Positions 1-64,000 of a stretch of 64,000 bases of DNA are shown here, piece after piece. The stretch is from a virus. A program made the position numbers and the translations under genes. The stretch is from positions 96,001-160,000 of the IMG/VR virus record IMGVR_UViG_3300025137_000014. One strand, given 5' to 3'. Below the pieces are notes generated by a model, which searched no databases, had not been told where the DNA came from, and saw only the letters and a program-made list of their open reading frames with translations. Each line of letters begins with the position of its first letter. The stretch's first letter is position 1.

Positions 1-1
1 C

Positions 2-985
2 TCACCAAGTGATTATGCAGATAGTAATCTAAAAATGATTGATTTTAATTTGCAACCAGAAAATGTCACATTCGAAACAGTTGCAGATGAGATAGCATTC
101 CCTAAATGGATGACAGATGGTCAGCCATATATACTGGAGTCTTTAGTTAGTCAATCAAGTGTTCGTGACACAGAAGCAGGAACAGATGAATGGAATAATA
201 AACTTAATGAGTTACTAGGACAATTTAAAAAAGATACTAGTGATATTAATAATGTAGAAAATCAAGAACAAGAACTTCCATTCTGGTCAAACGATACTAA
301 TAGGTCTTTACTTGCTAATCAAACGGCTGAGACACAGGCACTTATCAATAAACAAAAAATTGATGAGTTAACAAAACTTAATAATGCAGTTCAATCAACT
401 GGATTACCAGCAAATGAATTCAATGGACAAGATATTGACCCAGCCCAATTTTCAAATGTACTACAAGCAAAGAATGAACTTGCAAAAGTAGAATTTGAAG
501 AAGCAAAATCAAGACATCAATTCATTGAAGCACTACCAACAGAACCTAGATTTAGTGATCCGTTTGTTCCAGAAACAAAATATCCTCAAGTAGCAGATTT
601 TGCCAACTTAGGCAATACATATGATGGCGGTACGGGATCATATGGTGCAAGTAACTTAGGTGGTGCAATTAAAAATGAATTAGTAAATGCTTTCTTTAAT
701 GGAAGAAGTATTAATTGGGGTAATATTAGAAATTCAGCCGCTCAAGGTATTGTAGGAAATTCAGGTATCGGTTCTTTACAGAATTTAAGTAAAACAAAAC
801 AAAGTAAGTTCGGTATCTTAGGTGATTTAGTTAGAGACGGTATTAACAATTCAAGTAGAAAGAGTGGAGGACAAGTACAAACTACTACAGTTCCTTCAAA
901 CACAACATCAGCTACTTCATCGTCACTTAATAATGCACAATCTTCTATTAATGTATTAAAGAATTTAACGAGAGGTGTACAATAA
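2..985 (+). CDS. 5'-truncated probable tail/baseplate protein (possibly gp48/gp54-like tail tube initiator)
   Basis: Frame is open from base 2 (SPSDYADSNLK precedes Met at 35). DYADS..MIDFNLQPENVTF resembles tail-tube-fold C-termini. Lies upstream of the head completion gene. Confidence 0.4.
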   Translation, partial: SPSDYADSNLKMIDFNLQPENVTFETVADEIAFPKWMTDGQPYILESLVSQSSVRDTEAGTDEWNNKLNELLGQFKKDTSDINNVENQEQELPFWSNDTNRSLLANQTAETQALINKQKIDELTKLNNAVQSTGLPANEFNGQDIDPAQFSNVLQAKNELAKVEFEEAKSRHQFIEALPTEPRFSDPFVPETKYPQVADFANLGNTYDGGTGSYGASNLGGAIKNELVNAFFNGRSINWGNIRNSAAQGIVGNSGIGSLQNLSKTKQSKFGILGDLVRDGINNSSRKSGGQVQTTTVPSNTTSATSSSLNNAQSSINVLKNLTRGVQ

Positions 986-1254
986 TGGCATTTGATATAG
1001 ATGTATTAAAGGCAAAATTCCTAAAGAAAGGCTTTACAGAGGCTAAGGCAGATACGTTTGCTAGAGAAATAACAAACGTAGCAAGAAGTTACGGATTAAG
1101 CCCATATCAATTAGTTGATGAAATAGGACCTAACTTTGAATTAAATGATTTAGGCGCATTTGTAATTAATAGTTCTTTGAGATTCGGTTATCAGACTGGT
1201 AAAATAAAACCATCTAAACCTAACACTATGGTCCAAAGAGCAATTATTACATGA
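985..1254 (+). CDS. hypothetical protein
   Basis: 89 aa ORF coupled to neighbours by TAATG and ATGA overlaps. Confidence 0.6.
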   Translation: MAFDIDVLKAKFLKKGFTEAKADTFAREITNVARSYGLSPYQLVDEIGPNFELNDLGAFVINSSLRFGYQTGKIKPSKPNTMVQRAIIT

Positions 1255-1712
1255 GGCAAAAGTACCATCAAGGAAAATATACAATAAGAAACCCACAGAA
1301 GTATTCTGGGAGAGGTGAACCAACCTTTAGAAGTAGTTGGGAACGTACTTTTATGAATTTCTGTGATGATAATCCAAGTGTTGTAGCTTGGGCAAGTGAA
1401 CCTTGTAAGATAACATATCAAAACCCTTTAAATGGCAAAGTTACTGGATACGTTCCTGACTTTATCATTGTTTATATGGATAAAAAGGGCAATAAGAACG
1501 CAGAGTTAGTTGAAATTAAACCTGCAACACAATCTAACCCAGAATTAGCAAGAAGAAGAACAGACAAAGCGGCTGTTGTACAGAATTTTGCTAAATGGGA
1601 TGCGGCAACCTCTTGGGCGAAGAAAAGAGGCATGCGTTTTCGTGTATTAAACGAAGGTGACATATATCAAAACACAAAAAAGCCTAAGCCTGTCAAAAGA
1701 AAAAAGAAATAA
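1251..1712 (+). CDS. head completion nuclease (T4 gp4-like, TnsA-like endonuclease fold)
   Basis: YHQGKY..NPQKY, RSSWERTFMNFCDDNP..WASE, YVPDF, VEIKP motifs. Confidence 0.85.
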   Translation: MRQKYHQGKYTIRNPQKYSGRGEPTFRSSWERTFMNFCDDNPSVVAWASEPCKITYQNPLNGKVTGYVPDFIIVYMDKKGNKNAELVEIKPATQSNPELARRRTDKAAVVQNFAKWDAATSWAKKRGMRFRVLNEGDIYQNTKKPKPVKRKKK

Positions 1713-1722
1713 TTTTAGCAAT

Positions 1723-1731
1723 GATAAATAC
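1723..1731 (+). promoter_or_regulatory. late-type promoter motif GATAAATAC
   Basis: Recurrent motif resembling T4 late promoter TATAAATA, upstream of ORF 1762. Confidence 0.65.
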
Positions 1732-1761
1732 TATTAACTACTGATATAATAGGAACAACAG

Positions 1762-2325
1762 ATGACTAAAAAATTAGAAGAAACGTTTAATATTACAGGC
1801 GCAGAAGAAGACAAGACATATGAGAATGAAGTTGAACGTGATACACCTTCTATAGAAGAATCTAACGAGATTACTAAAATCATCAATACTGAAATGAAGA
1901 CGGCAGAGAAAATCGATGCATCACTTCCTATGGTATCAGATTTAAATGAGCATGACAGAGAAATGGATGATATTCATGGAAGAGCCATGCAAACATTTGA
2001 AGATTTACTGCAATTAGGTATGAATGTAGAAGTACATGCAGGTGCAAAGATATTAGAAACAGCAAATCAGCTATTAAAGACAGCTAAAGAAGCCAAAGAC
2101 AGCAAAGTAGACAGAAAACTCAAAATGATTAATCTACAGTTGCAAAAAGCGAAGCTAGACCATCAAGTAGACAGAGATACTAGTAAAGATGACAATGAAA
2201 TAGAGTCTGAAGGCTCTCTAAACCTTGATAGAAATGAATTATTGAAGCGAATTGCTAATGCACAAAAGGTTGCAGATGAAGTAACTGGCAAGAAACCATT
2301 AAAAAATAACAAAAATGATAAATAA
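1762..2325 (+). CDS. putative terminase small subunit / coiled-coil protein
   Basis: 187 aa helical protein in the head-gene neighbourhood; product inferred from size and context only. Confidence 0.4.
   Translation: MTKKLEETFNITGAEEDKTYENEVERDTPSIEESNEITKIINTEMKTAEKIDASLPMVSDLNEHDREMDDIHGRAMQTFEDLLQLGMNVEVHAGAKILETANQLLKTAKEAKDSKVDRKLKMINLQLQKAKLDHQVDRDTSKDDNEIESEGSLNLDRNELLKRIANAQKVADEVTGKKPLKNNKNDK
2317..2324 (+). promoter_or_regulatory. late-type promoter motif GATAAATA overlapping upstream stop codon
   Basis: GAT AAA TAA encodes the DK-stop end of ORF 1762; ATG at 2348 follows. Confidence 0.55.
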
Positions 2326-2347
2326 GAGTAGTACGTTGGAGAACAAC

Positions 2348-2914
2348 ATGAAGAAATTTAAAGAATTTTTAACAGAGTCAGAAAAAGAACATAAATTCAC
2401 AATGCGTTTTTGCTGTGAATTAGATGCCAATGCAGAAGATAGAATTGAAAAGTTTCTAGGTAAATATGACCTTAGAACACTATCAAAAACTTCTACTACA
2501 CCGGTATCAAAGAATCCAATGTTCTTTAAAGAAGTAGAAAACTCAGAAGTATCTAAGATTGATGTGGTTACAGGTTATCCTATATCAGCCGATATCTTAA
2601 GACAACAACTTTCTGATTTGTTAGGTATGCATTTAACTCATGTTGCAGTACATCCAGAAGGATGGGAACCAACAGAGGAAGAAGAAGCAGATGACAAAGA
2701 AGCATTGCTTACTTCCGAAGAAGAATCAAAATCAGACGATGGTGAAAACTATGGTCGTACTTTTGTAGACGATTTTCTAAAGTCATTAACACCAAAAGAA
2801 ACAGATACAGTAGAAAATGAATTAAGTCCGAAAGAAGTGCGAGACCAAGCACCAGAACAAATGGATACAGAAGAAAAATCTAGTCCATCTGTTATCTCAG
2901 GAGATAAAAAATGA
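2348..2914 (+). CDS. acidic hypothetical protein, probable internal head protein
   Basis: Start moved to 2348: MKKFKEFLTE resembles the T4 internal-protein capsid targeting sequence. Confidence 0.6.
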   Translation: MKKFKEFLTESEKEHKFTMRFCCELDANAEDRIEKFLGKYDLRTLSKTSTTPVSKNPMFFKEVENSEVSKIDVVTGYPISADILRQQLSDLLGMHLTHVAVHPEGWEPTEEEEADDKEALLTSEEESKSDDGENYGRTFVDDFLKSLTPKETDTVENELSPKEVRDQAPEQMDTEEKSSPSVISGDKK

Positions 2915-3771
2915 GCAAACATTATAATTTAACTGTTACTGATGATAACGGGAAGTCAGTTACTACATCAAATACAAGTACAGAGCATCCAGACGAAGTT
3001 TTACGTATGATGCAACTAGCAGGTATGCAATCAGAACCACAATGTGGTATGGAAAGTGTTGAAGAAAATGAATATCAGCCTACTCCAAAAAATGATAAGT
3101 TAGACCTAGATGACTACTCAAAGAAATCTCCAGAAAGTATTTCAAAACAACCTAAAAAACTACAACCGTCAAGAGGCGATAATCCATTAGAATATTCTTT
3201 AGATGAAAATGAAATTTATGAATCTTTAATCAATGAAATGGATTCAGACTGTGGTTGCGGACCAGACTGTGAATGTGAAGGTAATTGTGGACCAGACTGT
3301 GGTTGCGGACCTGAGTGCAATGAAAGTGTAAAAGAAGGAAAACTTCCTCCTGGGTTACAAGCATATCAAGATAAGAAAAAAGGCAAAAAATCTGATAAAG
3401 AAGAAGATAAAGTTGAAGAAAAAGCAAAACCAGATTTTGCAGATATCGATAAAGACGGTAATGAAAAAGAAACAATGAAAAAAGCCGCTAAAGATAAAAA
3501 AGAAAAGACCAATGAATCAGATTCAGCAAGATTACAAGATTTAGCAAGACTAAAGCATCTATCAGGTATGGGATCTGCGAATGAACTACTACATGAATAT
3601 AAAGCTGATAAAGTAGAAAAAGTAGACGAAGTACTTCCAGCAGTAGTAGGTGCAGTAGCAGGTGCGGCAGTAAAAGGTATTGCAAAAGGTGTTGCGAAAG
3701 CGGCAGGCAAGGCTGTAAAAACAGGCGCTAAAGCAGTTGCTGGTATGTCAAATCAACATAACTCTCAATAA
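2911..3771 (+). CDS. low-complexity probable head/scaffold-associated protein with Cys-rich and EF-hand-like segments
   Basis: CGCGPDCECEGNCGPDCGCGPEC, DFADIDKDGNEKE, and Ala/Gly/Lys-rich C-terminus. Confidence 0.6.
   Translation: MSKHYNLTVTDDNGKSVTTSNTSTEHPDEVLRMMQLAGMQSEPQCGMESVEENEYQPTPKNDKLDLDDYSKKSPESISKQPKKLQPSRGDNPLEYSLDENEIYESLINEMDSDCGCGPDCECEGNCGPDCGCGPECNESVKEGKLPPGLQAYQDKKKGKKSDKEEDKVEEKAKPDFADIDKDGNEKETMKKAAKDKKEKTNESDSARLQDLARLKHLSGMGSANELLHEYKADKVEKVDEVLPAVVGAVAGAAVKGIAKGVAKAAGKAVKTGAKAVAGMSNQHNSQ
3245..3311 (+). repeat. 19-bp direct repeat (cagactgtggttgcggacc x2) encoding the Cys-rich motif
   Basis: Copies at 3245-3263 and 3293-3311. Confidence 0.9.
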
Positions 3772-3840
3772 TTCAACGAATCCTCTAAATACAGTTACAA
3801 CTTGATTATTCTATCAAGACTATGAAGAGGAGAAACACCA

Positions 3841-4206
3841 ATGTATCATTCAGAAACTATGATCCAGATGATGGAAGACCTGCAACGTCAGGCTTCTGAA
3901 ATGGAAAGACATGTCAAAGACATGATGGAAGCAGAAGGTAGAGCATGTGGCATCGAACTTGATAAAAGAAAAAATGCACGTGACCTAATGCACGAACTAG
4001 TAGAACACCAAACACACTCAGATAACCAAGCAGAAATGACATGGGCATATGTACCTACAGATAATGTAGACTATGATACTCATTCAACTGATTGGGATAA
4101 TGCAATGCATTCACCATGGGCAGGAGCTAATGGAGAAATGCTAACAGAACAAGATTTATGGCACGAAACTGACCACGTAATGCCAGCTGACCAAGACAAT
4201 GCCTAA
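3841..4206 (+). CDS. hypothetical protein
   Basis: 121 aa, SD GAGGAG, followed by a terminator. Confidence 0.7.
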   Translation: MYHSETMIQMMEDLQRQASEMERHVKDMMEAEGRACGIELDKRKNARDLMHELVEHQTHSDNQAEMTWAYVPTDNVDYDTHSTDWDNAMHSPWAGANGEMLTEQDLWHETDHVMPADQDNA

Positions 4207-4242
4207 GGCATTTTAAAGAATAAAAAATTTATGTTCTAAATT

Positions 4243-4273
4243 AAAAGCAGTCTTTATTGGACTGCTTTTTTTT
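4243..4273 (+). terminator. intrinsic terminator
   Basis: gcagtc-tttattg-gactgc hairpin followed by a T tract. Confidence 0.85.
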
Positions 4274-4281
4274 GATAAATA
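4274..4281 (+). promoter_or_regulatory. late-type promoter motif GATAAATA
   Basis: Immediately after the terminator and upstream of ORF 4316. Confidence 0.6.
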
Positions 4282-4315
4282 TGGTTAATACCAAGTTATT
4301 CTAAAGGAGATTAAG

Positions 4316-5167
4316 ATGGCAAAATATCGTGGTGTAACCTGGCAAAATGCAGGTGCGGGCCCAAAAGTAATAGTTAGACGCTCAATTTGGTTAGCGGAAC
4401 TAGAAGATTTCGGAGTAATAACAGATTCAGCAGATGACTTGCCAACAGGCGGTGCTGTACACAGAGCGTCAACTGGAGGATCTAAATCCGGTACAAGAGA
4501 ATTCGTAGATTTATCTACAGTAAATGATTCGGTAGTAGTCGATACACAAGACCATGGACTAATAACAGATACAGCGGTTACGACTGCATGGCCAACTCAA
4601 ACATCAACTGGAACGCCAACACAGGCACGTACTCATTATCTACGTGTTACAGGTGCTAGTTATAATACTAATATATCATCTTACATAAATGACCATGTTG
4701 ATATGGATAGTGACCACCCTGATTGGACTTCAACTGGTATGACTACTGACGTTACACTTGTTAAAGTAGTACATGCTCCATCAAGTACAACACTGGAATT
4801 AGGCGATGCAATACCGTCTAATACGTTTACCTTGTCGGGCAACAGTGCATATCATACTTGGGGATTGGATGATTCTGCATACTCAAGCATTCATGCACCA
4901 AATGGATATCATATATCAGGATTTACAAAAGATGCTCAGTCAAGTTATACAAGATGGAACATTGATTATGACGGTTCGCAATTCGGTGCAAGAGCAACAG
5001 TACTTGACCAATTGTTTGAAGGACAAGTAATTTCAAATTATGAAAATACTGCATGGCTTACTTTTTACGATGCTGATGGCTATAAATATGAGTTTTCTCA
5101 TCATAGAAGAAGTACAAATGGTTACGATGACCAGTTCGAATATAACGGCACAACACAAGTATATTAA
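4316..5167 (+). CDS. probable virion structural protein
   Basis: Thr/Ser/Gly/Asp-rich, repeated D[FH]G[VL]ITD motif, has its own promoter motif, SD AAGGAG and terminator. Confidence 0.5.
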   Translation: MAKYRGVTWQNAGAGPKVIVRRSIWLAELEDFGVITDSADDLPTGGAVHRASTGGSKSGTREFVDLSTVNDSVVVDTQDHGLITDTAVTTAWPTQTSTGTPTQARTHYLRVTGASYNTNISSYINDHVDMDSDHPDWTSTGMTTDVTLVKVVHAPSSTTLELGDAIPSNTFTLSGNSAYHTWGLDDSAYSSIHAPNGYHISGFTKDAQSSYTRWNIDYDGSQFGARATVLDQLFEGQVISNYENTAWLTFYDADGYKYEFSHHRRSTNGYDDQFEYNGTTQVY

Positions 5168-5190
5168 TAATTTTCAACTTATCTAAAATT

Positions 5191-5218
5191 AAAAGGGAGT
5201 TAGTTCTCCCTTTTTTTT
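5191..5218 (+). terminator. intrinsic terminator
   Basis: gggag-ttagtt-ctccc hairpin followed by T8. Confidence 0.85.
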
Positions 5219-5260
5219 ATGCATAAATAGTATTATATTAGAAGTTAATTAGGATAATAC

Positions 5261-6295
5261 ATGATATGGACAGAATGGGATAAACTAACAGAGATTATTG
5301 TTGGTTCCACTTATGACACAAAGTCTTTAGAACAGTTCGATGACACGCAGTTTGTTGATAGTATGTCAAAGATATTAGAAGAAACAGAACAAGATTTTCA
5401 GAAATTATCAGATACATTTAAATCATTTGGTGTCAAAGTTCACAGACCAAAAAATGTACCTCTAAAATCTGAAAATACAAGACTATGGAAATCAGAGTTT
5501 CCATATCCTGCTATATGTCCTCGTGACCATCATATAGTTTATGGAGATACTATTATTAATACTATAGGTGGCGATTGTAATAGATATACTGAAAGCGATT
5601 ACTTCTTAGATATAATGTTAGAAAAACACAAAGAAGGAAGAAACTATATTGCAATGCCTAGACCTCTGTTGCAATCTCAGTATCAACATTATGAGACAAT
5701 GGAACCTCAGATAATGTATCATGCCGCAAATATTATAAAATGCGGAGATACATTAATTCATTCAAGACCTTATAATGATTCTGAAGGTAGAGATTTTGGA
5801 GCAAGAGGAACAAGAACAGGATTAGAATGGGTAAAAAGAAATATAGGTTGTGAAACTAAATGGATAGAAGTTCCTGAGTGCGGACACGTTGATGGTATGT
5901 TAGCAATTATCAAACCAGGATTACTAATGACATGGAAAGAAAAATATATTCCCGAAGAACTAAAACATTGGGATAAGATTATTTTAACACCATGGGATTT
6001 GCCTGAGTGGTTTCACGAAATGAGAATACAACATTTCTATAAAGATAAAGTAGAAAATTGGCTATCTCATTGGATTGGTTATGTAGATGAAACAGTATTT
6101 GATTTAAATGTAGTTAGTATTGATGAAAATACATTGATTACAAATGGTCATGATACAAGAATTGAAAAAGAATTAAAGAAATATGGAGTTGAAATGATAC
6201 CGTTTGATTTCAGACATAAATATTTCTGGGACAGTGGATTACATTGCGTAACACTTGACTTAAGTAGAAATGGAGAAAGAGAAAGCTATGTATAA
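5261..6295 (+). CDS. amidinotransferase (glycine/inosamine-phosphate amidinotransferase family)
   Basis: WTEWDKLTEIIVG N-terminus, CPRD, HVDG, and C-terminal GLHCVTLDL with catalytic Cys. Confidence 0.85.
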   Translation: MIWTEWDKLTEIIVGSTYDTKSLEQFDDTQFVDSMSKILEETEQDFQKLSDTFKSFGVKVHRPKNVPLKSENTRLWKSEFPYPAICPRDHHIVYGDTIINTIGGDCNRYTESDYFLDIMLEKHKEGRNYIAMPRPLLQSQYQHYETMEPQIMYHAANIIKCGDTLIHSRPYNDSEGRDFGARGTRTGLEWVKRNIGCETKWIEVPECGHVDGMLAIIKPGLLMTWKEKYIPEELKHWDKIILTPWDLPEWFHEMRIQHFYKDKVENWLSHWIGYVDETVFDLNVVSIDENTLITNGHDTRIEKELKKYGVEMIPFDFRHKYFWDSGLHCVTLDLSRNGERESYV

Positions 6296-7061
6296 TGTTG
6301 TAATGAGAACACCTGAGTGTTTAGTAATTGATGACTTCTTACCAGAAGAAGCACAAGATAAAATTTTAAATCAAGTACAAGTCGATGAGTGGGAACAAAC
6401 TCAAGGCGATGATAAGTTTTGGCATTATACAGATGGTGCAAATTATAAAAATCAAAAGCGTTGGCAAGGCAAGTATCCTTATGGTGATAATTGTGACGTT
6501 TGGTTTGAACATTTTAATAAGTTTTTAAACGAATATGAACATATCGGCGACTATGTTGAAGGTGGAAAGTTTGAAGATTATGCAATGCGTTGTCATGCAT
6601 ATCCCGTAAACTCAAAGAACCCATGGCATAGTGATTTAGGTTTCACAACATATACATATTATGTTCATAAAGATTGGCAAATAAATTGGGACTCTACATT
6701 ATTAATTGTTCCTATGGGAAGTGTACCAGAATACTCTCAGTGGATAGAATTAAAAGAAGGAACAAAACATTATGATAGTTATAAAGAATTACGAAGTCCA
6801 ATGGAAATGTTTCAACAAAAAGAAAAGTTTCAATCATTAATCGATAAAGGTGTGGGTACATTTGTAAGTCCTAAACCAAATAGATTAGTATTGATACAAA
6901 AGAATTCAGTACACGGTATTACACGTGTTGATCCAGATGCTGGTGATAATATAAGAGTTACACTCACAGGTGCAATCGGAGAAGAAGGTTGGCGTGATAG
7001 AGTTACAAGACTAGCAGATGCAGAAATTAAAGAAGACGGAAAAGTCGGAATAAAAAAGTAA
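6288..7061 (+). CDS. 2OG-Fe(II) oxygenase (prolyl hydroxylase-like)
   Basis: LVIDDFLPEE, WHSD, HGITRV, RVTL motifs; start 6288 overlaps the upstream gene end. Confidence 0.75.
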   Translation: MYNVVMRTPECLVIDDFLPEEAQDKILNQVQVDEWEQTQGDDKFWHYTDGANYKNQKRWQGKYPYGDNCDVWFEHFNKFLNEYEHIGDYVEGGKFEDYAMRCHAYPVNSKNPWHSDLGFTTYTYYVHKDWQINWDSTLLIVPMGSVPEYSQWIELKEGTKHYDSYKELRSPMEMFQQKEKFQSLIDKGVGTFVSPKPNRLVLIQKNSVHGITRVDPDAGDNIRVTLTGAIGEEGWRDRVTRLADAEIKEDGKVGIKK

Positions 7062-8621
7062 ATGGCAGATTTAACTAAAAAAGCATATCAAAAAACGAAG
7101 TTTAGTAATGCACAACTATTAGAATTTAGTAAGTGTGCAAATGATCCTTTTTATTTTTTAAACACTTATTTCAAAATACAACACCCTACTAAGGGTAGTA
7201 TGACATATGATGCTTATCAGTTTCAAAAAGGATTACTAAATTCTTATCATAATTATAGATTCTCTATTTCTATGCTCGGTAGACAAATGGGTAAATCCAC
7301 TACTGCGGCAGGATATCTATTATGGTATGCGATGTTTATGCCAGACCAAACTATTCTAATTGCGGCACACAAATATTCAGGTGCTCAAGAAATTATGCAC
7401 AGAATTAGACATGCTTATGAATTATGTCCTGACCATATACGTGCTGGTGTTACAAGTTATAATAAAGGTAGTTTAGAATTTGATAACGGTTCACGTATTA
7501 TAGCACAAGCAACAACAGAAAATACAGGTCGTGGTCTTTCAATTTCTTTATTATACTGTGATGAGTTTGCATTCGTTAGACCTAATATTGCAAAAGAGTT
7601 TTGGACTTCAATATCTCCTACTCTAGCAACAGGTGGTAAAGCGATTATTACATCAACACCAAACTTAGATGATGACCAGTTCGCTCTCATATGGAGTGGT
7701 GCTAATAAAAATATAGATGAACACGGTAATGAAAAAGAAACAGGCATTAACGGCTTTAAACCATTTAAAGCTATTTGGAATGAACATCCTGATAGGGATG
7801 AAATTTGGTCTAAAGAAGAAAGAACACGTGTAGGTGAAGAAAGATTTTTACGTGAGCATGAATGTCAGTTTATTGCGTTTGATGAAACGTTAGTAGATAG
7901 TATAAAATTATCTCATTTAGAAGGTAAAGAACCTATTATGAAAACTGGGCAAGTAAGATGGTATGAAAAAATTAATAAAAATTCTACTTACGTTGTCGGT
8001 CTTGACCCTGCTATGGGTACGGGTGGAGACTATTCAGCGATTGAAGTTTGGTCATTGCCAGAACTAATACAAGTAGCAGAATGGCAGAGTAATCGTACAG
8101 ATATGAGAGGTCAAGTAAAAACAATGCATGATATTCTAACTATCTTAAATGATGAAATGAATGAATTAGGAAATAAAAGACCAGAAATATATTGGTCAGT
8201 AGAAAACAATTCATTAGGAGAAGCCGCTCTTATAGTCATTGAAGAAATGGATGAAGATAAATTTCCAGGTGAATTTTTACATGAACCAAAGAAAAAAGGA
8301 ATTCAAAAAGCAATAAGAAAAGGATTTACAACATCTTACAAAACTAAAATAACTGCATGTATGAAACTAAAGTCATGGATTGAGAGTGATAAAATGGTAC
8401 CACTAAGTAAGAATTTAATTAGAGAATGTAAGACATTTATTGCAAAAGGCAAGAGTTATGAAGCAAAATCAGGCGAAACAGATGATTTAGTAAGTGCTAC
8501 ATTGCTTTGTATCAGACAAATTCAAGTAATATCACGATTCGATGAAGAATTTATGGATACGTTAGGAGAATCTCTTGATAGTGAAGATGCTTTTAATGAC
8601 CCACTTCCTGTGCTATTTTGA
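7062..8621 (+). CDS. terL: terminase large subunit (T4 gp17-like)
   Basis: GRQMGKST Walker A, LLYCDEFAF Walker B, TSTPN, GLDPAMG nuclease motif, DDLV. Confidence 0.95.
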   Translation: MADLTKKAYQKTKFSNAQLLEFSKCANDPFYFLNTYFKIQHPTKGSMTYDAYQFQKGLLNSYHNYRFSISMLGRQMGKSTTAAGYLLWYAMFMPDQTILIAAHKYSGAQEIMHRIRHAYELCPDHIRAGVTSYNKGSLEFDNGSRIIAQATTENTGRGLSISLLYCDEFAFVRPNIAKEFWTSISPTLATGGKAIITSTPNLDDDQFALIWSGANKNIDEHGNEKETGINGFKPFKAIWNEHPDRDEIWSKEERTRVGEERFLREHECQFIAFDETLVDSIKLSHLEGKEPIMKTGQVRWYEKINKNSTYVVGLDPAMGTGGDYSAIEVWSLPELIQVAEWQSNRTDMRGQVKTMHDILTILNDEMNELGNKRPEIYWSVENNSLGEAALIVIEEMDEDKFPGEFLHEPKKKGIQKAIRKGFTTSYKTKITACMKLKSWIESDKMVPLSKNLIRECKTFIAKGKSYEAKSGETDDLVSATLLCIRQIQVISRFDEEFMDTLGESLDSEDAFNDPLPVLF

Positions 8622-8628
8622 TAAATAC
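8620..8628 (+). promoter_or_regulatory. late-type promoter motif GATAAATAC overlapping the terL stop
   Basis: TGA-TAAATAC upstream of ORF 8649. Confidence 0.65.
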
Positions 8629-8648
8629 ATCTATAAGGAATCAATAAT

Positions 8649-10091
8649 ATGGCTGTAAATTATTCAACTATCGCAGAAAAAATAATGAGAATTATTCAAG
8701 GGAATGGAATTCCTTTGAAGATGTTTAGTTCTGATAATGGTAAAAGTGTTGCTAATCCAGAAGAAGCAAGATTTTTTTATATTGATGAACCTAATATGAT
8801 GGTATCTATTGACGAAAGCACTAACGAAGTTAAACTTCATTTTGGTGAAGGCGTTGACATAGATAAACCACAGGCAGAAAAATTAATGAATAGTTTAAGA
8901 CAATTATCACGTGAATACATGTTAGATTTTGACATGCGTTCATTTGGAAAACATATTGAACCTAAGAACTATGCTTATAAATTAGATAAAGATAAGGAGC
9001 AGACTATGAGTGACGTAATGAAAGAAGGCTTAACGCCTTTAGAAGGATCATCACGTACCAGTCGCCAAACACTAGAAAATGTAAGACTAATCGTCAAACA
9101 CCGCAACGCAGTAAACGAAGAATCACGTGGTGCACGTTCTCGTAATATTTCAGCAATTTTTGTTGAAAATGCTGAAGGTGAACGTTTCAAGTATCCATTC
9201 AAACACTTGAACGGCGCAAGAGCAATGGCGAGACACGTTTCACATGGTGGTGTACCTAGCGACATGGTGGGTGAAGCTATTGTAGAACTTTCATCAAACT
9301 TGGCAAAATTAAAAGAGTTTATGAATGTTGTTAACAAGCAATCACTAATCAACGAAAACAATCGTTCAGTTGTACTGAATGTAAAACGTAGAATGGATTC
9401 AATTAAAGAATCTATCAAACGTGTTACAGGTGCAAAAGGATATACAAACTTTGTTGAGAAATTAGCAACAACAGAAGCAAAACAAAATGCTGAGATTACA
9501 GAAGATACAGTAAACAGCTATGTTTCAAAATTTACAAAATCAACTTTTGAAGAATCTTTAAGGGATGTTATTCCACTTATACATCGTGTAAACGAAGAAG
9601 AAGTAGAAGATAACCGTGCAGACCAAGTTGCACGTGTTAGAGAAATTATTGTGGCTAAGGACAAAAAGACTGGCGAAAAGAAAAACAAGATTACTTTTCC
9701 TAAAAAGCCAGGTGCAGAATACGACTATGACGCAATTAAGAAACAATATGCAGAACCTCGTACTCCACAAGAAGCAGAAGAACAAAAGAAACTTAAGTTA
9801 GCATTATCAATCGATGATTTAGGTGATAGAGTAGATGTTGATACTACAGATGACAATAAGCGTAAAAACAAAGGTCATGATAGAGCGGCTGAATTATCAA
9901 TGTTCTTAATGGACATGGGTAATGCGATTCGTTCAGGTAAAGGTCTTACAAAAGAGAAGATTCAGATTACTGGATATTTAAGAAAACTAGCACAACAGAA
10001 CGAAGCAGTAGAAACTGTGGGTACTCCTGTTAATGAACAGTTTGATACAATGCTTTCAGAAGCATTTTCTAAGTTCGACATTCCAGCATAA
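8649..10091 (+). CDS. hypothetical protein (likely virion-associated)
   Basis: 480 aa, SD AAGGA, many hydrophobic-x-E sites, followed by a terminator. Confidence 0.7.
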   Translation: MAVNYSTIAEKIMRIIQGNGIPLKMFSSDNGKSVANPEEARFFYIDEPNMMVSIDESTNEVKLHFGEGVDIDKPQAEKLMNSLRQLSREYMLDFDMRSFGKHIEPKNYAYKLDKDKEQTMSDVMKEGLTPLEGSSRTSRQTLENVRLIVKHRNAVNEESRGARSRNISAIFVENAEGERFKYPFKHLNGARAMARHVSHGGVPSDMVGEAIVELSSNLAKLKEFMNVVNKQSLINENNRSVVLNVKRRMDSIKESIKRVTGAKGYTNFVEKLATTEAKQNAEITEDTVNSYVSKFTKSTFEESLRDVIPLIHRVNEEEVEDNRADQVARVREIIVAKDKKTGEKKNKITFPKKPGAEYDYDAIKKQYAEPRTPQEAEEQKKLKLALSIDDLGDRVDVDTTDDNKRKNKGHDRAAELSMFLMDMGNAIRSGKGLTKEKIQITGYLRKLAQQNEAVETVGTPVNEQFDTMLSEAFSKFDIPA

Positions 10092-10115
10092 TATACCAAA
10101 AAAACCAATAAAATC

Positions 10116-10142
10116 AGGGATCCTGTAGGGTCCCTTTTTTTT
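10116..10142 (+). terminator. intrinsic terminator
   Basis: agggatcc-tgta-gggtccct hairpin followed by a T tract. Confidence 0.85.
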
Positions 10143-10176
10143 GTGGAAAAAAATACAAAAAATACGTATTTAACAC

Positions 10177-10205
10177 TTGACTTTGATTCCAAAGATAAGT
10201 ATAAT
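10177..10205 (+). promoter_or_regulatory. sigma70-type promoter for gene 32
   Basis: TTGACT-17-TATAAT. Confidence 0.85.
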
Positions 10206-10291
10206 AGTAAACATGTTTAAGAGTAAACTGTTTGCACTTAGGCTAATACAACAAACAAAAACTAATACAGGCTAATATAGGAGAATATAAT

Positions 10292-11317
10292 ATGGCTACA
10301 CTAGCAGAAATCCGTGCAAAACTTCTTGCACAAGATTCAAAATCGGCAGATAATGCCAACGCAAATAGAGGCTCAGATGCCATCTATCCGTTCTGGAACA
10401 TGGACACTGATTCAACATCAGTAATTCGTTTTCTTCCAGACTCAGACAACTCAAATACTTTTTTCTGGCGTGAAAGACAAATCATCAAGATGCCTTTTCC
10501 AGGTGTCAAAGATGGTGATGAGTCAAAACCAGTGACAGTTCAAGTTCCATGTATCGAAATGTGGGGTGATACTTGTCCAGTACACGCAGAAATTCGTCCT
10601 TGGTTCAAAGATCCAGCAATGGAAGACATTGGACGTAAGTATTGGAAGAAACGTTCATACATCTTTCAAGGTTTCGTAGTAACGGATCCGATGAATGAAC
10701 AAGCTCCTGAGAATCCAATTCGTAGATTCGTAATTGGGCCACAAATCTTCAAACTATTGAAGTCGGCTCTTATGGATCCAGATATGGAAAATCTTCCAAC
10801 TGATTATGATGCAGGTACAGACTTCCGTCTTACTAAAACTCAAAAAGGTCAGTACGCAGACTATTCAACTTCTAATTGGGCACGTAAAGAACGTTCTCTA
10901 AATGAAGAAGAACGTCAGGCAGTAGAAACTCATGGTCTTTATAACCTAAATGATTTCATGCCAAAGCGTCCTAATGATGAAGAAGTTCGTATCATTATGG
11001 AAATGTTTGAAGCGTCAGTTGATGGGCATCTTTATGACCCAGAAAAATGGGGTTCTTACTACAAACCATATGGATTGGATGTTGGTAATACTAAGCCAGC
11101 AACATCGGCACCTACTGCACCAGCAGTTACACCGAACGTTGTTACTGAGGCTCCGGTAGCACAAAATTCAACTCCAGCTGAAACATCGGCTCCTGCTCCA
11201 AAGGCAGTAGCAACACCTCAACCAGCAATGGCAGAGGCGGGTGCACCAGCAAGTGGTGGTCAGGGAACTGATGCCGCTGATATCCTGAAAATGATTAGAA
11301 GTCGTAAGGCAGACTAA
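10292..11317 (+). CDS. single-stranded DNA-binding protein (T4 gp32-like)
   Basis: IRFLPD, CIEMWGDTCPV, YWKKRSY, GTDFRLTK, YADYSTS motifs and Pro/Ala linker. Confidence 0.9.
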   Translation: MATLAEIRAKLLAQDSKSADNANANRGSDAIYPFWNMDTDSTSVIRFLPDSDNSNTFFWRERQIIKMPFPGVKDGDESKPVTVQVPCIEMWGDTCPVHAEIRPWFKDPAMEDIGRKYWKKRSYIFQGFVVTDPMNEQAPENPIRRFVIGPQIFKLLKSALMDPDMENLPTDYDAGTDFRLTKTQKGQYADYSTSNWARKERSLNEEERQAVETHGLYNLNDFMPKRPNDEEVRIIMEMFEASVDGHLYDPEKWGSYYKPYGLDVGNTKPATSAPTAPAVTPNVVTEAPVAQNSTPAETSAPAPKAVATPQPAMAEAGAPASGGQGTDAADILKMIRSRKAD

Positions 11318-11331
11318 TTGTTAACTAAAAC

Positions 11332-11353
11332 GAGGGAGGCTTCGGTCTCCCTC
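11332..11353 (+). other. stable cUUCGg hairpin between gene 32 and uvsX
   Basis: gagggaggc-TTCG-gtctccctc with no downstream T tract; stabiliser or weak terminator. Confidence 0.7.
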
Positions 11354-11375
11354 ATAATATCGAACGGAGAAGAAT

Positions 11376-12467
11376 ATGCCAAGAGCATTTGATGTAAGTA
11401 AATTTAGAAAAAGTATTACAAAAGCGGTACCAGGCGTAAGTGCTGGTTTTCGTGATCCTGATACTTGGATTTCAACAGGTAACTACTGTCTAAACAAGTT
11501 AATTAGTGGAGACTTTCATAAAGGTGTTCCATTAGGTAAAGTAACAGTATTTGCAGGCGAGAGTGGTGCAGGTAAATCCTACATTGCCGCAGGTAATATT
11601 GTTAAAAATGCACAAGACCAAGGTATCTTTGTAGTTCTTATTGATAGTGAAAATGCACTAGATGAGAAATGGCTACATGCATTAAAAGTAGATACAACAG
11701 AAGATAAACTATTAAAACTAAACGTAGCAATGATTGACGATGTTGCTAAAATCATTAATGACTTTATGAAAGATTATAAGGCAGAATATGCCGATAAAGA
11801 CGAAGTAGAGCGTCCTAAAGTTTTATTTGTCATTGATAGTTTAGGAATGATGTTAACACCAACAGATGTTGACCAGTTTCAAAAAGGTGATATGAAAGGT
11901 GATATGGGACGTAAACCTAAAGCACTTGCATCACTAGTACGTAACTCAGTTAATATGTTTGGTGACTACAATGTAGGACTAGTAGCAACTAATCATACAT
12001 ATGCATCACAAGATATGTTTGACCCTGATGATAAGATTTCAGGTGGTCAAGGTTTCATCTATGCTTCAAGTATTGTTGTAGCAATGAAGAAATTAAAACT
12101 AAAAGTTGATGAAGACGGTGTAAAAACATCTAAAGTACATGGCATTAGAGCGGCATGTAAAGTAATGAAAACTAGATACTCAAAACCATTTGAAGGAGTA
12201 CAAGTAGAAATTCCTTATAAAACAGGAATGAGTCCTTATAGTGGTCTAGTAGATTTCTTTGAAGCAAAAGGAATCTTAGTTAAGTCAGGCAATAAGTTGG
12301 CTTACACAACTAAGTCAGGTGATATTATGTCAGAATTCAGAAAGAATTGGACAGATGAAAAACTTGAAGTAGTAATGAACGAGTGGAATCATAGAGATTT
12401 TGATGATGAATCAGAAGAACTTGAAGTTCCAGAAGATAATAAAGTAGAAGTAACTGAGGAAGTATAA
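11376..12467 (+). CDS. uvsX: RecA-like recombinase
   Basis: AGESGAGKS Walker A, IDSENALD, VIDSLG, SGGQGFIYASS. Confidence 0.92.
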   Translation: MPRAFDVSKFRKSITKAVPGVSAGFRDPDTWISTGNYCLNKLISGDFHKGVPLGKVTVFAGESGAGKSYIAAGNIVKNAQDQGIFVVLIDSENALDEKWLHALKVDTTEDKLLKLNVAMIDDVAKIINDFMKDYKAEYADKDEVERPKVLFVIDSLGMMLTPTDVDQFQKGDMKGDMGRKPKALASLVRNSVNMFGDYNVGLVATNHTYASQDMFDPDDKISGGQGFIYASSIVVAMKKLKLKVDEDGVKTSKVHGIRAACKVMKTRYSKPFEGVQVEIPYKTGMSPYSGLVDFFEAKGILVKSGNKLAYTTKSGDIMSEFRKNWTDEKLEVVMNEWNHRDFDDESEELEVPEDNKVEVTEEV

Positions 12468-12913
12468 TGAGTAAATATTTTTCGACTAAACGCTATGGGC
12501 ATAACATTGGACTAAGTGCAGTGTTTAGACAACCTTTAGCACACTCACATTGTAAATTACTGCACGGATATAGTTTAGCTTTTAAATTCACATTTGGTTG
12601 TGATGAATTAGATGAACGTAATTGGGTAGTTGATTTTGGTGGACTTAAACCTCTGAAAGCATGGCTTGAAGATACGTTTGACCACAAAGTTGTAATTGAT
12701 GTAAATGATTCTAAAAAAGATGATTTACTATTACTTGAGACTAAAGGTCTAGCAAGTGTTGTACAACTAGATGGTGTGGGGGTTGAAAAATTCTCAGAAC
12801 ACGCATGGCGTTTTGCTGATAAACTTGTCAGAGAAATGTCAGATAATAGGTGTTACTGTGTTAGTGCCGAATGTGCAGAGCATGGCGCTAACTCAGCCAT
12901 CTATGAGGTGTAG
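12467..12913 (+). CDS. queD: 6-carboxytetrahydropterin synthase (QueD/PTPS family)
   Basis: HSHCKLLHGY, WVVDFGGLK, FDHK, CAEHGANSA. Confidence 0.85.
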   Translation: MSKYFSTKRYGHNIGLSAVFRQPLAHSHCKLLHGYSLAFKFTFGCDELDERNWVVDFGGLKPLKAWLEDTFDHKVVIDVNDSKKDDLLLLETKGLASVVQLDGVGVEKFSEHAWRFADKLVREMSDNRCYCVSAECAEHGANSAIYEV

Positions 12914-12919
12914 TGTGTA

Positions 12920-13144
12920 ATGGCGACAGTTGAGTTAGAAACAGTATTTGAGTTATGGGATAAGGTAAAAGGTTTTATTCCAGCAAAAGATAAATTAGAA
13001 GCGGCAGAAACATTTGTAAAAGTTTGTGATGATAGTGGTATCGAACAACATGAGATAGATGAATATGCCGAAAACGACAAGATACTTGAAACGGCAGTAG
13101 ATAGATATTTTGATGAGTTTGAGGAAGAAGAGGAAGACTGGTAA
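12920..13144 (+). CDS. acidic hypothetical protein
   Basis: 74 aa ORF in operon, TAATG overlap with next gene. Confidence 0.7.
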   Translation: MATVELETVFELWDKVKGFIPAKDKLEAAETFVKVCDDSGIEQHEIDEYAENDKILETAVDRYFDEFEEEEEDW

Positions 13145-13614
13145 TGGAAAATTGGTATAATAAGGTAGTTAAGGATTGGGGTAAAATTCCTGATTGTGTT
13201 GACTATTTTACCAATGAAGTAGCAGAAGCAAGGAAAGAAGTTAGAATATATGGTAACGTAGAAAAGAATGCTACAAATTTACCATCATATGTAGAATTGC
13301 GTTTTGCTCAATTACAAGAATTAGAAGCTATCCTAGAACACTTAAATATACAACTTAGAAAGAAACGTAGTGAGTATTTAAGAAAATATTTAGAAAACTA
13401 TAACAAGGCACTTAGTTCACGTGATGCAGAAAAGTATGCAGACGGTGAGGCAGAGATTGTAGCTATAAGTGAATTAATCAATCAAGTAGCATACACTCGT
13501 AATCAGTATTTAGGTATAACGAAAGGTTTTGAAATAAAACACTTTCAATTAACAAATATAATTAAGTTACGAGTAGCAGGAATGGAAGACGCGGAAATAA
13601 ACAACAGACATTAA
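13144..13614 (+). CDS. uvsY: recombination mediator protein
   Basis: Helical protein with YLENYNKALSSRDAEKYADGE, downstream of uvsX. Confidence 0.8.
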   Translation: MENWYNKVVKDWGKIPDCVDYFTNEVAEARKEVRIYGNVEKNATNLPSYVELRFAQLQELEAILEHLNIQLRKKRSEYLRKYLENYNKALSSRDAEKYADGEAEIVAISELINQVAYTRNQYLGITKGFEIKHFQLTNIIKLRVAGMEDAEINNRH

Positions 13615-13660
13615 TAAACATTGGGAATGAGTAAATACATTACCAGCAAGAGAGACAGAC

Positions 13661-15973
13661 ATGAGCGAAATAAAAGTAATTAAAAGAGACGGCACTCCAG
13701 AGCCATTGGACCTGGAAAAAATGCACAAAGTTGTGATGTTTGCATGTAAAGACATTGCAAATGTCAGTGCAAGTGAAGTGGAACTAAAATCACATATTCA
13801 ATTTTACGATGGTATAAGAAGTGAAGAAGTACAAGAAACACTAATTAAAGCCGCCGCTGATTTAATTTCAGAAGAAACACCTAATTATCAATGGGTTGCT
13901 GGTAATCTAGTAAATTACCATTTGAGAAAAATGGTGTATGACAGTTTTGACCCATGGCATATTAGAGATATTATCAAACTTAATACTAAAAATGGTTTTT
14001 ATGATCCGGCATTACTTAAGGATTACTCAAAAAAAGAATGGGATGAAATTAATAGTTTTATCAAACATGATAGAGATTTTAATATTGCATATGTTGGTAT
14101 GGAACAATTTCGTGGAAAATATTTAGTACAAAATCGGGTAACTAATAAACATTTTGAAACACCACAAGTTGCATATGTTCTGATTGCCGCATCTTTATTT
14201 GGCAATTATCCAAAAGAAACAAGATTGAAATATGTCAAAGAATACTATGATGGAATTAGTAATTTTGACATATCTCTACCTACACCTGTTATGGCTGGCG
14301 TAAGAACCCCACAAAGACAGTTTTCATCCTGTGTTTTGATTGAGACAGACGACTCACTTGATTCTATAAATGCTACCTCAAGTTCAGTAGTCAAATATGT
14401 TTCTCAAAAAGCAGGCATCGGTATTGGTGCTGGTAGCATACGTGCTATCAATTCACCGATACGTAATGGTGATGCAAGTCATACAGGTGTTATTCCTTTT
14501 TATAAACTATTTCAGGCAAGTGTAAAATCATGTTCACAAGGTGGTGTGCGTGGTGGAGCCGCAACTTTATATTATCCAATTTGGCATTTAGAAGCAGAAG
14601 ACTTATTAGTTCTAAAAAACAATAAAGGCACGGAAGATAATCGTGTTAGACATATGGATTATGGCGTACAGTTTAATAAACTTATGTATGAGCGTCTTTT
14701 GTCAGGTGGTAACATTTCGTTATTTTCACCTTCTGATGTTCCGGGTTTATATGATGCATTCTTTAGTGACCAAGATAAATTTAAAGAATTATATGAACGA
14801 GCGGAACGTAATACAAGATTACGTAAGAAATCTATTCCAGCTATTGACTTATTCTCTATGTTTATGAACGAGAGAAAGAACACAGGTCGTATATATTTAA
14901 TGAATGTTGACCATGCAAATGACCACAGTGCATTTGTTACAAAAGATGCACCAATTAGACAGTCAAACTTATGTTGTGAAATTAACTTACCCACAAAACC
15001 TTTAAAACATATGCACGATGAGGAGGGCGAGATTGCTCTTTGTACTCTTAGTGCGATTAATTGGGGCAATATTAAAGCACCAGAAGACTTTGCAAAACCA
15101 TGTGAACTAGCAGTACGTGGACTAGATGCTCTATTAGATTATCAGAGATATCCTGTTTTAGCGGCTGAGATTTCAACTAATAATAGAAGACCTCTTGGTG
15201 TTGGTATTATTAACTTTGCTTATTGGTTAGCTAAGAATGATACATCTTATACTAATCCTAATTTAAAATTAGTTGATGAATGGGCAGAGGCTTGGTCATA
15301 TTATCTTATTAAATCATCAAATATCTTAGCACAAGAAAAAGGTGCATGTCCATTATCTAACGAGACAAAGTATGGTAACGGACTTTTACCAATAGATACA
15401 TATAAACCTGAGGTTGATGAATTAGTTAAAAGAAAATATACTCAAGATTGGGCTTCACTAAGAAAAGATTTAAAAGAACATGGTATTCGTAATTCAACTC
15501 TAATGGCACTTATGCCGGCTGAAACATCAGCACAAATATCGAATTCAACCAATGGTATTGAACCACCAAGAAGTTATGTAAGTATTAAACAATCAAAACA
15601 TGGTGTGTTAAAGCAAGTCGTACCTGGTATTCATAAGCTAAAGAACAAGTACGAACTACTATGGGACCAACAATCTCCTGAAGGATATTTGAAAATTATG
15701 GCAGTATTACAGAAGTATATCGACCAAGGTATATCAGTTAACACTTCATATAACCCTATATTCTTTGATGATGAAAAGATCCCAATGTCAGTAATGCTAC
15801 AACATCTTATTATGTTTTACAAATACGGTGGTAAGCAACTTTATTACTTTAATACATTTGACGGACAAGGTGAAATTGATGTAAGCAAAGATATTCCAGA
15901 TGATTTGAAAGAAAGGGATGAGTTTGACAGCGATTTAGAATATGAGGAATATTGTGATAGTTGTGCCATCTAA
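13661..15973 (+). CDS. nrdA: ribonucleoside-diphosphate reductase class Ia alpha subunit with ATP cone
   Basis: VIKRDG ATP cone, SLPTP, QFSSC, SNLCCEI, MPAETSA, C-terminal CDSC; no intein-sized insertion. Confidence 0.97.
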   Translation: MSEIKVIKRDGTPEPLDLEKMHKVVMFACKDIANVSASEVELKSHIQFYDGIRSEEVQETLIKAAADLISEETPNYQWVAGNLVNYHLRKMVYDSFDPWHIRDIIKLNTKNGFYDPALLKDYSKKEWDEINSFIKHDRDFNIAYVGMEQFRGKYLVQNRVTNKHFETPQVAYVLIAASLFGNYPKETRLKYVKEYYDGISNFDISLPTPVMAGVRTPQRQFSSCVLIETDDSLDSINATSSSVVKYVSQKAGIGIGAGSIRAINSPIRNGDASHTGVIPFYKLFQASVKSCSQGGVRGGAATLYYPIWHLEAEDLLVLKNNKGTEDNRVRHMDYGVQFNKLMYERLLSGGNISLFSPSDVPGLYDAFFSDQDKFKELYERAERNTRLRKKSIPAIDLFSMFMNERKNTGRIYLMNVDHANDHSAFVTKDAPIRQSNLCCEINLPTKPLKHMHDEEGEIALCTLSAINWGNIKAPEDFAKPCELAVRGLDALLDYQRYPVLAAEISTNNRRPLGVGIINFAYWLAKNDTSYTNPNLKLVDEWAEAWSYYLIKSSNILAQEKGACPLSNETKYGNGLLPIDTYKPEVDELVKRKYTQDWASLRKDLKEHGIRNSTLMALMPAETSAQISNSTNGIEPPRSYVSIKQSKHGVLKQVVPGIHKLKNKYELLWDQQSPEGYLKIMAVLQKYIDQGISVNTSYNPIFFDDEKIPMSVMLQHLIMFYKYGGKQLYYFNTFDGQGEIDVSKDIPDDLKERDEFDSDLEYEEYCDSCAI

Positions 15974-16028
15974 ACAAAAGAAAAAAGATAAATATCAGAT
16001 TAAAAGCAAAGAAAGTAGAGAGATATAA

Positions 16029-17159
16029 ATGTCAGTATTCAATTCAGAAAACAAACAAGACCATACAAAAGCATTAGCTTTTTTAGACCCATCAGGCGGA
16101 GTAGCAATTCAACGTTTTGATATGTTAAAATATAAACAGTTTGACAAACTTACTGACAAACAATTAGGGTTCTTTTGGCGTCCAGAAGAAGTAGATGTGA
16201 CTAAAGATAGCAATGACTTTAAAAACTTAACAGAACATGAACGTCATATCTTTACGTCAAATTTAAAGAGACAGATTCTTTTAGATTCTGTACAAGGTCG
16301 TGCACCAGTAGAAGCATTTGGACCATTAGTGTCTATTCCAGAATTAGAAGCATGGATACAAACTTGGACATTTAGTGAAACAATTCATTCACGTTCATAT
16401 ACACATATCATTCGTAATGTCTATTCAGACCCATCAAAAGTATTTGATGAAATGATGGATATTAATGAAATCATGGATTGTGCAGATGATATTTCTAAAA
16501 ATTATGATGAACTAATTGAAATGACAGGTTTTTATAACTTGTTAGGTGAAGGCAAGCATACAGTCAATAGCAAGAAAATAGATATTAGTAAGTATGAAAT
16601 TAAAAAATCTCTATATAAAACACTTATGAGTGTTAACATTTTAGAAGGTGTTCGTTTCTATGTGTCATTTGCATGTAGTTGGGCATTCGCTGAATTAAAG
16701 AAAATGGAAGGCAATGCTAAAATCATTAAGCTGATTGCACGTGATGAAAATTTACACTTAGCAAGTACACAAACACTTCTAAAACTTCTACCAAAAGATG
16801 ACCCAGATTTTATTAAAATTGCAAAAGAAACAGAAAAAGAATGTATTCAAATGTTTGTTGATGCAGTAGAACAAGAAAAAGAATGGGCAGAATATCTTTT
16901 CAAAGACGGTTCAATGATTGGTCTAAACGCAAAATTGTTAGATGATTACATTGAGTGGATTTGTTGTAAACGTATGACCGCAGTTGGATTAAAATGTCCA
17001 TACAAAACGTCACAAGCTAACCCGTTACCTTGGACACAAAAGTGGATTGCAGGTGCAGACGTACAAGTTGCACCACAAGAAACAGAAATTTCATCTTATG
17101 TTATTGGCGGCGTTAAGCAAGACGTTGACAAAGAAACATTTGGTGGCATGTCGCTCTAG
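16029..17159 (+). CDS. nrdB: ribonucleoside-diphosphate reductase class Ia beta subunit
   Basis: FFWRPEEV, ETIHSRSY, EGVRFYVSF, DENLH, APQETEISSY. Confidence 0.97.
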   Translation: MSVFNSENKQDHTKALAFLDPSGGVAIQRFDMLKYKQFDKLTDKQLGFFWRPEEVDVTKDSNDFKNLTEHERHIFTSNLKRQILLDSVQGRAPVEAFGPLVSIPELEAWIQTWTFSETIHSRSYTHIIRNVYSDPSKVFDEMMDINEIMDCADDISKNYDELIEMTGFYNLLGEGKHTVNSKKIDISKYEIKKSLYKTLMSVNILEGVRFYVSFACSWAFAELKKMEGNAKIIKLIARDENLHLASTQTLLKLLPKDDPDFIKIAKETEKECIQMFVDAVEQEKEWAEYLFKDGSMIGLNAKLLDDYIEWICCKRMTAVGLKCPYKTSQANPLPWTQKWIAGADVQVAPQETEISSYVIGGVKQDVDKETFGGMSL

Positions 17160-17413
17160 TGATTGATACAAATTCAATAGGTGATATTGTATATGATGTC
17201 GAAGACCATGTAGCAATAACACCGAATACTAATGCTGATTATTGCTTAGTACCAAAGGTTGTAGAACAAAACGTTATCTTAAAACTACAAAAGATAATGA
17301 TGGATATTGGCAACCATAATGTTGAAAAAGATAACTGTCAAAGTTATGAAGTGACAATGAGATTTATAAACAATCATCCTGTAGTGGAAATGTTTCTTAA
17401 CAAAGAGGACTAA
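17159..17413 (+). CDS. hypothetical protein
   Basis: 84 aa, GTG start overlapping the nrdB stop; no CxxC motif. Confidence 0.55.
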   Translation: MIDTNSIGDIVYDVEDHVAITPNTNADYCLVPKVVEQNVILKLQKIMMDIGNHNVEKDNCQSYEVTMRFINNHPVVEMFLNKED

Positions 17414-18070
17414 ATGACTGAATTTACGGAAGAATGGATTAGACTTAATAATTTTAAATTTGCTATGACTAATGAAGTAGCAAGATTACCAGAAACTGAA
17501 CTAGATAGAAAGCTAATAGACAGACAATTACCACCATTTATACAGAATTCTTATCCAGATAAGAAAGATATCAATATACTTGATATTGGTTGTAACGAAG
17601 GTTATGCTATGGAAAAATTTTCCGAGTTGGGGTATACCAACGTTCAGGGAATTACTATTGAAAAAGAAGAATGGGATAAGTGTAAAGCAAAAGACTTAAC
17701 AGTACATCTTATGGATTATAACTTTAATCAGGTTATGAACAACTATTTTCATATGGTATGGATGCGACAATCATTGCAGTTTTCTCATATGCCTTTTTAT
17801 ACTATGTTAGAACTCAATAGAATTATGAAAATCAATGGTTGGGCTTATATAGAGGTACCTCATTCAGCAAATCAACACAAATATTATGCTACATTGCACC
17901 CAGATAACTATAGATTGTTTATGATTCGTGCAGGATTTGAAGTCGTACAATATGATTCGTATGAACTATCTGCTGGTGATGAGAAAGAAAATCATGTATT
18001 CTTTGCATTGAATAAAAGAAGAAATGTAACATTACCTGATGCTACTTCTGAGACAACCTCAGACAAATAA
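17414..18070 (+). CDS. class I SAM-dependent methyltransferase
   Basis: ILDIGCNEG motif I, MRQSLQF, IMKINGWAYIEVP. Confidence 0.8.
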   Translation: MTEFTEEWIRLNNFKFAMTNEVARLPETELDRKLIDRQLPPFIQNSYPDKKDINILDIGCNEGYAMEKFSELGYTNVQGITIEKEEWDKCKAKDLTVHLMDYNFNQVMNNYFHMVWMRQSLQFSHMPFYTMLELNRIMKINGWAYIEVPHSANQHKYYATLHPDNYRLFMIRAGFEVVQYDSYELSAGDEKENHVFFALNKRRNVTLPDATSETTSDK

Positions 18071-18215
18071 GTACAAATCCCCACACAGAGCCTACAACAA
18101 TAACGCCTAGAATCATTCCTATTATCACAGAATATTGGTCTAAATTGTTTACAATATTTTCCATACGTTTATTTATGTTTAAATAGTCCAGTATTTCTGC
18201 GGCTTTTTCACGCAT
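18042..18215 (-). CDS. small membrane protein (57 aa)
   Basis: SD AAGGA before MREKAAEIL; one hydrophobic helix (VIIGMILGVIVVGSVWGFVLI); overlaps the methyltransferase 3' end. Confidence 0.4.
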   Translation of the reverse strand: MREKAAEILDYLNINKRMENIVNNLDQYSVIIGMILGVIVVGSVWGFVLICLRLSQK

Positions 18216-18224
18216 ATTTTTTCC

Positions 18225-18253
18225 TTGACATAACATGCAACTTATGATATTCT
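18225..18253 (+). promoter_or_regulatory. sigma70-type promoter
   Basis: TTGACA-17-TATTCT upstream of SD AAGGAGG and ORF 18279. Confidence 0.7.
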
Positions 18254-18278
18254 TATCCATAAGAAAAGGAGGTACTTT

Positions 18279-18581
18279 ATGTTTAATTGGTTAAACCGTA
18301 AAGATACATTAACACCTAAAGGAGAAATGATGAAAACATCAAAACAAGAAAAAATAATCAATGCTTTAAAAGATGGAGAAGCGTTGACAGAAGCTACTAT
18401 CAAAAATAGGTACGGAGTTGCAAATCCAAGAGCAACTATCAGTGCTTTGAGAATGAAAGGTTACGCCGTATATGCTAATAAAAGCAAACATGGTAAAACT
18501 GTATACAGATTAGGAGCTCCCCTAAGAAGGGTTGTAGCCGCTGGTTACAGAGCCTTAGCAGACGAAAAAGTGTTTGGGTAA
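18279..18581 (+). CDS. small winged-helix DNA-binding protein
   Basis: KIINALKDGEALT..IKNRYGVANPRATISALRMKGYAVY pattern. Confidence 0.6.
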   Translation: MFNWLNRKDTLTPKGEMMKTSKQEKIINALKDGEALTEATIKNRYGVANPRATISALRMKGYAVYANKSKHGKTVYRLGAPLRRVVAAGYRALADEKVFG

Positions 18582-18592
18582 AACATAATATA

Positions 18593-18745
18593 ATGCCCTG
18601 GCCTGATGAAGAAGCACCCGATTGGCCCGATTGTCACATTTGTGGACAATCACTTGACGAGTGCGATTGCATCTGGCCTGGGCAAAACAACCAACCAAAG
18701 ATGATTTATGACGAGAAAAATCAAAGTGAAATTCACAGACAATAA
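18593..18745 (+). CDS. possible 50-aa Cys-rich peptide missing from the ORF track
   Basis: MPWPDEEAPDWPDCHICGQSLDECDCIWPG...; CxxC and CxC; coincides with a predicted RNA structure. Confidence 0.35.
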   Translation: MPWPDEEAPDWPDCHICGQSLDECDCIWPGQNNQPKMIYDEKNQSEIHRQ

Positions 18746-18899
18746 AGAGTTTACAGAAGAAAAAGAAGGTTTAGGACTTAAAAAACTATTCAAATCTATC
18801 AATCCGCCCAAGGGAACTAAAGAAATTCGACTAGAATATACTAATAGAAAAGGTACAAAAATTGATAGATGGGCAAAAATGCCGAAAAAGAAAGACTAA
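18708..18899 (+). CDS. basic hypothetical protein
   Basis: 63 aa Lys-rich ORF ending before a promoter. Confidence 0.55.
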   Translation: MTRKIKVKFTDNKEFTEEKEGLGLKKLFKSINPPKGTKEIRLEYTNRKGTKIDRWAKMPKKKD

Positions 18900-18908
18900 A
18901 AGTGTCGA

Positions 18909-18952
18909 AAAACTTGACAATATAGCGATTCGTGTTATTATATATACATAAT
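18909..18952 (+). promoter_or_regulatory. early promoter, copy 1 of a 44-bp repeat
   Basis: TTGACA-16-TATTAT with TGn extended -10; near identical to 20419-20462. Confidence 0.85.
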
Positions 18953-18974
18953 CAAAAGAGAGGGACTAAATATT

Positions 18975-19397
18975 ATGGCCTATATATCAACTAACGAAGT
19001 TAAAGAAGTAAGAAAATCATTAAAAGAAAAGTTCGGTAAGAACATCAAATTTTCAGTAACACGTGACCATTACAGTGGCATTAGAGTTTCAATTATGGAA
19101 GGTGTTATGGACTTCTATAATGATGGTGACATGGATCATACTGACAAATATAACGGTAAAGTTCATAAGTTCGACGGTTATACTCAAGTAAATCATTATC
19201 ACACACATTTTTATGGTAAGTTTGCATCGTTGTTTGACGATATCAAAAGCATATGTCATACTGCTCCTGCTAATGCTGAAGGCGGTAGAGAATATTACGA
19301 TAACTCAGATGCCATGATTGACTACTTTGATACTGCATTTTATGTAAGCATCAATGTTGGTAAGTGGGATAAACCTTACATTCAAAAAGCGGCATAA
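18975..19397 (+). CDS. early phage protein (possibly LPD29-like)
   Basis: KFSVTRDHYSGIRVSI and DNSDAMIDYFD motifs; family name from recall only. Confidence 0.5.
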   Translation: MAYISTNEVKEVRKSLKEKFGKNIKFSVTRDHYSGIRVSIMEGVMDFYNDGDMDHTDKYNGKVHKFDGYTQVNHYHTHFYGKFASLFDDIKSICHTAPANAEGGREYYDNSDAMIDYFDTAFYVSINVGKWDKPYIQKAA

Positions 19398-19402
19398 TCC
19401 TA

Positions 19403-19543
19403 ATGTACGTAGTAAAGATAAAAGAGACTGGCGAAATTGTAGCATATTGTTCTGACTGGAATGATGCTCGTTCATATCTTGCTAGTAGTATAATCGATAA
19501 AGTAACATACATCATTGAAGAAGAAGTGGAAAATAAGAAATGA
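19403..19543 (+). CDS. 46-aa hypothetical protein missing from the ORF track
   Basis: MYVVKIKETGEIVAYCSDW...; ATGA overlap with ORF 19540. Confidence 0.65.
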   Translation: MYVVKIKETGEIVAYCSDWNDARSYLASSIIDKVTYIIEEEVENKK

Positions 19544-19791
19544 AAAACCAAACCTTGGAAGAAGCTGTTTCTAAAAATGTCCCTGTATATTTGGTATATA
19601 AGGAAGACACTAAAGAAATTTTAGAATGGTGGCCCTTTGGTGAAGCACTAGCACAGTCCAGTGCAAAAATGCGTAATAATATGCATGGACCTGATAGTCA
19701 TAATCATGCCAGTTGGAAAAAGTACGTAGTGATACGTGACCAACACAACCGGCATCTTAAAAACTTGGAAGAAATAGAACGGAGGTTGTAA
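19540..19791 (+). CDS. hypothetical protein
   Basis: 83 aa, coupled on both sides. Confidence 0.65.
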   Translation: MKNQTLEEAVSKNVPVYLVYKEDTKEILEWWPFGEALAQSSAKMRNNMHGPDSHNHASWKKYVVIRDQHNRHLKNLEEIERRL

Positions 19792-20435
19792 TGCCTGCAT
19801 GTAAAGGAGATACGTATTCGGTTCCACGCCCAGTTTGTCTAACAGAGGGTTGTGATAATTTAGCACATAATACTGCATCAGCGGCTAAGCCAGTTTGGCG
19901 CAAATACTGTGGTAAGTGTCATACGATACGTAGAAAGAATTTTCAAAATTTATCATCTAATTTAACTAAAAATCAATACCCTACTTGTTGTATAAACAAC
20001 TGTAGGAAAAAAGTAACACTATTGGGAACAGACCATGATGGCAATTTAAAGTTTTCTCAATACTGCGAAAGGCATGGAGGAGTCCCATATCATTTACAGT
20101 GGAGAAAACCTGCATGTGATAATATAAATGGTAAAGGATTGCTATCAGATAGAAGTCCTATTGGATTTGGTTGTACAACTTATATACATTATGATCCGCC
20201 CCTTCCTAAGGGAACAAAGTGGTTAGTAGATTATGGCTTCCCACAACCAATGTTACAAGTTGACCATATTGACGGTTGTCCATATAATGAACCAACGGAT
20301 GGGTCTAATTTTCAGACTTTATGTTCTTCTTGCCATGATTACAAATCTTGGAAATCTGGTGATGGGCAAACACCAGGACGAAAAACCCTAAGAAAACAAG
20401 AGGAAATTAATGTTGTCCAAAACTTGACAATATAG
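19791..20435 (+). CDS. HNH endonuclease with Cys-rich N-terminal region
   Basis: LQVDHIDG..N..DGSNFQTLCSSCH; several Cys clusters upstream. Confidence 0.8.
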   Translation: MPACKGDTYSVPRPVCLTEGCDNLAHNTASAAKPVWRKYCGKCHTIRRKNFQNLSSNLTKNQYPTCCINNCRKKVTLLGTDHDGNLKFSQYCERHGGVPYHLQWRKPACDNINGKGLLSDRSPIGFGCTTYIHYDPPLPKGTKWLVDYGFPQPMLQVDHIDGCPYNEPTDGSNFQTLCSSCHDYKSWKSGDGQTPGRKTLRKQEEINVVQNLTI

Positions 20436-20462
20436 CGAATCGTGTTATAGTATATACATAAT
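20419..20462 (+). promoter_or_regulatory. early promoter, copy 2 of a 44-bp repeat
   Basis: TTGACA-16-TATAGT; 41 of 44 nt identical to 18909-18952. Confidence 0.85.
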
Positions 20463-20490
20463 GAAGATTAACACACAAAGGAGTGAAAAT

Positions 20491-21498
20491 ATGAGTGAGA
20501 CCATAGTAGCACAAATCGAAAAAGGCACATACAGAAATCAGCCCGTTGAAGGTGCGTTTCCTGTAGTACAAGAACTTAAACAAGCTAAAGACGGTAGTTG
20601 GTTTATTACTGTTAATGCTGAGGACACTAAGTTTAAAAGTTCTAAAATTAGAGTTAAGGTAGACCCAGAAAACGTTCAAGTTTCTGAAGGTACTGTCGAA
20701 TCAATTAACGAGTCTGATGAAGACGCAATGAATAGGATTGCAGAAAGGTTTGCAATTCTTGATGAAATGACCGAGGCAACAATCGATGGTGTTGTTAGAG
20801 GTATGGTAGTTTCAGGCCCTCCGGGTGTTGGTAAAACATTTGGTGTTGAGCAAGTACTTGAAAAAGATTCAATCTTTGATATGATGGCTGATAAGCCGTT
20901 AAGACATACTTTTGTAAAAGGTACAATGTCTGCAATTGGTCTTTACTCTACACTTTACAAATACTCAGATCCAAAGAGTATCGTAGTACTAGACGATTGT
21001 GATAGTATTCTTTTTAATGAGGATGCATTAAACATTCTTAAGGCCGCTCTTGATAGTGGTAAGAGGAGAAAGATTTCTTGGAACTCTGACTCACATTTCT
21101 TAAGAAGGGAAGGTGTTCCTGATACTTTTGAATTCAAAGGTTCAGTTATTTTTATTACTAACTTGAAATTTGATAAAGTTAGAGGTAACAAAATCAAAGA
21201 CCACTTGGAAGCAATTCTTTCAAGGTGTCACTATCTTGATTTGACTATGGATACTGCAAGAGATAAAATCTTGAGAATTAAACAGATTGCTAGGGATGGT
21301 GGTTTGTTTGATACTAAAGGTTTGAGCAAGGAGCAAGAAGTTGAAATTATTGACTTCATGGTTGATAATCAAAAGAAACTGAGAGAAGTTTCATTGAGAA
21401 TGGCTCAGAAAATTGCAGACCTTAGAAATATGTCTAAAGTTGGAGATAGATGGAAAGCATTAGCCGAGACTACTTGTATGAAGAGGTCAGCGGCTTAA
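20491..21498 (+). CDS. AAA+ ATPase
   Basis: GPPGVGKT Walker A, VVLDDCD Walker B, FITN sensor 1; start at 20491 after SD AGGAG. Confidence 0.8.
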   Translation: MSETIVAQIEKGTYRNQPVEGAFPVVQELKQAKDGSWFITVNAEDTKFKSSKIRVKVDPENVQVSEGTVESINESDEDAMNRIAERFAILDEMTEATIDGVVRGMVVSGPPGVGKTFGVEQVLEKDSIFDMMADKPLRHTFVKGTMSAIGLYSTLYKYSDPKSIVVLDDCDSILFNEDALNILKAALDSGKRRKISWNSDSHFLRREGVPDTFEFKGSVIFITNLKFDKVRGNKIKDHLEAILSRCHYLDLTMDTARDKILRIKQIARDGGLFDTKGLSKEQEVEIIDFMVDNQKKLREVSLRMAQKIADLRNMSKVGDRWKALAETTCMKRSAA

Positions 21499-21531
21499 CA
21501 GTTAACTAAGAGCCATCTTAGTTAAAACCGG

Positions 21532-21575
21532 GACGGTACTAGGTTTCTCTCACTCGCCTAGTATCGTCTTTTTTT
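21532..21575 (+). terminator. intrinsic terminator
   Basis: gacggtactagg/cctagtatcgtc stem plus T7; a second hairpin ttaactaag/cttagttaa lies at 21502-21525. Confidence 0.8.
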
Positions 21576-21585
21576 ATATCTTCTA

Positions 21586-21614
21586 TTGCATTTACTTTCA
21601 AAACATGTTATAAT
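21586..21614 (+). promoter_or_regulatory. sigma70-type promoter, leaderless arrangement
   Basis: TTGCAT-17-TATAAT with ATG 7 nt downstream. Confidence 0.75.
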
Positions 21615-21621
21615 CTAAAGC

Positions 21622-21963
21622 ATGAGTATAGAAGAAACAAAACAAAAGATAATAGAAAACCTTAAAGGTGTACATGACCCTGAAATGGATTGTGATGTAT
21701 ACAACTTGGGTTTAATATATGAGGTAAATGTAGGCGAAATGCCTGATACTAAAAAGTACTGTCATATTTTAATGTCTTTAACTAGTGCTTTTTGTCCAGC
21801 CGCAGATATGATAGTTAACGATGTAAAAGGTGCGGCATTGACAGTTGAAGATGTAGTAGATTGTCAAGTAGAAATCACATTTAACCCTGCTTGGACACCA
21901 GACCGATTAACAGAAGATGGACATGCATACTTAAATTATATGTATATAGATTATCAGGAATAG
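21622..21963 (+). CDS. Fe-S cluster assembly protein, SufT/DUF59 family
   Basis: LKGVHDPE..DVYNLGLIY, LTSAFCP, FNPAWTPDRLT. Confidence 0.85.
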   Translation: MSIEETKQKIIENLKGVHDPEMDCDVYNLGLIYEVNVGEMPDTKKYCHILMSLTSAFCPAADMIVNDVKGAALTVEDVVDCQVEITFNPAWTPDRLTEDGHAYLNYMYIDYQE

Positions 21964-21966
21964 TAA

Positions 21967-23412
21967 ATGAAAGAATGTATCATTAAAATTAAAGATGAAG
22001 TAAACATTAAGTTGGAAGGTTTGGATCCTGGTACACGTAGAAAGTGTGCAAATAAACTCAAATTCTTCTTACCACATGCTTATCATATGCCAGCTTATAA
22101 ACTTGGTCGTTGGGATGGCACAGTTAGATTTTGTGATGTTGGAGGTCGTACCTTTTTAAATTTACTTGATGATATCTTACCTGTCATTGTAGAAGAAGGG
22201 TATAACGTAAAGATTGATGATGATAGGAATACGCATAATTTAGAATTTACACAAGTTCAGGAAGATTTTTGGGGTGATGCAGTATGGCCAGCTGGACACG
22301 TACATGAGGGCCAAAAGATACGTTTAAGAGACTATCAGGTAGATATAGTCAATAAGTTCATAGAACACCCTCAATGCTTACAAGAGGTCGCCACAGGCGC
22401 AGGAAAGACGATAATAACTGCTACTTTATCTAGCTTAGTAGAACAATATGGTAGAAGTATTGTTATTGTTCCAAATAAGGATTTAGTTAGGCAGACATTT
22501 GAAGATTATGAAAACTGTGGATTAGATGTAGGTGTGTACTTTGGTGATAAAAAAGATATCGGAAAAACACACACAGTTTGTACTTGGCAAAGTTTAAATT
22601 CATTATTAAAAAGAAGTAAAGCCGGAGAGGCTAATATACAAGATTTTATTGAAGATGTAATCTGTGTTATGGTTGATGAAGTTCATCAGGCAAAAGCAGA
22701 TGTATTGAAAGAGTTACTTACTGGTGTTTTTGCTAATATCCCAATTCGTTGGGGACTAACAGGAACGATACCAAAAAGTGATTGGGAATCAGCTTCATTA
22801 AAAAGTTCTTTAGGAGAAGTTATTCATAAACTTGCGGCTAAAGAATTACAAGACCAAGGAGTACTCGCTAAATGTCATGTCAATATTGTACAAACGGCAG
22901 AAACGGCTGAGTATGGAGATTATCAGAGTGAACTAAAATTTTTATTAGAAGATAAAAAACGTATGCAGTATGTTGCAAATATGATTAGTGATATTTCTAA
23001 ATCAGGCAATACATTGGTTTTAACTGGTAGAATTAGTAACGGTAATATGTTACAAGAACTATTAGATGGTTCTGAATTCGTCCAAGGGTCAATGAAAGTA
23101 GTTGACAGAAAAGATGCATATGACGAAATTAATCAAGCAACAAATTCAATAACTATTGCGACTTACGGTGTCGCCGCAGTGGGAATTAACATTCCAAGAA
23201 TATTTAATCTGGTATTGCTTGAACCAGGAAAGAGTTTTGTACGTGTAATACAATCGATAGGAAGAGGTGTACGTATTGCAAGAGACAAGGACTTTGTTAA
23301 TGTTTGGGATGTGACTAGCAGATGTAAATTTAGTAGACGCCATTTAACAGAACGTAAAAAGTATTATAAGGATGCTCAATATCCTTTTACAATAGATAAG
23401 GTAAATTACTAA
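21967..23412 (+). CDS. uvsW: SF2 DNA helicase
   Basis: LRDYQ, ATGAGKT, DEVH, GLTGT, QSIGRGVR. Confidence 0.9.
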   Translation: MKECIIKIKDEVNIKLEGLDPGTRRKCANKLKFFLPHAYHMPAYKLGRWDGTVRFCDVGGRTFLNLLDDILPVIVEEGYNVKIDDDRNTHNLEFTQVQEDFWGDAVWPAGHVHEGQKIRLRDYQVDIVNKFIEHPQCLQEVATGAGKTIITATLSSLVEQYGRSIVIVPNKDLVRQTFEDYENCGLDVGVYFGDKKDIGKTHTVCTWQSLNSLLKRSKAGEANIQDFIEDVICVMVDEVHQAKADVLKELLTGVFANIPIRWGLTGTIPKSDWESASLKSSLGEVIHKLAAKELQDQGVLAKCHVNIVQTAETAEYGDYQSELKFLLEDKKRMQYVANMISDISKSGNTLVLTGRISNGNMLQELLDGSEFVQGSMKVVDRKDAYDEINQATNSITIATYGVAAVGINIPRIFNLVLLEPGKSFVRVIQSIGRGVRIARDKDFVNVWDVTSRCKFSRRHLTERKKYYKDAQYPFTIDKVNY

Positions 23413-23915
23413 TGAAAATTTTAACACCAGAAAACACATGTTACGAAATGAATAGTCTTCCAGAGAATGAAATTGAAGACATAAGATATTGCGTAATGGA
23501 TGTAACGGATAAGAATGAGCCAGACTTTTTCTTTATACCGTTAGTATTCATTGAAACATTTAACGCACCTAGTATTAATCTAAGTATAGGACCATACACG
23601 ATAGAAATGCCAATAGATTGGAATATTCTAATTGGTGATGCTGACATGGGTCAATTAGAATTCATTCCATTAACAAGTATTAACGAAAGACATTTTCAAA
23701 CTATCTTGACAAATCCTCTTGCAGGCTTTACAATGGGGTGGGAAGACATAAAAGTAAATAATGTATTTGCAGATGTAAAATGGTTTTTTCCAAAACTCAA
23801 ATATGGTCATATATTAGTTATACCATTAGAGCATGGACCAAAACCAAAGTGTGCATATTTCGTTAAAGACTTAAATAGAATACCAGACGTATTAAACAGT
23901 TATGACTTTTTTTAA
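23412..23915 (+). CDS. hypothetical protein
   Basis: 167 aa ORF coupled to uvsW. Confidence 0.7.
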   Translation: MKILTPENTCYEMNSLPENEIEDIRYCVMDVTDKNEPDFFFIPLVFIETFNAPSINLSIGPYTIEMPIDWNILIGDADMGQLEFIPLTSINERHFQTILTNPLAGFTMGWEDIKVNNVFADVKWFFPKLKYGHILVIPLEHGPKPKCAYFVKDLNRIPDVLNSYDFF

Positions 23916-23925
23916 GGAGTAAACA

Positions 23926-24408
23926 ATGGCAGAAAAAATACCATTAAAAGAAATTCTCGGTGCAATGGATCGCCGTGACTTTAATTGGTATTCGAATCTT
24001 GATGATGAGAAAAAGAAACAATTTTCAAGTTGGCTATTTCTCAGATATGCAAGTAGTGCCAAAGGCAAGGACAAGGAAGAAGTTCTATTAAACACAAACG
24101 AATTTGTAAACAAGTATTATAAAGATTTATATAAACATGAAGATTTGATGTGGAAGCTATTCTGCTTAACATCTACAGGTAAAAACCAGTTTCATGAATA
24201 TATAAAACCACCAAACTCACGTATCAAAACAGATACAATATCGCAGTTTATATCACAAACATATCCTCATATGAAAGGTGATGAAGTTGATTTGTTCAGA
24301 CAGTTAAATTCTGATGAAGATATCAAACAAATGGCAAGAGATACCGGAATGACTGATAAAGAGTTTGATGAAATTTTTGGTAAAACGAAAAAAAGGAAAA
24401 AGAAATGA
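23926..24408 (+). CDS. putative clamp loader small subunit (gp62-like)
   Basis: FSSWLFLRYASS..NEFVN..H..LMWKLF..NQFHEYIK pattern; remote resemblance. Confidence 0.45.
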   Translation: MAEKIPLKEILGAMDRRDFNWYSNLDDEKKKQFSSWLFLRYASSAKGKDKEEVLLNTNEFVNKYYKDLYKHEDLMWKLFCLTSTGKNQFHEYIKPPNSRIKTDTISQFISQTYPHMKGDEVDLFRQLNSDEDIKQMARDTGMTDKEFDEIFGKTKKRKKK

Positions 24409-24635
24409 CAAATGACGAACTAGTAACAACAATTAAAATACTCGTAAGTGAAATCGAGGTACAAAAATTAAGAATTCAACCACATGACACTGGTCACATA
24501 CATACTACTATCGGCGTATTAGAGGATAGAGTAGAAGAACTTTTAAATGAAGTTAAGACAGGTGTTAATATGTTTTCTTCATCTACCTATGTAGGTGTAG
24601 AAAATGGAAAATACGTAGGCGTTAAAGATGTTTAG
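24405..24635 (+). CDS. hypothetical protein
   Basis: 76 aa, ATGA overlap. Confidence 0.6.
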   Translation: MTNDELVTTIKILVSEIEVQKLRIQPHDTGHIHTTIGVLEDRVEELLNEVKTGVNMFSSSTYVGVENGKYVGVKDV

Positions 24636-24649
24636 TGGTTGAGATAAAC

Positions 24650-24726
24650 GGACCCGTAGTTCAGCTGGATAGAACGCTTGTCTACGAAACAAGAGGTCAG
24701 AGGTTCGAATCCTCTCGGGTCCGCCA
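24650..24726 (+). tRNA. tRNA-Arg(ACG)
   Basis: Acceptor GGACCCG/CGGGTCC, D arm, anticodon stem CTTGT/ACAAG with loop CTACGAA, GGTTCGAATCC T arm, encoded CCA. Confidence 0.95.
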
Positions 24727-24739
24727 GAAAGAGAAATTA

Positions 24740-25411
24740 ATGTTTGAATGTAAATTTTGCAATAAAAGTTTTAAAAGAGAAAAGACTCTTATTGCCCATA
24801 TGTGTGAACAAAAAAGAAGATTTACAAACAAAGATTCTAAATATGTAAGATTAGGTTTTCTTGCATATAATCGTTTTTATGAAATATCTCAAAGAGGAAC
24901 AAAGCAAAGGACATATGAAGACTTTTCTAAAAGTAACTATTATACTGCATTTACAAAGTTTGGTAAATATATTATAGAAGTAAATGCTATAGACCCAGAA
25001 AAGTTTATAGATTTTGTTATAACAGGTGGTATAAAGCTAGACAAATGGTGTTCTGATACTGTATATGAAACTTATATCAGAGAACTAAATAAGAAAGAGA
25101 CAGCCGAACGTGCAGTCGAAAGAGGCATCTTATTGATGCAACAATGGGGAATGGAAAATGATAGACCGTTTAATGTATTCTTTAGGGAGATTAGTAAGCC
25201 ACGTGCTATACATTGGATCAAATCCGGACGCATTAGCCCTTGGATTATTTTTAATTCTATGTCTGGTACTGAACTTTTAAATAGTTTCAATGACCATGAA
25301 TTGAATTTGATTAATGAGTATCTTGAACCTACGTTCTGGACAAGAAAGTTTGAAGTTAGAAACGATGATGTTAAATTTGTAAAAAACATTTTAGAAAAGG
25401 CAGGAATATAA
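24740..25411 (+). CDS. hypothetical protein with N-terminal zinc finger
   Basis: CKFC..FKREKTLIAHMC; start placed after the tRNA. Confidence 0.7.
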   Translation: MFECKFCNKSFKREKTLIAHMCEQKRRFTNKDSKYVRLGFLAYNRFYEISQRGTKQRTYEDFSKSNYYTAFTKFGKYIIEVNAIDPEKFIDFVITGGIKLDKWCSDTVYETYIRELNKKETAERAVERGILLMQQWGMENDRPFNVFFREISKPRAIHWIKSGRISPWIIFNSMSGTELLNSFNDHELNLINEYLEPTFWTRKFEVRNDDVKFVKNILEKAGI

Positions 25412-25611
25412 TGGCAACTAAGAAAGTATCAAAAGCTACGTCAAGAGTAGTAGAAATACAAGAAGACCCAAATACAAAGGAATGTTATTTTGTATTACCA
25501 CAAGATGTTATAAGAAGCCTAGGTTGGAGTGATGAAGATGAATTAGAATGGGTTGAAAATTCTGATAAAAGCTGGTCACTAAGAAAAGTAGATGATAAAA
25601 ATGACAAGTAA
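25411..25611 (+). CDS. AbrB/MazE-like DNA-binding protein
   Basis: YFVLPQDVIRSLGWSDEDELEW swapped-hairpin pattern. Confidence 0.65.
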   Translation: MATKKVSKATSRVVEIQEDPNTKECYFVLPQDVIRSLGWSDEDELEWVENSDKSWSLRKVDDKNDK

Positions 25612-26146
25612 AGAAAAAGAAAAATATATCTATGAAAGCCCAGACGGAGGTAAAACTGTGACTAGAAGAAAGTTTGGAAGTATGGAAAAAGAACTATTAG
25701 AAGAATATAATGAAATTCAGTCCTGGAAAAAAGATGAATTAGAAAAAGAACGAAAAGATGAAGATTTCGTAACACTAGATTTAGGTACTGCTAATTTAAC
25801 TACTATAACAACAACTAACAATACAACAGATACAATGGATGTATCAGGTAATTACACATATACAGCAGGCTCACTGTCACCGTCTAGTTTAACTTTAGGT
25901 GGAAGTGGATATACTTTTGAAGATGTAGATCCCGACATACAAGTTACGGTCAATGGCAAAGAAAGAAGTATGAGTAAAGTGATTGAACAGGTAGATGATA
26001 TCTCAAAAAGATTAAAAGTTTTAGAAAAGCCTGATGAAAAGACTTTAGAAAAATATAAAGTACTTGCAGATATATATGAGCAATATAAAGTTGCTGATGC
26101 ATTCTTAAACTCACCGGGTCCGGAGGACGAAGATGAAGAACATTAA
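25592..26146 (+). CDS. hypothetical protein
   Basis: YIYESPDGGKTVTRR; Thr-rich middle; alternative start at 25601. Confidence 0.65.
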   Translation: MIKMTSKEKEKYIYESPDGGKTVTRRKFGSMEKELLEEYNEIQSWKKDELEKERKDEDFVTLDLGTANLTTITTTNNTTDTMDVSGNYTYTAGSLSPSSLTLGGSGYTFEDVDPDIQVTVNGKERSMSKVIEQVDDISKRLKVLEKPDEKTLEKYKVLADIYEQYKVADAFLNSPGPEDEDEEH

Positions 26147-26633
26147 TTATGATTGGGCAAAAGTAGAAAAATCTGTTCAACACATTGCAATGCAAATGTA
26201 TGAAAGTGGATGGAGACCAGATTATATAGTTGGTATAACTAGAGGTGGATTAGTACCAGCAGTTATGCTATCTCATATGACTAACATTCCAATGCATACA
26301 CTCTCAATACAACTTGGCGCAGAAGGTCTTGAAGAAAACACGGAAAGCAACTGTTGGATGGCAGAAGATGCCTTTGGTTACAAAGATAAGCGAAAAAATA
26401 TATTAGTTATTGATGATATTAATCGTGGTGGCGATGCTCTTGCATGGCTTATGAATGATTGGAAAGCAGGTTGTTTACCCAATGATACGTTAAGTTGGGA
26501 AAGTATATGGCATAATAATGTAAAATTTGCATCACTTATTATGGATCCAAATTCTATTGTAGATACTGATTACTATTGTGAGGAACTATATTCAGAGGAT
26601 GAAAACTGGGTAACATTTCCGTGGGAAAAATGA
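26133..26633 (+). CDS. type I phosphoribosyltransferase (xanthine/guanine PRT-like)
   Basis: DYIVGITRGGLVPAVMLSH and ILVIDDIN PRPP-binding motif. Confidence 0.85.
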   Translation: MKNINYDWAKVEKSVQHIAMQMYESGWRPDYIVGITRGGLVPAVMLSHMTNIPMHTLSIQLGAEGLEENTESNCWMAEDAFGYKDKRKNILVIDDINRGGDALAWLMNDWKAGCLPNDTLSWESIWHNNVKFASLIMDPNSIVDTDYYCEELYSEDENWVTFPWEK

Positions 26634-27418
26634 AACACATTATTCCATTACAACTTGAACAAGAAACACATTTATTAGAATATTATGCTGGAACATATGG
26701 AGATTATGTTTCTGGTATTATATCTTATTCTATAGAAGATTTTTATGACAACTATTCTACTATGCCTGATGGTGATAGATATTGGGAAGTGGACGATGCT
26801 ATTGTAAGAAGAAATAGATATGCTTTAGGTCTTAGAGGCGGCGGCTACGAACATGTAGAGAATTATACGGACTTCATGTTGTCTCATAAAATATGGTTAG
26901 AATTTCAGCCTCACTATGATAATATGCAACCAAAAAAAGTATTGTTTAATACGCACCCAAGAATTGGATTTGCTGATGATGATACTATAATTTATAGAAC
27001 AATTACAAATAAATTTAAAAATACTAAAACAAAATTCTTAGCAATACCATTAGAGTTTAATGCTATATTTAAAGTTGCATGTAATGAATATTATACTAGT
27101 AGAATACATGACTCAGATATAGATTTAACAACATTTATCGGCATATTTAATTCCCATGTAGATAAACAAAAAGGTGCATTAAAGTACATACCAAAAGAAC
27201 AACTTTTTGTTATAGAGGATATAGATAATTTATCTGCAAAAGATATAGCATGTTACGGTGACGTAAATAGAGAAAAATTTGAAGAATACAAATCTAATTA
27301 TAATATAGAAAAAATGGATTTGTTAAATTATCACATGCAACGGCTTATGAAGTTTTGTGAGTTTACTAATCCAGAGATAACAAAAAAAATGAAAGACTAC
27401 GTTAATTCATCAATATAA
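26630..27418 (+). CDS. hypothetical protein
   Basis: ATGA overlap with the PRTase; convergent with ORF 27397-28419. Confidence 0.6.
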   Translation: MKHIIPLQLEQETHLLEYYAGTYGDYVSGIISYSIEDFYDNYSTMPDGDRYWEVDDAIVRRNRYALGLRGGGYEHVENYTDFMLSHKIWLEFQPHYDNMQPKKVLFNTHPRIGFADDDTIIYRTITNKFKNTKTKFLAIPLEFNAIFKVACNEYYTSRIHDSDIDLTTFIGIFNSHVDKQKGALKYIPKEQLFVIEDIDNLSAKDIACYGDVNREKFEEYKSNYNIEKMDLLNYHMQRLMKFCEFTNPEITKKMKDYVNSSI

Positions 27419-28419
27419 TTAGCAAGTATCTTTCTATCTACATACGGTCTTATATTGTGTGTTTGAAAATCTGAAATCTTATAGTCTATTTCTTGTATAT
27501 TTAAATTATCAAATTTAAACTGTTTAACATAATCAGAAAATCCAATATATTCATTATCGTACTTTCCATATAGATAATCTACTTTAATATGTGGATAAGC
27601 ACCTAAGTGTCTATATGGATCTAATATTTTATTCTCAATATCTAATTTTTTAAAACCCCAACATTTAATCATATGCATCATTGCTACGTTCATCATGTCT
27701 AGCTTTTGTTCTTCAAGGTGTGACGGTCTGTTAAACCATTTGAAATAAGATTTAATCCAAGGGGAATGATCCCAAGAATAAGTTGATTGTCCACCTGTAG
27801 TTAATACATTTGTTACGATATCACTTAGATGGAATGCTACACTTAATGCACTACCGGCATGTTTAGAATCTGCATATATTATTACATGTTTATATTTTTT
27901 CTTAATATATTCTCTTATCTGATTGCACATTTTTTCTTGTGTATCATTCTGTTTGCTTACACCTAATACCATTGCACTAGGGTATAAAGACTCAGGATAT
28001 CTTAATGGGTCTTCATTTACAATTAACAAATCAGTATCTAAGTTTACAATTTTTTCACTTACATTTGTTAGTGAACTTGTCAGTCTACCCTCATGCCCTG
28101 CATAACTTGTAAAGTGAATTATTAGTTTGTCAAAATCTTTATCTGTCTTTTTCCAACACATAGTATAATCTTCACTGACATTTTCAAACTTATCAGTATC
28201 ATATTGATATACTATATCGGAATAAACATCCCAACTACCTGTTTTTGTTTTTTGTGTGTAAGTATCTACAACATCTTTTTTGTAGATTTTGGTGAAGATA
28301 TCGCTACTTTTTATATTGCGTAAGTCAACATACTTATTGTATACTAGCTTTTCATGTAAAAAGTATAAGTCAATTTCATCGTTTAAGTCTATATCTAAAT
28401 CGAGTAGTTTAATTTTCAT
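27397..28419 (-). CDS. putative alpha/beta hydrolase (thioesterase/acyltransferase-like)
   Basis: VIIYADSKHAGSAL degenerate nucleophile elbow, YLYGKYD, QTHN; TAATG overlap with ACP. Confidence 0.45.
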   Translation of the reverse strand: MKIKLLDLDIDLNDEIDLYFLHEKLVYNKYVDLRNIKSSDIFTKIYKKDVVDTYTQKTKTGSWDVYSDIVYQYDTDKFENVSEDYTMCWKKTDKDFDKLIIHFTSYAGHEGRLTSSLTNVSEKIVNLDTDLLIVNEDPLRYPESLYPSAMVLGVSKQNDTQEKMCNQIREYIKKKYKHVIIYADSKHAGSALSVAFHLSDIVTNVLTTGGQSTYSWDHSPWIKSYFKWFNRPSHLEEQKLDMMNVAMMHMIKCWGFKKLDIENKILDPYRHLGAYPHIKVDYLYGKYDNEYIGFSDYVKQFKFDNLNIQEIDYKISDFQTHNIRPYVDRKILANYIDELT

Positions 28420-28655
28420 TAATCGTACTCCGCTAGATACTCCACTAAATCTTTAACGTTTTTAATTTCGTCTAGTCTTTGGTTGTCTAATTCGATATCT
28501 AAATCATCTTCTAGTGAAACTAGAATTTCAATACTATCTAAAGAATCTACACCAATGTCTGTAAATGGTTTACCCGATTCAATAAATGCATCAGTTAGTT
28601 CAACCTCTGCCCTATCAAGTGTAATTGCCTTTAGTGCTTCTAATGTTCTACTCAT
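28419..28655 (-). CDS. acpP: acyl carrier protein
   Basis: 78 aa acidic protein, FTDIGVDSLDSIEILVSLEDDLDI phosphopantetheine motif; start moved to 28655. Confidence 0.9.
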   Translation of the reverse strand: MSRTLEALKAITLDRAEVELTDAFIESGKPFTDIGVDSLDSIEILVSLEDDLDIELDNQRLDEIKNVKDLVEYLAEYD

Positions 28656-28656
28656 T

Positions 28657-29595
28657 TTAATAGCCGCCTTCGTTCTCTTTTGTGTGTTCATAAAATGGTG
28701 CAAGTTTGAAGTTTTCTGTAATACGTCCTCTTCTTTTGCTACCTGGGTCTGGAATACCACCATCATTGTCAGTATCCCAATTAGTTATTTTTACCCATCT
28801 TCCTCTATTTAGAAGTTTGTTTCCTTCCTTCAGTGGGAATAGAATAGTGTTCTTTTCATTAAACTTATTGTAGTAAGGTACACCGTGAAAGCTCCAAATA
28901 TAGTCCTCTGAGACATTAAACTGGTCTGCACATAGTTTCACTAGTCCTTGTAGTTTAATGTTACCGTCTGTGTCTTTCTGATATCTACCTAGTTGGCCAA
29001 CGTTTTTAATTCTCATCATTACGTTGTTTATTTTTTCTTTTTCTATAAGTTCTTTTAGTCTTGCTGGTGCTTCATAGTTAATCTCTGGAATAATAATAGT
29101 ACCAGTATTTAAATTCATTTTTCTATCTACAATATTACGAAGTGCTTTTAGTTTTTTCTTTGAACAACGCATTTCGTCTATTTGTTCATACCAATCATCG
29201 TTGTCTACGCCATTCATACTTAAAGTTACACTACGTAAGCCTGCTTCAATTAAAGTATTTAAATATTTGGCATGTGACAATCTTAAACCATTTGTTACTA
29301 AAGTACAACTATGTTTTCTTCCGTTGGTACGTCCACGCTCATAGACTGCACGAATAAAATTTGCACAGTTAGGAGACATTGTAGGCTCTGCACCAATAAT
29401 ACGGACAAATGCACGACCACCAAGCCTATCCATGAAATCTTTGAATTTATCTAAATCCATATCAGGTGGTTCTCTGTTAGGTATATAACAGTTTTTACAG
29501 GTCATATTGCATTTATGTGTAATATCTGCACATATGTCTACAAACGTATTATCTTCTGGTTCTGAAATATCATAATTAAAGAGTTTATGAAGCAT
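28657..29595 (-). CDS. radical SAM protein
   Basis: CNMTCKNC (CxxxCxxC), GAEPT, TNGLRL, LSMNG; start at MLHKLF. Confidence 0.9.
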   Translation of the reverse strand: MLHKLFNYDISEPEDNTFVDICADITHKCNMTCKNCYIPNREPPDMDLDKFKDFMDRLGGRAFVRIIGAEPTMSPNCANFIRAVYERGRTNGRKHSCTLVTNGLRLSHAKYLNTLIEAGLRSVTLSMNGVDNDDWYEQIDEMRCSKKKLKALRNIVDRKMNLNTGTIIIPEINYEAPARLKELIEKEKINNVMMRIKNVGQLGRYQKDTDGNIKLQGLVKLCADQFNVSEDYIWSFHGVPYYNKFNEKNTILFPLKEGNKLLNRGRWVKITNWDTDNDGGIPDPGSKRRGRITENFKLAPFYEHTKENEGGY

Positions 29596-29658
29596 ATAGT
29601 TTTGTACCTTAATAAATATGTTTATGTACATCTATTTATCGTCTCAGGAAACACAACA

Positions 29659-30267
29659 ATGTTAAATCATTTATACAAGTTTAACTATAAAATTGATAAA
29701 GACCAACTCAGAAAAGAACACAAACTAATGCAAGAAAGTGAAGAAACTTCCTTACATACAGTTAATACTGAGTTATTAGAGACAGTTAATGCAGGTAGAA
29801 ATACTGGCGAAGATATATTCCCTACGTATCATGATTTAAAAGATAAGGACCAATGGGATGATATGGATACTTTAAAAATAAGAGCATTTAAGGAGTATCA
29901 ATACCAAGATAATTATCCAGAAATGAAAAGATTGACTAATGACTTTGCTAATATATTAGATAGTAAAGACATAACACCATTCTTTGTATTACAAGAGCAA
30001 GACTCAGACTTTCCAATGCATATTGATATGGGGTTTCAATGTGCAATAAACTTAATTATAGATGGTGGGGATACACCAATTATGTTCAGAGAAGACGATG
30101 GATCTATACATAAATACAACTACGATAATGCATTACTTAACATCTGTAACGTCTTTCACGGTGTACCTAAACAACAGGATATGAAAAGAATGCTACTTAA
30201 ATTTAGAATAAAAGATGTATCATATGATGATGCATGTAAACGTATGATGGAACATTTTAGTGAATAA
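29659..30267 (+). CDS. 2OG-Fe(II) oxygenase/cupin-like protein
   Basis: PMHID, CAINL, FHGVP, R.LLKF; SD AGGA before 29659. Confidence 0.7.
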   Translation: MLNHLYKFNYKIDKDQLRKEHKLMQESEETSLHTVNTELLETVNAGRNTGEDIFPTYHDLKDKDQWDDMDTLKIRAFKEYQYQDNYPEMKRLTNDFANILDSKDITPFFVLQEQDSDFPMHIDMGFQCAINLIIDGGDTPIMFREDDGSIHKYNYDNALLNICNVFHGVPKQQDMKRMLLKFRIKDVSYDDACKRMMEHFSE

Positions 30268-30823
30268 TTCTATACATAATATATATTTTGTAATAAACAG
30301 AGAAATGCTTATTAAAGAAAGTGAGATTTGTCAATTTGTGCCAATCAATCGTGTTACATTGAAACGTGTTCAGTTAGGTAGCTATGATGCAAAGGGTAAA
30401 AAGTTTTCTGACTATCTTAATAAAGAAGATAAAGATTGGTGGATGAGGCAAGATACATGGCAATCAAGCATGAATGCTGATGCAGAAATGTTATCTAAGA
30501 TGCCAGAGACTACTAGAATACTTTCTATATTTAAAAAAATTATAGGCACAAATGATATCGAGGCTAACTTTTTTACACAAAAAGTAGGCACTAACGTTAA
30601 GATGCATGTTGATGTTGGTACCGCTTGTGCTATCAATTTTATACTCAAAGGAAAAGAAACTCCAATAGTATTTGAAGAAGATGGGACATTTCATTATAAA
30701 GATGCATTGATAAACGTTAGTAAGAAGCATATGGTACCAAAGCAAACATCTACAGATAGAATGCTTTTTAAGTTAAGAATTTTAAACATGCCTTTTGAAG
30801 AAGTAAGAGAAAAACTAAGATGA
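30260..30823 (+). CDS. 2OG-Fe(II) oxygenase/cupin-like protein, paralogue of the previous gene
   Basis: KMHVD, CAINF, KHMVP, R.LFKL. Confidence 0.7.
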   Translation: MNNSIHNIYFVINREMLIKESEICQFVPINRVTLKRVQLGSYDAKGKKFSDYLNKEDKDWWMRQDTWQSSMNADAEMLSKMPETTRILSIFKKIIGTNDIEANFFTQKVGTNVKMHVDVGTACAINFILKGKETPIVFEEDGTFHYKDALINVSKKHMVPKQTSTDRMLFKLRILNMPFEEVREKLR

Positions 30824-31452
30824 ACAAGAGCCAAATATTTATATTATTACATCATATATCGTTAGCAGTAGGTATAGCAATGTATGGGTTTGAATGGCCA
30901 TGGGCCATTGTATCATTTTTCTTTGGAATGTTTTGGGCTTGGGTAGTTGGACATAATATTATTCATTACTATTTTGCTCATGGCAAATATAAAGATAATC
31001 TGAAAAGTTATTTTTACACATTATTGTCATTAACGTCTGGACTAGGGTCACCGATATCATTTAGTGCATCACATCGACAACATCATAGATTCACAGATAC
31101 AGAAAAGGATCCGCATTCGCCACATCATATAGGCTGGAAACGTGTATACTTTTTAAATTGGGAACCACAGAATATTAATCCTAGGCTTCTTGCTGATTTT
31201 GCCAGAAGTAAATTTCAGAAATGGGTTCACAAACATTGGTATTATTTACATATTGCAATAGTGCTAGTGATTGCTGTTATAGATTTGAGATTATTATTTT
31301 TTGCGTTATCACCTGGTGTTTTATATAGTTTCCATAGTGCTAGTTTGACAAATACATTATCTCATATTGGTGGTGTACAGAGAAATGTACAGTTACTAAG
31401 ACCTCTTGCATGGTGGGGCTGGAACCACGCTGACCATCATGACTACAAATAA
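30820..31452 (+). CDS. membrane fatty acid desaturase
   Basis: Hydrophobic segments plus His boxes HYYFAH, HRQHH (TDTEKDPHSP) and HADHH. Confidence 0.85.
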   Translation: MNKSQIFILLHHISLAVGIAMYGFEWPWAIVSFFFGMFWAWVVGHNIIHYYFAHGKYKDNLKSYFYTLLSLTSGLGSPISFSASHRQHHRFTDTEKDPHSPHHIGWKRVYFLNWEPQNINPRLLADFARSKFQKWVHKHWYYLHIAIVLVIAVIDLRLLFFALSPGVLYSFHSASLTNTLSHIGGVQRNVQLLRPLAWWGWNHADHHDYK

Positions 31453-31456
31453 GCTA

Positions 31457-31485
31457 TTGACTAATCGTATATAATCGTATATAAT
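31457..31485 (+). promoter_or_regulatory. sigma70-type promoter containing a tandem 10-mer
   Basis: TTGACT-17-TATAAT; taatcgtata duplicated. Confidence 0.75.
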
Positions 31486-31505
31486 CAGATATATATCTAG
31501 GAGAA

Positions 31506-31826
31506 ATGCCTATGGCAGAATATGGCGAACTTATGCGACATTCTAATGTCAAGAAACGACTTGAAAGACTTAGAAAATTGCAGAATAAAGTAAAGAACTT
31601 AAGAAGGTTCCATAGTGATTTTGAAAACAAAGAGTTTTTAGAATGGACCTGTATGTCACATGAAGATATTAATTATGAAAAGCTATTAGTTGAAGGTGCT
31701 GGATATGTAACACAGTTAGTAGACTGGTGTAATGGTCATTGTAATGATTTTTATGTTGCTTATCAAGGAAAATTGTATTTTAAAAATGATACTGATGCGG
31801 CGTACTTTACAATGGTGTGGAAATAG
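31506..31826 (+). CDS. hypothetical protein
   Basis: 106 aa, SD AGGAG; YFKNDTDAAYFTMVW C-terminus. Confidence 0.65.
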   Translation: MPMAEYGELMRHSNVKKRLERLRKLQNKVKNLRRFHSDFENKEFLEWTCMSHEDINYEKLLVEGAGYVTQLVDWCNGHCNDFYVAYQGKLYFKNDTDAAYFTMVWK

Positions 31827-31834
31827 TGTATACT
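31806..31834 (+). promoter_or_regulatory. sigma70-type promoter, leaderless arrangement
   Basis: TTTACA-17-TATACT with ATG 6 nt downstream (31841). Confidence 0.65.
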
Positions 31835-31840
31835 ATTAAT

Positions 31841-32431
31841 ATGAATAAAGTAGAAACAGATATCGATATTGATGTTATTGACCGTGACACAGTCCTTACA
31901 CATTTTCGACACATAATAGCCAGCATTAAAAAAGGTGATAACTGGACAAAACATAACAGTGGTGTGTATCTACAACCTATTCCATTTGATCCAATATCTG
32001 GATTATCTTCTATTGAATACAAAGAAGCAGAAAAACGAGGATATTTTAAATTAGACTTTCTTAATAATAGTTTATATGAAGGTGTGCGTGATGAAACGCA
32101 CCTTGATGATTTAATTAAAAAAGAACCTTTGTGGGATCTACTTCAACATGCAGATATTGTAAAAAATCTTGCACATGTTCATAATCATTTAGATGTTTTA
32201 AAAGTAATGAAGCCGAAAAGTATAGTAGAACTTGCAGAAGTACTAGCGGTAATTAGACCGGCAAAGAGGCACTTACTCAATGAGAGTAAAAGTAAAATTT
32301 CAGAATTAGTTTGGCAAAAACCAGAAGACGGTACTTACTATTTTAAAAAAGCACATGCGATTGCATATGCAGTAAGTATTGTGGTACAGCTTAATCTATT
32401 TTGCGAACAAGTTGAACAGAACGCCTCTTAA
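31841..32431 (+). CDS. miniature family C DNA polymerase (DnaE catalytic-core-like)
   Basis: TDIDIDV (PDIDxD), YFKLDFL (KxDFL), YFKKAHAIAYA (FNKSHAAAY) in 196 aa. Confidence 0.8.
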   Translation: MNKVETDIDIDVIDRDTVLTHFRHIIASIKKGDNWTKHNSGVYLQPIPFDPISGLSSIEYKEAEKRGYFKLDFLNNSLYEGVRDETHLDDLIKKEPLWDLLQHADIVKNLAHVHNHLDVLKVMKPKSIVELAEVLAVIRPAKRHLLNESKSKISELVWQKPEDGTYYFKKAHAIAYAVSIVVQLNLFCEQVEQNAS

Positions 32432-32780
32432 TACGTTTCTGTATAATATTTGATAGACTAGTCTCTGGTCCCCATAGAACCTCAACATCTTTTGAATTCA
32501 TATTTAATATCCAATTCCTATACTTGCTAATCTGTGAGCCTAAAAATAAATTAATTGGCATAAGTCTATTTGACTCCCACCACCACTGTTCTCCTAATTC
32601 TACGAACTTTTTCCTCAATTCAGGTGTTGGTATAGCCTCAAAATTATACATCGATGTTATAACCTGGTCTGAATTTATAATTATACCTAAATGCTCAGTA
32701 AATTCTTTTTTATTTCCGTATCTCACGTATGAGAAAAACGGATAATTCTCTTGCATCCATTGTTGTTTTTCATTGTCCAT
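32391..32780 (-). CDS. hypothetical protein
   Basis: 129 aa globular-looking ORF; the plus strand has no long ORF here. Confidence 0.65.
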   Translation of the reverse strand: MDNEKQQWMQENYPFFSYVRYGNKKEFTEHLGIIINSDQVITSMYNFEAIPTPELRKKFVELGEQWWWESNRLMPINLFLGSQISKYRNWILNMNSKDVEVLWGPETSLSNIIQKRIKRRSVQLVRKID

Positions 32781-32818
32781 CGTTATATTTAGCTAAGTTA
32801 GAAAAAGGGTCTCTGGGA

Positions 32819-32827
32819 GATAAATAC
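32819..32827 (+). promoter_or_regulatory. late-type promoter motif GATAAATAC, leaderless arrangement
   Basis: ATG at 32832 lies 5 nt after GATAAATA; no SD. Confidence 0.6.
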
Positions 32828-32831
32828 ATAT

Positions 32832-33629
32832 ATGAATTTAAACATGTTTCAATATGACAAAACTATTGAGATTACTTGTGCAGATGGTGACAACACAAGT
32901 AGTATGACAACTTACCTGAGGAATATGCCAATGTATGACGGACAACACAAACTTCATAAGGGTATTGATAATACTCTTAGATTTAATTTAAGGGACACCG
33001 ATAGAAAACCTATCGATTTGACTACTAAAACTATTATATGGAAAATGTACGATAGAGAAACGAGAGAGAACGTACTATTCAAATACCTTACTGTCACCAA
33101 CGCAACCAAAGGTATGGCTTCATTAACTATATTCACAACAGATACGATAATGCTACCTCAGGGCTTTTATCAATTTGCTATGTACACTGTAGAAAATGGC
33201 GTAGAACAAATCATATATACTGACACATATGACAATGCTAAAGGTGTAATTGAAGTCATAGATGATGTATACCCAGAATTTGTAGACTCACAAGAAAGCG
33301 GGACATTTTTTGATGATGGCTCTTACTTTATTTCAACTGCTTTCGATGGGTCTTCTTCAACTTCAAAATCAAAGTCTATACACACGATTGCATTATACTT
33401 TGATAATTTTTCTGGAACAGTATCCATACAAGGTGATTTGAGTGAACAACCAAGTTCGCAACACTCAGATTGGTTTGATATAAATCCAAAGTTATTTTCA
33501 AATCCAAATATAACAGTAAACAATGAGACTGGTGTTCAAGCATATGTAATCGAAGCAAATGTAAACTGGATCAGAGTAAGATATACTAATACTAGTGGGT
33601 CTATCAAAAAAGTTTTACTAAGAAACTAA
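32832..33629 (+). CDS. probable structural protein (BppU-like Ig domains)
   Basis: NTLRFNLRDTDRKPIDLT, beta-rich, NWIRVRY C-terminus. Confidence 0.55.
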   Translation: MNLNMFQYDKTIEITCADGDNTSSMTTYLRNMPMYDGQHKLHKGIDNTLRFNLRDTDRKPIDLTTKTIIWKMYDRETRENVLFKYLTVTNATKGMASLTIFTTDTIMLPQGFYQFAMYTVENGVEQIIYTDTYDNAKGVIEVIDDVYPEFVDSQESGTFFDDGSYFISTAFDGSSSTSKSKSIHTIALYFDNFSGTVSIQGDLSEQPSSQHSDWFDINPKLFSNPNITVNNETGVQAYVIEANVNWIRVRYTNTSGSIKKVLLRN

Positions 33630-33637
33630 TATAACGC

Positions 33638-33666
33638 TTGACTTTTAGGTCTATTTTTGCTATATT
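33638..33666 (+). promoter_or_regulatory. sigma70-type promoter, leaderless arrangement
   Basis: TTGACT-17-TATATT with ATG 6 nt downstream. Confidence 0.75.
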
Positions 33667-33672
33667 ACTAGT

Positions 33673-34674
33673 ATGGACCTTCAACAAGTAATATTCACAC
33701 ATATCCCTGGAAAGAACAGACAATCTAGTGGTGGCTGGACAAGTTTCAACTGCCCATGTTGTATCGAGGAAGGCGAGCCTCGATTGGATACTAGAATGCG
33801 TGGGGGTGTTCGTAGCGACGGTGATTCCATATCATACCACTGTTTTAACTGTGGGTTCACTGCAAGCCACCGTCACGGAAGAATACTCAATAAGAAATTT
33901 TTAAAACTCATGCGAAATATGAATGTTTCTGAAAGCGAGATTAAGCGTTTACAGTTAGAAGCAATCCGTCAGAAAGAATTGTCTGAAGGTCCATACCTAT
34001 TTACATCTAAGACACAAGTGACACGTGTTCCAAGTTTTCCTGATACCGAACTACCTGAAGGTTCGGAAGATTTAGAAGTTTTACTAGCAAAAGATAATCC
34101 TCCAGAAGGAGCCATCTATGCAGTTAAATATTTGATTGATAGAGGAGTACATGACAATATAGAAGATTGTTATTGGTCTCCAGATAAGTTTTTTAAAAAC
34201 AGAGTTATATTTCCATTCTATCAAGGAGATAGAATAGTGGGGTATACTGCACGTGATATAACTGGTAAGTCTTCATCTAAATACATGACAAAGGCACCGA
34301 AGAAATTTTTACATAATGTTGATAAGGTAAAATCTAATAATAAATACTTAATCGTATGTGAAGGTATAATCGATGCACTTGCATTAGATTGTATTGCGAT
34401 TACAAGTAATGAGGCTTCACAAGACCAAATTGATTATATTAATCAGTTTAAAGGAGAGGTTATTGTTTGTCCCGACAGAGATAAAGCTGGCGAGAAATTA
34501 ATCAAACAGGCTCAAGAAAATGGTTGGAGTGTATCTTTCCCTATGTGGGAGGACGATATTAAAGATGCCGCAGATGCAATTCAACGATATGGTAAACTAT
34601 ATACCTTACAAAGTATTATAGATGCAAGTATAAGTAACAACACTAAGATAAGTGTGAAAATGAGAATAGGATAA
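33673..34674 (+). CDS. DNA primase (gp61/DnaG-type)
   Basis: CPCC..CFNC zinc-binding domain, Toprim EGIIDA, PDRDKAG, KDAAD. Confidence 0.9.
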   Translation: MDLQQVIFTHIPGKNRQSSGGWTSFNCPCCIEEGEPRLDTRMRGGVRSDGDSISYHCFNCGFTASHRHGRILNKKFLKLMRNMNVSESEIKRLQLEAIRQKELSEGPYLFTSKTQVTRVPSFPDTELPEGSEDLEVLLAKDNPPEGAIYAVKYLIDRGVHDNIEDCYWSPDKFFKNRVIFPFYQGDRIVGYTARDITGKSSSKYMTKAPKKFLHNVDKVKSNNKYLIVCEGIIDALALDCIAITSNEASQDQIDYINQFKGEVIVCPDRDKAGEKLIKQAQENGWSVSFPMWEDDIKDAADAIQRYGKLYTLQSIIDASISNNTKISVKMRIG

Positions 34675-34677
34675 ACT

Positions 34678-35328
34678 ATGAAAAAAGTTAAAAAAATAAT
34701 GAGTACAATTATACCAGAACCCAAAGAACAACCGGCACCGACGCCTCCACCTCCGATGCCAACTCCACCAGTTCCGCCAAAGCCGGCAGGTGAGTTCTTA
34801 AGAGAAAATGGTGTATTGTTTATGGATAAAGAATTTAATCAAGATAACTGTATGCCTCTTGTAAAAATGATTGTTGAATATAATTTGATGCCAAAAGATA
34901 AAGCACCAGAAGTTATTCACTTGTATATCAATTCACCAGGTGGGTATGTAGATAGTTGTATGCATCTAATTGATACTATCAAGCAATCACGTATACCAGT
35001 ATATACGTATGGAATGGGGTCTATTGCAAGTTGTGGTGTCATGTTAATGATGAGTGGTGCTAAAGGACATCGTTATGTTACACAAAATACCGCAGTCATG
35101 TCACATGAATTTTCAGGTGGTACAAAAGGTCAATATCACGATATGGTAGAAAGTCGTAAACATATGGACTGGACTAACGAGAAATTAATGGAACACTATA
35201 TGAAATGTACAGGCAAGACACAAGCATACATTCGTAAACATATGTTAGCACCTAAGACAGACCATTGGCTTACACCAGAAGAAGCAGTCAAGCATGGTAT
35301 CGCAGACGAATTAATTACTACTTACTAA
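34678..35328 (+). CDS. clpP: ClpP-family protease with Pro-rich N-terminus
   Basis: YINSPGG, IASCG (Ser), MSHEF (His), TDHWLTPEEA (Asp), GIAD. Confidence 0.9.
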   Translation: MKKVKKIMSTIIPEPKEQPAPTPPPPMPTPPVPPKPAGEFLRENGVLFMDKEFNQDNCMPLVKMIVEYNLMPKDKAPEVIHLYINSPGGYVDSCMHLIDTIKQSRIPVYTYGMGSIASCGVMLMMSGAKGHRYVTQNTAVMSHEFSGGTKGQYHDMVESRKHMDWTNEKLMEHYMKCTGKTQAYIRKHMLAPKTDHWLTPEEAVKHGIADELITTY

Positions 35329-35338
35329 CAGATTTCTA

Positions 35339-35367
35339 TTGACTCTTGAGACAAAATCTGTTATTCT
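35339..35367 (+). promoter_or_regulatory. sigma70-type promoter
   Basis: TTGACT-17-TATTCT with TGn extended -10. Confidence 0.7.
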
Positions 35368-35400
35368 AACAGTAAGAATTTTGTAACAAAGGTGGGTCTT

Positions 35401-36351
35401 ATGAAGATTATATCAGGCAATAGTAATATTGAACTGGCGGCTAAAGTAGCTGAACATTGTTTCACAGATATTGTTCCAGCAGAAATAAAGACATTCGCAG
35501 ACGGTGAATGTTCAGTAGAATTTCATGAAAATATTCGAGGAGAGGATGTGTTTATTATTCAAAGCACAAGTACTCCTGTAAATGATAACTTAATGGAATT
35601 ATTGGTTATGATTGATGCGGCAAAACGTAGTAGTGCTAGTCGTATCACTGCCGTAATTCCTTATTTTGGTTATGCAAGACAAGATAGAAAGAGTGCATCA
35701 CGTACTCCTATCACTGCAAAGCTAGTTGCGAATCTGCTTACAAAAGCAGGCGCAAATAGAGTACTAACAATGGACTTACATGCTGGACAAATTCAAGGCT
35801 TCTTTGATATACCTGTAGATGATTTAACAAGCAGGTTAGTTTTTGCAAAAGATATTCAAAGACAGATTAGAGTAACAGAAGAACCAATTGTATTTGTTTC
35901 ACCAGATGCTGGTGGTACAGTAAGAGCAAGAAAGTTTGCTGATATGTATCATGCCAATTATGCAATAGTTGATAAACGTAGACCCAAAGCAGGCAAGGCA
36001 GAAGTAATGAACTTGATTGGTGAAGTCAAAGGCAAACATGCAATACTAGTAGACGATATTGTAGATAGTGGTGGTACACTATGTAATGCGGCTGAGGCAC
36101 TATTGGATGCAGGTGCATTATCTGTTAGAGCATATATTACTCATGGAGTACTAAGTGATAATGCATGTAGTAAAATTGAAAAAAGTAAATTAGATGAACT
36201 TGTTATTACTGATAGTATCCCATCAATTAATGAGGGTGCTTGGAAAAAGACACGGGCAGTTAGTGTTTGTGGATTATTAGGAGAAGCAATCAGACGAGTC
36301 AATAACGAAGAAAGTGTAAGTAGTTTATTTAAGGTTAAGATACATTCATGA
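35401..36351 (+). CDS. prs: ribose-phosphate pyrophosphokinase
   Basis: [45 protein letters not shown]. Confidence 0.95.
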
Positions 36352-36773
36352 GAATTAAATTAGATTTAAATAAGATTAATAGTAGGTTACACTGGACAAC
36401 ACTTTATAGTGAAAAATTATTATTAGCAATAATTGGATTGCTAACAATGGTTGCGGCTTTTACAGACATTTATGAAATGCTAATCTATTTGAAAGTAGAA
36501 CTAGGCGACTTGTTCTTGCTTTTCATTTATGCAGAGATTATAGGAATGGTGGGAGCATTTTATATTAGTAATAGAATACCTGTTACTCTACCTATCATTA
36601 TTGCTATGACGGCACTTTGTAGATTAATTGTTCTACATTCAAAAGAAGCAGACCCATGGATGCTTGTTGCAGAAGCAAGTGCTATTGCAGTATTGGCAGG
36701 GGCGGCTTATCTTATGAGTGCTAAAGAAAAACTGAGTTTAGAAAAAGATAAAATACGTGAGAAAAATAAATAA
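36348..36773 (+). CDS. psiE: phosphate-starvation-inducible PsiE family membrane protein
   Basis: [31 protein letters not shown]; four hydrophobic helices. Confidence 0.75.
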
Positions 36774-36786
36774 GAAAGGTAATTAA

Positions 36787-37299
36787 ATGTATAAGGTAAC
36801 GGCATACTTTAGAGACCATAAAGTTGTTGAAAAGTTTTATAACTTATATGATGCAATAGATTTTAGAGATAGTGCAGATGCTAATTATCCTGAAAACGTA
36901 AAATTTGAAAAGGTAATATCAATGAGAGAATGGGTAGTAGAATGTTGGAATAGTGTAATGGATATGGAGCATAATCCACTAAAGAATATTCCAGACTTTA
37001 GCACACGACATATGATTATGCAAGTATTAGCATGGATGTGGTGTATTGCGTTTGCATTCATCGTAAGTAGTATGTGGGCAGGAGTAATTAGTATGTTTGT
37101 TCATACAGTATTACTAGGAGCCATTGCAATCACAGTTGCTACATTTGAAACAGCAAAACGCAAGCCAACTGCATTTAACTTCATAAACGGATATAACTCA
37201 CATGGTAGAGCAAGGACTTATACTATCTGGAGAGATAAAAAAGGTAATGCACATAAAGTACAGTTAGATGCCAATGATCCAGGCGGAGAACACGAATAA
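36787..37299 (+). CDS. hypothetical membrane protein
   Basis: Two hydrophobic segments; possible second start at 36922. Confidence 0.65.
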   Translation: MYKVTAYFRDHKVVEKFYNLYDAIDFRDSADANYPENVKFEKVISMREWVVECWNSVMDMEHNPLKNIPDFSTRHMIMQVLAWMWCIAFAFIVSSMWAGVISMFVHTVLLGAIAITVATFETAKRKPTAFNFINGYNSHGRARTYTIWRDKKGNAHKVQLDANDPGGEHE

Positions 37300-37304
37300 A
37301 TCAT

Positions 37305-37333
37305 TTGACAATCATCGTTGAACAGAGTAGAAT
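37305..37333 (+). promoter_or_regulatory. sigma70-type promoter, leaderless arrangement
   Basis: TTGACA-17-TAGAAT with ATG 6 nt downstream. Confidence 0.8.
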
Positions 37334-37339
37334 AGAAGT

Positions 37340-38743
37340 ATGGCAGAAGAAGTAAAAGATTACAATTTAGATTTACAGAAATTGTTTGTTCAGTTCATGT
37401 TAACTGATCCTGAACTTTATACAAGAGTTAGGGCAATAGTAGAGCCTAAGTATTTTGATAGAAATCTAAGAAAAGTAGTTGAACTCTTAGTCAATCATAC
37501 TGAGGAATACTCTACGATTCCAACTACTGAAATTATTAAAGCACAAACTGGACAAGAGATAGAAAAATTAGATGATATCGGTCAACATGCAGATTGGTTT
37601 ATTGATGAGTTTGAAACATTCTGTAGGCATAAGGCAATAGAAAGAGCAATCATTGATAGTGCAGACTTACTAGAGACAGGCAAATATGGTGAAGTAGAAC
37701 TTAGAATTAAAGAGGCAGTACAAACTGGACTAGCCCGTTCATTAGGTACAGACTATTTTGCAGATCCTAGAGCAAGACTTGAAAAGCTAAAAGATAACAA
37801 TGGTCAAATTACGACTGGTTGGAAATCATTAGACGATAAATTATATGGTGGCATCAATCGTGGTGAGATAACTATTTTTTGTGGTGGGTCTGGTGCAGGT
37901 AAATCTTTGTTTATGCAAAACATGAGTTTGAATTGGGCAGAAGCAGGTTTAAATTGTGTATACTTTACACTTGAACTTTCAGAAGAACTATCAAGTATGC
38001 GTATGGATGCGATGCTAACAGATAGAAGTACAAAAAGAATTTTTAAAGAATTAGATGATGTAGAATTACAAGTTAGAACTAAAGGCAAATCGTCTGGAAT
38101 GTTACGTGTTAAGTATCTTCCTTCTGGTTCCACAGTTAATGATATACGTTCTTATATTAAAGAATTGCAAATACAAACTGGCAAACGAGTTGATTGTATG
38201 TGTGTAGATTACTTAGATTTATTAATGCCAGCAACAAAGAAAGTATCAGCAAGTGATTTGTTCATTAAAGACAAATATGTAGCAGAAGAAATTCGTAATT
38301 TTGCAATGGAAACTGAGACAGTTTTAGTAACTGCATCACAATTAAATAGAAGTGCAGTAGAAGAAATTGAATTTGACCATTCTCATATCGCAGGTGGTAT
38401 ATCTAAAATTCAAACTGCGGATAATGTTATTGGTATCTTTACAAGCCAAGCAATGAGAGAACGTGGACAATATCAGTTACAGCTATTAAAAACACGTTCA
38501 TCAAGTGGTGTAGGTAGTAAAATTAATCTAGTATTTGATAGAGATAGTCTTAAAATCTCAGATGATACAGAAGGGTTAACTGACGACCAAACAACGTCAA
38601 ATACGATGAGTGTGGTTGATACATTACGACAAAAAACTACAGTAAACGCACCAGAAACTAACACAGAAGCAAAAACTGATGTTGCAATGAACTTGAGAGC
38701 AATGTTGAAGACCAAGACACGTTCTCCTTTTGATGAAAACTGA
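37340..38743 (+). CDS. replicative DNA helicase (gp41/DnaB-like)
   Basis: GGSGAGKS, FTLELSE, VDYLDL, TASQLNR, LLKTR. Confidence 0.92.
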   Translation: MAEEVKDYNLDLQKLFVQFMLTDPELYTRVRAIVEPKYFDRNLRKVVELLVNHTEEYSTIPTTEIIKAQTGQEIEKLDDIGQHADWFIDEFETFCRHKAIERAIIDSADLLETGKYGEVELRIKEAVQTGLARSLGTDYFADPRARLEKLKDNNGQITTGWKSLDDKLYGGINRGEITIFCGGSGAGKSLFMQNMSLNWAEAGLNCVYFTLELSEELSSMRMDAMLTDRSTKRIFKELDDVELQVRTKGKSSGMLRVKYLPSGSTVNDIRSYIKELQIQTGKRVDCMCVDYLDLLMPATKKVSASDLFIKDKYVAEEIRNFAMETETVLVTASQLNRSAVEEIEFDHSHIAGGISKIQTADNVIGIFTSQAMRERGQYQLQLLKTRSSSGVGSKINLVFDRDSLKISDDTEGLTDDQTTSNTMSVVDTLRQKTTVNAPETNTEAKTDVAMNLRAMLKTKTRSPFDEN

Positions 38744-38750
38744 TAAATAC
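38742..38750 (+). promoter_or_regulatory. late-type promoter motif GATAAATAC overlapping the helicase stop
   Basis: TGA-TAAATAC upstream of SD GGAG and ORF 38771. Confidence 0.65.
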
Positions 38751-38770
38751 AGTTAGAACGGAGAAATATC

Positions 38771-39019
38771 ATGGATAAACCTCGTAAGAGCCTATTTGAA
38801 GAACTAAATTCTTTAGCTTTTGATAAAGAAAAAGAACGTTTAGTGGAGCAAAAAGGTGAACATATCATATCAGGAGCGATAAATCTTATAGAATTTATCA
38901 ATCGTGAGTTTGATGGCGAGACTGCAAATGACTTAACTAAGAGATTAGTTAATAGCATTAGGTCTCAAGATCCGAGAAAGTTTAAACGTGGTATAAAAAG
39001 TGTCAAGGCTAAAACATAA
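38771..39019 (+). CDS. hypothetical protein
   Basis: 82 aa, SD GGAG. Confidence 0.7.
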   Translation: MDKPRKSLFEELNSLAFDKEKERLVEQKGEHIISGAINLIEFINREFDGETANDLTKRLVNSIRSQDPRKFKRGIKSVKAKT

Positions 39020-39240
39020 TGACTTTAGAGCAACAGTTAAACAGATTAAAAGTATTATCAGGTATATATAAACCATATCTACCAGAAGAAACTCAACAAG
39101 AGAACATATCTTATACTGGTACTGAAAAATCTAAACTTCAAAAGAAGCATAATATACAGCCAGGCACAGATGAATGGTTTAAATTATGGTTTGCAAAGCC
39201 TCACTTAACTGGCGAAAGACCTTTTGGGGATAAACAATGA
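39019..39240 (+). CDS. hypothetical protein
   Basis: 73 aa coupled ORF; IQPGTDEWFKLWF. Confidence 0.7.
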   Translation: MTLEQQLNRLKVLSGIYKPYLPEETQQENISYTGTEKSKLQKKHNIQPGTDEWFKLWFAKPHLTGERPFGDKQ

Positions 39241-40583
39241 AGATAAAAGATATATTACAAAAAGGTAGAGAACGTAGGTTTAGAGGACCACGTAAACCTC
39301 GTCTTAAGCAAGTAGGATTTCATAAGAAATTAAAAGGTTTGTTAGATGGAAAATTACGAGAAGATAAGAATACACACTTAGACCATGCAGAAGAACTAGT
39401 ATTCATGCATGGCACAGAAGGGCTGAAACGTGTTGTAAACACTTTCAGTAAACTACTAAACACACTTGATGGACAAGGTGGCGGCGATGCTATCACTACG
39501 AAATGGGATGGTTCTCCAGCAGTATTTTGCGGAACAGACCCATCTGATGGACAATTCTTTGTAGGCACAAAAGGCGTATTCGCAAAAACACCAAAATTAA
39601 ATAAATCACAAGCTGACATTGAAAACAATCACCAAGATACTACTAAGAATGGTGAAGAAGTAAGTAAAGCAGGCTTAAGAAATAAGTTATCAGCATCATT
39701 AGAGTATCTAAAAGATTTAGGTATTGAGGGTGTTATACAAGGTGATTTATTATTCACTAAAGGTGACTTGAAAACTGTTAATATAGATGGCAAATCTCAT
39801 ATTGCATTTAAACCAAATACAATCTCATATGTTGTACCAGCAGATAGCAAAACAGCAAAAGAAATGCAGTCGGCTGAAATAGGTATTGTGTTTCATACAA
39901 GTTACACAGGCGATAGTTTAGCAGATATGAAAGCATCATTTGGTTATGATTCAAGTAAACTTAAGTCTTCATCTAAAGTTTGGTTTACTGATGCACGTAT
40001 TAAAGATGTATCAGGACAGGTACAACTAAAGCAAGAAAATGTTGCAAAGATTAAACAAGCAATTAAAGAATTAGCTTCAATGAAAATTGATGCAGATACT
40101 TTCAAAGCAATTAATCAAAAGATAGGCGCTATTGACTTAGTACAAGCTATTAAGGCACATGCAAACTTGCCGATACGTACTGGTCAAGCATTAGAACCAG
40201 ATGTAACTAAATTTGTTAAAGAGTTTTTACAGGGTTTAAATAATAAATTAGATAAAGAAATCAGCGGTTTAGCTACAGGACCTGAAGGTAAAGCAGGACA
40301 GGCTAGATTACAAACAAAGGATGCATTATCTAATGTCATAAATACATATGAGACACAAATTGCAGAAATGTATCGTGCATATCTTAAAGTTGAAGCAGTA
40401 AAAATGATGTTTCAGCAAAAGATGAAGAACATTAAAGCAATAGACAGTTTCATTGAACAACCAGACGGTTCATTTAAAGTTACAGATCCAGAAGGATTTG
40501 TTATTGTTGACCATGTGGGTAGAGCAATGAAGATTGTAGATAGATTAGAGTTTAGTGCGGCAAACTTCGCACCAAGGGATTAG
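39237..40583 (+). CDS. ligase/nucleotidyltransferase-like protein (DUF6267-like)
   Basis: NTHLDHAEE, TKWDGSP (KxDG), IQGDLLF, EGFV, MKIV motifs. Confidence 0.6.
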   Translation: MKIKDILQKGRERRFRGPRKPRLKQVGFHKKLKGLLDGKLREDKNTHLDHAEELVFMHGTEGLKRVVNTFSKLLNTLDGQGGGDAITTKWDGSPAVFCGTDPSDGQFFVGTKGVFAKTPKLNKSQADIENNHQDTTKNGEEVSKAGLRNKLSASLEYLKDLGIEGVIQGDLLFTKGDLKTVNIDGKSHIAFKPNTISYVVPADSKTAKEMQSAEIGIVFHTSYTGDSLADMKASFGYDSSKLKSSSKVWFTDARIKDVSGQVQLKQENVAKIKQAIKELASMKIDADTFKAINQKIGAIDLVQAIKAHANLPIRTGQALEPDVTKFVKEFLQGLNNKLDKEISGLATGPEGKAGQARLQTKDALSNVINTYETQIAEMYRAYLKVEAVKMMFQQKMKNIKAIDSFIEQPDGSFKVTDPEGFVIVDHVGRAMKIVDRLEFSAANFAPRD

Positions 40584-40587
40584 TTAG

Positions 40588-40785
40588 ATGTTAAGTAAGA
40601 AATGCAAGTTGCACCTAGAAGAAGTAGGAGAGACACGTTGGCAACATTTTGCACATGCAATGTGGGTCTCTTGGCAATTAGAAAAAGCCGCTTACGCATG
40701 TTTTGTACATGCAGTGGCACCACGTTGGTTCACTACATACGCTAGTGATAAATGCAATGAAGTATTGCAATCGAGGAAAAAATAA
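40588..40785 (+). CDS. small hypothetical protein (DUF6356-like)
   Basis: HLEEVGETRWQHFAHA..HAVAPRWFTTYAS; family name from recall. Confidence 0.5.
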   Translation: MLSKKCKLHLEEVGETRWQHFAHAMWVSWQLEKAAYACFVHAVAPRWFTTYASDKCNEVLQSRKK

Positions 40786-41558
40786 TGGAACAGTATAAAG
40801 GCAAGTTACAGTTAGTTAATACGTTTACAGAGAGTAGGCTGTTTAGAACAAAACAAAATCAAAATAAAACAAATGTAGATGATGCGGCAGAATTAGCATT
40901 TTCATACATGATGATTTTGAATATGTTTAATAAAGACTATGAATTTGCTCCGTTGGCAGGCGAGTACGCAGGTAGAACAATGGCGTTTCGTAACTTTGAT
41001 TATTTTAGAACAAGTGCAACAGATTTATATGTAATGATTAATAGATTAATCGGCAAAGAAGTCAATGACGATGATCCAAGAGATAAGATTGCATTAAATC
41101 GTATTAGTCTAAAAAGACAAGAAGCGATACGATATTTAGACCATATAAAATCAAATAAGTCTGAATCAGGATTTGAACAAAGAATGTTACTAAGATTTCA
41201 AAGAGATTTAAACATACAAGATGGAATGCTTAAATCTATGAGAAGATTAATAGGTGATTGGGATAATTTAAGTCAAAATCAAAAAGCCCTAGTTACTACT
41301 AGAATGATGCAATATCTACGTAGAAAAGCAATGCGTAGTGAGTTGATGCCAGCGTTACAGAAGTTCCAAAAGCGTGGAAACTATGTAGTTAATGATAAAA
41401 AAGATACTAAAAAGAACATTTGGGACAGCCCAATTACTAAAGCAGGCGCGGCTATCGGTGCAATTTATGGTGCAGGTAAGCTAGGAAAGGCTTTAGGCAA
41501 GACTTCTTATCAAGATGGTCGTAATATTGGTGGAAAATTTCAATCCCGAGGCAAGTAA
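40785..41558 (+). CDS. hypothetical protein
   Basis: 257 aa coupled ORF; TESRLFR near the N-terminus. Confidence 0.7.
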   Translation: MEQYKGKLQLVNTFTESRLFRTKQNQNKTNVDDAAELAFSYMMILNMFNKDYEFAPLAGEYAGRTMAFRNFDYFRTSATDLYVMINRLIGKEVNDDDPRDKIALNRISLKRQEAIRYLDHIKSNKSESGFEQRMLLRFQRDLNIQDGMLKSMRRLIGDWDNLSQNQKALVTTRMMQYLRRKAMRSELMPALQKFQKRGNYVVNDKKDTKKNIWDSPITKAGAAIGAIYGAGKLGKALGKTSYQDGRNIGGKFQSRGK

Positions 41559-41581
41559 ACGCCCCATTTTTTGCAAAAAAT

Positions 41582-41589
41582 GATAAATA
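41582..41589 (+). promoter_or_regulatory. late-type promoter motif GATAAATA
   Basis: Upstream of ORF 41650. Confidence 0.6.
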
Positions 41590-41649
41590 AAAGCATAGAG
41601 CAATACAATTTTATAATGCTCAGGATAATATCTATTTAGGAGAACTAAA

Positions 41650-41913
41650 ATGGCAAAAGTACATGAAACATATTCAGCAGGTCAATTCCTTACTGGTAAC
41701 TTAAATCACTTCACAGTGACAAAGACTGGTATGGCGGCAGGCGACATGAAAGCAGTAATCGAAGGTGCAGGAACACGTGCTACAGTAGTACTAGTTGGTG
41801 CAATCGATGGTAACGATGTAAGAATCGCAGTAGAAAACAATGGCGCATGGGATGCCGCTGGTTTAGACGCGGCTCTAGGCTCAGACTTTACAGTAGCCGA
41901 CTTCGCATACTAA
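41650..41913 (+). CDS. small probable virion (decoration) protein
   Basis: Ala/Gly-rich with strongly biased codons, SD AGGAG; N-terminus similar to ORF 42062. Confidence 0.6.
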   Translation: MAKVHETYSAGQFLTGNLNHFTVTKTGMAAGDMKAVIEGAGTRATVVLVGAIDGNDVRIAVENNGAWDAAGLDAALGSDFTVADFAY

Positions 41914-41962
41914 TTTTTACCCCCCTGGACTTAACAGTCCAACCCACACTTTGCGTGTATTT

Positions 41963-41991
41963 AAAAAGACCCTCTATGAGGGTCTTTTTTT
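41963..41991 (+). terminator. intrinsic terminator
   Basis: aaaaagaccctc-tat-gagggtcttttt followed by further T. Confidence 0.85.
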
Positions 41992-42014
41992 ACCTCTAAA
42001 TTACCTACAGTTTT

Positions 42015-42023
42015 GATAAATAC
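42015..42023 (+). promoter_or_regulatory. late-type promoter motif GATAAATAC
   Basis: After the terminator, upstream of ORF 42062. Confidence 0.65.
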
Positions 42024-42061
42024 ATATAACAGAAATATAAATTTTATATTTGGAGAAAAAT

Positions 42062-42454
42062 ATGGCAAGAATACACGGAGCCGCTAGTGCTGGTGAAAAC
42101 TTATCAGGTAATATAAACTTTTACACTTTATATGTAAAAGGTTTAGACATTACGTCAACTGAAAGCGTAGCAGACCAGACACAACAAAACTTTGATGATG
42201 TTATTAACTTAATTTCATTGGTTGCTCAACCAATCATCATGAATAATCCAATCGCAGTTACACTTGATGGGCTAGCACCGTCGTTAACAGGTTCAGGATT
42301 TTTATTTAAATTTGCAGTAGAGCATGGTAGAGTATTTGAAAGAAACGGAGATACAACTTCCGTTCTTAAAGAATTATTTGAAGGCGTAACTATTGATGGT
42401 GTCACATTAGCAGACACTAGTAATATTGAATACGTCATGTCAGACATACTATAA
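42062..42454 (+). CDS. small probable virion protein, paralogue of ORF 41650
   Basis: MARIHGAASAGENLSGNINFYT vs MAKVHETYSAGQFLTGNLNHFT; SD GGAG supports start 42062. Confidence 0.6.
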   Translation: MARIHGAASAGENLSGNINFYTLYVKGLDITSTESVADQTQQNFDDVINLISLVAQPIIMNNPIAVTLDGLAPSLTGSGFLFKFAVEHGRVFERNGDTTSVLKELFEGVTIDGVTLADTSNIEYVMSDIL

Positions 42455-42469
42455 TACTAGGAGTTTGTT

Positions 42470-43141
42470 TTGGATTGGATTGACTTAATAGAATCCAGAG
42501 TACAAACCACTACTTGGGATTTAGAAAAAGAAATTACAAAAGAGACAGTTGAAACTATTATGGATGAAGTCCATAAACGTTCAGCATCCAAACAAAATTT
42601 AGTAAGATACGAAATTCAAATATTCGATTGGTCAGATACAGATTTTAGAAATCATTTTAATGAACTTTGTATCAGAGAACCATATAAAACACCAGTAGAA
42701 TATAATACTCAGGTCTTAGCACCTTGGTTAATCATATTAAAACGTAGAGAAGGAATACATTGGAATAGAGCAGGTGACCTTACTTCTGACTATCCTGATA
42801 TAGATTATTCAACACAACTTTATAATAGGTTCGTACCAAGTGCTATGGAAACTGGCATAGCATCAGCTAACATAATACTATCAGCTAAAGCAAAGGGATT
42901 GGATACTGGGTATTGTCAGTGTTTTAATTGGAATTACGAACATTCAAATGTTATAAAAGAGAAGTTGGGTATAACTGACCCAAATGACGTATATGTATCT
43001 ATAGGCTTAGGGCACGGTTCTTCACTAAAAAGAACACTCAATCTACATACAAATCAATGGCATAATACTTTTGCACATGTTGGAAGCATGTGGGAAAAAG
43101 AACCTAAGCCAAATAAAGAAGATTATATTAAATTCGCATAA
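42470..43141 (+). CDS. nitroreductase family protein
   Basis: ESRVQTTTWD, SASKQN, GIASANIILSAKAKGLDTG; TTG start with SD AGGAG. Confidence 0.7.
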   Translation: MDWIDLIESRVQTTTWDLEKEITKETVETIMDEVHKRSASKQNLVRYEIQIFDWSDTDFRNHFNELCIREPYKTPVEYNTQVLAPWLIILKRREGIHWNRAGDLTSDYPDIDYSTQLYNRFVPSAMETGIASANIILSAKAKGLDTGYCQCFNWNYEHSNVIKEKLGITDPNDVYVSIGLGHGSSLKRTLNLHTNQWHNTFAHVGSMWEKEPKPNKEDYIKFA

Positions 43142-43160
43142 AAACTTTCTGAATTAAAAT

Positions 43161-43169
43161 GATAAATAC
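43161..43169 (+). promoter_or_regulatory. late-type promoter motif GATAAATAC
   Basis: Upstream of the 43212-45502 gene run. Confidence 0.65.
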
Positions 43170-43211
43170 AATCAATGGGATTATAGTTTCCCTAGTTTTG
43201 GAGTTAATATT

Positions 43212-43469
43212 ATGGCAGGAATTGATAGTAAATTAGCACAGTTAGAGACAGAGAGTTTAGAAACTCATGTTGCTGTTGCACATGAACGATTTAAAAATCT
43301 GGATACAAGTATTGTCAGACTAGAAGGCATAGTTGAAAAAAATGCCGCTGAAACTAAAGAAGGTCTTTCCGAACTTAAGAAAATTATTATCTGGGCAAGT
43401 TCTACATTATTTGCTACAATGTTACTAGCATTACTTACTTCTGTTTTTGGTAAAGGAATGGGATTATAA
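43212..43469 (+). CDS. coiled-coil protein with C-terminal TM helix (holin/XhlA-like topology)
   Basis: Coiled coil followed by IIIWASSTLFATMLLALLTSVF. Confidence 0.45.
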   Translation: MAGIDSKLAQLETESLETHVAVAHERFKNLDTSIVRLEGIVEKNAAETKEGLSELKKIIIWASSTLFATMLLALLTSVFGKGMGL

Positions 43470-43747
43470 TGCAAGTATTTGAAGTTCTACAGCCAATAGA
43501 AGAAGCTAAACTAGTTTATGCTAGAAAAGGTAGACAGATTGTACGTAAGTATAGATGTTCATCTGGCAGATTAAAAGGTAAAACTGTATCAAGTCCGACA
43601 TCTTGTTTTAAGCCGGTTGATATTAAAAAGAGATTTACTCTTGCAAGAACTAAGGCCAAATTAGGATCAAGACTAAAAAGAAAATCAGCAATGACAAGAA
43701 GAATGAACCCAGCAAGTAGACGTTTAAAAACGTTGAATAAAAGGTAA
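43469..43747 (+). CDS. highly basic hypothetical protein
   Basis: 92 aa Arg/Lys-rich, with a short leader ending IEE. Confidence 0.7.
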   Translation: MQVFEVLQPIEEAKLVYARKGRQIVRKYRCSSGRLKGKTVSSPTSCFKPVDIKKRFTLARTKAKLGSRLKRKSAMTRRMNPASRRLKTLNKR

Positions 43748-43759
43748 GAGGAGGCTATT

Positions 43760-44650
43760 ATGGATTTAAAAAATAAGATTGAAAGGTCTATGAAAACAGA
43801 AAGTATAAATGATAAGATTGCCGACATTGCAGATTTAGTTGGTGAGAAAGAAGAAATTGTACGTGATAGATTAAAGACTTTAGATTTCAGACAGTACATT
43901 GAACTTGTTAAAGCAGTTAGAGAAACAGAAATGGAAACTGCTAGAAGTATATTAGGTCTTGGTATTGAAGAAGCAGAAGAATACTCAGACCAACAAATTA
44001 AGATGGCATTTGGAATTTTAAATGATCCAAGATACAAACAAGGCAATTACTCAGGTGCACATGCGGCTATTGAAAAAGTTGCAAAAGGATTAGCAAGTCA
44101 CCCAAGTGTAGCAAATGCACTTAGACGAGCAAACGAATCAGAAGAACAAATTGCAGAAGCAGAATATGAGTATGATGGCAAAGTTGCACATATATCTCAA
44201 GATGAATTTAAAAAAGTACATAGTGATTTTAAAAATGATACACCAGGCGAAGAACGTATGGTTATTTTAGATCCAGAAACAGGCGGAACAATTTCAGTAC
44301 TAGTACAATTTACTGATGTAAATGAATACAATCAAGGCGGAACAATGTCTCCGGGCGAAATGCGAGGAGCTCAAGCTCAATCACAAGCTCAATCAGGGCA
44401 AGATGCGTCCCCACAAAATAAAACTAAAAAAGCACAAGCAATGCAACGATTAGGTAAAAAGAATCTAGGTGGTGCAACTGCACAACAGGCGGCAGATGCA
44501 TTAGATAAAGCAGGACAAGGCAAAACGCTTACACCAATTCAACGTAAAGCAATGGCCCAACAAGCGGCCTCAGTTGACCAGTTAGCGGCAGACCCAAAAA
44601 CTGCAACACAGTTTAGAAATTTATTAAATAAACTGAACCAAGGGAAATAG
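43760..44650 (+). CDS. hypothetical protein, probable internal head protein
   Basis: SD GAGGAGG; modules separated by hydrophobic-x-E sites. Confidence 0.65.
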   Translation: MDLKNKIERSMKTESINDKIADIADLVGEKEEIVRDRLKTLDFRQYIELVKAVRETEMETARSILGLGIEEAEEYSDQQIKMAFGILNDPRYKQGNYSGAHAAIEKVAKGLASHPSVANALRRANESEEQIAEAEYEYDGKVAHISQDEFKKVHSDFKNDTPGEERMVILDPETGGTISVLVQFTDVNEYNQGGTMSPGEMRGAQAQSQAQSGQDASPQNKTKKAQAMQRLGKKNLGGATAQQAADALDKAGQGKTLTPIQRKAMAQQAASVDQLAADPKTATQFRNLLNKLNQGK

Positions 44651-44654
44651 TTTT

Positions 44655-44849
44655 ATGAGATTACAAGAAGTTTTAGGCGGAATTTACGTAATGATAACTG
44701 AGGAAGAAAGCGATTTAGTGCTTAAATATTTCTCAGAAAATTCATACGTACATGAAACGCAATTATCTGACAGAGAACAGGTAGTTGCAGAAAGACTATC
44801 ACACAAAGGCGTGATTGTACCTTCATTAAGAGGGTACAGGGCTGTATAA
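44655..44849 (+). CDS. hypothetical protein
   Basis: 64 aa, in operon. Confidence 0.6.
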   Translation: MRLQEVLGGIYVMITEEESDLVLKYFSENSYVHETQLSDREQVVAERLSHKGVIVPSLRGYRAV

Positions 44850-44860
44850 CGGAGGACAAA

Positions 44861-45502
44861 ATGACTGGACCAAGTAGAGCAGATGTAGGTGCAATGGCAA
44901 ATCTTCTTAAAGCTATGAATGGCGATAAGAGTGGATTAAAAGCACAGGCAGAAGCAAGACAATCTCAGGGTGGGAACGAGACTGTAGATGTAAGTCCCGG
45001 TGTAAAAACTGCGGATATTAAAGCGATGGAAAACATTATGAGAAATTTCCAGAGTGCTACATCAAACGTTGCGGCAAAAGTTGCAACTACAATTAATGAA
45101 TCAAAAAAAACCGAAAAAGGAGTACAGGTAGGTATATATTCTGTAGAAAAAACTCCCGACACATCATTTAATATTTTAGATAGCAGAACAAATGATACTC
45201 TATTTGAAGATTTGAGAGCATATGAAACAGCATATGTGATTGTACATCATTTAAATGAAGGTAAAAAGATTAATTCACAAGAGGTAACAAACGTTATTTC
45301 AACTAATGCAGTATTCGAAAAATTCTATTTCGATGCTTTACAGCATAAGAATACTTATAAACAAGCAAAGAAGCGTGGTGATTTCGGCAAAATGGATATT
45401 GCAGAAGCTAGATTTAGTAGAGCAAAAGCAGAAGCCTGGAACGCAAAAAAGCAAGTAAATGAGATATTTGAGGCTGTGTCTAATCAAAAACCACTAATTT
45501 AA
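44861..45502 (+). CDS. hypothetical protein
   Basis: 213 aa, SD GGAGG. Confidence 0.7.
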   Translation: MTGPSRADVGAMANLLKAMNGDKSGLKAQAEARQSQGGNETVDVSPGVKTADIKAMENIMRNFQSATSNVAAKVATTINESKKTEKGVQVGIYSVEKTPDTSFNILDSRTNDTLFEDLRAYETAYVIVHHLNEGKKINSQEVTNVISTNAVFEKFYFDALQHKNTYKQAKKRGDFGKMDIAEARFSRAKAEAWNAKKQVNEIFEAVSNQKPLI

Positions 45503-45510
45503 TTTAAAAA

Positions 45511-45519
45511 GATAAATAC
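45511..45519 (+). promoter_or_regulatory. late-type promoter motif GATAAATAC
   Basis: Upstream of ORF 45557. Confidence 0.65.
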
Positions 45520-45556
45520 ATAATATAAACACATATTATGTAATGGGGCAATTACC

Positions 45557-46393
45557 ATGAGAAGTACAAACTTTTTTAAGACAGATACAATAATGATATC
45601 GTCAAAACTAAATGAGTATCTTAAGTCAAACTTTAACTATTCAGTTGAAGGAGATTTAAAATCATTAAGCGAGGCTAAAGATAAGCTGGAAGCGGCTAAA
45701 AAAGCAATGCGTTCAGACTATCAAAACCGTGAGTATGTAGAAACTATGATGATGCTAGAAACAGTAAAATCATTGTTAAAAGCACACAAAGAGCAATCAC
45801 TAGACGAAGGTGGAAAACACAAGTATGTCAGTGATGCACAACGTAAAGCAGTTCACGCCAAGAAGGCCGAAGAAAACACTAAAACAAAGGAACCAAAAAT
45901 GGAAAATACAGATAAAAAATCTGCCGAGGTTTCTAATGAAAATTTAGAAGACAGTCTTTTAGCACAGTTGAATAAACTACTAGAAGGTGATGCGGCTGAG
46001 GCTGAAATTACAATGGCGGCACGTGGTATCGTAGATGAACTACAAGACGTTATCGAAAAATTAGGCAAAATTCAAAACGACCAGATAGGACCACTATCTG
46101 ATGAAATGGCTTACACACATGGACCAGAACAATCAGAGACATTTAAATCTTCTGTTGATTCAGCAATCTCTAGTTTACTAGATACGGCTCGTTCAACTAA
46201 AGATGCAGTAAATAATGCGGCTCTAGTTCTTTCAGGTGAAGCACCGGCAGGAGATATGGCACCAGCAGACAATGAACTTGGTGGCGATATGCAAGATGAT
46301 ATGGAAGATGATATCACGGCAGACCTAGCAGGTGGTGATGAGTCAGCATCAGGTGAAATTGATGAACCATTAGGCCGTGCAAAAAGAGACTAA
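45557..46393 (+). CDS. acidic helical protein (scaffold-like)
   Basis: 278 aa; acidic C-terminus ending EPLGRAKRD. Confidence 0.55.
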   Translation: MRSTNFFKTDTIMISSKLNEYLKSNFNYSVEGDLKSLSEAKDKLEAAKKAMRSDYQNREYVETMMMLETVKSLLKAHKEQSLDEGGKHKYVSDAQRKAVHAKKAEENTKTKEPKMENTDKKSAEVSNENLEDSLLAQLNKLLEGDAAEAEITMAARGIVDELQDVIEKLGKIQNDQIGPLSDEMAYTHGPEQSETFKSSVDSAISSLLDTARSTKDAVNNAALVLSGEAPAGDMAPADNELGGDMQDDMEDDITADLAGGDESASGEIDEPLGRAKRD

Positions 46394-46395
46394 TA

Positions 46396-46719
46396 ATGAA
46401 ACTTTCAAGTCTGTTAAGTGAAGATGCAAACTACAATGCACAGATGCGTAATGATATAAATGCGTATCTAGTGAGATTAAAAGCAAATGATATTGGTACC
46501 GTTGGTACTGATATGATGGTTGACGAATTGACAGATATGGGGTACAGTGTTACTCCAGAAAGTTTAGTTGATATGTTAGCTAATAGCAAATATGTTAGCA
46601 AAGTAACAGTTGATACTATTGATTTAGCTGGAGCCCCATCCGGTAAAACTGATAGTGATGAAGACGGTGAGAAAGTTAAAAAACTTGCTATTAAAACAGC
46701 GAAGAAGAGGATAAAATAA
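46396..46719 (+). CDS. hypothetical protein
   Basis: 107 aa with leader MKLSSLLSE. Confidence 0.65.
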   Translation: MKLSSLLSEDANYNAQMRNDINAYLVRLKANDIGTVGTDMMVDELTDMGYSVTPESLVDMLANSKYVSKVTVDTIDLAGAPSGKTDSDEDGEKVKKLAIKTAKKRIK

Positions 46720-47162
46720 TGGGCTTAATTATTAAAGGCGAACACAAAATTATTTCTAAAAAAGAAATGCAAGATAAGGTTGCTCAGGAAATAGAAAATA
46801 ACGTTCAAGATGGAACTGAAAAACTGTCTGATTCTCAAAAAGAAATTCGTAAAGAAATCGCTAGTGCAAAAAGACATCGTGAATTTATGCAAAGAGTTGC
46901 AGATAAGAAAGCGGTATCTACTAGAGAAGAACGTAAGATTGTTGAGAAAGAAGTTATCGAAACACCTGAGATTATTGTAGAAGCAAGAGCAGAAAAAGAA
47001 GCAGTATTGGCTTCTAAATCTGTATCACTTGCACAAAGACCAGATTTTGATTCAATGACTAAAAAAGAAATAGATATGTGGGCTGATGAAAATCTAGGTT
47101 TAACACTAGACCGTAGAAAAACAAAAGCTGATTTAATCAAACAAATCAACGAAAATCTATAA
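46719..47162 (+). CDS. hypothetical protein with C-terminal Rho-N/HeH-like helical motif
   Basis: FDSMTKKEIDMWADENLGLTLDRRKTKADLIKQI. Confidence 0.55.
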   Translation: MGLIIKGEHKIISKKEMQDKVAQEIENNVQDGTEKLSDSQKEIRKEIASAKRHREFMQRVADKKAVSTREERKIVEKEVIETPEIIVEARAEKEAVLASKSVSLAQRPDFDSMTKKEIDMWADENLGLTLDRRKTKADLIKQINENL

Positions 47163-47169
47163 ATAATAC

Positions 47170-47198
47170 TTGCATTGTTTGAATTTTTGTAGTATACT
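47170..47198 (+). promoter_or_regulatory. sigma70-type promoter, leaderless arrangement
   Basis: TTGCAT-17-TATACT with ATG 6 nt downstream. Confidence 0.75.
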
Positions 47199-47204
47199 AT
47201 AAGT

Positions 47205-47894
47205 ATGCTAAATGAAAAATTCAAATATGAACCAATGGAGCGTGTTAATGTAGATGGCTCACGCCATTATCAAACACCTGGAGGCAAGCCATTGCCAAGT
47301 GTAACTACAGTACTAGATGCACTTAAAGATAAAACAGCAATATATGAGTGGCGTAAAAGAGTAGGCGATGAAGAAGCAAATCGTATTATGAAACTTGCCA
47401 CAGGCATAGGTACTCAAGTTCACTTACATGTCGAAAAATTTATACTTGATGAAGATAGACCAAATGGTACAAATCTTATTCATCAAATGTCAAAAGAATT
47501 ATCAAACATTATTATTGAAAAGGGACTCTCAAACGTAGATGAAGTTTGGGGCACAGAAGTTCCTTTATACTATCCCGGATTATATGCAGGTACTACGGAT
47601 TGTGTTGGCGTATGGAAAGGCAAACCTGCTATCATTGATTTTAAGACTACTCGTAAACCAAAAAAGCGTGAATGGATTGATGATTATTTTTTACAAGGTG
47701 CCGCATATTCAGCCGCACATAATGAAATACATGGAACAGATATCAAAACTATCGTAATCATGATGATTGGTTGGGATGAAGAAGCAGACAATAAAGGCAA
47801 TTATCAAGAATTTGTTGTAGAAGAAAACGAATTTAGCAAGTATTCACTGCAATGGGCCAACAAGGTTCAAGAGTATTTTGATAAATACATGTAG
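47205..47894 (+). CDS. PD-(D/E)XK exonuclease
   Basis: LPSVTTVL, GTQVH, YAGTTD, IIDFKT, Q.AAY. Confidence 0.88.
   Translation: MLNEKFKYEPMERVNVDGSRHYQTPGGKPLPSVTTVLDALKDKTAIYEWRKRVGDEEANRIMKLATGIGTQVHLHVEKFILDEDRPNGTNLIHQMSKELSNIIIEKGLSNVDEVWGTEVPLYYPGLYAGTTDCVGVWKGKPAIIDFKTTRKPKKREWIDDYFLQGAAYSAAHNEIHGTDIKTIVIMMIGWDEEADNKGNYQEFVVEENEFSKYSLQWANKVQEYFDKYM
47880..47888 (+). promoter_or_regulatory. late-type promoter motif GATAAATAC inside the exonuclease 3' end
   Basis: Upstream of SD AGGAG and tail gene 47911. Confidence 0.6.
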
Positions 47895-47910
47895 TAACTA
47901 GGAGTTTTAG

Positions 47911-48696
47911 ATGGCTACAACTAATGTTAAAATTTTACTAAGACGTGGACTAAGAGAAGAAATTAGTGCAGACACCCTTGAAACGGGAGAAATGGGATTT
48001 GCTTATGATACCAATCAATTATATGTTGGTATTGACTCAGCAATAAATGAACTTATATTTGACCCATTTGCAAATGCACAAGCAGTCGTACAGTCTTGGT
48101 TAGATAGTGCGGATAACCCAGAACCGGGACTAAAAATTGATGAAGATTTAGTTATTCGTCAAGTACAGGATGTGGATGCACTTATAGTCGCAATGGAAGG
48201 TTCAAGTACACCTTTTAATGTGCATGAGTATGCACGTGCAAGACGTAACGTTGAAGTCGTAACAGAAAACTCTTTCAATCAAATGTTCGCAGACCAGCAT
48301 TTACAATCGCTAGATGCATCAACTGGTAGGCGTTCTAGTCTATTTAAAAAAGAATTAACAACAACAGCAGGTACATTTCTACGATACCTTAAAACCGATT
48401 GCACATCTTTCTTTGTTGATTACTCACTCAAACAAACAAACAATGTTAACACATATGTAAGAGTGGGACAAATAAAAGTAATTAATGGTGTCCCTCAAGG
48501 TATCAACCAAGTAAAACTTAGTGATGATAACACAGAAATCTGGCAAGATGATGGTGATAGTATCGCAGACGCAGATGAATTTTCAAATATTAATTTTACT
48601 GCGGAAATCGATGGTGATGATATAAAGTTCAATTATACACAACTTTCAGGATATCAGACAGAGATAAGTTTTACAGTTAAACGATGGACAATGTAA
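47911..48696 (+). CDS. tail-associated structural protein (Mtd_N/hyaluronidase-like N-terminus)
   Basis: KILLRRG..LETGEMGFAYDTNQLYVG. Confidence 0.65.
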   Translation: MATTNVKILLRRGLREEISADTLETGEMGFAYDTNQLYVGIDSAINELIFDPFANAQAVVQSWLDSADNPEPGLKIDEDLVIRQVQDVDALIVAMEGSSTPFNVHEYARARRNVEVVTENSFNQMFADQHLQSLDASTGRRSSLFKKELTTTAGTFLRYLKTDCTSFFVDYSLKQTNNVNTYVRVGQIKVINGVPQGINQVKLSDDNTEIWQDDGDSIADADEFSNINFTAEIDGDDIKFNYTQLSGYQTEISFTVKRWTM

Positions 48697-48697
48697 T

Positions 48698-49138
48698 ATG
48701 CAAGATAAAGCTACTTTGCTTTATGAGTGGCGACAAATTAGACTAAAACTACAAGAAAACTTCTCAGAAAAGCAATTACAAGAAACTATGGATTGGTTCG
48801 CTAGTCTAAAACCAGCAGTCCATGGATTTAATTATGACGATATGTACACTTGGCCAGATATATGGGAATATATCAATGAAGGTTGGTATACACTAAGTGG
48901 AAATGGACTAGCATCTTACTATACTTTAGATTTTGCTTACCCAGATAAAGATACTCAACTTTGGTTAGTACATGATATATTATATGGAGATATGTATTTG
49001 GTTACATATATCGATGGATACATAGTCAATAGGTCAGGTGGAAAACTATGTAAGTATGAAGAAAACAAAAAAGACTTGCATATCATGAAAAAATTTGATA
49101 AAATAGAGATTATTTCGACACTTAAGGATCGGAAATAA
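48698..49138 (+). CDS. hypothetical protein
   Basis: 146 aa, in operon. Confidence 0.65.
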   Translation: MQDKATLLYEWRQIRLKLQENFSEKQLQETMDWFASLKPAVHGFNYDDMYTWPDIWEYINEGWYTLSGNGLASYYTLDFAYPDKDTQLWLVHDILYGDMYLVTYIDGYIVNRSGGKLCKYEENKKDLHIMKKFDKIEIISTLKDRK

Positions 49139-49176
49139 ATACATATATAATTAACTACATAAATACGAGAAAGCAA

Positions 49177-49482
49177 ATGTTAAAAACAAAACAATATAAA
49201 GAAGGCGATATAGTTACAATAGTAATGACTGGTGGACAGGAATTACTAGGGAAGTTTGTTAGCGAAAGCGGTACAGATTTTATCGTTAAAAAACCATTGA
49301 CTTTGGTCTTTGGTAAACAGATTTCGTTTCAACCATTCACTGTTACAGGTGATAGTGAAGGCGAAGTTGTTCTACGTGACGATAAAATAGTTTCAGTTTT
49401 GAGAACAAACAAAGAAACAACAAAGGCATACCAGTCTGCAACAAGTGGATTAGTAACGCCGGACAAAGGATTAATTACGTAA
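49177..49482 (+). CDS. Sm-like fold hypothetical protein
   Basis: GDIVTIVMTGGQELLGKFVSE..FIVKKPLTL. Confidence 0.5.
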   Translation: MLKTKQYKEGDIVTIVMTGGQELLGKFVSESGTDFIVKKPLTLVFGKQISFQPFTVTGDSEGEVVLRDDKIVSVLRTNKETTKAYQSATSGLVTPDKGLIT

Positions 49483-49787
49483 TGCCAGGAGCCGCAAGAA
49501 CAACAGATGCAACAACTAACCACCCACCATGTGGGCCTGGTAAGTGTGATATGGGGTCTGATAATGTTATTATCAATGGACTAAATGCATTTAGAGTTAC
49601 AGACAAAGATACACCGCATGGTAAACCTTTAGGTGATCCTCTAGTCTGTGTACCACATGTAACACCTCTTGTCTCAGGATCTCCAAATGTAATTGTTAAT
49701 GGTAGACAATTAGGTAGAATTGGTGACCCATTTTCATGTGGTATCGTAGTAGCATCAGGTTCGGGCAATGTCATTATAAATGGTTAG
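49482..49787 (+). CDS. PAAR-domain baseplate spike tip protein (gp5.4-like)
   Basis: GAARTTD, AFRVTD, LGRIGD repeats, metal-binding His/Cys, GSPNVIVNG. Confidence 0.85.
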   Translation: MPGAARTTDATTNHPPCGPGKCDMGSDNVIINGLNAFRVTDKDTPHGKPLGDPLVCVPHVTPLVSGSPNVIVNGRQLGRIGDPFSCGIVVASGSGNVIING

Positions 49788-49797
49788 GATTTAAATT

Positions 49798-51528
49798 ATG
49801 GCTAGTGAAGCAGAAATCGAAAGACTATATCAAGAGTTTGTAAATAGAGGTGGAGGACAATTTACGTTCTCTAACGTAAACACTACGCCTGCTCAGTATT
49901 ATAGTGCAACATCTTCTGCATCATTGACACCAGGACAACAAGCGGCTCTATTAGCAAAACAAGAACAATTTAACAGGCAATCTGCATTGTCAACTATTGC
50001 TAGTGAGTTAGCAGGAAACAATTTTTCTAATCCTTATATAGCAAGAGCCGATAATAGTACAGGTATTATTCAGAACTTTGCTTTAAATCCAACATTAGCA
50101 AACGTAACTGCATTAGCAGGTGCATTCGGTTCATTCAACGCAGTTGAACAGACAGCTATATTTGCCGGTATATTAGAACTTACTGGTGTTGATATGGGTA
50201 ATGTAATTAAAATATTAGGTATAGGTGCATTAGGACTTGCATTATTTTCTTCTTTAAAAAATCACACAGCAGGACAAATGACAGACTTGCCAAAAACTTT
50301 ATCAGATGCAAGTGCATTGGCAGGAATGAATTCACAGTTTGGTGAGCAAAAAGATAGTTGCTCATTTTTTAATGAGATACTAGGAGTATTAAGTGGAGCA
50401 TTCGATGGTTCAATGGATTTCATTGATACTGCTTTCGAAAAGTTAAATGGATTTTTACAACAAACAGGTATATCAGGAATTATAGACCAAATCACAAGTG
50501 CTATTAGTGGTGCAGGTGGAATTATAGGTGATGTAATTAATGCAGTATCAGGTATTATAAATTCAGCAACATCAGTAATCAGTGGTGTATTGGGACAGAT
50601 AGGAAGTCTAGTAGGAAAAGTTACAAATGCAATAGCAGACGTAGTAAATCAAATCGCAAAAGAGGCAGAAAAACTTTTAAATTTAGCAACAGAATTAGCT
50701 TCAAAGGCATTAGCTTTAGCAATGGCGGCCGCTTCATTAGACCCATGTCAAATGGCAGTCATACTTAATACAGGAAGTAATGATATGAAAGGCGCAGTAG
50801 ATAAACTGACACAGCCTATGGATACACTTTCTTCTATTCCGACAACAATAGATAGTAGAGCCGATGCAGGTACAGTTATGAAAACTATGGACCAAGCAAA
50901 GCAAGAGGCATCACAGGCACCAGGCGTCCCACAGTCTCCATTTACTGATACTGCTAAACTACATCAACCATTAGATGCATATTTGCATAATCTGTTTAAT
51001 GAAGTTACCGGTATATTTGGTGACACGTTTGATACGATTAAGAATGCAGTAGGTGGTTCTGTAGTTTCAACTGCATCTAGTACTGGATCACTTGCCTCAT
51101 CTTCTAATGCAAAACCTAATAAACAAACAACGACTATATCAAGCGATGCGTGGAGACAATGGCAGGGAACTTTTTCAAATACATTATTAGGATTAAAAAG
51201 AGATATCAAACATCTTAAGATGTTTATACAACAGGCTATTAATACTAAAACATTCTCTACAGAAGAATTGAAGAAACAAGCAATCATACTTTCAGAAACA
51301 TTAGCAGAAAATGAAACTGCGGTATCTGCCGAGTTAAAAAGTGCAAATAGTCAACTAGTATATGAATCAGATGGTAATAAGTTTAGAATTGATAGTTTAG
51401 AACAAAACAAACTAGCACTTTTAAATTCTAAAGTTGCACCACATACACAAAGATTAATAAATCGTGTACAAAGAAGTTACGCAGATTCAGTAACACAGTG
51501 GAATTCAATAGACCAGAATGTTAGATAA
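49798..51528 (+). CDS. probable tail/baseplate structural protein
   Basis: 576 aa Ala/Gly/Ser/Ile-rich amphipathic helical region next to PAAR. Confidence 0.5.
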   Translation: MASEAEIERLYQEFVNRGGGQFTFSNVNTTPAQYYSATSSASLTPGQQAALLAKQEQFNRQSALSTIASELAGNNFSNPYIARADNSTGIIQNFALNPTLANVTALAGAFGSFNAVEQTAIFAGILELTGVDMGNVIKILGIGALGLALFSSLKNHTAGQMTDLPKTLSDASALAGMNSQFGEQKDSCSFFNEILGVLSGAFDGSMDFIDTAFEKLNGFLQQTGISGIIDQITSAISGAGGIIGDVINAVSGIINSATSVISGVLGQIGSLVGKVTNAIADVVNQIAKEAEKLLNLATELASKALALAMAAASLDPCQMAVILNTGSNDMKGAVDKLTQPMDTLSSIPTTIDSRADAGTVMKTMDQAKQEASQAPGVPQSPFTDTAKLHQPLDAYLHNLFNEVTGIFGDTFDTIKNAVGGSVVSTASSTGSLASSSNAKPNKQTTTISSDAWRQWQGTFSNTLLGLKRDIKHLKMFIQQAINTKTFSTEELKKQAIILSETLAENETAVSAELKSANSQLVYESDGNKFRIDSLEQNKLALLNSKVAPHTQRLINRVQRSYADSVTQWNSIDQNVR

Positions 51529-52226
51529 TGATAGGCATTTTTGGTGATAGTTTCGCCCACGAATTTAATAATAAAGTAGCACCGGGTTGGCCAACCCATT
51601 TATCCAGACTATATAACGAGAAAGTTGAAAATCATAGTTGGTATGGTACCTCTTTATCTTATTCATATAGAAAATATTTAGAAACTGATGTATTGAAATA
51701 TTCTAAATTAATTTTTATATGTACTGAGCCTGGACGTCAGCATCTTATCGATACAAACGGTAAAGAATTATTATATAATAATCAGACATGGAAAACATCT
51801 TATGATTTAAATTATCATCCTGAAATGCAAGAAAAGTTTGATATAAACGAAGACGATAGTACAAACAAACAAGTGTTAAAAGCGGCAGAATTAATGAATG
51901 CATGGTTTCCTGAAACTTGGAACTTTTTAGAAGAAGTTATAAAACGTGACGTAACAAGAACACACTCTAATTCTTTAGTTATGAATATAATGGATTTATC
52001 TAATATTACAAATTTAGATGTTAATGGAAATTTAATGATTGATTACATAGAATCAAAGGAACTAGGCAGAACATGTCATTTGAGTAAGAAACAAAACGTA
52101 GAACTAGCTGGATACATTAAAAGATATTTTGATAACAGATTTGATATACATAATACTTTTAATAATGTAGAAAGATATTACACAAAAGCAAACACATTGA
52201 ATGAAGCAGGATTAATAAGAATATGA
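51528..52226 (+). CDS. SGNH hydrolase-like hypothetical protein
   Basis: IFGDSF, GWP, N.SWYGTS, TCHL motifs. Confidence 0.5.
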   Translation: MIGIFGDSFAHEFNNKVAPGWPTHLSRLYNEKVENHSWYGTSLSYSYRKYLETDVLKYSKLIFICTEPGRQHLIDTNGKELLYNNQTWKTSYDLNYHPEMQEKFDINEDDSTNKQVLKAAELMNAWFPETWNFLEEVIKRDVTRTHSNSLVMNIMDLSNITNLDVNGNLMIDYIESKELGRTCHLSKKQNVELAGYIKRYFDNRFDIHNTFNNVERYYTKANTLNEAGLIRI

Positions 52227-52849
52227 ATACAACTTGGGTATTTGGAGAATCATCTGAATTTTCTAAAAAATTGATAGAAGAAGCAAACAAAAAAGATGAT
52301 ACTGTTTGTACATTTGGTAGAAGATGTACAGACTATAAAGATATAGCATTATTTCTTAAAAAGTATTATAAAGACCAACCAACAAAAATTATTATAAATG
52401 CTAAAACTGATTTTGAATTAGAAGATACTAGGCATGCAACAGATATTACCTTTAAATATATTACACCAATACAAACTATAAGTTTTCTTGCAGACATTCT
52501 TAATTTTATAGGGGAAAAGGCATCAGCTAATAGACTGCCTGTGACAGTTGTGTATATTACAAGTTCAGCTACAACAAACAGCAATCAAAGCCGTAAGACA
52601 CTATGGCGATTAAGAGAATATATAGGGTTAAGACATATACAACAGGCGGCTATGTCAGCATGTGATACAAGATATATGCAAGTATTAGGGGTTAGTCCAT
52701 CATATATGGACAACTCAAATATTGATTTATATTCGAAACAAGTAATAGATATATTATACAATCCACCAGAAGTAAGAAGAGGATTAGCTGATTTGCATTT
52801 CCTTGATAAAGGATGGATAAGTTTATACGGATTAAAATTTCATGAGTAA
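52223..52849 (+). CDS. degenerate short-chain dehydrogenase-like protein
   Basis: WVFGESSEFS, VYITSS, YIGLR, VLGVSP. Confidence 0.5.
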   Translation: MNTTWVFGESSEFSKKLIEEANKKDDTVCTFGRRCTDYKDIALFLKKYYKDQPTKIIINAKTDFELEDTRHATDITFKYITPIQTISFLADILNFIGEKASANRLPVTVVYITSSATTNSNQSRKTLWRLREYIGLRHIQQAAMSACDTRYMQVLGVSPSYMDNSNIDLYSKQVIDILYNPPEVRRGLADLHFLDKGWISLYGLKFHE

Positions 52850-53465
52850 AGTTTGGTTATTTGGAGAAACATCTGAGTTTTCACAATCAATATTAAAAGA
52901 ATTAAAAAATAAATCAGATGATATTCAAACATTTGGTAGAAGTAATATATCTTATAATGATCCTGTTATAGAACAGATTAATCTAAGTAAATTCCCACCC
53001 GATAAAATTATTATAAATGTGAATTTAGATTGGAATAAGGGTGAAATAAAATACAGTGATAGATGGGAAAAACCTTTAACAATTATAAGTTCTATTTCAG
53101 AATTATTGAGATATTGTTATATAGAAACATCTAAAAATATAACAGTAGTATATGTAACAAGTTCAGTAACAATTCAACCATTAAATGATAAAGATTTTAT
53201 TAACTGGAAAGATTATATTTCTATACGACATACTCAGCAAGCCATGTGGTCTGCATATGATTCAAAAAAACTTAAAGTATTAGCAGTTAGTCCTGCTAAT
53301 TTAGATGATAATAATAGAAAAAAGTATGCAGAAAGATTAGTAGAAATTGCTTATAATCCACCAATAGATAGAAAATCTATAATAGATTTAAGTTGGTACG
53401 GTGGATGGAAAAACAATGGTTACGAAAAAAATGAATGGCGTAATCTTTACGAAATTGATAAATAG
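52842..53465 (+). CDS. degenerate short-chain dehydrogenase-like protein (paralogue)
   Basis: WLFGETSEFS, VYVTSS, YISIR, VLAVSP. Confidence 0.5.
   Translation: MSKVWLFGETSEFSQSILKELKNKSDDIQTFGRSNISYNDPVIEQINLSKFPPDKIIINVNLDWNKGEIKYSDRWEKPLTIISSISELLRYCYIETSKNITVVYVTSSVTIQPLNDKDFINWKDYISIRHTQQAMWSAYDSKKLKVLAVSPANLDDNNRKKYAERLVEIAYNPPIDRKSIIDLSWYGGWKNNGYEKNEWRNLYEIDK
53457..53464 (+). promoter_or_regulatory. late-type promoter motif GATAAATA, leaderless arrangement
   Basis: Encodes the DK-stop end of the upstream gene; ATG at 53470 lies 5 nt downstream. Confidence 0.6.
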
Positions 53466-53469
53466 ATAT

Positions 53470-54159
53470 ATGCGTATAGAAGAAATCATAAAATCTGTAG
53501 AAGAAGGTATTAATGACCCTCATATATTTAAAGCAGTATTCATGGCTGGCGGCCCTGGTTCAGGAAAGTCATTTGTTGCTAAAAAGTTCCTTACAGGAAC
53601 AGGTTTAAAGATGGTTAATTCAGACGAAATATTTGAACACCTAATGAATAAAAACAATTTACCATTAGAACCAGATACTATTGTTTCGCCACAAGGTAGA
53701 GAACAAAGAGATAGAGCCAAAGTACTAACACAGAAACGTAAAAATACTTATATTGATGGACGTTTGGGTTTAATTATTGACGGTACTGGCAAAGACGTAA
53801 TGAAGATTGGTAAAATTAAAGAAGAACTAGCAAAAATCGGTTATGATAATATGATGCTATTTGTTAACACAAGCGAAGAAGTAGCACAGGATCGTAATAC
53901 TCAACGTGCAAGAAGTATCCCAACAGAACTAGTAACAAAAATGTGGAAACAAGTACAAGATAACATTATGAAGTTTCAACAAATGTTTAGTGCAGGACGT
54001 TTCTTTGTTGTTGATAACTCTGGCGGATTAGAAGATCCAGAAAGAGCAGAAAATTTTACAAAAGTTAATAAGTCTATTGATAAATTTCTTATTCAACCAC
54101 CAACTAAGCGTCAAGCTAAACAGTGGATTGAAGACCAAAAAGCCAAACGTTCAAGTTAA
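53470..54159 (+). CDS. P-loop kinase (zeta toxin/AAA_33-like)
   Basis: MAGGPGSGKS, VNSDE, IIDGTG, RN..RAR lid motif; start 53470. Confidence 0.75.
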   Translation: MRIEEIIKSVEEGINDPHIFKAVFMAGGPGSGKSFVAKKFLTGTGLKMVNSDEIFEHLMNKNNLPLEPDTIVSPQGREQRDRAKVLTQKRKNTYIDGRLGLIIDGTGKDVMKIGKIKEELAKIGYDNMMLFVNTSEEVAQDRNTQRARSIPTELVTKMWKQVQDNIMKFQQMFSAGRFFVVDNSGGLEDPERAENFTKVNKSIDKFLIQPPTKRQAKQWIEDQKAKRSS

Positions 54160-54162
54160 GGC

Positions 54163-54191
54163 TTGACATTTCCCAACAAATATAGTATTAT
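54163..54191 (+). promoter_or_regulatory. sigma70-type promoter
   Basis: TTGACA-17-TATTAT. Confidence 0.8.
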
Positions 54192-54215
54192 AGTATATAA
54201 CTTTAAAGGTGAATA

Positions 54216-55070
54216 ATGGCTAATAGTGTAATCGAAAACTTTCAAAACTATCGTAAAGATATTGACATGGAGTTTATACAAAAAACTCATGTACATTACT
54301 GTACACCTTGTTATGGTGGACAAGTGACAGAACCTTACTTCCGTAGTTGGACTAGGGCACATATGATGTTTACAAAATATCAAATACCTTATTCAGTTAC
54401 AACAAGTGCAAACGAATCTTTAATATCAAGAGCAAGATGTCATATGGTAGCTTACTTTATGGCAAACCCAAAAGCAACACACATGATGTTTATTGATGCT
54501 GATATTAACTTTGATTCATTAGATATATTACATATGTTGCAACATGATAAAGACATTGTTGTAGGTGCATATCCAAAGAAAGATTTAGATTGGCGAGGAA
54601 TAGAACGTAAAGTTTTAGGAGGTCGTGCAGATACTTTGGAACAGATACAACGAGCAGGTGCCAATTATGCATTAAACTTTGATTGGGAATTACAAGAAGA
54701 TAATACACGTAAAATAAAAGCTAAAGATGGTTTAGTAAAGTTGCGTGATGCGGCAACTGGATTTATGTTGATTAAACGAGAAGTAATTGAAAAGATGATT
54801 GCCTCATATCCAGAGTTGTATTTTGAAAATGATTTAAATTTAGATGAAGAATTTGCTAAGTGGACTTATCTGTTTTTTGATTGTATGCATGAACAAGATA
54901 CTAAAAGATATCTATCAGAAGATTATGCGTTTTGTCGTAGATGGCAAGCATTAGGTGGAGAAGTTTGGTTAGACCCACTAATCAATTTAGACCATATAGG
55001 ACATTTTACTTTTTCTGGAAATGTCGGTAAAATATTTCAACACGATTCTTCAATCGAGGATGATACATAA
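54216..55070 (+). CDS. GT-A fold glycosyltransferase-like protein
   Basis: TPCYGG, ESLISRAR, MFIDADI (DxD), YLSEDYAFC. Confidence 0.75.
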   Translation: MANSVIENFQNYRKDIDMEFIQKTHVHYCTPCYGGQVTEPYFRSWTRAHMMFTKYQIPYSVTTSANESLISRARCHMVAYFMANPKATHMMFIDADINFDSLDILHMLQHDKDIVVGAYPKKDLDWRGIERKVLGGRADTLEQIQRAGANYALNFDWELQEDNTRKIKAKDGLVKLRDAATGFMLIKREVIEKMIASYPELYFENDLNLDEEFAKWTYLFFDCMHEQDTKRYLSEDYAFCRRWQALGGEVWLDPLINLDHIGHFTFSGNVGKIFQHDSSIEDDT

Positions 55071-55075
55071 GAAAT

Positions 55076-55097
55076 AAAGAGGGCCTAAGCCCCCTTT
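55076..55097. terminator. bidirectional terminator between convergent units
   Basis: aaagagggc-ctaa-gcccccttt hairpin. Confidence 0.7.
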
Positions 55098-55102
55098 AAG
55101 TT

Positions 55103-55150
55103 TTACTCACCGTTAATGAATTTTAGTTCTTCATCTGTATAAGGCCACAT
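55103..55150 (-). CDS. 15-aa peptide MWPYTDEELKFINGE
   Basis: SD-like GAGGA upstream; ends just before the terminator. Confidence 0.5.
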   Translation of the reverse strand: MWPYTDEELKFINGE

Positions 55151-55268
55151 AGTATTTTCCTCTTGTTGTTTAGTTCGTTTAGATTTTTTATCTAATATTC
55201 CTCTACCAGAGTCATCAGATAAAAATATTGTTGATATCAATAAAGTAATGACAGCCGTTTTAATGAAC

Positions 55269-55394
55269 TTAGGCTATCTCCTGGTCATCACACATCAAAC
55301 TTTTTGCTTGTTTGTGATAACCTTGTCTTGCTAATTCACTTGCCGCTCTCATACGACCAATATGTTCAAACCATATCATAAATCTTTTAAACAT
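55269..55394 (-). CDS. 41-aa small protein
   Basis: MFKRFMIWFEHIGRMRAASELARQGYHKQAKSLM...; TAATG overlap with upstream gene. Confidence 0.75.
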   Translation of the reverse strand: MFKRFMIWFEHIGRMRAASELARQGYHKQAKSLMCDDQEIA

Positions 55395-55546
55395 TACACC
55401 CACCCTTTTAAATTCTTATTCATTAAAACTCTTTGTCTGCGTTCTAAATCTTGCAAATCATGTGAGTTTGCAAGGTAATCATACTCTATTTGTGCCTGTG
55501 TTCTAGGTCTTATTACATTCCATACTTTTTTTACTAACTTAATCAT
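55394..55546 (-). CDS. 50-aa small protein, DUF3563-like
   Basis: YDYLANSHDLQDLERRQR motif; TAATG overlaps on both sides. Confidence 0.75.
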   Translation of the reverse strand: MIKLVKKVWNVIRPRTQAQIEYDYLANSHDLQDLERRQRVLMNKNLKGWV

Positions 55547-55743
55547 TAATTTCTTTTCGCCTTTACATTATTGTGCACCGCACCGATATTCTTTGGTCCA
55601 ACACCTGTTTGGATCATTGTGTCATAGGCATATTGCCAATCTTTTTTGTACTCTGTTTTAGCCCATGTTTCGAATTCTGCTTCTCTACGACCTGGTCGGG
55701 CCGCAAAAACACTCATAAGGCCATTGAAAAAATTCAACGTCAT
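55546..55743 (-). CDS. 65-aa small protein
   Basis: SD GGAG; WAKTEYKKDWQYAY. Confidence 0.7.
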   Translation of the reverse strand: MTLNFFNGLMSVFAARPGRREAEFETWAKTEYKKDWQYAYDTMIQTGVGPKNIGAVHNNVKAKRN

Positions 55744-55864
55744 TTTACGTTCTCCGTATTAAATAAATTTTTGTTATGCTTGAGGACAGCAATACCCTGA
55801 GTCTTTTCTCAGTGTCAACGGTCTTTCCCAGTCGCCAATACAAAATAGAACTTTTGTATCACTT

Positions 55865-55880
55865 ATATTTATATAAATAT
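55865..55880. promoter_or_regulatory. perfect 16-bp palindrome carrying TATAAATA on both strands
   Basis: atatttatataaatat. Confidence 0.55.
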
Positions 55881-55988
55881 AACAGAAAAAACAAGGGAAA
55901 TACAGTGTTTTTTAGACATTCCCGGTATGTCTAAAATGCAGGGCTTGTATATAAGTTGCATAACTTCACAACATAGTCAAAATAGCTA

Positions 55989-56017
55989 TTGATTTATTGT
56001 ATTAAATGTGTTATCAT
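55989..56017 (+). promoter_or_regulatory. sigma70-type promoter
   Basis: TTGATT-17-TATCAT with TGn extended -10. Confidence 0.6.
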
Positions 56018-56047
56018 TGTTATGTAATATTACAAAAAGGAGATATA

Positions 56048-56332
56048 ATGCCAAAAGTTTTGTGTGCAAAATATAATGAAGAATTACCCGGATTAGAAAA
56101 GGCACCTTTTCCTGGAGAAGCAGGAAAACGGGTACTAGAAAATGTTTCAGAAAAAGCATGGAATGAATGGTTAAATTTTCAAACTATTCTTATTAATGAA
56201 AATAGATTAAACCTAATGGACGAAGGCGCTAGAAAGTTCTTATCAGATAATAGAGATAAATTCTTATATGAGCCTGGTGAACTTGCAATGCCTGAGGCTT
56301 ATAGAGATCCTAATATTCCTGATTTGAGATAG
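56048..56332 (+). CDS. yggX: Fe(II)-trafficking / oxidative damage protection protein
   Basis: VLCAKY..LPGL..PFPGEAGKRV.ENVSEKAWNEW..Q..LINENRLN; SD AGGAG. Confidence 0.9.
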   Translation: MPKVLCAKYNEELPGLEKAPFPGEAGKRVLENVSEKAWNEWLNFQTILINENRLNLMDEGARKFLSDNRDKFLYEPGELAMPEAYRDPNIPDLR

Positions 56333-56344
56333 AAAGAAAGTAAA

Positions 56345-56956
56345 ATGCATTTAAGTATTATTAATAAAGATTATCCTGTATGGGAATTAACTGAATTTGA
56401 TTTGCCAGAATTAGCGACAGACAGTCTATTAGATACTAGTGTAGCAAATGTGTTACAAAATAATAGTAAACGTGAACCTAATCATTTAGATTGGGATAAT
56501 CCAACTCACTTTCATTTTAAAGAACGTTGGTTTACACATACTAATAAAATACAGAAGTATTTAAAGTCTGAACGTGCATATGAAGAATGTACTGAACTAT
56601 TACATATGTGGCCTAATAGATTTGAAAGGTTTGAATGGGGACAGGGTGAAAAGTCAATACAAATAATTCATGATAGGTCTGGATTTAAAATGACACCTCA
56701 CATAGATAATAGAATGGTTATTGGAGTAGTAATTATTAATTTGCAAGATAACCCAAAAGATTCGGGAACTACATTTCATAAAGAACCAATAGTTTCTAGT
56801 CCATGGTATAACGGACCAACAAAAAAGGGAACAGGTGTATTCTTTTTAAATAATTGGAATTCGTGGCACAGTATTGAAAACAACGGTGATGATAGACTTA
56901 TTGCTTATGATGTAATGCCTTTAAGTAATATGTTTTCTGGACCATTCTCAGGATGA
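56345..56956 (+). CDS. 2OG-Fe(II) oxygenase
   Basis: PHIDN, SGTTF, GTGVFF, SWHSI, R motifs. Confidence 0.7.
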   Translation: MHLSIINKDYPVWELTEFDLPELATDSLLDTSVANVLQNNSKREPNHLDWDNPTHFHFKERWFTHTNKIQKYLKSERAYEECTELLHMWPNRFERFEWGQGEKSIQIIHDRSGFKMTPHIDNRMVIGVVIINLQDNPKDSGTTFHKEPIVSSPWYNGPTKKGTGVFFLNNWNSWHSIENNGDDRLIAYDVMPLSNMFSGPFSG

Positions 56957-57354
56957 AGAAATTAGTTTGGAAAGTACATCTAACAGCATCAGATGTTAAT
57001 GCTGGTGGGACAGTTAGTGGTGGTAGATTATTTGATATGGCAGATGTTTCTGCTTATACAATGATTAATGAAACGTTTACTAGTATTAGACCAGATTTGT
57101 CAGTTGTAACAAATGGTGCAAATGTAAAATTTATTGCGCCTGCACATGCTTATGGATTTGTAGAATCTTTTGCAGAAATAGTTGAAGTTACTCCCGCAAA
57201 GATAAATGTACTTATTACTATGAATTATAGACAAAATAAAAATTTAGATTGGTATAAATGTTTTGAGGGCATATTCAGTTTCACTTGTTTAAATGCTGAT
57301 ACTCGTAAAGTTTATAAAATGACAAAAGAGGATATGAATGAAATTCAAAGCTAA
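56953..57354 (+). CDS. hotdog-fold acyl-CoA thioesterase (YciA-like)
   Basis: DVNAGGTVSGGRLFDMADVSA, VKFIAP. Confidence 0.8.
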   Translation: MKKLVWKVHLTASDVNAGGTVSGGRLFDMADVSAYTMINETFTSIRPDLSVVTNGANVKFIAPAHAYGFVESFAEIVEVTPAKINVLITMNYRQNKNLDWYKCFEGIFSFTCLNADTRKVYKMTKEDMNEIQS

Positions 57355-58258
57355 AGTATTAGTAACAGGTGGCGCAGGTTATATAGGCACAGAATTGGTT
57401 AAACAATTACTTGACAATGGATATGATGTAACAATATTAGATAAAAAAGAAAAGCCTGAATTAACTAGTAGAGTAAAATATATTCAAGGAGATTTACAGA
57501 ATGCCGCACGTTGCGTTATGGCATGTGCAGGTCAAGAATTTGTTATACACCTAGCGGCTAAACCTCGTATACCAGAGAGTTTTATAAACCCTGATGAATA
57601 TTTTGATAATAATGTTACTGGTACACGTAACATACTAACAGCCGCAAGTGCAGTTGGTGTAAGAAAGTTTGTATTTGCTAGTAGTAGTTCTATCTATGGT
57701 AATAATCAAACACCTCACAAACCGTATCATAAACCTGATCCACTAAACTATTATGCAATGACAAAAATATTTGGTGAGCATTTGTGTAAACAATATAAAA
57801 ACATGTTTGGATTGACATATAACATATTACGTTTCTTTACAGTGTATTCAGAAAATCAACCAAACTCTAATACTGGTGGATTAATGATAGGTAAATTTGG
57901 TAGACTTGCTAAAGAAGGAAGTCCGCTAACAATACACGGAGACGGAGAATATAAAAGAGATTACATACATGTTTCTGATGTAGCAAAAGCATGTATTTCA
58001 AGTATTGAGTCAAAAGTAAAAAATGAAATATTTAACGTTGGAACAGGAACTAATATTTCAGTTAATAAAGTAGTAGACATTATAAGAGAGTTTAAAGATG
58101 TTAATGTAACACATGAAGAAAATCCAAGAGGTTATGCAAAAGATACATTAGCTGATGTAAGTAAAGCAAAGAAATTATTAGGGTGGGAAGCTAAAATCAA
58201 TCAAGTAGAAGGAATAAGACAAACGTATAAGGAGATATTTAATGAACAAACCGATTGA
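57338..58258 (+). CDS. NAD-dependent epimerase/dehydratase
   Basis: TGGAGYIG, HLAA, SSSSIYG, YAMTK, RDYIHV. Confidence 0.92.
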   Translation: MKFKAKVLVTGGAGYIGTELVKQLLDNGYDVTILDKKEKPELTSRVKYIQGDLQNAARCVMACAGQEFVIHLAAKPRIPESFINPDEYFDNNVTGTRNILTAASAVGVRKFVFASSSSIYGNNQTPHKPYHKPDPLNYYAMTKIFGEHLCKQYKNMFGLTYNILRFFTVYSENQPNSNTGGLMIGKFGRLAKEGSPLTIHGDGEYKRDYIHVSDVAKACISSIESKVKNEIFNVGTGTNISVNKVVDIIREFKDVNVTHEENPRGYAKDTLADVSKAKKLLGWEAKINQVEGIRQTYKEIFNEQTD

Positions 58259-58565
58259 ACCTATTAGAGAAAAATTAGATGAAAAGATTAAACAACTTAA
58301 CTCTAGTAGAGTATTTAAAAAGGTTACACCTAAATATGATTTATCTTGGTACGTAAAATGGGTTGCATCTGTATTAATATTGATTGCAACTTGTGCCAGA
58401 GCAACAGGCACTATCCCACAAGTAGATTTGTGGTTTGGATTATTTGGGACAATGGGTTGGTTTTGGGTAGGAATGTTATGGCATGATAGAGCATTGATAA
58501 TGCTTAATGGTGTTCTTATTACCTTAATTTTTTCAGGTCTTTTAAATTTCTATTTTGGTGTTTAA
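58242..58565 (+). CDS. small membrane protein (DUF6552-like)
   Basis: LSWYVKWVASVLIL..WHDRALI; three TM segments; family name from recall. Confidence 0.6.
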   Translation: MNKPIEPIREKLDEKIKQLNSSRVFKKVTPKYDLSWYVKWVASVLILIATCARATGTIPQVDLWFGLFGTMGWFWVGMLWHDRALIMLNGVLITLIFSGLLNFYFGV

Positions 58566-58677
58566 ATATGTATTGGGTATGGTATAGAAAATTAAGAAAA
58601 GAAGGATATTCTTGGTGGAACTGTTTGCTATGGGCTAGATATAATAATAAATACTACGACCAAGATGGAAATTATAA

Positions 58678-59529
58678 ATGAGAAATGTAACAGAATTGTA
58701 TTGCCTATCTGATGATATTAATAATTTCATTGCACATATGGTATTATATAATGAGACAACTAATAGTCTAATCTTATCTCAAGGCAAATGCTTGAAAGAA
58801 AAGTCTTCATTTATTTTCATTAAAGATAAGCAAGAAAGAAAGATAAAATTACATTCTGATATCGGACTTAGAGCCGATGATTGTTGGAACTGCGGAGTTG
58901 AGTTAGTTAATTCTTATAGACGCCTAGGGTATTCAGGCAATAAGTGGTATTTAGATAAATTAAGACATGATTATCCTCGGGCTTGGGGAATGTCTCAGGC
59001 TTTCCTAGCAGGCAAGCATTTATGGGTTTGTGAATTTGTTGAAAAGTATAAACTTAAACCGGGACATAAAAGTAGACTTGCAGTAGTAAATGACTTATGG
59101 GAAAATATAGGGCTATATGACATATCAAAGTATTTGTATACATTTATGGGCTTTGAAGAAGAAATGGATAAATGGATTACTAACTGTATCAAGTTACGAT
59201 ATATGCTTATTATGAATGCAGGTATAGATCCAATTAGTATAACATATTATCATCCATTGGTTCATTTTAAAAATCTTAAAATTCCAGCTGGAATAAATTT
59301 TAAAACATTGACAATTAATACAAATAAAGAAAAAGATACAGAATTGTATGCTGATACATCTATAGATTATAAAGATTTATTTATTGAACCAAAATCAGAA
59401 GCTATTAGAGAATTATACAAACATTTAAGAAATGAAGAAACATTTGATGCTAAACCTAATTACATAGTTAGTAAGTTTAAATCTTATCATCTTATAAGTT
59501 TAGGATTATTAGAAGATGCCAAAAAGTGA
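58678..59529 (+). CDS. hypothetical protein
   Basis: 283 aa. Confidence 0.6.
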   Translation: MRNVTELYCLSDDINNFIAHMVLYNETTNSLILSQGKCLKEKSSFIFIKDKQERKIKLHSDIGLRADDCWNCGVELVNSYRRLGYSGNKWYLDKLRHDYPRAWGMSQAFLAGKHLWVCEFVEKYKLKPGHKSRLAVVNDLWENIGLYDISKYLYTFMGFEEEMDKWITNCIKLRYMLIMNAGIDPISITYYHPLVHFKNLKIPAGINFKTLTINTNKEKDTELYADTSIDYKDLFIEPKSEAIRELYKHLRNEETFDAKPNYIVSKFKSYHLISLGLLEDAKK

Positions 59530-60442
59530 TAAACTAAAATTACTCATAATAGGACCTGGCGCGGCCAGTAATTTTATTAGTTCAAGAATAATAAGTGCAG
59601 ATACAATACAAATCGATTCAGATACTAATGAATATTATAATGTGAGAGACTACAGTGAAATGACTGATTCAGCATTATTAGATTATATCAATAAAAATAC
59701 AGTTAAGAAACCACACACTATTCATAGTTTAGAACGTGTTGCTAAATTATTAGATTCATTTGATTGGGAAACAGGAGAGCATAATTCTACTGTGCAAGGA
59801 CATGAATATACTATCGCAGTAGAGAAAATTAAAGAATCGTGGGAAACATGTGAGCATAACAGAATGGCAGTTTTTTGGCTTGAATCACTCTACAAAGGCA
59901 TGTATCAGTTTAAAAATATTAGTAAGCATATTGATATTTTAAATAATGCTGATTGGTGGAAAGAAGCAGAGAGATTCATATTTGATTGGCAAATTGCAGG
60001 ATGGTCAATGCACTATAAAGAAGATAGTAAGTTGCATTCTATCGAACATTATTTAAGTAAAAATGAAAAAATAAATGATAAAATGGCAGAAATAGTCAAC
60101 ATAGGGGTGTTACATGTAGACGGAACTACTACGTCCTTTATCACAGATATACTAAATATGAAACATATGTCTGAGAATATTAAAAATAATTTACCGCCGG
60201 TATCTACATCATTGCGTCCAAATACATATGAAATGGGCTGGGCTGATATAATATTTGATTATAAGAAGTTGTTCTTTTATAATGATCCTAAAGAACTATA
60301 TAATTTATTTAACTTTTTTGATAAGGGTAAATACTTTAAAGATAATGAGAAAAAAGAAATAAACGCATTTCGTGATTACCATATAAGAAACGTAAACTAT
60401 TATGTTGATAATTGGGAACAAATGAGCGAGGAGGCTAAATGA
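59516..60442 (+). CDS. hypothetical protein
   Basis: 308 aa, overlaps neighbours. Confidence 0.6.
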   Translation: MPKSDKLKLLIIGPGAASNFISSRIISADTIQIDSDTNEYYNVRDYSEMTDSALLDYINKNTVKKPHTIHSLERVAKLLDSFDWETGEHNSTVQGHEYTIAVEKIKESWETCEHNRMAVFWLESLYKGMYQFKNISKHIDILNNADWWKEAERFIFDWQIAGWSMHYKEDSKLHSIEHYLSKNEKINDKMAEIVNIGVLHVDGTTTSFITDILNMKHMSENIKNNLPPVSTSLRPNTYEMGWADIIFDYKKLFFYNDPKELYNLFNFFDKGKYFKDNEKKEINAFRDYHIRNVNYYVDNWEQMSEEAK

Positions 60443-60954
60443 CAGTTTTAACACTGATTGATGAAACAGACAAAAGACTAAGACAAGTATGTACTAAACA
60501 CAAGATAGATGATGCTACAGAAAAGCTAGTATATGATATGATTGTAACTATGCAAGATAATGATGGTATTGGTCTGGCGGCACCACAGTTAGGTGTTATG
60601 GAACAGATATTTGTCATAGGCCATAAAGATGCAGGGTTTGTTGTTTGTATAAACCCAAGTTGGACTCCAACTACAGATGCCAAGTTAGAAAAGTTTGTAG
60701 AAGGCTGTTTAAGTTTTCCGCATTTAGCATTGAATATAGAAAGATATAATCAAGTACATTGTACATTTACTAATTTGCAAGGTGAAATACAAACTCGTTT
60801 ATTTAATGGAGTATGGGCTCAAGCAGTACAGCATGAACATGACCATTTAATGGGTATAACATTTGATAAAAGAGCAAAGACAAGTCAACTAAGCAGAGCA
60901 TTAGCAAAACGTAGAGAGAAATTAAAAAGAATTCAAAAGAGAAGCAATGATTAA
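60439..60954 (+). CDS. def: peptide deformylase
   Basis: GIGLAAPQLG, EGCLS, QHEHDH. Confidence 0.95.
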   Translation: MTVLTLIDETDKRLRQVCTKHKIDDATEKLVYDMIVTMQDNDGIGLAAPQLGVMEQIFVIGHKDAGFVVCINPSWTPTTDAKLEKFVEGCLSFPHLALNIERYNQVHCTFTNLQGEIQTRLFNGVWAQAVQHEHDHLMGITFDKRAKTSQLSRALAKRREKLKRIQKRSND

Positions 60955-61865
60955 TGGACTATTCTAACTATACATTATTAAGTGTAGGATGTAGTTTTAC
61001 ATTTGGGCAGGGCACTATTGCTGATTATAAAGGTGGACCCAACGAAAGAAAAGTTTGGCATAAAGCATGTAATGAACTTTCTTATACTTCACATGTTGGT
61101 AAACGTTTAAAGTTTAAAAAGGTTGTTAACTTAGGTACGCCTGCAGGTAGTAATGAACTTGCATTACTTAATATGAATACTTGGTTAGACAGAAATAAAG
61201 GCGAGAATGTTTTTATATTATTCAGTTTAGCTGATCCACAAAGAGAAATATTCTTTCCTAAAGTAATAGGTTTAGGTGATACTACTACTCCTAACAGTAA
61301 TGGACTAGAAGTATTCAATTCATCACATCCGCTTGGCATTTCAAAAAAGGCACTGGAAGTGTTTTATACAGAAATTAATACTGAGGTTACTATGACATTT
61401 AAAAACTGGTTATTTAGAAAGCAACTAAGTTCAGTATTGAAGTATAGAAACTTACCACACTTAGTATTTCATTCATTTGATCCTATGGATATCAGAATTA
61501 CTAAACTAAGAAAGCAATTTAGAATGGCCCAAGGATCAACACATTGGCATGATTTAGATATTATACCAAACTTTGTAGAGTGGATGAAAACAATAGAAGA
61601 TGAACCTACTTTTGATAACTATCTAAGTATTAATCGAATTAATGCTCTTAGTAAAGATGTATTTGGAAAAGCAATCAATAAAGATATATACAAAATAGAA
61701 GACTACTTACATACTGTATGTAAGACACATAAAGAAGCGTTTTTTAAAGACCGTGATAGATATGCAGTAAAGCACCATATGTCATGGCATGACGGTAGTC
61801 ATTACAATGCAACCGCTCAGAGGATACTGGGACAGCTATTGGTATCACAAATAGCACAAAAATAA
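60954..61865 (+). CDS. SGNH hydrolase-like hypothetical protein
   Basis: VGCSFTFG, VNLGTPAGSN, HDGSHYN. Confidence 0.5.
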   Translation: MDYSNYTLLSVGCSFTFGQGTIADYKGGPNERKVWHKACNELSYTSHVGKRLKFKKVVNLGTPAGSNELALLNMNTWLDRNKGENVFILFSLADPQREIFFPKVIGLGDTTTPNSNGLEVFNSSHPLGISKKALEVFYTEINTEVTMTFKNWLFRKQLSSVLKYRNLPHLVFHSFDPMDIRITKLRKQFRMAQGSTHWHDLDIIPNFVEWMKTIEDEPTFDNYLSINRINALSKDVFGKAINKDIYKIEDYLHTVCKTHKEAFFKDRDRYAVKHHMSWHDGSHYNATAQRILGQLLVSQIAQK

Positions 61866-61929
61866 CTAAAGAATCAACTAAATACAATAGGGTATGGTAT
61901 TATATTATACCCTAAATAAGGAGATTAAT

Positions 61930-62091
61930 ATGATGAAATGGATAAAAGATAGAACCAAAGAAAGAACATCATGGGATGGTGCAGTTTGTATTGCACTAGG
62001 ACTTATGATTTTATTCATGGCTCCATTGGCAAAAATAGCGGCAGGCCTTGCCGTTGCTTGGGGAGTTTGGACAATCTGGAAATCAGAGTAA
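61930..62091 (+). CDS. small membrane protein
   Basis: SD AAGGAG; KERTSWDG followed by two hydrophobic segments. Confidence 0.7.
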   Translation: MMKWIKDRTKERTSWDGAVCIALGLMILFMAPLAKIAAGLAVAWGVWTIWKSE

Positions 62092-62215
62092 GATTGTGAA
62101 ATTTTCTGTATGACACCTTAGTTAATCTTTGGTGTCATGCACAGAAACATACCTAGAGATAGTAACTGTATTCGATGGTTACTTCAAAACTATAGTAAAT
62201 CATATGAGGCATTAA

Positions 62216-62467
62216 TTGGAAAATACTATACCACCTAGACTAATACTCTTGTCTGAATTTTTAGACCAGGGCAAACGAAAAGAACAAGAAATAAGCTACT
62301 ACGAAAAGGAACTAGCAAAGATTACAGAAAAACTATATTGGCTACGTAGAGAAAAAGATTTAACAGAAACAATTATCAATATAATCACCCAAGAAAAAGT
62401 TGTCGATATTAAAGAAGAAATGGAAAAAAGATATATAGCAGAAAAAGAAAGTAAAGAAGAAAGCTAG
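62216..62467 (+). CDS. coiled-coil hypothetical protein
   Basis: TTG start with SD GAGG. Confidence 0.6.
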   Translation: MENTIPPRLILLSEFLDQGKRKEQEISYYEKELAKITEKLYWLRREKDLTETIINIITQEKVVDIKEEMEKRYIAEKESKEES

Positions 62468-62483
62468 AATATAGGGGAATCAT

Positions 62484-62765
62484 TTGAGTACAATAAATAA
62501 CATAGTCAATTTGCAAGGCATAAGTCAAAATATGCCTTTCAATACTATCACATTTCCCAACAGTGAGAATATTAATCCTCCTGTTAAGAAAGAGGCGAGA
62601 AGGGTCGTAGAACCTTCTACGAGAAACGATGTAAGTATGGAACTACTTAGACAATGGCATGAAAAGAGGTATGTCTTTCAAATGATTTTACATGATGAAA
62701 GACTTAGAGCATATGTTAATGATGAAATTGAGCAAGGCAGAATTGTGGATATTGAGGTAAAGTAA
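62484..62765 (+). CDS. hypothetical protein
   Basis: TTG start; GRIVDIEV C-terminus. Confidence 0.55.
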   Translation: MSTINNIVNLQGISQNMPFNTITFPNSENINPPVKKEARRVVEPSTRNDVSMELLRQWHEKRYVFQMILHDERLRAYVNDEIEQGRIVDIEVK

Positions 62766-63139
62766 TGTTATTTTTATTCTATCTTACAGTTAGCTTAATC
62801 GTTACCTCAGGATTAATTATATATTTCAGAGAACATTTAAGAAAACAGATTGGCTGGTATTTACTAGGAATGATAACGTTTATGGTCGTTACAAATTTTA
62901 GTGAATACTGGTGGATGATGTTTATAAGTTTGGTAGTTTTTCTTCAAGTTCCACCATTTAGTGTTGAAGAAAAACTACTCAATAAGGCCGCTAATTCGGA
63001 CAATAGGTTCAAGAGGTGGCAACGGAAGAAAGGTAAATTAGTGCAATTTCTAGTATATATTTTAGGATTAATACTAGCGAGTGCATTTGTTACTTGGCTT
63101 GCGGGAGATGGAAATATCCATTTCATTTTAGTAGGATAG
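62765..63139 (+). CDS. membrane protein
   Basis: Four hydrophobic segments. Confidence 0.6.
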   Translation: MLFLFYLTVSLIVTSGLIIYFREHLRKQIGWYLLGMITFMVVTNFSEYWWMMFISLVVFLQVPPFSVEEKLLNKAANSDNRFKRWQRKKGKLVQFLVYILGLILASAFVTWLAGDGNIHFILVG

Positions 63140-63142
63140 CTA

Positions 63143-63172
63143 TTGACATGTCAATACAACCTATGTTATAAT
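63143..63172 (+). promoter_or_regulatory. sigma70-type promoter with palindromic -35 region
   Basis: TTGACA-18-TATAAT; ttgacatgtcaa palindrome. Confidence 0.6.
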
Positions 63173-63230
63173 ACAGAATATGATGCACAATTCGTGTGTT
63201 TTATTGTTTAATAAACTTAAGGAGGATGTA

Positions 63231-63584
63231 ATGAAAACATCAATTATTGGACTGCTAGTCGCAGTCTTTTTTTCTGCAAACGCAATGGCAGAAGAATCAA
63301 ATGTAACAACAAATATCGATTGGTCTTTAAAACTTGAAAGACAAGTAGAAGCACAAGCCAACACAGGCGAACTAATGGGTACTATGGCTGTTTTTGGACT
63401 AGACGTATCAGCAGGCGGTCTATGGAATATTGACAAAACAGGTGAAGACTTTATTGACATGAATAAAATTATGTTGAATGCAAGTCGTTCATTGTCTGAC
63501 AATGCAAGTGTCTATATAAAGAATGATTTTGATACTGATTGGGATAGAACTGAGTCAACTATTGGTCTACAGCTTACATTTTAA
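63231..63584 (+). CDS. secreted/outer-membrane beta-strand protein
   Basis: SD AAGGAGG; signal peptide ending ANAMA; alternating beta pattern; C-terminal Phe. Confidence 0.6.
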   Translation: MKTSIIGLLVAVFFSANAMAEESNVTTNIDWSLKLERQVEAQANTGELMGTMAVFGLDVSAGGLWNIDKTGEDFIDMNKIMLNASRSLSDNASVYIKNDFDTDWDRTESTIGLQLTF

Positions 63585-63588
63585 TTTG

Positions 63589-63617
63589 TTGACAAAAACA
63601 CCACTATAGTGTATAAA
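63589..63617 (+). promoter_or_regulatory. sigma70-type promoter for the tmRNA gene
   Basis: TTGACA-17-TATAAA. Confidence 0.8.
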
Positions 63618-63623
63618 TATAGA

Positions 63624-63910
63624 TGTTAACGTTGAAGCAACGTAGACACATACTGGACTGGGGGGCAGTACCCCACAGCTCCACCATAATTACTTTGTAG
63701 CGTAAAAACTACAAATTTACGGCATAGAGTAATTATGATGGGGCTGATATAGGATCGACAGGTGTGAAAGTGAAGTGGAGTTGACCGAGTGACTTCGTTA
63801 TTGGTCAAAAACTATAATTGCAAACGCAAATTATCAGCCAGAAATGGCAATGGCGGCCTAATTTAGGCACGTAGGGGTTGGTGACTTACCTGGCAACAGA
63901 AAAGTCATGT
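63624..63910 (+). ncRNA. ssrA: circularly permuted two-piece tmRNA; tag (A)ANANYQPEMAMAA
   Basis: Acceptor piece ends CAGCTCC-ACCA (63676-63686). Coding piece starts GGGGCTG (63740), giving a G3-U70 alanine identity pair. Pseudoknot at 63772-63808; tag ORF at 63820-63861. Outer ends approximate. Confidence 0.93.
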
Positions 63911-63938
63911 TTTATTTAGGAGTGGGTATTAATATCAT

Positions 63939-64000
63939 ATGGCATATGTAGTTACAGAGGATTGTATCAAATGTAAATACACAGATTGTGTAGAAGTTTG
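63939..64000 (+). CDS. fdxA: ferredoxin (FdxA, 7Fe type), 3'-truncated
   Basis: MAYVVTEDCIKCKYTDCVEV; SD AGGAG. Confidence 0.88.
   Translation, partial: MAYVVTEDCIKCKYTDCVEV

Follow-up and report, generated by a model that had tools for sequence, protein, structure and literature searches.

The window is a stretch of 64,000 nucleotides, corresponding to bases 96001-160000 of a 187,122-bp IMG/VR record. Close to its end, at 63625-63908 on the plus strand, ARAGORN and Rfam locate a circularly permuted tmRNA gene. ARAGORN calls it as permuted, the sole permuted tmRNA in the window, and gives its tag as ANANYQPEMAMAA. The Rfam model RF01849 (alpha_tmRNA) matches over its full length, model positions 1-355, with 122.1 bits (gathering threshold 50, E-value 9e-33). 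RF04321 (tmRNA_permuted) scores 117.8 bits against a threshold of 47, over model positions 1-213. At 41% GC, the gene is AT-rich. The original prediction, which had been made from the letters alone, was of a phage-encoded, permuted two-piece tmRNA with its own tag and a complete architecture. ARAGORN and the alpha-type model, the checks it had proposed, both agree with it.

Permuted here means that the two ends of the acceptor stem are encoded in reversed order. Both a direct reading of the sequence and ARAGORN place CAGCUCC-ACCA (63676-86) upstream of GGGGCUG (63740-46). The acceptor piece, 63625-63686, is the 3' half of the tRNA-like domain, as delineated by the Rfam alignments, ARAGORN's 3' tRNA domain and pair counts. 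It starts with one strand of a helix here called P2-outer (GUUAAC, 63625-30), followed by a local hairpin (63631-41) and a strand of helix P2a (63649-55). Then come the T arm (63659-75; UGGGG/CCCCA around the loop GGCAGUA), the acceptor 3' strand CAGCUCC (63676-82) and ACCA (63683-86). An intervening segment of 53 nt, 63687-63739, folds as a long hairpin in continuation of the acceptor stem and is predicted to be removed.

The 5' part of the coding piece runs from 63740 to 63819 and ends in an A-rich leader before the resume codon. It opens with the acceptor 5' strand GGGGCUG (63740-46), of which G3 pairs with U63680, and carries a conserved AUAGGAUCGAC. The second strands of P2a (63759-64) and P2-outer (GUUGAC, 63780-85) follow, and then a hairpin in the PK1 region (UGACU/GGUCA, 63790-94 and 63803-07). 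The tag frame takes up 63820-63861 and overlaps a hairpin around its stop codon, GCCUA/UAGGC, at 63856-63868. The 3' terminal structure of the coding piece spans 63877-63917. It holds the helix GUGACUU/AAGUCAU (63881-87 and 63902-08), a possible pseudoknot partner GUUG/CAAC (63877-80 and 63894-97) and, after the helix, a U-rich tail (63909-17). All of these features lie on the plus strand.

The GGCAGUA loop, CAGCUCC-ACCA, the 5' end GGGGCUG and an intervening segment of 53 nt closed by AUAAUUACU/AGUAAUUAU had all been read off the sequence beforehand, and each is exact.

The borders of the gene needed adjusting. ARAGORN gives 63593-63952, and its 3' end was rejected since it overruns the ATG at 63939 of a ferredoxin gene. 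Because the covarying structure described below stops at 63908, the 3' boundary is put at about 63908-63917. A consensus scan called no terminator after the gene. The ferredoxin itself is a 112-residue 7Fe-type protein (Fer4 + DUF3470) encoded from window position 63939 to 64000 and on into L002:1864-2202. Its start lies 30 nt past the tmRNA structure, and it is found at the same place in two relatives, L007 and L026.

The tag frame, as called by ARAGORN, resumes at a GCA (Ala) codon at 63820, and the resume consensus given by ARAGORN is UAUAAUUGCAAACGCAAA. It ends GCG GCC TAA, with the stop codon at 63859-61. The resulting peptide ends in AMAA, which is of the hydrophobic-Ala-Ala type. The tag is absent from ARAGORN's tag list. 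Tags of relatives fit the pattern AN[ADEN]N[YF].P...A[LMI]AA, and their terminal Ala codons differ synonymously at the third position. About 50 viral contigs conserve this tag family, again with synonymous changes.

Base pairing was assessed by aligning 14 distinct phage relatives and counting the pairs. Two controls were used: sliding the partner columns, and 500 shuffles. In the corrected structure, 92.7% of cells are paired, versus 36-44% with slid partner columns. At 22 pairs both sides have changed, and none of the 500 shuffles matched the observed values. The gene also folds well by itself, with a single-sequence z-score of -5.8. Its minimum-free-energy fold recovers the T arm, P1 running into the intervening hairpin, P2a and the stop-codon hairpin.

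The 7-bp acceptor stem P1, with its G·U pair G3·U70, is the same in all 14 sequences. The T arm (5-bp stem, 7-nt loop) is 100% paired with 3 covarying pairs, and P2a 98.8% with 2 pairs changed on both sides. P2-outer, which joins the two pieces, is 97.6% paired and has 2 covarying pairs. For the helix that closes the intervening segment (63686-94/63728-36), pairing reaches 94.4%, with covariation at 5 of 9 pairs; the interior of the segment, in contrast, varies freely in both length and sequence among relatives. A closing helix that covaries in this way is consistent with a processing substrate.

Further downstream, the hairpin in the PK1 region is 90% paired with 2 covarying pairs. A candidate second PK1 stem has only C63786-G63797 and G63787-C63796 as conserved pairs. 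For this region the original prediction had proposed an H-type pseudoknot from gaagt/acttc and ttgacc/ggtcaa. These stems are paired in only 65.7% and 78.6% of cells, and their central A-U and G-C pairs occur in just 1-2 of the 14 sequences. In addition, ttgacc overlaps and so clashes with the covarying P2-outer helix. The proposed stems were therefore replaced by the covarying hairpin at 63790-63807.

The stop-codon hairpin, which had also been anticipated, is present and 88% paired, with a compensatory change (GCUUA/UAAGC) in L007 and L026. A terminal pseudoknot had been called probable, and of this one half stands firmly: in the 3' helix, which contains the proposed tgactt/aagtca, each of the 7 pairs has changed on both sides among relatives. 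The other half, the 4-bp stem GUUG/CAAC, is 82% paired and shows no covariation.

The DNA around the gene is that of a large marine phage. CheckV estimates the 187-kb record to be about 51% complete, from which a genome of roughly 350 kb would follow. The window encodes a large terminase subunit (TerL), a virion protein, a UvsX-like recombinase, a class Ia ribonucleotide reductase and a DnaB-like helicase. The nearest TerL matches are those of PA5oct (55% identity), Atu_ph07 (51%), Phosso (50%) and Vibrio phage 2.275.O (45%). A few kb upstream of the tmRNA gene there are genes for a peptide deformylase (60439-60954) and an NAD-dependent sugar epimerase/dehydratase (57338-58258). A tRNA-Arg(ACG) at 24650-24726 is the only tRNA in the 187 kb, an unusually low number for a jumbo phage, given that cultured relatives carry 33-66.

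The gene is also inherited within this lineage. A contig with a 94%-identical TerL carries a near-twin tmRNA, which is 87% identical and has the tag ANANYEPEMALAA. A 61%-identical relative likewise carries a tmRNA. In two relatives, collinearity with the contig extends over more than 13 kb surrounding the gene; identity there is 77-88%. The 187-kb contig holds no tyrosine integrase (PF00589). The gene thus lies in a bona fide phage genome, and not in a prophage-host junction or misjoin.

Two-piece tmRNA was reportedly described in Caulobacter, by Keiler, Shapiro and Williams in 2000. The phage gene shares much with this alphaproteobacterial type. The order of acceptor piece, intervening segment and coding piece is the same. 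Also shared are a GGCnGUA T loop, an encoded CCA, G3·U70, the GGAUCGAC motif, a tag with an AN.N start and a hydrophobic-AA end, and a conserved 3' GGCAACAGAAA element. There are differences too. Unlike its alphaproteobacterial counterparts, the gene is phage-borne and AT-rich, is preceded by the phage's own TATAAATA box, and has no smpB beside it or elsewhere in the contig. P2b of the alphaproteobacterial model aligns poorly, and a short covarying helix plus the local hairpin stand in its place.

The original prediction had taken known phage tmRNAs to be one-piece, which would make a permuted copy notable. This does not hold: two-piece phage tmRNAs have been published, and the present gene is a further example. 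PMC9004378 (Buchholz et al. 2022) distinguishes 53 permuted types in a set of 133 unique phage tmRNAs, with marine or aquatic phages as the source of 50 of them. It describes the two-piece ssrA of phage Melnitz, shows that 17 of 47 Melnitz-like contigs carry a permuted tmRNA and reports another in Mosig. In its Table S1, permuted tmRNAs are also entered for HTVC008M, phiCbK-like Caulobacter phages and S-CAM1. The permuted calls for Melnitz and HTVC008M were confirmed in the present analysis. In addition, about 50 permuted tmRNAs were found among 69 IMG/VR loci that had been fetched with two short patterns.

Melnitz and HTVC008M resemble our phage in that they are lytic phages with a permuted alpha-type ssrA and no smpB, and with similar tags (ANDNYVPVDYALAA for Melnitz and ANFNEYALAA for HTVC008M). 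Sequence similarity is modest however. A blastn search against 50,697 phage records yields a single match, of 102 nt at 76% identity, to the core of the 5' coding piece of Melnitz SsrA; overall, the Melnitz tmRNA is only about 56% identical. With 8 kb of flanking DNA as query, only short matches to HTVC008M and Melnitz are found among these records. The carrier also differs, being a jumbo phage whose terminase groups with those of PA5oct, Phosso and Atu_ph07, and not a T4-like phage of the Kyanoviridae. Unlike in Melnitz and Mosig, no glutamine riboswitch is attached: none was found at E ≤ 1 within 3.3 kb around the tmRNA gene. The Melnitz proteins gp33, gp59, SSB, ThyX and PhoH have no tblastn match in the phage contig.

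The Sinorhizobium jumbo phages AP-J-162, which is in culture, and its relative Phosso belong to the same broad terminase clade as the carrier. They differ from it in coming from soil, in their size of about 470 kb and in their 40-66 tRNAs, against a single tRNA in 187 kb. According to PMC11242549, AP-J-162 has one tmRNA, a clpX gene beside that for IF-3, several Clp ORFs and Hsp20. That paper is silent on the form of the tmRNA and on any link between tmRNA and Clp. In Phosso (L213, PV764938.1 349553-350242) the alpha_tmRNA model matches with 108 bits. Since this match spans 690 nt and ARAGORN makes no call there, it points to a permuted tmRNA whose insertion is unusually long.

The type of tmRNA had furthermore been taken to indicate the class of the host. 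It is only a weak hint, because Melnitz, with its alpha-type tmRNA, infects OM43, a host outside the Alphaproteobacteria (PMC9004378). A search of bacterial genomes with the pattern of the T arm and acceptor stem leads, among the matches listed, mostly to gut Alphaproteobacteria (Enterousia) and to contigs of Saccharibacteria. The core shared with the gut Alphaproteobacteria measures 33-45 nt, and there is no longer bacterial match among those listed. When the gene is compared by BLAST with 401 sampled genomes of Alphaproteobacteria, only stretches of 30-58 nt match, mostly in the tRNA-like core. Bacterial tags at matching loci (AANDNVRLAMAA and others) are unlike the tag family of the phage.

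The Saccharibacteria matches are a curiosity in their own right. Among those listed, L075, L145 and about 18 other loci from Saccharibacteria MAGs have the alpha-like tmRNA 3' end GGACCGGGGGGCRGTACCCCGCAGCTCCACCA and a GGCRGUA T loop. ARAGORN calls no tmRNA at these loci, so they may hold a form that it misses.

Directly upstream of the gene, a promoter-like box TATAAATA occupies 63612-63619 on the plus strand, five bases before G63625. A similar box is common to the phage set in the alignment. Of 15 aligned relatives, 12 retain the core of the box, (T)ATAAATA, and the other three have one-base variants; the flanks vary. ATAAATA occurs 58 times on the plus strand of the 187-kb contig, and 32 of these copies fall in the 5.4% of the DNA that is intergenic. 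The usual form of the motif is (T)GATAAATA(c), found 20-60 nt before the starts of ORFs, with the virion-protein gene among them. Examples can be seen at window positions 8621, 15988, 38743, 45512 and 58647.

This motif is probably the main (late-type) promoter class of the phage. Given that it recurs before ORFs throughout the genome, the tmRNA would be driven by the phage's own promoter class. The box also resembles the T4 late-promoter consensus, the geometry of which would put the first transcribed base on 63625, which is the first paired base of the structure. This suggests a start site at or near 63625. Late expression may be supposed from this same likeness to T4, which is its sole basis.

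Four marine metatranscriptomes contain parts of the stretch as shallow contigs of depth 2-6, where DNA carry-over is possible. These contigs cover the ORF upstream as much as the tmRNA, and within them no joints or ends are seen. One RNA run contains the tmRNA gene of a relative with a different intervening segment. The upstream ORF, 63180-63584, encodes 134 residues with a signal-peptide-like N-terminus and matches nothing in Pfam. Of the DNA adjoining the tmRNA gene, this stretch alone lacks conservation in L007 and L026, the collinear relatives. It is covered by an exactly matching contig of 404 nt from a seawater RNA library.

Trans-translation needs protein partners. A search for smpB, which had been suggested along with the original prediction, gave no SmpB (PF01668) in the 187-kb contig, a result that speaks for about half of the genome. 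Five further phage records that have a tmRNA gave no SmpB either, and one of these is a complete genome of 165 kb. It follows that SmpB, AlaRS, EF-Tu and RNase P of the host must serve, on the assumption that host SmpB and AlaRS are compatible with the phage RNA.

Taken together, this is quite probably a functional ssrA gene, two-piece in the alphaproteobacterial manner, that a lineage of marine jumbo phages passes on vertically. Transcription from the ATAAATA-type phage promoter, starting at or near G63625, would yield a precursor of about 290 nt. In this precursor the hairpin formed by the 53-nt intervening segment would prolong the acceptor stem. Host RNase P would then cut 5' of G63740, and host 3'-end enzymes would trim the other side to the encoded CCA at 63686. 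The expected products are an acceptor piece of about 62 nt and a coding piece of about 170 nt, joined by P1, P2a and P2-outer.

Host AlaRS would charge this RNA by way of G3·U70, and host SmpB and EF-Tu would bring it to ribosomes stalled on broken mRNAs. Translation would resume at the GCA at 63820 and add ANANYQPEMAMAA, whose hydrophobic-Ala-Ala end should make the product a target of ClpXP. Ordinary trans-translation, boosted by the phage, is the most likely role. Its likely benefit would be the freeing of ribosomes and the recycling of amino acids while host mRNA is destroyed and virion proteins are made in bulk.

This reading can be extended, without being displaced, by supposing that the phage also supplies the reader of its tag. 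The tag would then be recognized mainly by a phage ClpX-ClpP, with ClpS alongside, independently of host proteases. The contig has the parts for this. About 8 kb downstream of the tmRNA gene it encodes a ClpX that scores 548.8 bits, against an NCBIfam equivalog cut-off of 370.75. Alignment to a solved ClpX indicates that the zinc finger and the GYVG pore, RKH and IGF loops are retained. The clpX gene forms an overlapping operon with infC (IF3) and rpsU (bS21), past the end of the window at G000:C1:168258-170323 (L218:8359-10424). Hsp20 (L218:11224-11661) and ClpS (G000 172589-172825) are near. Two genes of the ClpP family (PF00574) lie at window 34813-35319 and G000:C1:48253-48798, with 119 and 260 bits. 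The contig encodes no SspB adaptor. The spacing between tmRNA and clpX, about 8 kb, is preserved in both nearest relatives.

Co-occurrence is not coupling however. In three phage records, G406, G407 and G408, the DNA examined contains a tmRNA gene but lacks ClpX, and G406 is complete. T4-like HTVC008M and Melnitz have a tmRNA too, and no report ties either to a phage ClpX. AMAA is an ordinary ssrA-type end, which host ClpXP should also read, and the weaker ClpP-family match of 119 bits could be a prohead protease and not a second ClpP. A circuit in which the phage both tags and degrades is thus possible but should be regarded as improbable on present evidence.

A somewhat bolder version is more doubtful still. 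It holds that the tmRNA is one arm of a self-sufficient protein-quality-control module, with the phage's own tag (…PEMAMAA) and a ClpX-ClpP reader (plus ClpS) co-inherited some 8 kb apart. Such a module would, if real, remodel the proteome of the infected cell and recycle amino acids on the phage's schedule. No paper was found that ties a phage tmRNA to a phage ClpXP, and this coupling is the one angle that could raise interest in the locus.

Another suggestion is that the tmRNA mainly serves as a counter-defence, relieving the stalling that arises when abortive-infection systems or toxin RNases of the host cut mRNAs. It would fit the function of tmRNA as the general remedy for non-stop mRNAs, and the contig holds further translation helpers in IF3, bS21 and peptide deformylase. 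No specific defence system is indicated at the locus though, and the spread of the gene over unrelated marine phage types fits a general role better. This makes a primary role in counter-defence unlikely.

It is very improbable that the RNA is a decoy which blocks host trans-translation. There is a model for this in the tag-less tmRNA-like RNA of mycobacteriophage DS6A, as cited in PMC11915505. A decoy would need no conserved tag, whereas this gene keeps, intact and conserved, its tag frame with the resume and stop codons, its G3·U70 pair and its CCA, and the changes in the tag are synonymous.

Finally, tmRNA genes are common sites of prophage integration, as is also discussed in PMC9004378, which might make the gene a host fragment, left by imprecise excision at ssrA or joined in assembly. 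This can be dismissed almost entirely, because the gene is complete and not a 3' fragment, has the phage's own promoter motif upstream and phage genes on both flanks within one contig, is collinear in the contigs of two independent relatives, is inherited along with a jumbo-phage TerL, lies in a contig without a PF00589 integrase, and is matched in none of the 401 sampled alphaproteobacterial genomes beyond the tRNA-like core of 33-45 nt.

The preferred reading, that of a working, vertically inherited two-piece ssrA, has consequences for annotation as well as for biology. It comes with corrected helices and boundaries for a subfamily of phage tmRNAs. It also carries a caution, in that an alpha-type tmRNA alone does not give the class of the host. 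Beyond this, two-piece tmRNAs appear as a regular accessory of marine phages, one that extends into a lineage of jumbo phages.
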